The notes under the pieces were generated by a model. That model saw nothing but the letters and a program-made list of their open reading frames with translations, was not told where the DNA came from and searched no databases. Position numbers and translations under genes: made by a program. Below are positions 1 through 64,000 of a stretch of DNA of 64,000 nt, piece by piece (the first letter of the stretch is position 1; each line of letters begins with the position of its first letter). Source of the stretch: Haliotis rufescens (taxonomy: Eukaryota); the NCBI RefSeq assembly GCF_023055435.1, contig NW_025964001.1, forward strand, positions 45,074,001 through 45,138,000, in the 5' to 3' direction.

Positions 1-2529
1 GGTCTCGCAGATACGTTTGACATTTTTGGTTCTTTTTACCATTTTCCCGTTCGATTTCCCCTACCAGGCAAGTTTCACACATGGTGTATGATCTGCAAAT
101 ATGACCTGTTTACACTACAGGTAGGTTACTGATACGTTTGCTTTGATACCTGTTATTACGGAACGGTAGAAAGGCGATCGTTACCCTGTTCCCAACAACT
201 GGCGCCCGCCTGTTGTCATGGTCATCGGGTCTCTCCAGCAACTAACCGTCCAAGCGAGGGCTTAGACAAAGCCAGGGAAGAATGGAAATTATCTCCAATG
301 TCCTGTGATAACTTCAGTCCTATGGGGAAGGATGCCGACGTCACCAGAGCAACCACGCCGAAGGTATTAGACAGCGTTGTCGTTGCTGTCCCTGCTTTTA
401 AAGACTATGCAAAGACATTCTTACGGATCAAGCATTATTTATTGCAATAGAGGCAGAAATGTGTCCTGCGGGCTTGGGGGACTCCTCTCTTTGAAGGTTT
501 TTAACATAAATCTCTTGACGACCAGGATAAGGTTTCGTTCCGTCGCCACCTAGCACATTACGATGTCTCCTGAGTGGAGCGGATTTGCTGTTGCAACGCG
601 GACAAATCTCCTCTCGGTCCTGTAAATATTTCAACAACGTCTCGAGAAAAAATCCCCCCGTCCAAACGATATCAGCTCTCCGTTTTCTAAACTCGTCTCG
701 ATGCGTATCAGAGAGACAAAACTGGTTTACGTGCCACGGGGCAGGTGTCCGAGTCTTGAAGAAGCTGAGACATCTTCAGATTACACCAACACTTACTACA
801 CACGCCCAATTTTAATTTCCGAAAGTTGTAGGTAATATCTCAGAACCCGATGGGTGACAACTGTTTTGCAGATGTTTTTTTTTAAGGCTCGAAGTAACAA
901 GCAGCTTCCATTTATCACCATCTTGCGTCGAGTGTTTTTAGATGCTTGTGAAATCACTCCTTTCATCGCCTCATTCCCAGATTCCGAGTTTGTTGGCACA
1001 TATGTCTCAAACATAGATTTGTCCATTTGATTACACATTAAAATATGACTAAAAAGTATTTACCCGTAGAACCAAGAGTCAAACAAAGACCAAAGCAGAA
1101 AATGCATGTTCATTCATCGTATTGCGAATAAACATTCACAAAACAGGGAAGAAATAAGTTTGTGGTACATCATGTAATAGTCATTTGTTCAAATTAAAGA
1201 TTCAAACGTTCCCAAGTCATAGTTACATTGCTTCTTTGCTATAATTGATGACGCATCCCACTGTAATAACGTTTCATTAAGGTAGACTGTTTCAGAACTC
1301 AAGAAAATGGCTTTCTTTTCTACAACGTACAGCCAAATGTTGTCCAGATTTAAGTATTTGCATTCATTACCGTCAGTATCCGTTGAAGAGACGCTGAAAA
1401 TTAACGAAACGCCCGATAATTGCCGAATGAATTTTTGACGGAAATGTCCGATCCTTTTATCAGTGCTGATAATATTCATACCGACTGCATAACACATAAA
1501 AACGGTGATCCCAGGCTCAAAACGCCACGGCATAACCATGCTCGAGGATTACAGTGCCAAATCTTAAATTGTTCTGACAAACGGTTGCGGATACAACCCT
1601 CGTGATTGATGAAGGGACTTTATCTTTTATCTTTTTGCATAGGATTACATGATACAGCGAGAGATGGTTAGCGGGGTCGTGAGCAAGCTGCGGAGGAGAG
1701 TAGTGAGATGGAGTGATGTGTCCGACCAATCAAAATTAGCCACTGTCACCAATGAATCATTGCGCAGACCCGTACGACTCGTGAAAAGACGTCATCGTAG
1801 GATTATCAAGAACAGGGTGAATTAAAGGTGATTTCAGCTTCAACGTGTTGCATTATCTAACTAAGGTAATTCGCATGATAGATCGCAGAACTCAATGCGC
1901 TACAGTTACATAATCGCCTTTACGAGTGATATTTATATCGGCGATTAGATTCACGTTCTTAATGGACAGCCATTGATAGGGAGGAAAAGGCCCGTATAGA
2001 AACCAAATGGCCAACAGTGAAAACTGAACTGATGTACACATACGGGACTTAAAGAGTGTCAAAATGAAGATGTTTATTATACAACATAGTTTTGGAGGTC
2101 GTGGTCCAGAGAAGAGTTGTATTGCATGTTAAACAATTATGCTCCTTCCTTATTCTTGAGAGTAATGAGTACCTTCAGAGTAAAGCTTTGTTCAGCTGAT
2201 TAACAATCTCTTTTGTTCACGTCATTGTTCGGAATGTACGTGGAGTTTGTTGGGAAGTTCATGTCCTTGTGCAATGAGCCGATACCCCATGGATGTAACT
2301 GTCAACAATGATATAAGGTACAGCAAGGTACAGCAAGATGGCATCATAGTTTGAGAAATATAAGTGTGACGTTCAAACCTGCCTGGATATTTAGACATAA
2401 TACTTTGCAGTACAAGAACTCTCAGATTACATTCACAAATACGCGTACAGTGGAAATGCGACATAACGGCGAATCTAAATTAGTGATTTAATTTAACCAA
2501 ATGTTGGAAAACTGCCTAATTTAAAGGAT

Positions 2530-2815
2530 ACCCGTGACGATCCGGGGTAGAATAGGTCTTCAGCAACCCATGATTGCCGTAAAAGGCGAGTATGCTTGTC
2601 GTAAAAGGCGAGTATGCTTGTCGTAAGAGGCGACTAACGGGATCGGATCGTCAGACTCGCTGACTTGGTTGGTGCATGTCATCGTATTCCAATAGCGTGC
2701 ATCGATGCTCATGATGTCTATCGCTGAAATTGTCTGGTCCAGACTCGATTATTTACAGACCGCCGTCGTATTGCTTGAATATTGCTTAGTGCGGCGTTAA
2801 ACAACAAACAAAAAA
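2530..2815 (+). mobile_element. Family B short retroposon (no tRNA head, (AAAC)n tail), copy B1, with three tandem 22-bp hairpin modules
   Basis: Starts ACCCGTGACGATCCGGGGTAGAATAGGTCTTCAGCAACCC and ends GAATATTGCTTAGTGCGGCGTTAAACAACAAAC. Alignable by eye along its length to five other copies in the window. Possible decayed TSD AATTTAAAGGA/AATGTAAAGAA. Confidence 0.88.
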
Positions 2816-5800
2816 TGTAAATGTAAAGAAATCATTTTTTAAGCGCCACGGCGTCGGTTTTGACTATTGACCACCAACAAACCTCGTTTTGAACCACTCC
2901 ACTCACAAGCCTCGCTGTAAAGCTATGTCAGTTGGTATGTAATACGTTACACCGTAGATTAAACAACCATTGGTATCCCAAAGTAGAATATTTACAGGCA
3001 ATCGTTTAGGGAGCAATATAATAGACTATTTAGCAATGCTGATGACAATGAACAAAATATTATTGAACCATTATAATCAAAATAATAATCAAAATTAAAA
3101 TTCACCAAATAGAAACCCACTGTTCATAACTCTGATGACACCGTACAGTGCTCCACAAAGTCGCAGTTTCAAAATCCAGACACTTTGTGTTATGAAATTG
3201 ACACTTCTGATTGAGCTTTCCAATTGAACTTGTGTCTCCCTCAAGCTAAATTCAGTCATCAAGTCCTCGATCTTCGATCTGACAAGCTCTACTTATTTCA
3301 TGTAGGTTTGTCGCCCTTGTAGAAAACACGGCTGTCTGGGATGAAAATCGGAATTCCCAGGTGTTGCGTTGTAAAAGACAAGAGCTCGTGTCGCACAAAG
3401 CGTCGGCCATCCATCAACGGAGCTCTGCCTGTCCTGCTCTGCCCTCAGCGAGGTAGCCTGGGGGGTGGGGATTACAGACATATATCACCGGCGATGGGGG
3501 GAGGTGGTTGCAAACAGAGAAACAGACAGGCAAAATGGCTTCGAGGTGAAAAGGGGGTGTTGTGGTTTAAGACAAGGAAATTTGAAGATAACATGACCGA
3601 TATTGTCAAATATGATATCTACGTGAATGAATATCGTGTAATCGGAAGGCGGTGCCTGAGATGTCTTTGATATATGTATGTCTGTAATACGTGTAAAAAG
3701 ATGTTGTGTTGATGTCAACTGACAAGGAAACCGACATTCTTACGATACTCGGCTGAAGGGAAATATTATCTCGTAATTCAAATAAAATATTTCACCACAT
3801 ATTGTTGTATATAATCTCACCGCAAATCAGAACGACAATGGGTGGTAATAAGTGCAGTTCAATATTTGCTCAAAGTGATTTTTCATATTATTTTACAGAA
3901 TAAAACTGCTTCAAAACATCAGTATCATGTGTGAAATTATTTAATTTAAAATACATTTAATGTTTTGACTGGCGTTTTCTATTTGTATTCTTAAACATAT
4001 CTATAAAATCTGCATTTCTTCTAAGCTTTATCCCAAAACAATCTACCTGTATAATTTCACGATTTGAATACATTAATACAGTAATCACTTCGCTGTATAA
4101 AGCTTGCAATGCTAGATGCGGAATGTTATCTCAGTGTCGTGAGAACGTTGCTGACTGATCTCCTGTCCGTTTGCGAAGTGTTTCATCCATGGATAAAACT
4201 GTAAAAAGCGGAACGCAAATGGAATCCATATTTAGTTTCTCCTTTCTGGTTTCAGCCAAGTAATCAAACATTTCACTCTCGATAGTCAAACACTTCAGTA
4301 TCTCGTCAACTCAAACGAAAAGTGCCGACGGATGAATCTGCATTAAAAACCCACTCCAGTAAATAAGCAGTACCGTCATTCCAACAACATGCACGGCGCC
4401 GCCAATGTGGTTTCAGGGCCAATCTGGTAGCCGAGGTTTCGTAGAAAAAAACGTGCAAAATTGATGGTAATATTGTATTCATCAAAACATTTAGTATTAA
4501 GCACCCAACCTGAATTATGTTCCTTGTCGCTAAAACCAGTAAAATTCGAGAGAATGCTGATAAATTAGCTTGATTTCTAACCATAAATCAACCTGTAAGA
4601 CTGAGTAAAGATAGCTAGTCCTATTTTGACGATATCACCAACTACCGAGTGGAGACCGAGACGTTTCCTACAGGGAGATCCGATAAGAATGGGGGACCTA
4701 CAACGCTAATACGGGGTAGGGGGGTCGTTGAAATGTTGAGAAATATTTGTCTAGGCCATAAATTTACTTTAATCTTGACAAAATGCTGTTCTATTTCCAG
4801 TACTGATATGTCATGAGCTCGGATTGAAGCATGAAACGGACTTATGAGTTTTCCCGCCATTTTTTTATATTCAGCAGACGACATGTTTTGGGGTGTTGGT
4901 TTTTTTCTTCACTTTTTAGACCAAATAGCTGTGCTTATTTCCGATGTTTAAAACTATCTTTTACCCACCCACCCTATTTCCTGCATCTTAGACGTTAGCG
5001 AATATTAAAAAATAATAAAAGGAGACTTAAAGGTAATGCATAAACTCTTCACACAGATGGTTGATCTTGAAACTGCAGTTGTCATGTTGGCACTATCAGA
5101 TGATTCTCACTGTATGGAATTACCAAAGTCTGATGTGTTTCCTCCAAGACATGTTCATCCGTTTTGGGGGAGTTTCGACCAAAAAAATACACACTGACCT
5201 GACCTCATGTATCTGCAAAAGTATATTTGCCGAAAGAGACTAGTCAACAAAATTGTTCCGTATAAAAGGGAGACAACTCGGTGTGATACCGTCGTTACAT
5301 AATAGAAAATAAATGCCAGCACACAACAGTGGCGATGCTGAACTGGCGTTTCGTGGTCCGAGTTACACTTATATGACGTGCATCAAATATAATATAATAT
5401 AATCTCTATTTGAACATTACTTATCTTTGTCATGAATCTGTGTAAATCGAAACGATTATTGTCAAAATATTATATAAAATTTTATCAAAGTTAAAAAAAA
5501 AATGTGTTTCAAGACAGTCTATGTAATCTTTGACGCCATAATTTTGTAAACAATTAAAACACGCAAGACATAATTCCTTCGAGTTGAGATACTGACCCAA
5601 CAGACACAATAGGGACCAATCATGCAGATTAGATAATCTTACATCTTAAGTCTAAAGATTGATCGAGACCACCTGTTTTGCTTGATGATCCCACACCACA
5701 CTGCCACTGTGATCATCTGAGACAAACACGAACGCACGTCTATAAACATTGACATAACCCATACAGAACTGTCCATCAAACAATTGTAGTTTTCTTTTGA

Positions 5801-8800
5801 ATCAACGTTTCCTGAATATAATATAGACTTTAGTTCAGAAACATGTGAATGTTCAGCACAAAGTTATTTAGTATGGATTGTAAAACTTGGATTGTAAGCA
5901 ACTACTGAACAATGAACGAACACATATCAAGTAGCATTAACATCAGCATAAGTCGGTCAAACAGTGAATGCACCATTCACTCGCACATATGCATGTCATT
6001 TACACAATATCAAGCAGCAAGCAGCGGATTAGTGCGTGCACTACTGGTGTTTACCCGGTTTCAAGAACAATGTAAATATTCACATATATCGTTGATAAAG
6101 TAGAATTTATCCTCTACTTCAAACCATAAAAGGATTTCCCCATTTGTCATGATCATGCATGCGTTGTGACCACCGTCTTTACTACTTGACACACGCAAGA
6201 TTGGGTGCAATATATGCAGAGTTTATTTTGTAACTTCTGTTAATATTTTCATAAGGTCGTTTTAGATTGTCTACTCAATCAATATTTATCCTACTATATC
6301 ACTAAAATTAAAAAATAATCATATAACAAGCATCATGTTCAACTCATACATCACTTGAAATAATTTTGAATCAATTTCTACATTTCTTTATGTACACATT
6401 GCTAAAGACAATGAATGAAAAAAGTCCTGTATGTAATTCATACGTATTCGGGGAACATTAGACAGGATCACTGAAAGAATGTTGTTTTTTCATAAAAATC
6501 TATCAAATTATCGCCTCACATTACATTGATTATATATCATAAAAATAATATTTGGAAAATTCCCGCGAAAGACACTGAACATTGATTTTCTAATATTACA
6601 AAGACACAACATTCTGATAATATTCGTAACGATATTTAATAAGGACTATCGTGGAAATTATTTTTGTTAGTTTAGACCTGTAAAAGTTCAAACTGAGCAA
6701 ACATATTATTTTTAACAAATTAGTATATATCATCCAGAGAAACGTCCGCGCATATCCCAGCTATCCTGTTGATATCAGTGAGTGCCAGGTGTATCTCCCA
6801 CAGGCTGACATGTGATTGACAGCAAGGTGCACATCTCTCTCTGAAATATATTATTACAGATTCGAAAGATACAGTTTCGCGCATCGACACTGGTTAATAA
6901 TGCTTTGCTATTGCTTCGATGGGCGTATAATTAAGGTGGCATTGCCTGAAACAGAACCAGTTTTCCTATCAAATGACTACCAGTACGTCTATTTCAACTA
7001 TTAGTGACAGTATGGTTTACTTCAAGAATATGACAAAAAACATCGGAACTGATACACATGCCTTTTTTGCAGATTCTGATATTGATTTTATGTCGTTTTT
7101 TTCACTCTAGGTCAGTGTTCTTGACAAAAAACAGACATTCGAAACAGAGAGAAAATTGAAATAAGCATGATTATTGTTCAAAACCAATCTGTATCGTGGA
7201 ACATAGAAACAGCTGTCATGTTCAAACAAGTTTTAAATTTCAAAGTATCATAAAACTTTTTGCTTAATCTCAGATACCGCCATAGATGCATAAAACACTC
7301 TTTGGTGGATCAAACTATTTTTTATTCTACAATGCAGAATCGTATTATTCAATTTCAGTGTAATATTTTTGCTCCTGGGAAAGAAGATTGTGTGACTCAC
7401 AATTCTTTATACGATCAAATATATCATACTCCTGGAGTTGGTGCTTTTTCTGTGGTAAATGAATTTCCACATGTTGTTGTTTTAATGATGGAACAACACA
7501 ACACGCAATATTTATACGTTCCCATTTTCTTCGTTTATTTAATGAAAAACATTTTATTTACTTCAAACCAAATGCATCATTTCTTAACCATGGCTTGTAT
7601 ATTGCTCTTTGTCTTGTAAATGAGGTAATCAATTTCTGGATGTTAATGTCAGTTGTACAATGAACACGACAATCTCCAGCGAGACATTACATGATGTATG
7701 TGTGCAAGTCACGGGTTAACACGCTTGTATATCTCGGACTTTCTCTATGCCTACCTCACCTTTCTGACAGTAGACATTGCGGACATAGACCTTATCCTCG
7801 GCAATGTCATAGCTGTCAATTACTGTCTTAATGAACATTAATAACAATTGCTCTGCCTGTTGTCAATATATACACAGATAAAGACATTCTTACGATTCGC
7901 ACTGTCAGGGATAACCGACAAGGATAAACAATGTGTATATCATGTACATTTCACTCAATTGCATTTCGTACAGTACATGTATATTTCATTCTCGTTATAA
8001 TAAAAACACTCTGGGTGGTGTCAAATAAGCTGTCGATGCATTGCGTATCGTAATATTATTATTTCTTGTATGTCCACAAAATGTATTCAAATAGACTTTT
8101 CCAAAAATATGTGCCTTATCGATTGTAGAAGAAAGGTATAGAATAATTTTATTCTAATAATAAAACATAAATGCAACATTAATTTTAAACGTGAGAGAAT
8201 ATTCGTTGATATATCTTAAATTTGTAGAATTAATACAACGTATTTACATTATTTCCTTTTGGATTGAAATCATTTCTTTAAGTGTATTATTTCGTTATGA
8301 ATCATTATATATAAAACGTTTGTGTCTACTTTGATTTATCAAATCAAGTCTACGATTGGTCAATTTCATATTTGGCCGAATCAATTTCATACAGCGCGTT
8401 AGTGGATGACTAAGATTACATACTTTACTCTCTGAATGTACACTGTCGGTATGATGTCAGTAGCTGTCAACTCAGGCTTCACACACCAACAGAAACCTCT
8501 ATTACCCGTTAATATCCAATAAACATATAAGGTGACTGTTTCATCAAGAACGCAATAAATAGTCATCAAAATCGTGCCCGTGGAAGTCAGCCAAAATGTG
8601 GTCAATTCTTTTGAAATGAAGTGTAGAATTGATATAACCTGAAGTAAACAAGCTATAATAGTTTGTTTAAGAGGCGGCAAGGATGATGAAATGACGTTGA
8701 ATAATCATGATAAATCATAAATAAATATTCAACCCTGACGAAGGCACGGATGATGTAAAATCTGTTTGTTTTCTACCAGACAATCCTGTTTGGACAAATG

Positions 8801-11800
8801 CAATAAATTTCCTCTAAAAGTGAAAACCAAATTCTAAATGAAACGAATGACAGTATTGAGAGAAAACGACAGCGGGTATTTAAGAATGCAAAGTAAGCGC
8901 CCGGCCGCGTAGCATAAATAACGTTCACTATTAGTCGTGCACGCAAATGCACACGCAACCATAAGCGTACGACGCACGTACGCAGAACTCGCAATCCGAT
9001 TTGTTTACTAATGAATTTAACACTGAGTAAATTATTTAGAACCAGACACTCTTTGTGATGTAAAACTATGAAAGCATATGAATTTTCAAAAATGTATTAT
9101 TCTTAAAATGACGGATAGTTTTTTGCAGCAGTAATATAGCACTATTTTCATCAAATAAACCGACAAGGATTGAGTTGGGTTTTATGAGAAACTGTCCAAG
9201 CATGGAGATTTGCTTCACGTCGTCACTGGGAGGCTCACATGGCATATTAAAAGAAAACTATTTCGGGAATTTTGAGGAAGTTGGAAGGATTTAGAAGTTG
9301 TTATCGCTTCAGAAATTCTGCATTGATTTTAGCCAATAAGTGGCGACCCCTTTCTTGAAAATTTTCATCAGCGCATCAAATTTGTTTACTTTTCAAACAA
9401 ATCTTCTTTTTTTCGCCGACGACCAGGCAAATTGTCTGGCAAATCTGTTTCCATGGCATTGTTTAGAAAGCCAGTGTTTTTATTTCTTCCTGAGGGTTTC
9501 ATTATAGTGGAATGAATTTTGGCGCGTGCATAACTTGTGGTAGATCATTAACGTACATGCTGAAATCATATCAATTTCAAAATGAAATGTCGGCACCACC
9601 GCCGACTAAATTACATTTATTCGTGATGAAATTGACAAGCTTTTCGGTAGTATTCATATCATTCAATTAACAAGAGCATTCGTAAAACTAATTTCGTAAC
9701 CGCCACACTGAAATGAAAAATGATCGTCTAGATTCAAGAAGCCTTGCACACATTATCAAAATCTATGTTTAAACATTTTGTAATATGTAAATGATGTGTT
9801 TGGAGTGAATAATGCATAAAACTATTATTCATAGTTTCCTAATATCTAAACCCGACACTTCTTGCAGCAAATATACAGATAGGTGCTAAATTGTTATTTT
9901 TTCAATTTATTTAAAAAACAGAAATAAAACGTTTTTTTACATATAGTAAAAATTATAAACGCCCGAATCATTATACCACTTCAGTAATCTAGACATAAGG
10001 ACAATTAACAACATGCACAAACCGATTACAAATAGGAATGTCCGGTCACAACACATTCAAAAAGGTTTCGACATTGAGAGAATTGTTCCCATGACCCAGA
10101 GTGACCCCTGTCCACTCTGGTCAGTGTATCTTTCCACAGGAGTCACACGTCCAAACAATTAGGTGTCCAGTGAGATGACTGTACCAACATGGGTAGATTA
10201 GAGCGACTGTATTGTGACTGGACATGCAAATTAGTTGTCAGATCCATACCGAAGCTATATCTTCCTCCAAATATTAATGCATTCATTTATAGCCAATTGC
10301 ATTGATGATACTATGTATTACACATGGTACTGTGAAGATGAAGAGAAAACAATAATATGTTAAAAAACGAGAAGGTAATATTTATACCGTGCTTTTATTG
10401 AAGTTTTTAAATAATAACAAACAAAGTAATCTTGGCAATGTCTTAGAAGAAATGAAAAGAAGAAAGAACGGAAATTCTTGACAAGTTAATATTCGTCCTC
10501 GTATATTCGCCTCGTCGGGTGTGTATGCTATGTAACTCTCCGCTGTCACCAAAACACATCCACCTTTTTGTTATTTGTTGACATATACATGATGCGTTTT
10601 GAAAGCCATAAAAACATTGGTATTTCCCATTGTCGGCAATGAAAGTATATTTTATTTTACCCCGGGGGAAATCGTATCCTATGACTTACAGTCGTCCATT
10701 TAATTCAGTTTTCAAACTTAATTCCATACAAAACCCTTTATAAGATATAGTACATTTTAAAACAACACTTATGCGTTGCAATTCATAATTAACATCAAAG
10801 AGTATTTCTTTAGCTGGGCGCTGAATACGACAGCACGAATTAGAAAAAAATGACATAAAAAAAGTGGTAACCATTTCTAACTCAAATAGTATATGTGGTT
10901 GCCTCAAGTATCTGAAGTTTCTTTTTGCGTTTGCTATCCCATTACAAAACAGAGAGTTCTGTGTGCAATATACTAAACGAATATATACACATATTATATA
11001 TTATATATACATCATTGTATAATACATCTGTCATTCATTATGAAGATTGTTTTTTTCGGTCTGGTTTTGGTGCATGATAGTTATACAAGCTGCGATTGCA
11101 GCACCCTTCTAATATCAAGAGACGAACTTGCGAGACATTCGTATTTCCTTCATACCACAGTCAGACACCTCCAATGATGTCCCGTGAAACTGATTAGCAC
11201 ATACGTGTACCTGGTAAACCCTAATACTTATATCTTTAGCTAAATTCACAATACCAATTATTTTAACACAACATGAAATTCAATTTCATTATCAATCAGT
11301 TGAACAGTTCATGTGTTAATTGATGTACTGAAAATGAATTAACCATGAAAATATGAAACATGCAATTCTCGACAAACCAACAATCAATACACGTAAAGGA
11401 AAACTGAAAAATCATTAAAGTTTTCATATCAATATGTAACTTATTATTGAGAAACCTACCTGAGCATGCAGCATATTTGCACAAAAGGCTATCATTAGCT
11501 ACAAATCCATGCTGTTTGTTTTCTCAACTCCTTGTGTAAACTGACCATAAGGCGGTGGTCAGTTGTTAGCCAGACCATTCTATGAGGCAAGTGAGATAAG
11601 AGGAGACGTCTTTCTCGGCGTACAAACGCCAGGTGGACTCGGAGAGAGTGCCAGCGTAATTTACACACTGTCAAAGTCGAAACAGTCCAACACAGGCAAC
11701 TGTCTGCATTGTTCATTTTAATTTAGCGCCTGCCCTAAAAATGCAGCATGAAATATATTTATTCTACTGACGGCAACTGGCGCGATACGGAAAGACCTTG

Positions 11801-14800
11801 CAAAAGGACGTTGACAACGATTCTGGCAGGAATGGCAATTCTCTTGTCAGCCGTGCCAACAACGTTCATATACTCGTCATGTGTCGGGCGTGATTACTGC
11901 CGCAGATTCCTCATCGTCTGTCCGACTAACGGAAAGAGTTTTCATTGTTATATATTTCCTTCTCCCTCACTCCTTCCCCTCCCAAACACTGGATCTGTTA
12001 CTCAGGTCGAGGGCTTAATGAATGCCACATTTGACACCAAAAATGATAAGCATGAAATGGATAGGAACTAACCTTAGTGCCGATATACTGTGTTTTATCC
12101 CCACGATCGAATAATCAAACATTGGTTTGAAATATTTGACTGATATCGTCGTTAGTTTGAAAAGAGCTTAAGCTTACGGTTCGAGCGCATATTTAGAAGA
12201 GATGAGTCTTTAGAACTCTTGGACAAACGAATGCTCTAAAACTTGTGACAACTTGAACACTTTTAGCCTTCTGATGGTTAAGGTGGACAAAAAAAGAGTC
12301 AGTAGAAGAGAAAAAGGAGCGATAAAAGATTGCAGTCTTAAGTCATCGATCTTTGTTAGTTTGCTGAGTGATTTTTCATCTATAATTCCCATTGCCATCG
12401 TAATAGCCAGGCCACACAGTTCAATTAGTTCAGCTTCTTGAAACGGTGTAGAATCTTCCTATCGTGTCTTCATGCCCCTCGGCGCTTTTTCCTCGCGATT
12501 TTTTCATCCAAGTGTTCTTGGCAGCCCTTGCTTCCCTGTCCCGCGGGACGTGCCCCCAACTTCTTCATTTCTTCTCTTTTGTTTATAAAAGAATTATTTT
12601 AAAACATCACCATTTAACATTTCGAAAGTTACAAAACAGGTGGTCATTTTTCCTAATTGAATTAAAACCTGCTTAACCATTTGTTTTTGTTATTATGTAG
12701 ATAAACTTATTCAATGTTTCCTTCAATTTCGTGCGGTAAAAATCTCAAATATGGATTTGATACAACGCATAATCTCATTTGTATATTATTTACTTATATT
12801 GACCATATTAGATATATATTTTCATGTCATTTTAATTTTAAAAACTTCATTCAGCGAAATTCGTATAGCCCCGCAGACAGACATAAAGTCTGAATGTGCG
12901 CTTCAGTTAAGATTCACATACTAACAATTTTTATAAAACAATTATCTCGCAAAAAAAGCGTAAGCAAATACCATCCCTCCATTTTATTTGCGTGGAGGAT
13001 TGAACTAAATGACACTGAATATAGCTCTAACGGCCAACATTCTATGCACACAATAAACAGAGCTCTGTTGCCCATAATTATCCCCCAACATTTACATGTA
13101 GAAGGTATACCAATTACAGTAGGAACTAGCATATCAAAGAGAGGGAGGGGCGAATCCCCTCACCTATATCATTACACTAACATGGCTATCAGCCCAATGT
13201 CTTCCGCCGAAAACTCAGGGTTCGTTCTTTCGGCTTTGTTGACGTCCAAATCATACCCTGGCTTATCTCTGGCAAACTTGCTTTAATGAGAAAAATAACA
13301 CAGTAAAAAAATCTGCGTTCAAGGAAGGGTATCATCAAATCACTATCATTATTTTTCCATATATATTAGTGCCAGTTTCACCCCGGCAATTTAACTGATA
13401 AAGAAATATGACTATGCTAAGTGAAATAGCTTATACGTATCCGTTATCAATCAAGACTGGTTGATAGTTTTACGTGATTGGAATGCATTTGGTATTGATT
13501 TATGTGTGTACGTATTGCTGAGTATCGCAAATAACGAATATGTAATTTGCCGCATAACGATTTGGACAGGACGAATGCTATTTTTGTTTTATTAATCATT
13601 ATACCATAAACGCAAAGGCTTATCCAGTAACACAGTTTGCGTACATTTTCTACATATTGTTCTTCTAAATTCCTCTTTTCATATTTGTATGGTAAAATGC
13701 AAATCAGCGACAGTAATAGACAAAGTGAACACATTTTAGTTATGTCAAATCCTATTTCGATTTTGATATGTGTATCATATTTACAACACCATCATCTGTT
13801 TAGAGTTATCTCCCTTTTCAAATTATTACGGTGGTACCTCTTCAACTGAATGTATTCAGCTGACAACTTGAAGGAGAATAAAAACGTCACGGTGACGAAG
13901 ATTATAACAAAAGGGTGAATATTAAGTTGCTTTAACCACACTTTCAAAACTATTACAGCTGCAGACACAATAATATGCTTCACAACATATACCCATGAGT
14001 GGAGTGGCGTCAAACCCGGACCCTTGTCTGCGGAGAGCTCGCACAATGACCAATGGTATAAACACGATGATAAGGTTGATGACGAACGTACAAGACTAAT
14101 TTCTATCGCTCCATCGTCCCTGTATGTCAATAACTGTCATAGTATTGCTTGACGGTCCTCTACTCACGGTCCGACCAGCACTTTAAAAGCAGTAAAAGTC
14201 AATCTGGAGAGGCGAGTTCCTTTAATGACCCTTAAACAAGCATGTGGTTCGCGTCGTGTCCATGACGCTAGGTAGCACGGCTTACATACACGACTAAGCA
14301 GATAATGATTGCCATGAATCAAAGAAATGCCAACTGTTGTGATTGGGCCATGATCTTTAAGTAGCACCTGATTGATAGAAGATTTGTTTCAGAGTTTCTT
14401 CTGCAAGTGCAAACGGCCTTGGGTGTCTGGTCCGGGTAGATTAATGTGTAGGCAGAGAACGACACAATAACCAGGTGCTACGTTGGGTTAGTTAGATGAC
14501 GGAAAGCGCTGGAAGATAAAATACGCATCTGTGATTATTTTCTCCACGAGATAAGTAATGCAGTAGTAAGTATTTCAGCGACAGAAGCAGCAGTCGGTGT
14601 CGTCGTCACGGAAGAGAAGACATAGTGGCAGAAACAGTAACAGTTTTTTCAATTCACCATTTTTTATTTAAATCAGTCGATACTGGACAGAAAATGGGTA
14701 AAAGACAAAAACGAATAAAGTTTGTAGAAGAAATGAAGGATTAATTTCCTATTTACATTTATCATATTGCAAGTGTGATATATACCTTAAAGACTTCATG

Positions 14801-17800
14801 CATTGATGTAGCCAACTCACCTAAACTCATGTATAATGTCATGTGCAGTCACAATATATGCGTATAAGATCAGGTGTAGAAATATATTTCTCTAAACAAA
14901 CAACGGTGTTGGAAAACAAAGGTTCTATACATTCTGTTTCGCCAGTTCTCTGACCTTGTCAAGATAAAGCAATTTTGAGGTGTGGCGAGGAAAAGCGTTT
15001 GGGTAAAGGCGAGGGGATTGGGCGGGGGACACGGAGATTTATACACAAGGGAAACGACAGACGCTAGGAACTATTTTTCCTCGAGTAGGAACAAAGCTAA
15101 TGAGATAGGTTACACGATAAGTTGAAAAGTCGAGGCAAGTATGTGATTAATACGCGCCGAGATTGCGCAAGTTACAAGCACACAGAGGTACCCTGTATTA
15201 GCTTACCTTTCTAGTAATTATGCTTATCGTTTTTTTTCGTTACAGTGGGTGGCAGTTCGCGACACATTTTGTCCGATATTATATAGAGTAGATAAACTGC
15301 AAAACACAAAAGATCACATATCATTCACTGAACGAAAGACCATGTGATTTAATGCAAAGATAAACATGGGTAAACATGTTGGAGTATGCAATTACGTGTT
15401 TACGCCTTTATTGGCTCAACATTAACAATGGGTCTAAGACCATTTACGACATTCCCAGACCACTGTTTTCATTCCCAAGAGAGCGCCGATCGGCTGGAAC
15501 TGTTTAATCGGCTAGAGTGCACGTCATTTCTAGTTGTGTAACCAAGTACAGGTTGGTATATGCGGGCTTAAATTTCACAAGATTACCCCCCTTTATAATG
15601 TTTGAAGTTTGAATTATCAGATGCATATCAGTGCGCATTGTGCACTTTACGTTATTATTTGAAATGTCTGATAGGATAAACAACGCGTTATTCAAACGCT
15701 CCCAAATAATTATTAAAGTGTCCCTAACTTGTGAGTATGTATAAATAAGCACCCGAAGGTGATGTAAGAAGCTGTGCGCTTTAATTAATTTGGTTGTACT
15801 ATTATTTTTAAGGTTATTGTTTGTAAATTCAAAAAGTTATAAATTGTACTGTTATGTGACCATCACTAAGAAATAAAAAAAAGTTGTTGTGACACAAAAG
15901 GAAAGATATATTAATTTCTATTTTGACACGTGAGAAGCAGTAAGTTCCGTTTTAATTAGGTGAATGCGTGTCTGATTGTGACAATAGAATACTGTGGAAG
16001 ACATGGAAAATATCTCTTTCTTGTCTAGTGGCTTGTCATAGAGAATGATTTACCTGTAATCTAGAGTAAAGTAATTAGCGACACTGATAGATTTAGCATA
16101 TATCGGGGGAAAATGGAGATAAGTGTGTTATTTAGTCCGAACACACAGCACCAGCCCCATCACACCAAAACCACACTACTCTGCGACCCCAACGCCCTGC
16201 CGTCCTGCCACCCACCCACATACTCAAGCTGTTTACAATTTAAGAAACCATTTTAATATATGCAGTTGGTTGTTCCAGGTAATCTAATCCCCACAGGTAA
16301 ATACGGGAAATAAAAGTACACACCTTAACCTCCACACCCACACACACCCAAACCCGCCACACCCAAAACAGCTCTCCTACCACCGCCCTTTTATTCGTTT
16401 CGTTAAAAAACGTATGAATCAAAGCTGTTTTCGACATTTCAGATTTTTATCAATCGATCTGTACAGCACGTAACACTTGCATCATTTACTGTATGTAAAT
16501 ATGATTTAACATTGATTTGATTTAACATTGCTTTTGCCATCAAGGGCCTTAACCATAAATACCCAGAAATAATAAACACTTTATTTACTCTCGCATATAA
16601 GGTGACAATGGTGACGCGACACATTGTAACCGGATGGATGAAGACGCAACACACCCAGTTAATACCCGTCATACGGCTCTTCTCATATGCAGCGTTATTA
16701 AAGTCTACCCGACACGTAATCACCAGTAACCCACATATGATACGTCACTAGTTTCTATAGGGAGACACGGGTTATGGCTGACGGGGTGACGATAAGGCAT
16801 AATTTGGTTACTCAATTGCGGAATATAAAAATTAACAGCAATTAGATAACTAGGAATAAATGATACGTCTTTCATCACGATCACAGGTAATTTATCACGC
16901 CAGCTTTTCATCTTTGTAAGTAAAACTTTTTGTTACGCTTGAGAGAAGCCCAGCGTGGTTGTAAACACAGTTGCATATTTCAGTGGTGTAACCTATAGTC
17001 CTTAACGGTTACGCTGATGCGGCGCAATTTCCATCAGGTTGTATGGCCGGCTCTTCTTCATGGGGGGACGTCGCGTCTAGGGGAATATCGGTAAAACTTT
17101 ACCCGGGCATCGCGTCGCCAGCCCACGGGTTTTTGACAAAGCACCGGTAATGGCCGTGAAACGCGATAGGAGAGAATTATTCGTAAGATCCACACAAATT
17201 GTTTCTATTATAACGACCAACAATAGCCGCATTGAAATGTGTCGAGGAACTATTTGTGTTTAGCGGAGGTTTGGGCTTTTCACTACGTTGTGACATCCGG
17301 GGGACTGATGAAGCTACCCCTTATTAAAGATGCTTTTTCCTCCCCAATTCGTTATGCTCCGCTTCCGGCAAGTGGCAATGGCAACCTGTTCGGCTGAACC
17401 GCGTTGCTCGCTCAAAGCCCTGAAATCACACACTGAATATGGTGTGGAGTCAGTCAGCTACGCTTTCATGAAAGAAAATAATGGCTGGCGACCGCGGCAG
17501 ACGACAATCCCGCTGCGCGCGCGACGCGCCATTACATATATGTTCAGCCTACCCCGATGTAGGCAGCAGGGTCTAACTCTGTAATTTAGGAATCTATAAT
17601 TAATTTCTAGTATGGGATGGTTACTTAAACCATCTTCAACTGAAATTCGCCGCCGGTTTCGATGAAAGTTTCAGATATGCTAAATTCGCCGCTGGCTAAA
17701 AAGTAAAATTACCTTCTCCAAGTGTGATGATAGTTAAGTGCCCTAGTGGACTAAGACATGAGTGCAAAAGAATCCCCATTGTTACCCAACGTCCAAATGG

Positions 17801-20798
17801 CGCGCATTGGGTGCCCAAGGCGATTTAATCTTTCCCCGCAATCTCTAAAAATGTGACCATTTTAATACGAAATCGAGTTGGGTAATTTCGATCTCCTTTA
17901 AGTTTGTGATCCCAGTTTTAATGTTTCCCTCGCCTGCTTGAGCTAAGGGGTTTTAATCCCTTTATCGCCCTGATACGTTCTTATTATTGCTTAAGTGTTA
18001 TGTCAAAAGAAATATGCGAGAAAACAGACAATGATTGACAGGTTATTTAATGTAATTATTGATTGATTGCAATCAACACTTCATAATTTATGAGCAAGAA
18101 CTTCGCAAGCGGAGATTACACATTGTGCATTAGGGGGCGACAAAGACCATTGTACCGGCATCTTCGCCACCCATCCCTACACGTTTCCTTCCTTGTTACC
18201 GAAATCCAGGCATCGTGATATCAAGAAATCTACAGAAGAGTTTAGGCTAGAGAAGATGTTCTCAGCCTCATCCGCAAGGCCAGGCAAACTATTATATAAT
18301 GTGCACCACCTTGTGATGTACAATTCGCCGAAACAACAATTCTCCAAATCGTTTAATATATAGAGACAAAACATACTTCGTTGTTGTGTTATTTGTACCT
18401 ATGGTATGAGACTAGATATGCCCTTTTATTTTAGAGACAATTATATTTCAACTGACATTTCACATTCAAAAGACATAAAGGGCAGATTTGCCCATCGAAA
18501 CACTGAGTTATCAGCTTGATATTGATTACTAATAAACACAAAATCAACATCTGTTGTTTCGTGATGGACATAGTAACGCCAATAACAACAGAAAGACGAT
18601 AACGTTTATATATACTGTCGTCCTAAGGATATTGCAAACCTAGACTTACACACAGTCTCCACGTGTAAATATAAACATACACAATGGTTTGTTTCAAAGC
18701 CATACCTTATGCAGTTACTTGGACACAAGGTGCAAGATCAAGTTTCGGATATTCCTTCTTAATTAGCGCATATTTGTCATTTTTCTCTTAATCTTGTCTG
18801 TGATGAAGGTGTCAAAATGCCATGTTTGACCCGAGATGACACTCGAAGTGAACTGTTCCGGATTTAAACCCGAGCCAGCAGTGGTCAGTTACGGGTTAAG
18901 ACTATCATCTGTCCCTTTGTCCTAAACTTCCAACCAATTTCACACCCGAGTTCCGAATCGGTCGAGACACGTGACCACATACGGGCATTAGCTGCCTTGT
19001 CACTCTGCTCATCATGATGTCAATTGCATGTCCATCACACCATGAATCTCACGTGCAGTTTGTGCCACCAGTGTCAATATCATCGAAGTCTTATACGGGG
19101 AATGTAAATGCCAAATATACGGGCACGACTGACAGGCAGTCTTTTATGAATGATTATGTTCATTGTCTTTTAATAAATTTCGGAAAGGAATATAATAATT
19201 AGCACGTGCTTGATACGTTTGATGTCGGTACTCATTCCCAGAATTGATAACTTAATATGATAATATTCGCAATAATGGGGATAGGGGTACATGTCGTGAA
19301 ACTTCTGTTTACAGTTAAAGGGGCATTAGGCTCTGGTTAAATGACATCCCAAACAAGTTTGATCTAACCCTCCAAAAGTGACTTTGTTCACCTGTTAATT
19401 CAGATTGTACTTTGTATGTCAATCTCACAGTAAATTATATCCCCTATTTCACAAAGACAATGTGTCAATAACATGAAATAATTATACCATCGTCACCTTG
19501 CCTTGAAATGGATTTAAGCTCTATAAAGTTTTGACTACAGCAAATTGGAAACGTATTTCGCTTATAAAACATATTTTATATAGTTGTACACGCATGAAAC
19601 AATTATCAAAGCTTTCGTTTTTTCTATCATTGGGTTAACTGAAATATATTTCGTTGTGCTTAAAGTTCACTTTCTTATTATTGTTTTTGATTTAAACAAG
19701 TCAGGAATGGTTTTACGTTCTGGCTCTTTTCGAAACAGAAAGAAAATGTTTCGGCAAATTGACACGTGATCAGTTGTTGTTTCGATAGGTGTTCAAACCA
19801 TTTTACAAATTCCCACATCCCGACATAGAATGTGTGTAGGGACGGACATTCATCGCCAGCTTGATCATGACGTCTATAAAATGCCCGCCTATCGTCAATT
19901 TCAGTATGTACTTATCATGTTAATTTCAAGTAATCGAACGCCCTTCTCGACACCTTATATCGGTGTAAATTTCACAGCCGTGTTTGTCTTTACAATCAGA
20001 AATATGATTATTGGGTGTGTTGACCAGACTATCGTCTCCCCCGGCGATTAACCTTATTTGTTCACGAGTTTTACAATACCCTTGCTGTTAATGTCATAAT
20101 ACTAGTGTTACAGCATGATATCGAATGTTAATATTGGCCACGTACTTACGGACTGACGGTAACTTGAGCGAAGGACAGGTTAAACTGTCCTATTCAGACT
20201 AGATACCCCGACGGACGTTGAACAAAGCCAGCAATTAACTTCGCCATTAAGCCGGCCATATACACACACGATAAAGACCACCTCTAGAGAAAGAATTCGT
20301 AAGACATTCGGAAGATTTGTTGGGCGGCGCTTGGTAAATATAAGTATCGTCGGGAAACATATAAGCCTGGATAGACCGAATTCCTTAAGACCCTGGCCAG
20401 AACTTGGAACGACCCAGGGTCGGTCATAACAATCAGGGGTTACGATGGAGATTGAGTGTAGTCACAGTAAGCGCGGGACTAGTATGCAGTAGGAAATGCA
20501 CCCAGCTACCTTGCTTTCTGTCCGACCACCTGTTCCGCCACTCTGCAACTGCTGGGGAGATTGAAGGGCCGGGTATTGGGGAACACAGTGCATTATGGCA
20601 TCTGTCATTTGGTAAATTGCGATGATGCATCTTCTCGGGGGATGAGTTGAGAGATGGATGAGCGACTTTGTCGACGGTGACAAGGGAGGAGATAATGAGT
20701 TCAGATGTAGATATGTAGATAGCATCACAGCAGCACATGTTCCGGGAGCGGGGAGGACGTGCCACATTGTTGCTGTGTAATGTATGGCTAACTGAACC

Positions 20799-21145
20799 AA
20801 GAATGTTCACTCTCTACTTTGCCGTCGAGTTATAACAAGAATGTTCACTCTCTACTTTGCCGTCGAGTTATAACAAGAATGTTCACTCTCTACTTTGCCG
20901 TCGAGCTATAACAAGAATGTTCACTCTCTACTTTGCCGTCGAGCTATAACAAGAATGTTCACTCTCTACTTTGCCGTCGAGCTATAACAAGAATGTTCAC
21001 TCTCTACTTTGCCGTCGAGCTATAACAAGAATGTTCACTCTCTACTTTGCCGTCGAGCTATAACAAGAATGTTCACTCTCTACTTTGCCGTCGAGCTATA
21101 ACAAGAATGTTCACTCTCTACTTTGCCGTCGAGCTATAACAAGAA
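20799..21145. repeat. 38-bp minisatellite, 9 near-perfect copies
   Basis: Unit AAGAATGTTCACTCTCTACTTTGCCGTCGAGYTATAAC. Copies 1-2 have T and copies 3-9 have C at the Y position. No spacers between units. Confidence 0.97.
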
Positions 21146-21276
21146 ACTTCGTTATGTACTTTTATGTCCCAAATACATCGTCTAGCTTAAACCAGGAAGT
21201 TGTATTTAAACCAGAAAGTTTTCTTATGCTTTTTAACCAACAACAGTGCTAAAACAAGAGAGCTGTTGTTCCCAGC

Positions 21277-21358
21277 CGCGGCGTAAAACCCCATTCACTC
21301 ACTCAACCAGAAGCTCACTCACCCACAAGCCAGCTCACTCGCTCACTCATTCACTCAC
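21277..21358 (+). mobile_element. 3' tail fragment of family A SINE with decayed (ACTC)n
   Basis: GCGGCGTAAAACCCCATTCACTCACTCA matches the 3' end of the full copies at 41160 and 53790. Confidence 0.6.
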
Positions 21359-23234
21359 ACACATTTGTGAACTTTACTTCTCCCAACTTCAGTGTCGTAC
21401 TTAATTGACATACATACTCCCTTAAGTCACGCAAGTAATATTACAACGTCCTTTAATCTCTCTTCTGCTCGGCCAGTACAGTAACGTAAGTACTGATACA
21501 TCAACTTCCGTCTTTCTTTTTTCTGAATATAATGTTGTGTTAAAATAATGCAATGGTATATAATTAAATTCAGCGCGGTACTAAAACAAAGTACTTCCCC
21601 TTTTCTGCGTAAAACAGGGACGTAATAAATAAACACTTGATGCCATCTTATACGCATAATTACCCAAGTCAGTCTCGTTATAACGAGAGCACCATACAGA
21701 ACGCTCGGCGTATTTTCGAAAGAGCCTACGTGTATTTCGTTCTCCACTATAGAACTGTGAAAAAAATAATTTATAGGCATTTCGGTTGGCACAACGCTCA
21801 AAGACAGTTCAGGTGCTTTTATATGTATGCTTGTCGAGCGTTCGGCAACTGCCTGTTTTATTTCATAGCCCTCGAGTTCATAAAATGACGACTGGAGGTT
21901 TATGTTCATTTCTGTCCTAATAAAACCTTCCTGCATGTGTTGAACGCGAAATGGCCCTGGCTTTGTCTCGCTGGGCAGAAAACTCTTATAAATTCTCAAT
22001 GTGTTACAAACTGTTAACTCTGTTTGTACAAGCGGGAGTTATCCGTACCATAGCTTCTTCCAGTGGCACTTTAACTGTGTTATTTGAGCTTCGATTGCAC
22101 ACCTTGAAGAAACGATGTCTGTGCGTAATAAAAACAAAGTCTTACTAACAAATAATGTGGTGTTGAAATATTAACTATCAGCATTGCAATAGACGCCATG
22201 GCATCTGTCAAAATAGCATCCCGGTTTCACAACTGGTCAGTGATGTGGATAAGAGTTTCAGGTGTAAATGTGCTCTAATTGCTTGCGTCATGTGATCTAT
22301 ATGACGTGTGAGTCACGTGACTGACAGTTATATACACCTCCAGTGGGAAATGCACATGGAATTCCAACTGCGGCCAATTAAGAACTAAAGTTCCAAACAG
22401 GGACTGTCCTTGCGTGTATACTCAACTGTAGGTCATTCAAACTGTTTTGTATACTTAATCATGCCGACCCTGAAATATGAATTCATTTTAATTATAGCGA
22501 ATACAACAGACTTGTACTCTTGCGTATACAAGTGACAACAAATCACGTTCATGAAATAGACATCCAAAATAGCCGCATTACTGTAAATAGCCTCGTGACT
22601 GTGACATAGTCAAGGTGAATAGGTAATTCATTTAGAGCCGGCTGTGGGTATGGATGGGGTGGGTACACGTGGGTTGATGGTGGTGGAAATAAGGGAAGAG
22701 TGACCCAAATATGATAGATTAATATTGCAAAAAAGCAATTGTTGAAATATTATTAATGGTAAGATAATGAAAACAAGAGAAAATGGATACTTCTTCTGTT
22801 TCGTTTCCAGAAAACCTTTTTTTCACTCAGTAGAGCTCTCATTGATATCGTTTGAAATACAGAATATATAAAATGAATAAAACATCCTAAATTTGTTGCA
22901 TTTCGTTTTAGGTCGTGGCAGCTCTTATATGTAATTATTTAGAACACCTTTGTTGTCATTACACGCAGGTGAATTTGTATCACGTCGCCACACTGATGTA
23001 AAGCTAATAGACTATCATTATAGCAGATCATTCTCTGAACGTGCAAAACATTTTTATGATACACTAACATCCTAACAATAAAGCGCGCGTTATTAATCAT
23101 ATATTATTAAACGTGACCAGACCATCAAAATAATTTTTATCTCATTTTAATTCGGCGTTATCGCTGACAGCAAACTAATGTGTATTCCTATGGTTTATCA
23201 TGCTCAGTCTGTCTCTTCACGTACACACACGTAT

Positions 23235-23236
<2 letters not shown>

Positions 23237-23274
<38 letters not shown>

Positions 23275-23277
23275 ACA
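23237..23277. repeat. (AC)n microsatellite
   Basis: Uninterrupted AC run 23237-23269 plus a short imperfect extension. Confidence 0.97.
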
Positions 23278-25371
23278 TTCTACATTTAGATTCAGAAACG
23301 TAGATAAACAAAAACTAACATATCCAAGACTGGCATCAATTAACAATTTGATTTATGGGGATATAAGTACCACCATGACAAATGTCGATTGTTTTACCTT
23401 TGACTTGACAAGTCTCAAGTTCTCGGTGTCCATTTGATAGCTACACGAAGATATCTCATCATGTGAATAATTGATATAAGCTGTTTACAACTTAAAGTCG
23501 TTTAAAAAAGTTATGATTAATGTGTTTAGGTGGAGGTGGTTTAATTTTACGTTGACGCAAGATAAAATGAAAATCCCATTAGGACAAATATGTAGAAGCG
23601 ATAATGTTGAAACCTTCTTCCGAGATGTAAAATAAGAAATACTACAAATGGAGAATCCCAAAATTTATTTGATAAATTATAAAATCAAAAGCTCTTATTT
23701 GTGACTTTGCTCTAAATATGAAATGTTTATTTATTAGGTTCACATTCGTGAAAAGAGAAGAGAAGGAACCCCGCGCTGTTAGGTGGACTAAGAAAGAGGT
23801 TTATCATCTTGTCAATCTGCGGGGGGAATCCCAAAAGAATAATAAATATAGGCCGTCCCCTTATCTATAATTACGACATGGTACATCGATGTATGTTCGA
23901 GCATCGCATCATCGGCTGGTGATTGAATTGCATAAAGACATCACTAAGGAATTAGCAAAACGTTTGTTCGCTCTCCTCTGAAAGCGCTTTATCTATTTGC
24001 GGAGACCAAAGATGTTAGGCGACGGGGGGATTATACCACTGGTCTGACAAAAGAACAGTCGAAGGCTTTAGGCTGTAGACAGTTGCTTACTAGCTCAAAG
24101 GAGTAATTCATATAACCCCAGGCACAATGCACATCTGATAAAGAGATAACGTTGAAAAGTCACAAAGTTACAGGCGTGTTCAATAACATGTTTATTTCTT
24201 ACGACCTTGTTACGACATACTTTCATGGTTCGTAGAACATGAAACGAGTGCCTAGTGGCCAAAGTACTTTACCATTATACTTGACCATTGGGCGAAAGCG
24301 TAATTCGTTTGAACAAGAGTCGAGCCAAAGGGTCACGTGAATGCTTAAAAGTGAATTGCCCTTAACTCCCCGGTGAGTACATTTGGACATGATAAACACA
24401 ATCACACCTAGAAAATTCATTAATTATCTAGAATTACAATGTAAACGTTATAATTAGACAGGCCATGTTTCCGATTTCTTGGCTGAAAACAATTTTGAAA
24501 GAATTGTCCATTTCGGCCACAGGTGCAAAGGATCAAAGGAGCCGATGACAGGTTGCTTCCTTCTTCATTAAGTGTGGTGTACAGGTACCTTGTCAATTAC
24601 ACCTGACGTCACAATGTGATTGACGTATCGAGTCCCATATCACTTGTATTACAGGCATAGCGGTAGGTTCAGCCCGATACTATCGGCTGTTGACAGACAG
24701 AGACCTTGTTGATTGCAGAGACAATTGCAACTTGGTCATTATGCGGCCAATACGATTGTGATAAGGAGATTGGGGGATGCTGCAATGACATGATGCAAAT
24801 TTCACTATCAGGGTGATTAGGGATTGACGAGTGATTGGATATTATGAATATTCCATTGACAGGTACTGACATGCTATTACTAATTGGAAAAGCGATCCGC
24901 TCCTCGCTTGTGAATTTCATTGTCTTTCAATATTGAAATGTGACAAGCGGTTTTGGTTTGTCTCGGTGAATCAATAAAAGCGAGTAGAACCACCTCAGGT
25001 GTATAATTCGATTTTATTTTTATAAGGAGTTTAGTTTTACCATGGCAAAGTTAACATAAAGACACAAATGAATTTTAATTTCAGGAGCTAAGTACGTCGA
25101 ATGATGGACACTTCTCCGAAGGCATATCAAATTAAACTTGAACTTAAATAATTATTTCGTCATTGACCTTTTTGGTCATTGGCTATTTTATCAAATGTTC
25201 ATCAAGCGTAGTGGTGTTTTCATCCAAACTTAAGCTCAAATTGTAAGACAAATTTAGTGACTGTGACCTGTTTCGGATAACTGCAACGGAGCAATAAATG
25301 CCAATGAAGAGAGTACACACAAATACTAATTCAGTGTATTTACGTTGAATCACGAGATGAATCCCCCACCG

Positions 25372-28300
25372 CATGGATACACAGATACCATTGCAGTCTC
25401 CCATACACCACATGGATACACAGACACCATTGCAGTCTCCCATACACCACATGGACACACATATACCATAGCAGTCTCCCATACCCCATATGGACACACA
25501 GACACCATTGCAGTCTCCCATACACCACATGGATACACAGACACCATTGCAGTCTCCCATACACTACATGGACACACAGACACCATTGCAGTCTCCCATA
25601 CACCACATGGATACACAGACACCATTGCAGTCTCCCATACACCACATGGACACACATATACCATAGCAGTCTCCCATACCCCATATGGACACACAGACAC
25701 CATTGCAGTCTCCCATACACCACATGGATACACAGACACCATTGCAGTCTCCCATACACTACATGGACACACAGACACCATTGCAGTCTCCCATACACCA
25801 CATGGATACACAGACACCATTGCAGTCTCCCATACACCACATGGACACACATATACCATAGCAGTCTCCCATACCCCATATGGACACACAGACACCATTG
25901 CAGTCTCCCATACACCACATGGATACACAGACACCATTGCAGTCTCCCATACACTACATGGACACACAGACACCATTGCAGTCTCCCATACACCACATGG
26001 ATACACAGACACCATTGCAGTCTCCCATACACCACATGGACACACATATACCATAGCAGTCTCCCATACACCACATGGCCACACAGACACCATTGCAGTC
26101 ACCCATACACCACATGGACACACAGACACCATTGCAGTCTCCCATACACCACATGGACACACAGACACCATTGCAGTCTCCCATACACCACATGGACACA
26201 CAGATACCATTGCAGTCTCCCATACACTACATGGACACACAGACACCATTGCAGTCTCCCATACACCACATGGACACACAGACACCATTGCAGTCTCCCA
26301 TACACCACATGGACACACATATACCATTGCAGTCTCCCATACACCACATGGACACACAGACACCATTGCAGTCTCCCATACACCACATGGATACACAGAC
26401 ACCATTGCAGTCTCCCATACACCACATGGACACACAGACACCATTGCAGTCTCCCATACACCACATGGACACACAGACACCATTGCAGTCTCCCATACAC
26501 CACATGGATACACAGACACCATTGCAGTCTCCCATACACCACATGGATACACAGACACCACATGGATACACAGACACCATTGCAGTCTCCCATACACCAC
26601 ATGGATACACATACACCACATGGATACACAGACACCATTGCAGTCTCCCATACACCACATGGATACACAGACACCATTGCAGTCTCCCATACACTACATG
26701 GACACACAGACACCATTGCAGTCTCCCATACACCACATGGATACACAGACACCATTGCAGTCTCCCATACACCACATGGACACACATATACCATAGCAGT
26801 CTCCCATACCCCATATGGACACACAGACACCATTGCAGTCTCCCATACACCACATGGACACACATATACCATAGCAGTCTCCCATACCCCATATGGACAC
26901 ACAGACACCATTGCAGTCTCCCATACACCACATGGACACACAGACACCATTGCAGTCTCCCATACACCACATGGACACACAGATACCATTGCAGTCTCCC
27001 ATACACTACATGGACACACAGACACCATTGCAGTCTCCCATACACCACATGGACACACATATACCATAGCAGTCTCCCATACACTACATGGACACACAGA
27101 CACCATTGCAGTCTCCCATACACCACATGGATACACAGACACCATTGCAGTCTCCCATACACCACATGGATACACAGACACCATTGCAGTCTCCCATACA
27201 CCACATGGATACACATACACCATTGCAGTCTCCCATACACCACATGGATACACAGATACCATAGCAGTCTCCCATACCCCATATGGACACACAGACACCA
27301 TTGCAGTCTCCCATACACCACATGGACACACATATACCATAGCAGTCTCCCATACACCACATGGATACACAGACACCATTGCAGTCTCCCATACACCACA
27401 TGGATACACATATACCATAGCAGTCTCCCATACACTACATGGATACACAGATACCATAGCAGTCTCCCATACCCCATATGGACACACAGACACCATTGCA
27501 GTCTCCCATACACCACATGGATACACAGACACCATTGCAGTCTCCCATACACCACATGGATACACAGATACCATAGCAGTCTCCCATACCCCATATGGAC
27601 ACACAGACACCATTGCAGTCTCCCATACACCACATGGACACACAGACACCATTGCAGTCTCCAAAACACTACATGGACACACATATACCATAGCAGTCTC
27701 CCATACCCCATATGGACACACAGACACCATTGCAGTCTCCTAAACACTACATGGACACACATATACCATAGCAGTCTCCCATACACAACATGGATACACA
27801 GACACCATTGCAGTCTCCTATACACCACATGGATACACATATACCATAGCAGTCTCCCATTAACCACATGGATACACAGACACCATTGCAGTCTCCCATA
27901 CACCACATGGATACACAGACACCATTGCAGTCTCCCATACACCACATGGACACACAGACACCATAGCAGTCTCCCATACACCACATGGATACACAGACAC
28001 CATTGCAGTCTCCCATACACCACATGGATACACAGACACCTTTGCAGTCTCCTATACACTACATGGACACACAGACACCATTGCAGTCTCCCATACACCA
28101 CATAGATATACATATACCATTGCAGTCTCCCATACACCATATGGACACACAAACTCCATTGCAGTCTCCATACACCACATAGATATACATATACCATTGC
28201 AGTCTCCCATACACCACATAGATATACATATACCATTGCAGTCTCCCATACACCATATGGACACACAAACTCCATTGCAGTCTCCATACACTACATGGAC

Positions 28301-28960
28301 ACACAGACACCATTGCAGTCTCCCATATACCACATGGATACACAGACACCATGGCAGTCTCCCATACACCACATGGCCACACATGTACCATTGCAGTCTC
28401 CCATACACCACATGGCCACACATGTACCATTGCAGTCTCCCATACACCACATGGCCACACATGTACCATTGCAGTCTCCCATACACCACATGGCCACACA
28501 TGTACCATTGCAGTCTCCCATACACCACATGGCCACACATGTACCATTGCAGTCTCCCATACACCACATGGCCACACATGTACCATTGCAGTCTACCATA
28601 CACCACATGGCCACACATGTACCATTGCAGTCTCCCATACACCACATGGCCACACATGTACCATTGCAGTCTCCCATACACCACATGGCCACACATGTAC
28701 CATTGCAGTCTCCCATACACCACATGGCCACACATGTACCATTGCAGTCTCCCATACACCACATGGCCACACATGTACCATTGCAGTCTCCCATACACCA
28801 CATGGCCACACATGTACCATTGCAGTCTCCCATACACCACATGGCCACACATATACCATTGCAGTCTCCCATACACCACATGGCCACACATGTACCATTG
28901 CAGTCTCCCATACACCACATGGCCACACATGTACCATTGCAGTCTCCCATACACCACATT
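25372..28960. repeat. 39-bp minisatellite (about 92 units) with 195-bp higher-order repeat and a homogenised 3' variant block
   Basis: Unit CATGGA(C/T)ACACAGACACCATTGCAGTCTCCCATACACCA. Variant pattern recurs every 195 bp (25564/25759/25954). From about 28372 the unit is CATGGCCACACATGTACCATTGCAGTCTCCCATACACCA. Confidence 0.98.
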
Positions 28961-28991
28961 GAAAAAGATGCATCATTGCAAGGTATACCTT

Positions 28992-29029
28992 GCTTGACAA
29001 TGGTATAAGGATAAAAACCGAAACGTCGC
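28992..29029 (+). ncRNA. Candidate minimal type I hammerhead ribozyme motif (Penelope-like element style), possibly decayed
   Basis: GC-TTGACAA-T-GGT(ATAAGGATAAAA)ACC-GAAA-CG-TC-GC: core with U3-A8 pair, helix II GGT/ACC, palindromic ACGT in place of helix III, GUC cleavage triplet, 2-bp helix I. Followed by AGTAAA. Confidence 0.5.
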
Positions 29030-30078
29030 TTTTTTACAGTAGTAAAGAAATTGTTATCCATAAAATTGTGTCCACCTTGTCATCCGTCAATTTCTAAGTA
29101 ATGCCTATCAAACAATAGACAATGTACTCATCGGAGATATTACCCTTGGTTACCATTGTAAACGTCTGTGAAAACGAACTATTGCAGGACCTACGTTAAT
29201 TTTCATGTTGTTCAAGCAGAGACCATATCTTCCAGCAAAAGAAAACTTAACTTTTCAAAATGTAGCTGAAAACATTTTGAGCCATTCAGATATAAAATTC
29301 CCTCAAACTGAATGTGAAAGCTACAATACTTTAATCTCTTATGACACCGTTATGCGAATGTAAATCTTTTAATATGTAGCCAAATCTCGTACTACTGCAT
29401 ACTTCCGCGAAAGTTCCGACGACAAATTTGACTTATGGCCCCGAAAATCAAAAGAAAAGAAAGATAAGCCCGAGGCTGAACCGGACTTAAAATTGGACAG
29501 TCCCGCAGTTAATGTTTGTGAATTCCGCTGTAAATAACGTATATCCAAACGTAGACAATATTACTTTGACAGATATGAGGCGATCCCTCCGGGCAAGCCC
29601 ACAACATAATGGTGACCTGATTAACAAAGGGTTATCCATCATCGTCCCATTGTCTCTTCCGCCTCAATCTAATTTCTTGGTGCAAAGTTCGCGTTTTGAC
29701 ATAAGACCAATTGTTTTGACTAAACTTCTATTTTCGAAGCTTTCATGGCCATGAACAAAGTTCATAATCTGATCACACGTACACAAGCCGCGGTAGGTAT
29801 TACGATGAATGACCTGGATGGGATAGACCTTTGATCGTCGACATTTTTTGAGGATCGAATGGTCTTGTCATGCTTAATGATATCATTCTTAACTTCACGG
29901 ATTTCTTCTCAGACTGTTGAACGAAATACCCATTTCAGCTTCTATGCTGTTATCATTTATTTATTATTCCATATAAATATATCATTATAAGTGTCCATGT
30001 TACTTTTGAGGAGACGGAGCCAGGCTCAAACTTCTTGTGGAGGGTAATTAATTACCTAAGTCCCCGAAGCTACCAACT

Positions 30079-33000
30079 TGTGCTGTCTCCCCACCCTATG
30101 TTCTCTATCCTCACTCTATGTCCTCTATCCTCACCCTACGTTCTCTATCCTCACTCTATGTCCTCTATCCTTACTCTATGTCCTCTGTCCTCATTCCATG
30201 TCCTCTATCCTCGCCCTCTGTTCTCTATCCTTACTCTATGTCCTCTGTCCTCACTCTATGTTCTCTATGCTCACTTTCTGTTCTCTATCGTCACTCTTTG
30301 TCCTCTATCCTCACTCTATGTCCTCTGTCCTCACTCTATGTTCTCTATCCTCACTTTCTCTTTGTTCCCAATCCTTATTTTATGTTTTCTATCCTCACCC
30401 CCTTTATCGATCCTCACTCTATGTTCCCCATCCTTACTCTATGTCCTCTATCCTCACGCTATGTTCTCTATGATCACTCTTTGTTCTCTTGCCTCACCCC
30501 ATTTTTCGATCCTCACTCTATGTCCTTTATCCTCACTCTCTATGTCCTCTATCCTCACTCTATATTCCCTAGTCTCACTCTATGTCCTCTATTCCCACTG
30601 TATGTCCTCTATCTCACTCTATGTCTTCTTTCCTCTCCCAATGTCCTCTACACTCCCTCTCTGTTCTCTATCCTCACTGTATGTCCTCTGCCTTCACTCT
30701 ATGTCCTCTATCCTCACTCTATGTCCTCTGTCCTCACTCTATGTTCTCTATCCTTACTCTATGTCCTCTATCCTTACTCTATGTCCTCTGTCCTCACTCT
30801 ATGTCCTCTATCCTCACCCTATGTTCTCTATCCTCACTCTATGTCCTCTATCCTTACTCTATGTCCTCTGTCCTCATTCCATGTCCTCTATCCTCGCCCT
30901 CTGTTCTCTATCCTTACTCTATGTCCTCTGTCCTCACTCTATGTTCTCTATGCTCACTTTCTGTTTTCTATCGTCACTCTTTGTCCTCTATCCTCACTCT
31001 ATGTCCTCTGTCCTCACTCTATGTTCTCTATCCTCACTTTCTCTTTGTTCCCAATCCTTATTTTATGTTTTCTATCCTCACCCCCTTTATCGATCCTCAC
31101 TCTATGTTCCCCATCCTTACTCTATGTCCTCTATCATCACTCTATGTCCTCTATCCTCACTGTATGTCCTCTGCCCTCACTCTATGTTCTCTATCCTCAC
31201 TGCATGTCCTCTATCCTCACTGTATGTCCTCTGTCCTCACTCTATGTCCTCTATCCTCCCTCTATGTCCTCTATCCCCACTGTATGTCCTCTGCCCTCAC
31301 TCTATGTTCTCTATCCTCACTTTCTGTTCTCTTTGTTCCCTATCCTTATTCAATGTATTCTATCCTCACTCTATGTCCTCTATCCTCCCTCTATGTCCTC
31401 TATCCCCACTGTATGTCCTCTGTCCTCACTCTATGTTCTCTATCCTCACTGCATGTCCTCTATCCTCACTGTATGTCCTCTGTCCTCACTCTATGTCCTC
31501 TATCCTCACTCTATGTCCTCTATCCTCACTGTATGTCCTCTGCCCTCACTCTGTGTTCTCTATCCTCACTTTCTGTTCTCTTTGTTCCCTATCCTTATTC
31601 TATGTTTTCTATCCTCACTCTATGTCCTCTATCCTCCCTCTATGTCCTCTATCCCCACTGTATGTCCTCTGCCCTCACTCTATGTTCTCTATCCTCACTT
31701 TCTGTTCTCTTTGTTCCCTATCCTTATTCAATGTATTCTATCCTCACTCTATGTCCTCTATCCTCCCTCTATGTCCTCTATCCCCACTGTATGTCCTCTG
31801 CCCTCACTCTATGTTCTCTATCCTCACTTTCTGTTCTCTTTGTTCCCTATCCTTATTCAATGTATTCTATCCTCACTCTATGTCCTCTATCCTCCCTCTA
31901 TGTCCTCTATCCCCACTGTATGTCCTCTGTCCTCACTCTATGTTCTCTATCCTCACTGCATGTCCTCTATCCTCACTGTATGTCCTCTGTCCTCACTCTA
32001 TGTCCTCTATCCTCACTCTATGTCCTCTATCCTCACTGTATGTCCTCTGCCCTCACTCTGTGTTCTCTATCCTCACTTTCTGTTCTCTTTGTTCCCTATC
32101 CTTATTCTATGTTTTCTGTCCTCACTCTATGTCCTCTATCCTCCCTCTATGTCCTCTATCCCCACTGTATGTCCTCTGTCCTCACTCTATGTTCTCTATC
32201 CTCACTGCATGTCCTCTATCCTCACTGTATGTCCTCTGTCCTCACTCTATGTCCTCTATCCTCACTCTATGTCCTCTATCCTCACTGTATGTCCTCTGCC
32301 CTCACTCTGTGTTCTCTATCCTCACTTTCTGTTCTCTTTGTTCCCTATCCTTATTCTATGTTTTCTATCCTCACTCTATGTCCTCTATCCTCCCTCTATG
32401 TCCTCTATCCCCACTGTATGTCCTCTGTCCTCACTCTATGTTCTCTATCCTCACTGCATGTCCTCTATCCTCACTGTATGTCCTCTGTCCTCACTCTATG
32501 TCCTCTATCCTCACTCTATGTCCTCTATCCTCACTGTATGTCCTCTGCCCTCACTCTGTGTTCTCTATCCTCACTTTCTGTTCTCTTTGTTCCCTATCCT
32601 TATTCTATGTTTTCTATCCTCACTCTATGTCCTCTATCCTCACTCTATGTCCTCTATCTTCACTGTATGTCCTCTGTCCTCACTCTATGTCCTCTGTCCT
32701 CACTCTATGTTCTCTGTCCTCACTTTCTGTTCTCTTCGTTCCCTATCCTTATTCTATGTTTTCTATCCTCACTCTATGTCCTCTATCCTCACTGTATGTC
32801 CTCTATCCCCACTGTATGTCCTCCGTCCTCACTCTATGTCCTCTATCATCACTGTATGTCCTCTATCCTCACTGTATGTCCTCTGTCCTCACTCTATGTC
32901 CTCTATCCTCACTGTATGTCCTCTGCCCTCCCTCTGTGTTCTCTATCCTCACTTTCTGTTCACTTTGTTCCCTATCCTTATTCTATGTTTTCTATCCTCA

Positions 33001-34420
33001 CTCTATGTCCTCTATCCTCACTGTATGTCCTCTATCCTCACTGTATGTCCCCTGTCCTCACTCTATGTTCTCTATCCTCACTTTCTGTTCTCTTTGTTCC
33101 CTATCCTTATTCTATGTTTTCTATCCTCACTCTATGTCCTCTATCCTCACTCTATGTCCTCTGCCCTCACTCTGTGTTCTTTATCCTCACTTTCTGTTCT
33201 CTTTGTTCCTATCCTTATTCTATGTTTTCTATCCTCACTCTATGTCCTCTATCCTCACTGTATGTCCTCTGTCCTCACTCTATGTTCTCTATCCTCACTC
33301 TATGTCCTCTGTCCTCACTCTATGTCATCTGTCCTCACTCTATGTTCTCTATCCTCACTTTCTGTTCTCTTTGTTCCCTATCCTTATTCTATGTTTTCTA
33401 TCCTCACTCTATGTCCTCTATCCTCACTGTATGTCCTCTATCCTCACTGTATGTCCTCTGTCCTCACTCTATGTTCTCTATCCTCACTTTCTGTTCTCTT
33501 TGTTCCCTATCCTTATTCTATGTTTTCTATCCTCACTCTATGTCCTCTATCCTCACTCTATGTCCTCTGCCCTCACTCTGTGTTCTTTATCCTCACTTTC
33601 TGTTCTCTTTGTTCCTATCCTTATTCTATGTTTTCTATCCTCACTCTATGTCCTCTATCCTCACTGTATGTCCTCTGTCCTCACTCTATGTTCTCTATCC
33701 TCACTCTATGTCCTCTGTCCTCACTCTATGTCATCTGTCCTCACTCTATGTTCTCTATCCTCACTTTCTGTTCTCTTTGTTCCCTATCCTTATTCTATGT
33801 TTTCTATCCTCACTCTATGTCCTCTGTCCTCACTGTATGTCCTCTGCCCTCACTCTGTGTTCTTTATCCTCACTTTCTGTTCTCTTTGTTCCCTATCCTT
33901 ATTCTATGTTTTCTATCCTCACTCTATGTCCTCTATCCTCACTGTATGTCCTCTATCCTCACTCTATGTCCTCTGTCCTCACTCTATGTTCTCTATCCTC
34001 ACTCTATGTCCTCTCCTCAATCTGTGTTCTCTATCCTCACTCTATGTCCTCTATCCTCACTGTATGTCCTCTATCCCCACTGTATGTCCTCTGTCCTCAC
34101 TCTATGTTCTCTATCCTCACTCTATGTCCTCTATCCTCACTGTATGTCCTCTGTCCTCACTCTATGTTCTCTATCCTCACTTTCTGTTCTCTTTGTTCCC
34201 TATCCTTATTCTATGTTTTCTATCCTCACTCTATGTTCTCTATCCTCACTGTATGTCCTCTGCCCTCACTGTATGTCCTCTATCCTCACTGTATGTCCTC
34301 TATCCTCACTGTATGTCCTCTGTCCTCACTGTATGTCCTCTATCCTCACTGTATGTCCTCTGCCCTCACTCTATGTTCTCTATCCTCACTCTATGTTCTC
34401 TATCCTAACTCTATGTCCTC
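30079..34420. repeat. 20-bp pyrimidine-rich minisatellite (about 4.3 kb) with 249/129-bp higher-order units
   Basis: Unit TCCTCACTCTATGTCCTCTA and variants. Marker GTTCCCTATC recurs at 31335, 31584, 31713, 31842, 32091, 32340 and 32589 (spacings 249/129). A block is duplicated at 683-bp offset (30364/31047). Confidence 0.98.
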
Positions 34421-34423
34421 TCA

Positions 34424-35770
34424 ATCGTGTTAGTGTTTTGCCATATTATCTTCATCGTGTTACTATTCTATCACATATTTTCATCATGTTAGTATTTTAA
34501 CACTTTATCTTCACCATGTTAGTATTTTATCATATTATCTTCACAATCCTAGTATTTTATCATATTATCTTCATCATGTTAGTACTTGAACACATGATCT
34601 TCATCGTGTTAGTTTTTTATCACATATGTTCATCATGTTAGTATTTGAACACATGATCTTCATCATATTGTTGGTATGTTATCACAGCATCTTCATCATG
34701 TTAGTATTTGAACACTTTATCTTCACCGTGTTAGAATTATTTTCATCGTGTTAGTATTTTATCACATATGTTCATCATGTTAGTATTTGAACACATTATC
34801 TTCATCATATTGTTGGTGTGGTATCACAGTATCTTCATCATGTTAGTATTTGAACACCTTATCTTCATCTTATTGTTGGTGTGATATCACAGTATCTTCA
34901 TCATTTAGTATTTGAACACATTATCTACATCATATTGTTGGTGTGATATCACATTATCTTCATCATTTAGTATTTGAACACATTATCTTCATCATGTTAG
35001 TATTTGAACACATTATCTTCATCTTATGGTTGGTGTGGTGTCACAGTATCTTTATCATGTTAGTATTTGAACACCTTATCTTCATCATATTCTTGGTGTG
35101 GTATCACAGTATCTTTAACATGTTGGTATTTGAACACCTTATCTTCGTCATGTTAGTATTTGAACACCTTATCTTCATCATGTTGGTATTTGAACACATT
35201 ATCTTCATCATATTGTTGGTGTGGTATCACAGTATCTTCACCATGTTAATATTTGAACACCTTATCTTCATCATATTGTTGGTACGTTTTCACTTTATCT
35301 TCATCATGTTAGTATTTGAACACCTTATCTTCATCATATTCTTGGTGTGGTATCACAGTATCTTTATCATGTTAGTATTTGAACACATTATCTTCATCAT
35401 ATTCTTGGTGTGGTATCACAGTATCTTTATCATGTTAGTATTTGAACACCTTATCTTCATCATGTTAGTATTTGAACACATTAGCTTCATCATGTTTTTG
35501 GTGTGGTATCACAGTATCTTCACCATGTTGGTATTTGAACACCTTATCTTCATCTTATTGTTGGTGTGGTATCACAGTATCTTCATCGTGTTAGTATTTG
35601 AACACCTTATCTTCATCATATTCTTGGTATGTTATCACATTATTTTCATCATGTTAGTATTCGAACACATTATCGTTATCATATTGTTGGTGTGGTATCA
35701 CATCTTCACCACACTGTTGGTATGGTATCACAGTATCTTCATCATGTCGTTAGTGTGTCATCACGTCATC
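34424..35770. repeat. Degenerate 30/33-bp minisatellite with 63-bp dimeric higher-order unit
   Basis: Alternating ATCTTCATCATGTTAGTATTTGAACACCTT (30 bp) and ATCTTCATCATATTGTTGGTGTGGTATCACAGT (33 bp). Directly abuts the 20-bp array. Confidence 0.95.
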
Positions 35771-37143
35771 TTTAACTTATCTCGTGCGTATCCTCTCGGC
35801 ATGTATCCATCTTCTTACGACACATGTCATCCCACAAAAAGAAAATCAAAAACCCGTTTGATATTGCAAATCTAAAGTTTTATTCGGAAATAGAGTAATC
35901 TTTAATATCATACGAAAATGAATAATGTTTGCTTATAGCTATTGTTCCCTGTTTTATGATGACAGATGTAACTACAGCGCAAGTCAAATGACACTTCCAT
36001 GTCAGGCGGCAATCAAGGAAGTGAAATGTATGCCAAATCTTAAAAAACAAACTGCTTTTGATATGCGTATGCAAATTGTGTCACATTACAAAAAGTGCGA
36101 TTCACGTGCTTCTACAACGACTTGCGATGAGGTCCGGTTGTTTAAATGTTGCAGCCAATCAGACCAATCAAACTCGCTGATTGTGCTTTCAGAAATGTTT
36201 GCTTGAAAGTGTTGAACAAAATCTGATCTTAATTTCTCAACAAAAGCTAGGCGTGGTTTAGCAAATTTCAACATGGCTCACAATTATCGTCTGCACAACG
36301 CGACGCCATATTGCAAACATTCGCCGCCGAATTGAGTTTGCCAAAACACTTAAGTCTCAATGAAACACGCTCAATAATTATAGTTCATTATTCCATTTGT
36401 TGTTATGAGTCCAAAGAAATATTACAAGCATAGAATGAGGCCCCAATCACTAGAATAAAATGTAACCAATTTGATAAAGTATGTGAAGTGCTTTACAACG
36501 AGTGGGCCACCTCCCAGGAGTTGAGTCAACACGGAGTGACAGGGAGGGGCAGAGGATAACGGGTTGGGTACATGCCCCGGGCTAGTTTGGGAGACGAGAA
36601 ATTGCTTTTTTGCAAGAACTCTGGTGGGTTTACTTGCCTGTAAATGGATATGCGAGTAGTTGTCTTTATTAACAATAGCTCACATAAATAAAGTTGTGTT
36701 TACGTAAATTATATTATATTCGTGGAAGTGTTTCTTCACACAGTAAGGGAAACAGCATCTTGTGTTATTTCACATATATTTCTGTCATGCTACAGTACAA
36801 ATGATATAACATGATAAGGCGAGAGAGATATTTTGACAAGCTAAACGCATCGTCTTATTCGATACATTAATCATTTATAATGATATGATAATGAAAACGG
36901 ATTTTGTGGCGTTGTCGGTATCCTGTACACATGTATGTAGTAGAGGTTTCATCGTATGGCTAATTACGGAGGACCAAATAAAAAATAAAGTGTAAAACAT
37001 GTGTTTAGAATGTAAACACATACTAGTCATGTTTAGATCAGAACATGTTAAGGAACGTGTTTTAATCCTAAACGGAATACACATTTAACGCTGAAAACAC
37101 AAAAATATAGGTATATAGTTATAATTACCTACAATGAATGTGA

Positions 37144-37167
37144 GGGGGGGGGGGGGGGGGGGGGGGG
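37144..37167. repeat. Poly-G tract (24 nt)
   Basis: Uninterrupted G run. Confidence 0.95.
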
Positions 37168-38385
37168 TCTTTCCGGGTTAGCTGTTACACACAATCCAGA
37201 ATATGTTTAGCCCCAAAACGTGCCAGAATTAAGGGACAAGGAACGCGCTCAGGTTAGTGCTTGATCTCATCACATTGTTTTACAGTGCATGTACCATGCC
37301 TGTTATAAATGACAGAACACACGTTTTGGCAGTTTGTGGACGACATAAACACATCCTACTTATACATGTAATGACGTGGGGCTAACGAGTGATCACAGCG
37401 CCTGATATATAGCTGATACATATAAGAATTATATATGGATCATATATTGATATATCATGAATGGTATATTGATATCATTTGATGAGGATCGGGTAGTCGA
37501 GCCCCGATGGCATAGATTCATTCACTGATGGGTTTGGTAAAAAATATTATTTACAGTCGTGAAAGTCCATTATTACTGACAGTATTCACAGTATTAAACA
37601 GTATTCAGTCACTCTGTGCAATACACTTCAACGAGTGAGGCGATTGTATGAAGTATGGTTAAATAAAGCAGATCGTGTAGCTACATGTTTCAAGGAATGT
37701 GTGAAGTAAACAATAACACATACATAATCTTGAGCCTGTTGAAATCAATATTTGATATACAAGGTTATCAGCAGTAAACATACGGACAGGGTGGTGACAA
37801 TATCTAGCATTGATGTGCCAATCCGGTCTCACAATGTGTGATAGATCTGTCATGTTTAGCTGTTTCTGTCTAAGAATTACAAACAGTCGTTTTAGCATAA
37901 ACACCACTGTTGACAGACCTCGGTGGCATTGTACCCACACAGTCCGGGAGTTCAACTCTCCTTTGAAAACTTTCCTCTTTTTGTATTTCATTTTGCAGTG
38001 AGGTTACATTTTAGTCACTGCGTATTATTATTGCCATTAATAACTTGATTGCCTACACCACACCACAAAATCACACACACGCGCGCACGCAGGCACGCAC
38101 CCGTACAAACACACACACACACACATTAAATCACAGTGATATGAATATGCCAAACGGATCCTGTTTCTATAACAGGTGTGAACTAATTATTCCTCTAAAA
38201 TGTTTGTTGTTTTACGCCGCAGGCGCCTGCTATATGACGGTGTATTTTGGCCAGACAACCTAGCGGACGACAGCACGAGAAGGGTCCCTGGCAGTCCGTG
38301 TCGATGACTGTCAGTCAGCCAGGTCGCACATCACACATATCCTATCTTCAGTTTACTCGCCTCTGAAGACAGGCATTGGTGCTAA

Positions 38386-38541
38386 TGAGTGAGTGAGTGA
38401 GTGAGTATGGTTTTACGCCGCCTTTAGAATATTCCAGCAATATCACGTCGGGGGACACCAGAAATGTCCATGTCGGGAATCGAACCCGGGTCTTCGGCGT
38501 GACGAGCGAACGCTTTAACCTCTTGGCTACCCGACCGCCCT
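38386..38541 (-). mobile_element. Family A tRNA-derived SINE, copy with internal deletion
   Basis: Reverse complement of the 41160/53790 copies, lacking most of GGTACAATGTGTGAAGCCC. (GAGT)n tail at left. TSD GGTGCTAATGA (38378-38388) / GGCGCTAATGA (38543-38553). Confidence 0.93.
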
Positions 38542-38769
38542 GGGCGCTAATGACCTATATGGTCACAGTAACTCAGTTGCAATAATTCAATCAGCATTGT
38601 CATTTGGTACTTCTCTCTCTCTCTCTCTATGTGTTCGATCAGTGTTTGGAGTATATGTGGGATTATTTGCAACACAAACAAAATCATTAACACTATATAT
38701 ATTAAGCTTTCAAAAATCAATTTTCAGGAGCAGTTTCATGGCTGCTAATAAAAATCTGACCCCATCTCA

Positions 38770-38960
38770 GAACGCCGCCCGCCAGCACCGCCCAATCCGC
38801 TCTGCTGCTAACCTCTCTTACACCTAACACTGTAGGGAGATGGCAAAAGCGAATCCTCCTCAGTGAAGGTCAAAATGGCGGTCAGATGACGAGAGTAATT
38901 TCACTACGAAGGCATTGGCGCGAAGCGAGTAATTGAGTAAGATCATTGGCTGCCGAGTCT
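38770..38960. promoter_or_regulatory. CpG-rich promoter-like motif cluster
   Basis: CCGCCC at 38775 and 38788, CCAAT at 38792, YY1-type CAAAATGGCGG at 38871, E2F-type TTGGCGCGAA at 38915. Motif match only, no associated gene seen. Confidence 0.3.
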
Positions 38961-39616
38961 CTAACAAGTTGTTTAATGTTTTCAGAGTTAATTTGTTTCT
39001 GATTGTTGAGGCACGTTTCCCATGGCCACACAGAATCAGTTCGTGAAGTCAAACGGATCGCGTGGACTTGCTGCCCCTCTACGGGGATCTGCGTGTGCGC
39101 AAAGGTCGTTGCGCATATCGCCAAAAGATCTAGTTCAGTGCTCTAAGCACTCAAACGAGCTCTTCGACTGTCAATAAAACACTTCCAGTGTCAAAATATT
39201 ATATCTCTATTTCCCATGTTCTAAAGGCTTCGCCGGGGGGCAATTTAACTTATGATCAGCGAGCAAGAGCCAATATTTTATGAATAGACACTTCAATTGC
39301 AGACATCAGTGATTTTGTAAGAAATTTGAAAATGTGTTCACTAAACATATCATGCAGACCCCAAGAGCTGCTACATTTTCAAACAAGAAAACTAACGTGA
39401 CACGCAAAGATCGTAAAAATACTTTATTATTCTTACACATGAGATTACCAGGAGATTAATAATTTACTTTCATTGTGTGTAATGTAACAGAGAAGATGTG
39501 CATCACTTAGTAGCATATATAGATGGTGTTTAATAATAAAATCAACACTGTAAACCATTTCTGTCTGATATACGCATAAATCAAACTAAGACTTCGTGTG
39601 ACACACAGTCCAAGTA

Positions 39617-39780
39617 CATTGCAACCCCGTTTATTAGGATGGCTAGTGAAAACGTCCGGATAAAGGAATATTGAAACATGATTGTCTTTTTCAACCCTTG
39701 ACTGCGGGCATTTCCAGCAGTGATCATCCAGAAGATGCGATTTTCGGATTAACCGGGTCCAAATTAGAGAGGTTTCTCTG
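39617..39780. mobile_element. Possible decayed pogo/Tigger-type MITE
   Basis: Flanked by TA on both sides. Left end CATTGCAACCCCGTTTATTAGGA versus reverse-complemented right end CAGAGAAACCTCTCTAATTTGGA (15/23 identical). Confidence 0.35.
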
Positions 39781-40465
39781 TACATTATTGATTTTCTTCA
39801 GGTCCATTTTAAATTGTAAAATACATATTTGAAGATAGACGTCGGCCTTATAATTTAGTTTCGCCTGCCTATCATTAGACAACAAGGAACGTCTCCTGTA
39901 TCTTGTTTGACCAAGTAATCCCACTTCACAAAGCGATCTATACTATGTCCTGAGCCATTACAGATTGTAAAATAGAACGTCAAAGAGAAACCCAATCATG
40001 CACCAAATCATGCGATTGTTACCCATAAATAATTCTGCCGAGTCAGCATTATTTAGAACTCTAAACTCTAGACCTCTGTCCTAGGTCAAAAGTTGGAATG
40101 CATTTGTTTGGTTTCGAGAGTTGGCCAACTGATTCATCATAAACATATAAATCATAAATATACGGTCCTAGAAAGTCACCCTGTCGAACACCTCTCTTTG
40201 TATCTGAGGACAAGGTTGTAAGTTTCATCGCGCCGGGGCTATAAACCTATGAAGTGTTGAGTGAACAAAGTGAGCGAGAGAGTCCTCAATTAGTTCTATG
40301 TTTATTTATACCTACTGCCCAATTGAAATATGCCTAAGTAGACTATCCGGTGGCTCGTGGATCATTGCCCAGCCTCTGTCATGAAACATTGAAATATTGA
40401 CGTTTTACGCTACTGTTTGTAATAGAAAACATTTTCTTTCTGAAAAACGCGTGTCATCGCATCCA

Positions 40466-40739
40466 CTTGTTTGTTTGTTTGTTTGTTTGTTTGTTTGTTT
40501 ATTTGTTTGTAGTTTTTACGCCGCAAGCAACAATATTCCAGCTATATGACGGCGGTCTGTAAATAATCGAGTCTGTACCAGACAATCCAGTAATTGATAT
40601 GATGAGCTTCGATCCACGCAATTGGGATACGATGACATGTATCAACCAAGTCAGCGAACTTGACCACCCTCTTACGACAAACATAGTCACCTTTTGCATG
40701 GGTTGCTGAAGACCTGTTCTACCCCGGATCTTCACGGGT
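40466..40739 (-). mobile_element. Family B retroposon, copy B2
   Basis: (TTTG)n tail at left and 5' end GACCCGTGAAGATCCGGGG at right. Perfect 13-bp TSD GTCATCGCATCCA (40453-40465 and 40741-40753). Confidence 0.93.
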
Positions 40740-41159
40740 CGTCATCGCATCCAGGTGGCATAGGTCGATGTTCATACTATCAACCACTGGTTTTGGCTTG
40801 AATATTTACTGGATGCGATGACTCTTGCTGACTACGCCGGATGACTAAACTCTCCCACTCTCACTAACAACATTCATGGAATGTGATGTATGTGTACGTT
40901 GTCATAGCTGTCAACATGTATATGATGCGGAGACATACAAACAAGTACAAAGACGTGTCTGTGATGTTGATGCTGCCTTTGCAGCGAAGATGTAGTGAGG
41001 GACTTCAAACATGTATTTATAAGTAGCCGTAATTGCAAACATTTGTAGAATTACTTTTAATATTATTATAATACTGGGTTGTGGAATGACAACACATTGT
41101 TCAGTACATCTACACACGAACCTCGCTACTGCGGACCTTGCTAATTCAGATCAACAGGA

Positions 41160-41333
41160 GGGGCGGTCGGGTAGCCTAGTGGTTAAAGCGTTCGCTCGTC
41201 ACGCCGACGACCCGGGTTCGATTCCCGACATGGGTACAATGTGTGAAGCCCATTTGTGGTGTCCCCCCGCCGTGATATTGCTGGAATATTGCTAAAAGCG
41301 GCGTAAAACCATACTCACTGACTCACTCACTCA
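41160..41333 (+). mobile_element. Family A tRNA-Asp-like SINE, full length
   Basis: A box TAGCCTAGTGG, B box GGTTCGATTCC, GTC anticodon-like loop (CTCGTCACGC), about 90-bp body, (ACTC)n tail. TSD TCAGATCAACAG (41146-41157) / TCAGATCAATAG (41331-41342). Confidence 0.95.
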
Positions 41334-41528
41334 GATCAATAGTTTGTTAGAACGATGTTAGGGACGCCGAAAACCACTGCACAGACTTATGTACCTTAGT
41401 TGCCAAGATCCACGGGTCGTTGGTTCGAATCCCAGATTGATTACGATCCTTGGCTGCATCCATGGTACTGTATCGTGACATCCTCCTGCATTGCTTCCTA
41501 CTTCATCATTAGTGCAGGAGCTCTGAAC

Positions 41529-41680
41529 AGGGATAGCTTTGTGGTTAAAGCATTCGCCCGTCACGTCGAAGGCCCGGTTTCGAATGCCGTCAAAGGTACA
41601 ATATGTGAAGCCCATTTCTGGTGTCGCTCGCGGTGATACTACTGGAGTATTGCTAAAAGCGTCGTAAAACAGTATTCACT
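41529..41680 (+). mobile_element. Family A SINE, older diverged copy
   Basis: GTGGTTAAAGCATTCGCCCGTCACGTCGAAG...GGTACAATATGTGAAGCCCATTTCTGGTGTC...TATTGCTAAAAGCGTCGTAAAACAGTATTCACTC is collinear with the 41160 copy but has many substitutions. Confidence 0.88.
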
Positions 41681-42714
41681 CCGATGTTGCGTGTGGATCA
41701 GTGCAACTATCATCACACATTTGAATAACGGATATGACATGTTGTGTGTGTATCCGATGCCATACAGGCAGGGCCCAGCCTGAGTGGTAAGTGATACCAC
41801 ATAGCATATGCATAATGCACTGCATTCTGCCATTAAAGCCTTGTGACGAATAAAAGAATCCAATATCTCTTAATCTTTCCGCCTGGTTAACCAACAATCG
41901 TGCATTATCTATACCATCGTCAACATGCTTCTTTTCTTTACGCCGTTCAAATAATGGGGGATATTGATAATTTCAGTTATCAGGAGAATTTCTTTTGAAT
42001 CATTTTTTGAAAATTCTGCAGCGCCATTAATTTTTCACAGAAACTTGATACTTTTACGCCGTGGAGCCTTGGGTTTTAATTGCTCACGGTTAATCACGGC
42101 ACGCTTGGGTTGTTCTTCACAACGAACCGCGTTCTCGGTGCCATTCAATGCCCAGTGTATTCAAGATATCGGGCTAAAGCGTTTGAGCGTTGCCTTGTTC
42201 ATCCATTCATGCACCTCGTGTTTTCCGCACCCATACAATAGTTTGTGAAAATCCTTTCTCCCAGATATCGAATGTGTATGTTTTAGAAGGATGAAAAAAG
42301 GCTTAATAGTTCTGGTTAATTGTGTAGCGCGTCCGCCGCAAGGAGCTGACGGTGAAGAAATATGGATCATAAACGATCAATTTAACGGATTTATTTTTAG
42401 AATGTGGTACTTATATCAACATCAATATTATAATATATCAGATATGTCGCACGTGGAAGGTGCGAAGTTCACACTACCTACATGCTAACATTACTCTCAC
42501 TGGTTGAAGTTACAGTTCCAAGATGTCGGTATAAAGAGGCAAGGCTGGCAACATTTAAATGTTACCTCCTCATTTAAATGTTCAGGGTCAGTCCTTTTCG
42601 TTAAAAAGAATAGTGTTATATTGTGTTTCATTTGATTCTTTTAAAAAAACATTCAAAAACGGTGTTATGTATTTATCTTTCTCTGTACGAAAATAGTGGT
42701 TCAGGATGGTCAAT

Positions 42715-43527
42715 AGAGGTTATCACGCGAGTGTGTTTTGGGATGGTAAATATCCTGTATTAGTAATAAACATTGTATTAAGCGAGCCTTGGCGAGCTAA
42801 ATACATAGTGTTTATTTCTAATACAGGATATTTACCATCCCCAAACACACAAGCGTGATAACCTCTTTATCATATAATGTCATTCTTTAATTCTGTGCTT
42901 CAAAATCGCTTTCCCTCTCTCACAAACATTACCGAAACATTGTGAGTTTTCCTGGAATGCGCGCATTAATATTTATTACGTCACAGGGTAGGTGATGTGT
43001 CAGTCGGACAGTGACAGTAGCCCATATAGTTCCAACTGAAATCTGTTTCTTACACAGTGGCGAAGCAACATATACGCAAAACAACAATTGTTTTTAATTG
43101 CCTTTCGCGGCAATCCATCGGTCTGTCCGCTAGAGTAACTGCCCTTTGTCAAAGGGAAGCTACTCTAGCCATAGTCTATGAGACGTCAGACGTGCCCTCG
43201 TAAAATTGTTTCGAAATTTATATCTCCAAAGTTGCCGAAACTTATAAAATGCCTTAGCTACGTCACAGTTAGACACTGATTTTCAGTATATTAGACTGTT
43301 CTTTTGATAATGATAGCAATTATAGCTGTAGTTTATCCAGATTCCCGATGGTTAATTCTGACTCGATCGCCGAATGACGAGGGCGACGCCGTGTTTGTTT
43401 ATAAACAGTGAAAGTAGTCCCTACTTGACCTTTGATATTTGCATCTCTATCCGCATATGACCCCAACGGATATCGTTTTTATCCGTTGGCTTTATCCTGC
43501 CGAGAAACCCACCCATTATATGATAAA
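42715..43527. mobile_element. Putative non-autonomous DNA element: terminal 152-bp hairpin plus 14-bp subterminal/terminal inverted repeat
   Basis: About 70-bp inverted arms at 42715-42866. TTTATCATATAATG (42866-42879) is the exact reverse complement of CATTATATGATAAA (43514-43527). Second internal hairpin at 43129-43169. No coding capacity; class unresolved. Confidence 0.6.
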
Positions 43528-43886
43528 ACCAAGTATGGCACCTTTGAAAAAGTACAAAGAAAATTTGATATATCTCGAGGGGATGAAACAGGGCGCAGTC
43601 CTTATGATGACAGGCAATACGACCCTTACGAGATGTAAGGAGTGATTGGGCGCTGCAATAAATGAAGTTTGTCACGCAAGTTATGGAATATGCCTTACGA
43701 GCTAAGAAGTCTGTTAATGTGTCCAGACTAAAAGACAAAAGGGAAATATAAAACATTGACAACAACGTCAACTAATACTTAAGAAAGTTGCAGTTCCCTT
43801 CGTGCCCAATGCACTAGCGCCTTTCACGTACATATTCTTGTACGAAAAATCTTCATTGTGGAGCTAAACTAACTACTTTTTCTTGT

Positions 43887-44126
43887 ACCCTTATCCGGGT
43901 TAGAACGGGTCTTCAGCAACCCACTTTTGTCGTAAGAGGCGACCTACGGGATAGGGTTGCCAGAGTCGCTGACTTGGTTGATGCATATCTTCGTATCCAA
44001 ATTGCGTAGATCGATGCTCATGACGTCACTCATTGGATTGTCTGGACCAGACTCGACTGCCGTCATATAGCTGTAATATTGTTGAGTGTAGCATTAAACA
44101 ACAAACAAACAAACAAACAAATAAAC
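43887..44126 (+). mobile_element. Family B retroposon, copy B3 (single hairpin module, 5' end altered or truncated)
   Basis: TCCGGGTTAGAACGGGTCTTCAGCAACCC...GTCGTAAGAGGCGAC...ATTAAACAACAAACAAAC. ACCCTTA on both sides may be the TSD. Confidence 0.88.
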
Positions 44127-44174
44127 ACACTTTAGACCCTTAAGCAAATCGACTGATAGATCAGTGATGATTTG

Positions 44175-45100
44175 TGTCACACCCTATGCAATACACTATG
44201 TCACACACTATGTCACACAGTCAAACCCTATGTCAAACACTATGTCACATACTATGTCACACCCTGTCACACCCTATGTCACACACTATGGCACACCCTA
44301 TGTCACACAATATGTCACACACTATGTCACTCCCTATGTCACACACTATGTCACACACTACGTCACACCTTATGTCACACCCTATGTCACACACTATGCC
44401 ACACCCTATGTCCCACACTATGTCACTCCCTATGTCACTCCCTATGTCACACCCTATGTCACACACTACGTCACACCTTATGTCACACCCTATGTCACAC
44501 ACTATGCCACACCCTATGTCACACACTATGCCACTCCCTATGTCACACCCTATGTCACACCTTATGTCCCGCACTATGTCACTCCCTATGTCACACCCTT
44601 TGTCACACACTATGTCACACCCTATGTCAACACTATGTCACACACTATGTCACACCCTATGTCACACACTATGTCACACCCTATGTCACACCCTATGTCA
44701 CACACTATGTCACACACTACGTCACACCCTATGTCACACACTATGTCACACACTACGTCACACCCTATGTCACACACTGTCACACCTTATGTCAGACACT
44801 ATGTCACACACAATTACACACACTATGTCACACCCTATGTCACACATTATGTCACACACTACGTCACACCCTATGTCACACACTATTTCACACACTACGT
44901 CACACCCTATATCACACACTATGTCACACACTATGTCACATCCTATGTCACACCCTATGTCACTCCCTATGTCACACACTATGTCACACACTACGTCACA
45001 CCCTATGTCACACACTGTCACACCTTATGTCAGACACTATGTCACACACTATTACACACACTATGTCACACCCTATGTCACTCCCTATGTCATACCCGAT
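44175..45100. repeat. 12-bp minisatellite (about 77 units)
   Basis: Units CTATGTCACACA / CTATGTCACACC with variants (CTACGTC, CACTCC). Starts about 50 bp after the tail of B3. Confidence 0.97.
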
Positions 45101-46184
45101 GTCCATACTAAATAGAAAACAAATCGAACATAAAAATCAAAACTATTCGAACCCGTATTAAAAAATTATAACTTCGCAAGATGAAAAACTGTAGTTGGTA
45201 GAATAAGATGTTGGTCAAACATCATATATCCAATTGTCACACGACCTCACAGATCGAACACCAAAGACATTTATTTCAGTGTATGGAGTATACATAGGCA
45301 ATAGATATGGATGTTCTACAAGACTGGGTTTAACGCCTGTTTCACTGACAAGCCCCCAATATGGATATGTATGAGCATTATACGGGACAAACTACACGCG
45401 AAGGTGGGCATTACGTACATGGTCATTACCTTGTAGGATCAGCTGGCAAAGCGACTACAGCTGCTTAGTCCAACATGCTTGTTGCTCCATTTCACATGTC
45501 ATGTTAAAAATGTCCCCGTGCTTTCCATGTCGATTGCACGAAAGAGATGGGAGGGTCTGAGAGATTGTACATATCATAAAAGAATTATTGATTTTTGATG
45601 TTCCATTATAGTTGATGACAATCCGCGAAGTGAGTGATGAGAGATAATTTCAACTATCAAGCGAACCAACAGGCTTTTGCAATAATGAAGAAACGTCATA
45701 CAAAACGTCGATATCGAATACCGTTTGCCTCTAATCGCTCTTCCGTCGCGGTTCACAAGGGGAGGTTACTGTGGACGCCTTTGTGACGACCCGCTAATGA
45801 TAATATTGATGTTTTTGAATGAATATTTCACGCAATTGTTCCGATAGGATCCACACGTATGTTTCAAGGTTGTGCTGATTACATCATGAATGTTGATATT
45901 CATGCTTGACTTGGGCGGTTTAATTTCCATTAACAGCCCTTATGAAGGATTGTATACTGGATGATCGATTTCGGCACAAATGGTATCTAAGACCAGGTGT
46001 ACCGGAGATCAATCAAGGCTTATTCCAGATTTTATTTTTATGAACACGTGCTCATTGTCTTCTAATTATGGTAAGAATGAGGATATTCGGTCCTGTTTGT
46101 TTATTGTAAAGTTATGGTGATGATGGAGGTTGTGGTGGGGATGGTGGAGGTTGTCGTGGCGGAGGTTGTGGTGGAGGTTGTGGT

Positions 46185-46459
46185 GTTTTGTTTTGTTTGT
46201 TTGTTTATTCTTTAACGCCGCACCCAGCAATATTCCAGCTGTATGACGACCGTCTGTAAATAATCGAGTCCGGACCAGGCGATCCAGGGATTGGCATCAT
46301 AAGCACTGATCCACGCAACTGGGACACGCTGACATGCGTCAACCACGTCAGCGAGCCTGACCACCCGATCCCGCTAATCACCTCTTACGACAAGCATTGT
46401 CGCCTTTTATGACAAGCATGGGTTGCTGAAGACATATTGCAACCCGGATCTTCCCGGGT
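46185..46459 (-). mobile_element. Family B retroposon, copy B4 (two hairpin modules)
   Basis: Reverse strand reads ACCCGGGAAGATCCGGGTTGCAATATGTCTTCAGCAACCC...GCTGGAATATTGCTGGGTGCGGCGTTAAAGAATAAACAAAC. Sits between GGAGGTTGT-type and GTA-type simple repeats. Confidence 0.9.
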
Positions 46460-46593
46460 GGTAGTGGTAGAAGCAGTAGTAATAGTAGCTGTAGTAGTAG
46501 TGATAGTAGTAGTAGTTGTCGAGCTGTATTAGTGGTAGCTGTAGTAATAGTAGTAGTAGTAGTAGTAGCTGTAGAAGTGGTAGTAGTGGTAGC
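46460..46593. repeat. Imperfect (GTA)n microsatellite running into an assembly gap
   Basis: GTAGTAGTA with GTG/GCT/ATA interruptions up to the first N. Confidence 0.93.
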
Positions 46594-46777
46594 NNNNNNN
46601 NNNNNNNNNNNNNNNNNNNNNNNNNNNNNNNNNNNNNNNNNNNNNNNNNNNNNNNNNNNNNNNNNNNNNNNNNNNNNNNNNNNNNNNNNNNNNNNNNNNN
46701 NNNNNNNNNNNNNNNNNNNNNNNNNNNNNNNNNNNNNNNNNNNNNNNNNNNNNNNNNNNNNNNNNNNNNNNNNNNNN
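46594..46777. other. Assembly gap (184 N)
   Basis: Run of N characters. Confidence 1.
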
Positions 46778-47155
46778 AAGTAAAATAAGCAGCCAGTGTA
46801 TCCAACCTCAGTTCTAACATTACCGATGGGGATGACGGAGCAGCCTGGGCCCCCCACAATCTGACATGAGGATCGGACAGACAAAGTGGCTTGTGTGTCA
46901 CAACTACCTGCCGTGCTGCCCTTGTTGTGTGACTGTCTCGAACACCAGTCACTTACACACTCTTCATTCATAGTATCGTAGTCTACATACACGGATTAGA
47001 ACTATTATCTGACTTAAGATATAATACCTCAACTTTGCAGAACCAGCACTATGGTGACGATGGAGATTTCTAACCGCCCATACTTGTGATAAGAATTGGC
47101 TGAAAGGGAGATTGGTTTGCTTACAAGGATTGTGTGTCACGTGTACCACGATAAC

Positions 47156-47397
47156 GTTGGTTGTGCTATCAACCACTGGTTTGTGTGTTGGTCGTGCTAT
47201 CAACCCCTGGTTTGTGTGTTGGTCGTGCTATCAACCCCTGGTTTATGTGTTGGTCGTGCTATCAACCCCTGGTTTGTCTGTTGGTCATGCTATCAACCCC
47301 TGGTTTGTCTGTTGGTCGTGCTATCAACCCCTGGTTTGTGTGTTGGTTGTGCTATCAACCCCTGGGTTGTGTGTTGGTTGTGCTATCAACCACTAGT
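47156..47397. repeat. 31-bp minisatellite (about 8 copies)
   Basis: Unit GTTGGTCGTGCTATCAACCCCTGGTTTGTGT with few substitutions. Confidence 0.96.
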
Positions 47398-47430
47398 TTC
47401 TGTTGTCCAGATTCGAATACTTGCTGGTCG

Positions 47431-47680
47431 ACCCGTGAAGATCCGGGGTAGAAAAGGTATTCAGCAAACCCCACGATTCCTGTCAAAGGCGACCATACTT
47501 GTCGTAAGAGTCGACTAACGGGATCGGGTGGTCAAGCTCGCTGACTTGGTTGATGCATTTTATCGTATCCCAATTGCGTGGATCCTCATGATGTCAATCA
47601 CTTGGTTGTTTGGTCCAGACTTGATTATTTGCAGACCGCCGTCATATAGCTCGAATATTGCTAAACAACAAACAAACAAA
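47431..47680 (+). mobile_element. Family B retroposon, copy B5 (two hairpin modules, short 3' deletion)
   Basis: Starts ACCCGTGAAGATCCGGGGTAG and ends in (AAAC)n. TSD ACTTGCTGGTCG (47419-47430) / ACTTCCTGGTCG (47680-47691). Confidence 0.93.
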
Positions 47681-50600
47681 CTTCCTGGTCGCCGTGATAC
47701 AGAGTTTACCTGCATGATTGTAGTTGCTTTACTCATATTTTCAATTCTCAAGAAATAACTTGAAAATACAGTAATTAGTAAACTCGGATATATGCCCATT
47801 ATAAACCACAGACACCAGACCCTACACAACCCCCCTCCCATGTAATAATGATATCACGCCCTTTGACACCCAATCCGATGAGAAAATATTCCCCAAATGA
47901 CTTTCAGTGACTCAGTTCACACTATAAACAATCATCAGTACCGTTTTACCAGACAGAATTCACTTCTTAGGGTATCAAAGAAATATGATCGGATTAAATA
48001 GAATACGTCTTTTCGGAGTAACCTCTCATCTAGATTCGATCGAATGATTTTAGTCAACAATCAACCTCCGTGAACTCAGATTCCTCGGCTTTGCCGATTG
48101 CCTCATAAATAAAGAAGTATGTCTGTAATCAAACAATTGTCAAATTTCATCGTCTACGTATGTTGTGTCTTGCCAAACAAGCCCAGTAACAAGATTAATC
48201 GGAACAGAAGTGAGTAATTTGGAAAAACTCCATTTCTGATAACACTATGTTCCATTCCCATTCCTCGTCATGTTAATTACTGTGTGTGGCCATGTTGTTT
48301 GTGAGACGTTGTCATTCACACGTCATCAGCGACTTATTCAGGACAGATTGCGTCTTTCTCGATAAACTATTTTAGTGGGTTTTGGGGGTGTTTTATATAT
48401 AAAACAATGTAAGCCGCATATACAACGTAAGCCAGAGCGGAGACAATGATTCGTAGGTAATATGTCACATGTATTTATTTGTTTTCTTGATTGTTTATTC
48501 GTTTGATTGATTATTTTTAATTCATTCATTCAATTATTATTCAATCATGAGTCATAATTGAGTATAATCAGCTTTTTATTAATTTTGTATTTCCCTTTCT
48601 ATATTCATGTAAATATTTATCTTTCTATCTGTGGCAATGAATTATTCAATTAATGCATTATTCATGTATTATTTATGTATCTATCTTTCAATCTACTTGA
48701 CAGTCTATTATGTTTGTGTGTTTAGAGGGGGGGGGGAGTTAAAATTCAAAATATTCAATTTTTTATGGACCTAAAATTTCTTTTGATGATTTATTCGGCT
48801 TAATATTCTCCATAAACTGCATACTTAAAGTGTTTCAACATTGAAATAGCTCAGTAATTTACTATTCATTGATTTTGTATGTAAATGAATTATCATGAGC
48901 AAGGACGTGGGGAGTCATCACGTTATACTTTCTAATTTCAGTAATAAAGTGTTCTAGTGACATAAAAACGGAAGACCCACTACAAAAGGTCACCAAATCG
49001 TTGTCTAAACACACTTACAAGATCGCTTGTAAAAGGTCATTGTTTTGTTTTTTCGTTGCCCTGACATGCTCAGCTGTCAATCAAAACTAATACCAGTTCC
49101 TATTTTGTCATTTTAAATACGATGCCTGCTACGCCTTGCCGATATTGCAGCGAAAAAGTTGACGGAAATTGCCGATTTTCACACTTATATCCAGCAACTC
49201 GAAATCGGAATCTCTTTTAACAAAATGTCAATTTCAGCTGATGAAAGCCCATATATTCGTTATTTTCTCGCACATCCGTTCAATTTGACCGCGCGTGCCA
49301 AAGTTAACGGACTGATTGCCATCGCCCATCCAACCCCGTTCTTCTGGATCAACGGAATTATGAGAGCAGCCATTTTGAACTTTCTGACAGGCATGATAAG
49401 AGTGTGAGGCAGTATCAAAACTGTCCACTTACAAACAGAATATATATCGCTGTTGCCAAAACACCCACGTATTCCAGATAATAATAATATGACGGGATTA
49501 TAAATGCTTTTAGAAAAATAAGATTGAGACAGAAAATGTAAAAAATAGGATTTCGCACCGTCTTGACGCTGACACGTTCCCCGTGTTCTCCGGAATCGCT
49601 AGAAACCGTCAAAGGGAGATGCACCTTTGATTAAAACGTTAAATTCCTGTTTCAGACTTGATGCTAAAATCTCAATCTTGCCCTGATAAATATAATTGAG
49701 TTGATAAGGACATCGAATTATTTTTATCGAGTCTTATTGAAGGCGCCACGGATATAGATTTTTGAGAAGGAACGCTATCGAACTCATTTGCATAGTTAAT
49801 AACTGATTGCGGCCCTCGACTCTCGAGATGAGTACTTTGTGACTGCCTGGGCTACGAATGCCCCGATAAGTATCATGTTTTGATGAGGTAATTTACATAT
49901 CAATCTGGACCCTGCCTGCAATACTTGTAGCAAAACAGGCCATTCGTCTTTGAGCAGCCCTGTGATAATTATACACGACTCTAGCCGGACATGGCCTGTT
50001 CAAGTCTATGGTGTCTAGGGTCGATTGATGTTGCGTGCTAGTTCCACTACCGTCGACGCCATTTTGGCTAGCAAAGCGAGAAAGCCCTGTGTTCGTCACA
50101 TTACGTTATGGGCTATTGGCGCAATTAAAACCCCAAGGATGGCGCAACTATCAGTTTACACCTGGGTTCGTTAACTCGGTTTATGTCAAAGTTGACACGA
50201 TAAGGGGAGGGGGAGGAGGAGGTAGGGAGGGGGTACCCCTTGGTTCCCTTACATCAGGAGACGACTACCGTTATGACTTACAACAAGAGTCAGATTTAAC
50301 CTTTCACTCATTTTTTGCTAGGGTTTCAAAAAAGGATGGTTGTACAGCTTAAATGGAATTGTCGAAATTAATGCTAAATACCGAAAAATGGTTGGATGTT
50401 AATGTTGTCAATGCGTTGTACTCACCATCACATACATCTGGGAGCATATTTTATATTGTTTCTGTATTGATTGAGACATCGGATAGAGTTTGATTTGGCA
50501 TGAATCCAGGTAATGCCATCGTCTTATATACTAGCTGTGTGTATAGAGTTAAAGGTCATACTCATTAGTAGTCAGTATAGCCTTGAAAATGTCAACACAG

Positions 50601-53600
50601 TAACTGTAACCGAACAACCACACGGCGAGCTTATGAAACCTAGATACATGCACTAATTTTGACACAACTGCCTTATAGAAATAACTATCATATACACGTC
50701 CATGTTCTTTATGTAAAGGTCATACGACTGGTAGTCTGACACGATAACACAACACCTTTCTAAATATCAACCCCATGTAACCAGACATTTCCTTTTCCGA
50801 ACAAATACAATAAAAAACACAATTCTTCATAAAATTCTTTGATCCGCCAATCCGGGCACCCGTCAATATGGACAGGATTCAGGAGATAGGTACACATTTA
50901 CACGTTTCCGGATATTTATAGTCTCTATCAGAATTCTCGTTAGTTTGGAAAGTGGGCCGTATTTATTTGACAGCTTTAGGCATACATTTAAAATGTTGAT
51001 ACCTCGTGCATGACAATAAGGCTTAATGATCGCCATATGATGCGGTACCTCAGTGTTACCTGCGCTACACAAACAGCGCCAGGTGAAGATCTGGCAAAGC
51101 CAATAACAGGGCTCCCACTTGTCTAATAAACCTACAGCACTGATCCAGGCGCTTGTCATAGTGCTGCTACTTGTCCATTTCTATTGTCTTGCTTGGGTTT
51201 ATGAAGTGGGTGGAAACTGTAGAGATTAATTTAAATATCTACAATTCATTTTTATTATGCCTTACAGACAGAATCATAACACGTACATCATTGATCGTTG
51301 TTATCAGTAAATGGAAATGCTCAGTATTTAAACAATCAAAAAACATATTCATGATATGGTTTATATGCAGCATCTAGTATGTATGCCATGAAGTCATGGG
51401 GCTGTGCCCATACTTAGTGAAGCCTCCATGTTTCTCGGAGGTTCGAATGGCACCTGCGTATATATGGCTAAGGTTTATCCAGCTCCAACAATAAAGTATT
51501 GGTGATTTATCAATAATTCTTTAAAATAATATGTCACTCCTTGTTTCTTTGTGAAAGATGTCAGATTGGTCAGGTTACAAGTAACACACCATTGCAATTG
51601 GATAATTCAAATGGTGGTGGTATCTTTCTTTCAAAGTAAATACCACTGAATTACTATATTTCCCAATTAGAGTCGAACATAGTACTTAGCGATCTGTGCT
51701 GTGTGTGTCTCCAGCATATGGGGATCATACTATTACACCCGTAATTCAACGTAAACGACAAAAAGATCCCTTAATCCCGCCCTCATGCCGGCTGATGAGC
51801 ATGGGGGGAGAAAATGAGCTGTGCAATAGCTGCAAAATCTGTCAAGACTTTCGGTGAAAGGTAAGGCTTAAAAAATATGATATCTCGTGCTGACAGGTAT
51901 AGACGAAGTAAATTACCTCCGCCGATGCGAAGTAACACCGCGACATAGAGCTAAGCCTTTGGAGCCGCACTGAGAGTAAGAGATCTTGTAACGATGAGGT
52001 AGGTATTCTCAATTAAATCACGGAATGTGTTTTTAGACGCATTGGTTAATCCCCTGCACGTGCAAAAGCGTCAGAAAGTCGGATTGCGGGCGCGAAGAAG
52101 ATAGCACTTCCTCATTGGAGATGCGCCGAAGCACGACCGCGCATCTCTTTCGAACTTCATCCGCGCGAAGCAGAACGGAACTCTTTTTAATTGCACGAAG
52201 CTCGCTATGAATTAATGACTTTTGAAAATTACAAAAAGATTCGGATTCGGTCTGTTCCCTTCCTGATAAACCTGCAGCTTGAATCGGACAGGGATTTTCT
52301 CATTTGGTGATGCATTGCCTGGCAAAAATGCGAGAAGAAATCGCCGTCGAGTAATCCATCATTCGAAATTGAAGAGAGGTCCAAACCAGAAATTGTCTCC
52401 CGAGTGAAAAAGATTTCCCGGCGATAGAACCTGCCCCGGAATATTGAAATAAGATTTTCGCCGATTTCTGAGACGACTCCACCGCCATTAATGTTTCTTT
52501 TCGTTTTAGTTTTCCTGTAAATGTTCCCTACCAAAATAGTGATTTTTGACGTGATTGAGTAGGCATTACGAAAATGGGAAATGTAGAAAAAACGGACCAC
52601 GGAAGACGGTGTCAATCGTGTTGGTCGGACGAGAGGCCTTAAGAGAATAGTGTTAAGTTAGGACCACCGTTTTCACACTGGCATCGACTAGACACTTCAA
52701 CCATTCAATCAGCAAATCTTCTTCGTATCTGGGTGAAAAGAAGTTCAAGATCGGACAAATGGTTGTCTACCATATTCTGCCTGAAATAAAAACATAACCA
52801 ATTATCGCTCAACTGGTAATCATTCAGGGTTGCTTGATCGTGAGAATGTTAATTCAATTTCTCGATTTTTCTGTTTTATGTGATTTGATTTTGTCCTTCT
52901 CGACCCAATCATGCGATGTGAATAGGTCACTTGAGCGAGTAAATGAATAAAAAAAAATAGATTTATATCAATTTATAAAAATTCTTTCGAAAAAACCCGT
53001 TTCATAGCTGTATTCATTACGCGCTTGCTGAGATTTGTTGTTCGATTTTTTTTCGGATAATCTCGACAATGCAAATTCACATCGAAATCTGATATCAACA
53101 AACCTTTACTCATACAAACACTTGAAGAGGTAAATAATGCCAATGTCCAGTTAGATTGAGGGGATTATTGAAATTATTTCCTCTTCAAGTCTAATATTTG
53201 GTGTATCAATGTGTAAATGTATATATCTGAGATGTCTCTTACATATCAAGGCCTTAATTTGTAAATGATTTATTGCCCTGTTAGCGGGAATCCCAGCAGA
53301 GCGAGACATCTCTCAACTCGTTGATAACTGTCATATTTATTTCATTCAAGAAAGTTATCATCCTGCAATGAACATCATAATAAATAACAGCCTGTTTTTG
53401 TTGTACATTGCACCAATGTCTTTTTCACACGTGTTATACACATTGCTGATCGGCCGTGCCGTCCACATATGTGTGAGATGACTGCTTAATAATATAGTTA
53501 TATCATTGTGAGAAGGCGGGCTTGTTTCTGAATCTTTATGTGTACGTTTCATGCCAATTTCTTGTCGCAAACTAGGCGAAATTAATAACAGCGTAATTAA

Positions 53601-53789
53601 TATGAATATGTTGACAGCTGATTCATGGTAATGATTACCCATTACCTTTGGTACGAACGATTACGCTCTTTTCTCCATCCTTCTTTCATTTTTTGTATCT
53701 CCAATTCATAATGGTGTTCTGCCCTCTGTTTATACTTGTGTTACGTTAACGTGTTTTATCACTGTGTTATGTTCATCTCTCTGCTGGCC

Positions 53790-53960
53790 GGGGCGGTCGG
53801 GTAGCCTAGTGGTTAAAGCGTTCGCACGCCACGCCGAAGACCCGGGTTCGATTCCCGATATGGGTACAATGTGTGAAGCCCATTTCTGGGGTCCCCCGCC
53901 GTGATATTGCTGGAATATTGCTGAAAGCGGCGTAAAACCCTACTCACTCACTCACTCACT
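53790..53960 (+). mobile_element. Family A tRNA-derived SINE, full length
   Basis: Near-identical to 41160-41333 with A and B boxes intact. TSD CTCTGCTGGCC (53779-53789) / CTCTGCTGACC (53959-53969). Confidence 0.95.
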
Positions 53961-54077
53961 CTGCTGACCACCCCAATCACACGGTCACTTGTTGAACCTA
54001 GGCTGCCACACTTAGGAAGCAAAACAATTATTTCAATATTTCTTTCGTTGAATAGTTACTTGGGAATATTATCTTCT

Positions 54078-54155
54078 CCCCCCCCCCCCCCCACCCCCCC
54101 ACCCCCCCACCCCCCCCACCCCCCCCCCCCCCACCCCCCCCCCCCCCCCCCCTCC
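54078..54155. repeat. Interrupted poly-C tract (about 78 nt)
   Basis: C runs of 7-19 nt separated by single A residues. Confidence 0.93.
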
Positions 54156-57100
54156 AAAAAAATAAAACCAGGGACGGAAGTTCATACATTTTACGTTTAT
54201 GGATACCAGATGTGAACATTGTTATCAGTTCTGCTTCCTCTGTTGTTAGTGTGAAATGTATACCAAGGCTGATTTCTGGCACAGAGAAGAGCCTCTCGAT
54301 TCGATTAGATCTAATGAGAAGAATTTCGATGGTGCCACCAATTCCTGTATATACAGAAACCACTGGAGATGCCATACAGTCAATACCTTTTGACAGGGTG
54401 CAAGAAATGTACATTTGTTTCGCGAAAAAAAAACGCCCCTCATTCTTCCTTAATCGACTAAAACACGTTAGACTAACAACTACCTTAGCGAATAAACTTC
54501 ATCAATGAAATAGGGCTCGAAAAAACCCAGACTAGTTTCATCGACTTTAGGTCATGGAGTTTGGGTTTCCCCACTAAGGGCCGCGTGTGAGTGAATCTGC
54601 TCCGCGATTAAGGGGGTGACAAATACTTCATGGAAAGACGAATGTTTGGCTTAGTTTGGAAACAGTCATGGGGGAAATAGCATGTTGTCCGGCTTAATCG
54701 ACATAGTGTGAAAGGGTTGATAGGAAAACATCTTTATTTGGACATTTTTTTTCTTCTTGCAGTGTGGTTTTCTCGCCGGAAAAATCACTGAGACCAACAC
54801 AAATTAGTTAATTTTTCTCCAAATAAATGTAATTGAAATTGTAAAGAAGAATATGAAACATAAAATTATATACCATGGTTTATTTATTTGCTAGTATAAA
54901 AATCATAAAAGGAAAGTAACTTTGAATATGAAAATATATCGATTTACTATTAAATAACGCAATGCGTAGTTATGACAAATGCATTGCCTGTTGTACGGAT
55001 AAAGTCCTGGTTGACTACAAATATTTAGTTATTGAAATATTAAATTAAATTGAGGATAAATGATTAAGATTGTAAATGAATTATTAAAATTGTACTTTGT
55101 AACTGATATATTAATGATGATACTTTACAATGATCTTACAATAATATTTTCTTCTGAAAGCGTAACAATGATCCGCTTGTGGATCTTTCTTTTCAGCTTT
55201 GTGATCAATTCCACAATTTATGTTTACCCGGTTTAAACATGGCGTCTACTCAACTTGTCATAATATCGTGTAATGGGCAATAGTTTACTTCCCTTTGCGG
55301 AGATTTGATATTTTGAAATATCATGGTATGGCCTGGAGGTCATAGTTTATGTTTATAGTCTGAGCACCAATCATCAATCACGGCCGTGAATGAGGAGAAA
55401 GGAAAACGCTATCTGCAAAACATATACTGAGTCGACAACGCGACCATTATGACATGATTGATTAAACAGCAAAGCAACACAAATGTTACTTTCTAAATAT
55501 CGTGTTAAATGTTATTGTCTAACAGTAGGGGGGCATTAGTCATGTTATAATTTGGTCTGTAGCGCGGACGCCGAACAAGCATCACGACATCGCTCGGTGA
55601 TGAGTTCGACCTTGATGGAACCCTGTCCAGCGTTAACGTCAAATGCCAGGAAACAAGTATAACGAAGAAACAGCGGTGCGAAGGAAGAAGCCAACCTCAC
55701 ATCAAGTACATCATGTAATATAGATCGAAGATGACCACGGAGAGTCGTTAATGTGGACGGACAATGATGCACCGTCTTTCTTTTAACATGAACAACATTT
55801 TAGTGAATACAAGACAAGGACCTCATCACTGATGCGGATGTGTTTATTATGGTTTGAAGTTCATTTCTAGCGACCTTCATACGTTTTCATGATTCTGGAA
55901 TTAAATACTTGACAACGACTTCTGGTGTATTTTATAGTGCAACTTGCTCTGACACGATTTTGTTTTGTGCAACTTTTTGTAAGCTAAGTAAAGGCATTTG
56001 TTCTTTGTGGCAGTTTCGTTATACATGTATAGGGTGCAACGTTTTGTAAAGCTAAGGAAAGTCCTTGGTGTTTTTAACTCGCACATTCGTTTCTGTAAAG
56101 TCACGTAATGACATTCGCCCTTTTAACACATATACTTTTGTGCTTTATTTTATTTTGCAACTTTTGTAAAGCTATTAAATGGTATTTACTCTTTCCAGCA
56201 TACGTATCTATTTTGTAGAAACACATTGATAAATGCCATCGTTAGAATGTAGTCAGTGTTTCGTTATCAACCTTGGAACATGCCCTGGATGTGCCCTTGA
56301 CGACCCAATTGTGGAAAATGGAACAGTCCATTAAATCACAACTGTCAACCCGATGCAGAAATACTGATAGAAAAATGCCTCGAAACAACATATTTGCAAT
56401 TCATAAGAGTGCCGGCGTAGGGGCCATGTCCCCACACTCGGCGAGGACAGAAGAGCAGCTGAGACAACTCTTGCCAACTATCTTTATTTAGAACCAGAGT
56501 GTGAACCCACGTCCTCTAGGTGTAGCAGACAGACGGTGGTCGCACAGCGGAGGTGCGGAAGCAATGACTACTGACAGGGAACCTTCATTCACTATTAAGT
56601 AGTGGGTAAATAAATCGAAGAACTGAGATCAACAATGCAACTTACTTTTGAAGAGCACGGTATCATTTAAGCCTAGACTATTTATTTCAAAGATGATTAA
56701 GTACCGTTTCGTCTGCAACTGTTACCCATATCAGCTTGTTTCGCGTCCGTCTCGTACTGATAAAGGTCCGCTGCCAATTTATAAATGACAGAAAGCTCAA
56801 TGGAAGGTATTGATAAATGACGAAAAACCTTAGCAGTCTCTATTGAATTAGGGACTACACATACTTTTGTGCGGCCCTAAATGCAGAGGTGAGAGAGTGG
56901 TACATCTCGGAACGGGGTAGCTCAAGTTCAGTATTATCATCGCCAAAGAAAATTGATGATGTGTGTGCCTCACCTGTGACACAGCTCTCTTACAAGGGCA
57001 GCGGCGGTGTAGCCGTGATTGGGCAATTCGTGTAATTACATGAGACCAAGCAATAGTAATATTTGGATGGTTATTCTATCGACTCTGGTGATGATTACAT

Positions 57101-57263
57101 TTCTTCGATCGTACCTGTACTTATAAAGTGTATGATTTCACACAGTGACATTCACAGAAGGCAGCACATGCTCGTTCGTTTAGCGACTACCCGGTGTCAT
57201 CACTGTAACAGTAATTTGTGAATGTTGTTGCTTCCATGTTCTTTAAAGGGAGTTGCTTTTTAT

Positions 57264-57504
57264 ATTTGTTTATTTGTTGTGTAACGCCGCAATCAGCAAT
57301 ATTCCAGCTATATGACGACGAAAATAATCGAGTCTGGACCAGACAATCCGGTGATTCACATCATGCGCATCGATCTTCACAATTGGAATACGATGATACG
57401 ATGCATCAACCAAGACGCCCAGCTTGACCACCCGATCCCGTTAATGGACTCTTACGACAAGCATGGGTTTCTGAAGACCTGTTCTCGCCCGGAATCTTCA
57501 CGGG
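57264..57504 (-). mobile_element. Family B retroposon, copy B6 (single hairpin module)
   Basis: Reverse strand CCCGTGAAGATTCCGGGCGAGAACAGGTCTTCAGAAACCC...GCTGGAATATTGCTGATTGCGGCGTTACACAAC. TSD TGCTTTTTAT (57254-57263 and 57507-57516). Confidence 0.92.
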
Positions 57505-58621
57505 GCTGCTTTTTATGAGTATCTATCATGACGAATCCAGACAGTGACGGTTTATATGTGCATTAAATGTTATAATTTTTATATAAAAATGAATGAGTTC
57601 TACACTATCTTATTTGGTATTCATTTTCATTGTCTAAAATATTGAGGAATTAAATGACAAACTAAAGCAGACTCGCTCACCCACTCACAGCAGCTAAGCA
57701 CGACTTATATGTCATTCAATAGGCTCCATAATCGGAGTCGGGAGAAAGTAATGTATTTCTTTAAAATACGTTTTTCATCGAGAGAAAATATACTTTTACA
57801 AATATGCATGTAATAAAAGTTCATACAATTTCAAGGGTCTGCTCCCCTCAATTTGGGGTCGGTTAGATAATCGGAAACAGTATTATGCTCTTATGGACCT
57901 TCCCGTTCGGTAAATATATTTTTTTGAAATGTAATGTTGGTGAACAAAGGTTTTGAAATGTGGCCATAACGTTAACTACTGATGTCCACAGTGTGATATG
58001 GGTATATCTGACAGTCTGTCGTTATTTAGGGGAGAACGTGAATGGCAGTTTATGGGTCAAAGGAAGTTGTGAAACTGATAAATCTTCCGATTCTACTCAA
58101 ACATATATGGTTTATGTTTCACCAGGCAGCGTACAAATTCCACGTGAGGAAAAACTACCTCTTTTATATTTTCTGTTTCATCACATATTGTCACTCATCC
58201 TTTTTTTCATATTTTACTCTTTTTTTTATTTTGTTCGTTTTATGTTCTAGCGTAATTGGAAGTAGTTAACACGTACAAAAAACTTCATTCTGGGAGCGGA
58301 TATATATCATAGATATATCATATATCTCCCTATACACGACACGCCTTATTGCCGAATGATGGACGCCGGCGATCTGAGCCAGTACCTGTCTCAGTGTATA
58401 TACAATGTGTTCCAGGGGTTTCACGCTATCCATGTTTACACCCAAGTACAAACTTTGCATGTAGAGTTAAGGTCTTAAACTGTCAGAAAGGGGATAGCGT
58501 GAAAATCTATGGAATGAATAATAATAAATAAGTTGTCTGTAAGCCCCAATATCTGTAATGCTATTTATATGTTTCTCCGAAAACGTTATAATACTAATAT
58601 GCCTTTCTTTGGTTGCCTCGC

Positions 58622-60560
58622 CTTGTCGGGCGTCTTGTTTTGTCCTTTCCTCGTTATGCCAGGTGTCGTGTTTTGTCCTTTCCTCGTTATGCCAGGTGTC
58701 ATGTTTTGTCCTTTCCTCGTTATGCCAGGTATCGTGTTTTGTCCTTTCCTCGTTATGCCAGGTGTCATGTTTTGTCCTTTCCTCGTTATGCCAGGTGTCA
58801 TGTTTTGTCCTTTCCTCATTATGCCAGGTGTCGTGTTTTGTCCTTTCCTCGTTATGCCAGGTGTCGTGTTTTGTCCTTTCCTCGTTATGCCAGGTGTCAT
58901 GTTTTGTCCTTTCCTCGTTATGCCAGGTATCGTGTTTTGTCCTTTCCTCGTTATGCCAGGTGTCATGTTTTGTCCTTTCCTCGTTATGCCAGGTGTCATG
59001 TTTTGTCCTTTCCTCATTATGCCAGGTGTCGTGTTTTGTCCTTTCCTCGTTATGCCAGGTGTCGTGTTTCGTCCTTTCCTCGTTATGCCAGGTGTCGTGT
59101 TTTGTCCCTTCCTCGTTATGCAAGGTGTCGTGTTTTGTCCTTTCCTCGTTATGCCAGGTGTCGTGTTTCGTCCTTTCCTCGTTATGTCAGGTGTCGTGTT
59201 TTGTCCTTTCCTCGTGTTTTCAGGTGTCATAGTTCGTCCTTACATCGCGTTGTCAGGTGTCGTGGTTTGTCCTTTCTTCGTGGTGTCGGGTGTCGTGGTT
59301 TTTCCTTTCCTCGTGGTGTCGGGTGTCGTGGTTTTGCCTTTCCTCGTGGTGTTAGGTGTTGTGGTTTGTCCTTTCCTCGTGGTGTTAGGTGTTGTGGTTT
59401 GTCCTTTCCTCGTGGTGTTAGGTGTCGTGGTTTGTCCTTTCTTCGTGGTGTCAGGTGTCGTGGTTTGTCCTTTCCTCGTGGTGTCAGGTGTCGTGGTTTG
59501 TCCTTTCCTCGTGGTGTCGGGTGTTGTGGTTTGTCCTTTCTTCGTGGTGTCGGGTGTCGTGGTTTTTCCTTTCCTCGTGGTGTCAGGTGTCGTGGTTTGT
59601 CCTTTCCTCGTGGTGTCGGGTGTCGTGGTTTGTCCTTTCCTCGTGGTGTCGGGTGTTGTGGTTTGTCCTTTCTTCGTGGTGTCGGGTGTCGTGGTTTGTC
59701 CTTTCTTCGTGGTGTCAGGTGTCGTGGTTTGTCCTTTCCTCGTGGTGTCAGGTGTCGTGGTTTGTCCTTTCCTCGTGGTGTCGGGTGTTGTGGTTTGTCC
59801 TTTCCTCGTGGTGTCAGGTGTCGTGGTTTGTCCTTTCCTCGTGGTGTCAGGTGTCGTGGTTTGTCCTTTCCTCGTGGTGTCGGGTGTTGTGGTTTGTCCT
59901 TTCTTCGTGGTGTCGGGTGTCGTGGTTTGTCCTTTCCTCGTGGTGTCGGGTGTTGTGGTTTGTCCTTTCTTCGTGGTGTCGGGTGTCGTGGTTTGTCCTT
60001 TCCTCGTGGTGTCGGGTGTCGTGGTTTGTCCTTTCCTCGTGGTGTCGGGTGTCGTGGTTTGTCCTTTCCTCGTGGTGTCGGGTGTCGTGGTTTGTCCTTT
60101 CCTCGTGGTGTCAGGTGTCGTGGTTTATCCTTTCTTCGTGGTGTTAGGTGTCGTGGTTTGTCCTTTCCTCGTGGTGTCGGGTGTCGTGGTTTGTCCTTTC
60201 TTCGTGGTGTCGGGTGTCGTGGTTTGTCCTTTCTTCGTGGTGTCGGGTGTTGTGGTTTGTCCTTTCTTCGTGGTGTCGGGTGTCGTGGTTTGTCCTTTCT
60301 TCGTGGTGTCGGGTGTCGTGGTTTGTCCTTTCTTCGTGGTGTCGGGTGTTGTGGTTTGTCCTTTCCTCGTGGTGTCGGGTGTCGTGGTTTGTCCTTTCCT
60401 CGTGGTGTCGGGTGTCGTGGTTTGTCCTTTCTTCGTGGTGTCGGGTGTCGTGGTTTGTCCTTTCTTCGTGGTGTCGGGTGTTGTGGTTTGCCCTTTCTTC
60501 GTGTTGTCAGGTGTCGTGTTTTGTCCTTTTTTCTATTGTCAGATGTCGCGTTTTGTCCTT
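58622..60560. repeat. 33-bp minisatellite (about 58 units) with two sub-arrays
   Basis: Left unit GTCCTTTCCTCGTTATGCCAGGTGTCGTGTTTT (to about 59220) with a 198-bp six-unit repeat (GGTATCGTG at 58728 and 58926). Right unit GTCCTTTC(C/T)TCGTGGTGTCGGGTGTCGTGGTTT. Confidence 0.98.
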
Positions 60561-61474
60561 CGCTTGTGCTGGTGGTCACGTGTAATGGTACTTCTTTTCC
60601 TCTATTTGTCATGTCTCGGATTTTGTCCTTTTCATTACAAAAACTACAGATATCCCTTTGTGAATAACACTTCTGAACAACACTAGGTAAGTATTTAAGT
60701 ACGTCACTTTATAAATAGATAGGAATTACACAAGTTGCCTAAGAACATTTGTGTTACGCACATGTTTTGTCAGAATCGTGATTTTTACAGAAGCATTAGA
60801 CCGACTTCGTTGACAAGAAAAGCACGTTTTATTTCAGAACAACTCAGTATACGTGTCCTGTACTAGGAATAGAGCACGACTCATTTCATTGTCCGTGAAG
60901 AGCAAGCTGTATCTTGTAGACAGGAAGAACTGTGGCACATGTTTGAAGAACAGAAAGAAATTATTGGTTTCGTGTTCAAATTCTCGTCTATACGACTAAA
61001 GCGTGTGGTGCATTAAGTGGTTTCAAGGCGATTACTGTGAACATTAACACGATCAGACACCGATATTCTCCTTCATAGCTGTACCCAGGAGCTTATATCT
61101 AAGATCATCTGTAATGTTGATACGGTATAATTTACCACACTAGGATCAGCATCAAACGTCATGATATTTAAACATTTCAAGACACGTTATTCGTGATTCG
61201 TTAGACGATGTCCCCCAGACAGTATCCAGTCCACCTGAGCAAATGTTTTGCCATTTCTTTACGTCAAAATGATAATAAAAATGTTCACGATGAGATACAT
61301 ATGAAAATACTTATCTCACAATGCAATTTATATCGTGATTTTACATTTTACGATAGTTTTTGACATTTGGAACAAAGCATGGCCCTTGACTCAAGACACA
61401 TACATCGTCCACAATACGACACATCTACCACTCTAGTGTACGATACATTTTTTTGAAATTTCGATATTATTATT

Positions 61475-63192
61475 GTTCATGATCCGACACTTGGTTCACT
61501 ATACGATACTTGGTTCACGATACTACACGTGGTTCACGATACGATATATTGCGGAATATACGACATTTGGTTCGCGATACTACACGTGGTTCACGATACG
61601 ATATATTGTTGAATATACGACATTTGGTTCACGATACTACACGTGGTTCACGATACGATATATTGTTGAATATACGACATTTGGTTCACGATACTACACG
61701 TGGTTCACGATACGATATATTGTTGAATATACAACATTTGGTTCACTATACAACACGTGGTTCACGATACGATATATTGTTGAATATACGACAATTGGTT
61801 CACTATACAACACGTGGTTTACGACACGATATATTGTTGAATATACGACATTTTGTTCACTCTGCTACATGTGGTTCACAATACGATATATTGTTCAATA
61901 TACGATACTTGGTTCACTATACTAGATGTGGTTTACGATACGATATATTGTTCAATATACTAGATGTGGTTTACGATACGATATATTGTTCAATATACGA
62001 TACTTGGTTCACTATACTAGATGTGGTTCACGATACAATATATTGTTCAATATACGATACTTGGTTCACTATACAACACGCGGTTCATGATACGATATAT
62101 TGTTCAATATACGATACTTTGTTCACTATACTAGATGTGGTTCACGATACGATATATTGTTCAATATACGATACTTGGTTCACAATACTAGATGTGGTTC
62201 ACGTTATGATATATTGTTCAATATACGATACTTGGTTCACTATACTAGATGTGGTTCACGATACCATATATTGTTCAATATACGATACTTGGTTCACTAT
62301 ACTAGATGTGGTTCACGATACGATATATTGTTCAATATACGATACTTGGTTCACTATACAACACGCGGTTCATGATACGATATATTGTTCAATATACGAT
62401 ACTTGGTTAACTAAACTAGATGTGGCTCACGATACGATATATTGTTCAATATACATTACTTGGTTCACTATACTAGATGTGGTTCACGATACCATATATT
62501 GTTCAATATACGATACTTGGTTCACTATACTAGATGTGGTAGACGATACCATATATTGTTCAATATACGATACTTGGTTCACTATTCGACACTTTGTTCT
62601 GGACATGGTACTCAGTTCCTGGCACAATCTACTGTTCATGATATCACACTTGATTCACGATATCACACTTGGTTCATGACATCACACTTGGTTCACGATA
62701 TCACATTTGGTCCACGATGGTTCACGATATCACAGTTGGTTAATGATATCACACTTGGTTCACGATATCACTCATGGTTCACGATATCAGAATTGGTTCA
62801 CGATATCACGCTTGGCTCACGATATAACACTTGGTTCACGATATCATACTTTTAGTTCACGATACCACACTTGGTTCACGATGTCACACTTTGTTCACGA
62901 TATCACACTTTTAGTTCACGATATCACACTTGGTTCACGATGTCACACTTTGTTCACGATATCACACTTTTAGTTCACGATATCACACTTGGTTCACGAT
63001 ATCACACTTTTGGTTCACGATATCACACTTTTGGTTCACGATACGATATATTGTTCAATATACATCACGATTCACGATACGATACGTTATTCAATATACG
63101 ACATCTGGTTCACGATACAATATATTTTACAGTATACGATACTTGGTTTGCGATACGATATATTGTTAACTGTACGATACTTGGTTCACGAG
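61475..63192. repeat. 19-bp monomer satellite with 57-bp trimeric higher-order unit
   Basis: GTTCACGATACGATATATT + GTTCAATATACGATACTTG + GTTCACTATACTAGATGTG (57 bp) to about 62590. Monomeric GGTTCACGATATCACACTT from about 62630 to 63040. Confidence 0.96.
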
Positions 63193-64000
63193 AAGATATT
63201 TTCTATGACATTTTGTTGAGGATACACATCTCGTGGGACACTTTGCTCATGAAACATAACATACCACAATACGAAAAATATATATATCATACACAACTTC
63301 GCGGAGAAACTCAATTCTTTCATCTTTAAACATAAAGAAAAACAACATTAACTCATTAGTTAGATATTTCAAGAAATGAATAAATACTAGAATACGCCAA
63401 GACTAGATTAGACTGAACACGTGACTAATGTTGACAACTACCCTTGTTATATGTTATCAATATTCGGCACTTCTATATTGTATCGACAAGATACATGTTG
63501 CAGTATCCAGATGCACCAACAAATTTGTCATACTCGCTACATCTGTATTAACAGACTGACGCGGTTCACGTGATGTCACCAAGTACGTGGACTATACTTT
63601 CGGCTGTCGTGGGGTGAGCAGGGATTCAAGCTAATTATACGCTTGAAAGGAACCAGGAGCAGCACATGTTTCGCAGCATTGTCACCCCGACACACCGACA
63701 AGAATGCTCCCTGTTAATAATACCAGTGTACACCATGCGCATTCACTGTAAACATTTAGTACTCGAACCAAGTTTACCATGGCCCTTGTCCTTTACCTTA
63801 GTTGGTGCGTGTCTAATGTTTTAGTAGTTCAGCATTGCACGAATAGGACTAAGTGAAGGTACTATTTCAGCCGGATGGTTAATAAAAGTTTGATAACTGC
63901 TCACGAAATGAGGTTCTACATTCACACCTTGTCAGACAGCCAACGCTCAGTTGTGTTTTAGTCTTGAACGCTAGTTCCTCCATACGGGGTGTTAAGTCAA

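Follow-up and report, generated by a model that had tools for sequence, protein, structure and literature searches.

Family B copies and their 5' ends

The window analysed here is a stretch of 64,000 nucleotides of Haliotis rufescens DNA (contig NW_025964001.1, positions 45,074,001 to 45,138,000, forward strand), and it carries six copies of a SINE family, family B. Copy B1 (2529..2815, forward strand) consists of a head, a body and a (CAAA)n-type tail, and no TSD was found for it. Copy B2 (40466..40740, reverse strand) starts with GA-CCCG directly inside a 13-nt TSD, and copy B5 (57264..57506, reverse strand), which has a single hairpin, is flanked by a 10-nt TSD ending 2 nt before CCCG. Copy B4 (47430..47684, forward strand) also starts with GA-CCCG, its TSD candidate being only a 7-nt match. 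Copy B3 (46190..46460, reverse strand) yielded no TSD, while copy B6 (43893..44130, forward strand) is 5'-truncated; the 3' ends of both are approximate. The initial annotation had five of these copies (2531 and 47432, forward; 40738, 46458 and 57504, reverse) share a start immediately inside the TSD where one is clear. All five do begin with CCCG, but the element really begins 2 nt before this, at the G of GA-CCCG, and it is at this GA that the TSDs of B2 and B5 abut the element.

The start is sharp throughout the genome. Exact matches to a 24-nt head pattern number 16,607, against none for the reversed control, and GA precedes 10,843 (65%) of them. Among 54 distinct copies the base at -1 is A in 46 and that at -2 is G in 43, with no majority at -3, and exactly GA separates TSD from CCCG in 4 of 9 TSD-bearing copies. 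Searching with the body only returned 30 loci, 11 truncated at scattered places and 19 full-length, although one of the 19 is the query itself and 5 fall into two groups with common flanks. The upstream flanks of the full-length copies are unrelated, and there is therefore no tRNA head in family B. The fixed 5' end proposed earlier thus proves real, and family B does not qualify as a tRNA-headed SINE with A and B boxes, no tRNA match having fallen on its copies. Three small-RNA runs gave 6, 94 and 10 reads, a head coverage too low to show a start.

Some further observations concern the family and its surroundings. An antisense small RNA of ~31 nt with a 5' U, piRNA-like in these features, piles on the B body at L023:1671-1701 (reverse strand), with 63 and 9 molecules in two small-RNA runs. 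A more diverged head subfamily (L259, L265 and related loci) shares the B body and has a G-rich S2 strand (defined below) and two extra bases after AGAAUA. The window also holds a tRNA-headed SINE family (38380-38540, reverse strand; 41161-41333; 41543-41681; 53788-53961), whose 3' tail resembles those of family B and of the LINEs described below.

SINEs of this kind are already known. LP-SINEs were described in gastropods and bivalves by Matetovici et al. (2016; PMC4758252), and their ~70-bp head is common to the 5' ends of Nimb-17_LMi, I-3_DR and RTE-9_CPB. The part of that paper devoted to the head proposes a promoter function and cites the ingi/L1Tc ribozyme as a parallel; it gives neither a structure nor a link to viruses. 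Family B resembles the LP-SINEs in its variable TSDs, its 3' tandem-repeat tail, its length near 255 bp and its head, which is homologous to LINE 5' ends and replaces a tRNA or other small-RNA head; no upstream head is common to the 19 full-length loci. The head corresponds by eye to the 'Nimb-17 homology' sequence, with which it shares blocks in the rows of their Suppl. Fig. S2. From these sequence features family B is likely an LP-SINE, the comparison having been made by eye with the scallop rows. The initial annotation missed this prior description of the head type.

Predicted fold of the head

The head motif is predicted to fold as a double-pseudoknot RNA of ~75 nt, composed in order of a 4-bp stem S1, a U, a 7-bp stem S2, an AGAAUA loop, a hairpin P3, a hairpin P4 (GUCG-UAARAGG-CGAC) and a second, weaker pseudoknot. 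In copy B1, with all elements on the forward strand, the S1 strands are CCCG at 2531..2534 and CGGG at 2543..2546. Between them lie L1 of pseudoknot 1, a single near-invariant U (2535..2535), and the 7-nt 5' strand of S2 (2536..2542), which pairs with 2555..2561 with one mismatch in this copy. Loop L3 (2547..2554) is expandable in its 5' part and ends in the conserved AGAAUA. P3 follows S2 directly (2562..2574; typically AGCA, loop ACCCA and UGCU, with one mismatch in B1), and in the predicted fold its loop pairs with a run of G residues downstream of the last hairpin. That hairpin is P4 (2620..2634; GUCG-UAAGAGG-CGAC), with an invariant stem and a near-invariant loop, and it is followed by a UAA linker and CGGG (2635..2641), the predicted 3' strand of pseudoknot 2. 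In carriers generally a single base lies between P3 and P4, and a UAA-type linker follows P4. In copy B1 the sequence shows the 22-nt P4 unit twice more in tandem, both times imperfectly (2576..2612). The one-hairpin consensus proposed earlier thus describes only some members: single-hairpin copies such as B5 exist, with 531 exact pattern matches genome-wide, but the P4 unit is otherwise tandemly repeated, most fetched copies having two P4-type hairpins and the copy at 2531 three (2576-2634).

The pairings were scored on 15-19 carriers that were hand-picked, some of the metagenome ones for their fit, and some of which are related, against shuffles that ignore phylogeny. In an anchored alignment of 16 carriers S1 pairs in 62 of 64 cells and S2 in 105 of 112, values reached by 0 of 20,000 partner shuffles in each case, and all seven S2 pairs show two-sided change in a MAFFT alignment of 15 rows. 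Across 19 carriers P3 has no linker after S2 and, in fixed register, pairs in 52 of 57 cells where shuffles give 34.9, with its first pair varying among A-U, G-C, C-G and U-A. Pseudoknot 2, between the P3 loop and the strand after P4, scores 207 over the same 19 carriers, against 158.6 (sd 9.4) in shuffles, none of 3000 of which reaches it; it is weak or absent in three viral carriers (L039, L047 and L194). The model as a whole pairs 91.1% of cells, with a covariation of 0.53 against 0.185 shuffled, in the 15-row MAFFT alignment, one row of which is misaligned, and RNAalifold recovers S2, P3 and P4 unprompted from 15 rows. P4 is not proven by covariation, because it never varies. By eye, the scallop rows of Suppl. 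Fig. S2 in PMC4758252 carry the AGAAT and CGTAAGAGGCGACTAA blocks of family B, and fit S2, P3 and pseudoknot 2.

This model departs in part from the four helices first proposed for the head. The partners of the GAAGA(T)CC/GGTCTTC helix were right, with the register corrected to GAAGATC/GGTCTTC, 7 bp without a bulge, which is S2; the GTCG/CGAC hairpin pairs in 16 of 16 rows but is invariant, so that covariation cannot vouch for it. The other two fare no better than shuffles across 16 carriers: the GGGT/ACCC pseudoknot pairs in 35 of 64 cells (32.4 shuffled) and the CCCGT/ACGGG closing stem in 38 of 80 (37.0 shuffled). In the 15-row MAFFT alignment that full fold pairs 68.6% of cells, and its closing stem and pseudoknot 48-49%. 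In the earlier fold the two C-rich strands had each been given the other's G-rich partner. Another early idea, pairing of a 5' CGTG with CATG, was replaced by the S1/P3 model.

The motif has no match in Rfam 15, whether in the window (gathering thresholds), at 6 loci (E<=5) or at 13 loci (E<=1), and HDV, twister, hammerhead and pistol readings were rejected by eye and by Rfam. The initial suggestion of a fold other than HDV, twister or pistol is supported. The pistol architecture consists of a short stem whose loop pairs downstream, with an A-rich linker next. The motif shares the stem, the downstream pairing of its loop and the A-rich linker, but differs in the later order of helices, and its bases after S2 covary with P3 instead of forming a conserved catalytic motif. 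With HDV-like LINE ribozymes it shares a double pseudoknot at a retrotransposon 5' end and a C-N-R-A linker after the last hairpin. In contrast to them it has no P3/L3/P1.1 core, and it does not match the HDV set of a 7-bp P1 from G1, P3/L3, P1.1, J4/2 and a nested double pseudoknot; a P3 loop of only 2-12 nt leaves no space for a P3/L3 core.

Carriers among LINEs and viruses

A pattern excluding family B retrieved, in the same genome, full-length LINEs that are ~6.2 kb long, encode endonuclease, RT and RNase H domains and are, by this domain content, I/Nimb-like. Their 5' regions match the first ~62 nt of the family B head at 78-79%. Together with the covarying fold, this bears out the earlier description of the head as a LINE-5'UTR-type structured leader.

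Two sister subfamilies differ in what precedes the motif. In subfamily a the TSD is followed by a 57-nt minimal HDV-like fold (L282:6914-6970, reverse strand; also L283, L284 and L343-L372) and then at once by the motif. The leader has P1 with 7 of 7 bp from G1, P3 with 3 of 3, L3 UCCUCGU, GG and CUAA, and its G1 follows the TSD; against RF02682 it scores 28.5 bits (E=0.0023), below the gathering threshold of 44. With the structure and the G1 start of HDV-like elements, it is a predicted ribozyme, standing separately upstream of the motif in this one subfamily. The junction of leader and motif has about 1,100 pattern matches in the genome. The part of PMC5786205 drawn on here lists six LINE clades with 5' HDV-like ribozymes (R1, R2, R4, RTE, Ingi as well as LOA), without Nimb or I, so that the putative ribozyme on an I/Nimb-like LINE falls in a clade outside that list. 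The 5' ends of subfamily a reach G1 in 45 of 49 copies (17/19 and 28/30, two of the 28 judged by eye); the remaining 4 are cut short at other points, and no copy begins at the edge of the motif.

Subfamily b is 91% identical to subfamily a over 236 nt and 78% in the ORF2 protein; it lacks the ribozyme, and its ORFs are intact in three copies. Of 10 junctions examined 7 are clear (2 of the clear ones overlap), and in 5 of these 7 the element starts with TC-CCCG flush with the TSD and shows no additional G. In the ribozyme-less families measured, conservation ends past position -2, and the bases there differ between families: those at -2 and -1 are GA (43 and 46 of 54), AC (9/11), GC (8 and 9 of 9) and TC (11/11), and a fifth, mixed set has G or A and then C. 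Most of the ribozyme-less families examined thus start with a purine, the TC-starting LINE being the exception. In 45 metagenome loci the distance from S1 to AGAAUA varies from 20 to 154 nt. Because the element's own first bases differ and this distance varies, the 5' end is tied to S1.

The metagenome scan gave at least 121 loci, most of which belong to repeat families that are dispersed and have simple-repeat tails. In L104, L062, L090, L123 and related loci simple sequence has expanded L3 to 70-150 nt, both pseudoknot stems and the 5' boundary being kept; an earlier impression that some metagenome families had lost pseudoknot 1 was wrong, L3 being merely expanded. GTDB gave 8 matches, 3 without the fold and 5 with it. 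The latter lie in repeat-like or host-associated contexts and are for that reason probably eukaryotic contamination, leaving no convincing prokaryotic carrier among the 8. Animal-type repeats with the motif occur in contigs filed as bacterial genomes, probably by contamination (L220:2974-3200, L221:2978-3100 and L217:96-200); in L220 the motif is followed by a stretch resembling the V-SINE domain, and then by a (GAA/GGA)n tail.

An 18-mer from the last hairpin, which holds no information on the pseudoknots, matches 5 viral contigs from 4 viruses, and pseudoknot 1 fits in all 5 at 10-11 of 11 pairs. Three further viral carriers came from wider patterns (L194, L195 and L209/L340); chance matches without the fold were dropped (13/18 and 11/16), and L178 was excluded for a weak score (22 bits). 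Six carriers are RNA viruses or likely so, judging by the domains they encode: RdRP_3 in L047, L049 and L340, RdRP_4 in L195, a tetravirus-type capsid in L039/L048 and an S-domain coat in L037. In these six, 6-123 nt separate the last ORF from S1 and 89-183 nt separate S1 from the end of the contig, which may be incomplete; the motif is in tandem in L037 and L340. The spacing from the last ORF is too variable for a stop-codon readthrough signal. The seventh viral carrier, a DNA-virus contig of 212 kb, encodes an NAD-dependent ligase and has a Bro-N gene; its motif is intergenic, sense to the next ORF and ~215 nt ahead of it. In L037 (6138 nt) the coat ORF precedes a 1217-aa ORF without a Pfam match, whose neighbours in the Atlas, viral RdRp clusters, provide no more than a lead. 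L191, a relative of L047, stops before its 3' UTR.

These distributions bear on the two functions first suggested for the head, self-cleavage and an internal promoter. Because no subfamily a copy starts at the motif and the motif stands in viral 3' UTRs, fast self-cleavage or promotion at the motif is disfavoured. That the fold is a new self-cleaving ribozyme, cutting 2 nt before S1, seems to us unlikely. The sharp, structure-anchored 5' end and the many invariant unpaired bases would suit such an activity, and by eye the 3' half resembles an HDV P1/P4/J4-2/P2 skeleton with its C-N-R-A linker; in the HDV-bearing LINE, moreover, the cut site overlaps ribozyme stem P2 and could be masked. Yet cleavage would sever the 3' 89-183 nt of six RNA-virus genomes and would be redundant beside the canonical HDV-like fold that the sister LINE keeps upstream, and the motif has neither the P3/L3 catalytic core nor a match to any Rfam ribozyme.

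The internal DNA promoter, the LP hypothesis of Matetovici et al. (PMC4758252), would leave the RNA fold to some other purpose. The 5' position of the head, the purine starts and a possible cap-derived G in family B agree with it. We nonetheless regard it as distinctly improbable: a DNA promoter cannot account for RNA viruses that carry the motif, the compensatory pairing speaks for selection acting on RNA, the spacing to the conserved blocks is variable, no start is seen there in a LINE with 91% identity over 236 nt, and the extra G is missing from most of the clear junctions of the ribozyme-less LINE.

A possible barrier to 5'-3' exonucleases

The reading we favour, which could equally well prove right or wrong, is that the motif represents a new class of 5'-3' exonuclease-resistant RNA (xrRNA), acting against Xrn1 or Xrn2 and setting the 5' end of the element. 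From the sequence, distribution, covariation and 5' boundaries observed here we infer each functional step as follows. A family B copy would be transcribed passively within a host transcript; an exonuclease would trim this RNA and stall ~2 nt before S1, by the fold alone or with a bound factor; and an I/Nimb-type 3' tail would recruit the LINE protein, so that a new site could receive a copy of the trimmed RNA. In viruses, what remained after such a block would be a short 3' subgenomic RNA. The invariant loops may have a possible second role in cap-independent translation. Such a barrier fits all three settings, unlike a promoter or a fast ribozyme.

Several properties of known xrRNAs are consistent with this proposal. 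They lie at the start of flavivirus 3' UTRs and in intergenic regions, and occur in tandem (PMC11702639, PMC8374639), as the motif does in viruses, where its placement is in 3' UTRs or intergenic, and tandem in two of the six RNA viruses. The Xrn1 stop site of ST9a is at the base of the first helix (PMC11702639), and the element start near S1 can be likened to it, as both sit at that position. An HDV fold with a 5'-OH end has itself been proposed to resist 5'-3' decay and so to shield the RNA (PMC11331408), from which it would follow that subfamily a keeps G1.

By structure the motif stands outside the xrRNA classes considered, as it does outside the HDV-like ribozymes, and xrRNA-like action is a prediction from the model. 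It resembles class 1/2 flavivirus xrRNAs in lying just after a stop codon, in its tandem copies and in its two pseudoknots, but has no three-way junction accompanying these, no sequence similarity to them and no Rfam match. The J1/2 bulge of the P1/P2 stem, the L2B loop and the AGY motif of class 3 (SCNMV, PLRV and ST9a; PMC11702639) or coremin (PMC10321173) xrRNAs are absent; compared with those RNAs the motif has an L2 of 0-1 nt, a long L3, the extra elements P3 and P4 and a second pseudoknot, and it is present in transposons too.

Other observations weigh against a barrier. Pseudoknot 1 is in the predicted fold of the H type, with its long L3 and an L2 of 0-1 nt, and Xrn1 was not halted by classic H-type frameshift pseudoknots, not even by ones with an added hairpin (PMC10321173). 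Because ordinary pseudoknots of this type do not stop Xrn1, the motif could resist it only with the help of a bound factor or of additional contacts made by the invariant P4 loop. The purine starts of most ribozyme-less families suit transcription starts or a cap-derived G, and the absence of motif-edge starts in all 49 subfamily a copies also means that, with the ribozyme in place, RNAs are seldom trimmed back to the motif.

The fold might instead mainly bind protein or ribosomes, as a cap-independent translation enhancer or a site for the LINE protein, the 5' end then being a by-product of the complex or of integration. It precedes ORF1 in LINE RNAs that are likely uncapped, lies ahead of an ORF in the DNA virus and occurs in the 3' UTRs of tombus-like viruses, its loops are invariant, and an R2 protein binds a pseudoknotted RNA (PMC12222951). 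We nevertheless rate this as rather unlikely, since the motif is kept in non-coding SINEs of several lineages, LINE-protein binding cannot account for the viruses, and binding by itself does not predict a constant 2-nt offset.

The fold, its viral occurrence and the arrangement of ribozyme plus motif appear to be new. None was found in Rfam 15 or in the searches of the open literature, and a prior description may exist elsewhere. In the open literature, searches on the motif sequence returned unrelated papers only; those linking xrRNA with retrotransposons, reviews and prime-editing papers only; those linking LINE, Xrn1 and pseudoknot, one unrelated method paper; and those combining motif, virus and transposon, none. 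For the LP-SINE names only the 2016 paper was relevant.

In its fullest form the proposal is of a new xrRNA class that would be the first in cellular genomes and common to several non-LTR clades, +ssRNA/dsRNA viruses and a large DNA virus. LINEs and SINEs could then multiply without a promoter or a ribozyme, their full-length RNA being carved from read-through transcripts by the decay enzymes of the host; we put this forward tentatively and think it somewhat likelier to fail than to stand. In the section of a 2021 review that treats the question, xrRNAs are said to have been characterised in viruses only, and cellular ones are predicted (PMC8374639). The motif is a directly testable candidate for a cellular xrRNA, with natural variants at hand, and the sister LINEs with and without an upstream ribozyme form a natural pair for a clean test. 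If the proposal is true, non-LTR retrotransposons would have a third means of fixing their 5' end, beside the internal promoter and the HDV ribozyme, and the 70-bp LP head that was noted but left untested in 2016 would be accounted for. Even if the motif is not an xrRNA, a covarying fold of ~75 nt in animal transposons and unrelated viruses, absent from Rfam 15, would constitute a new structured RNA family.
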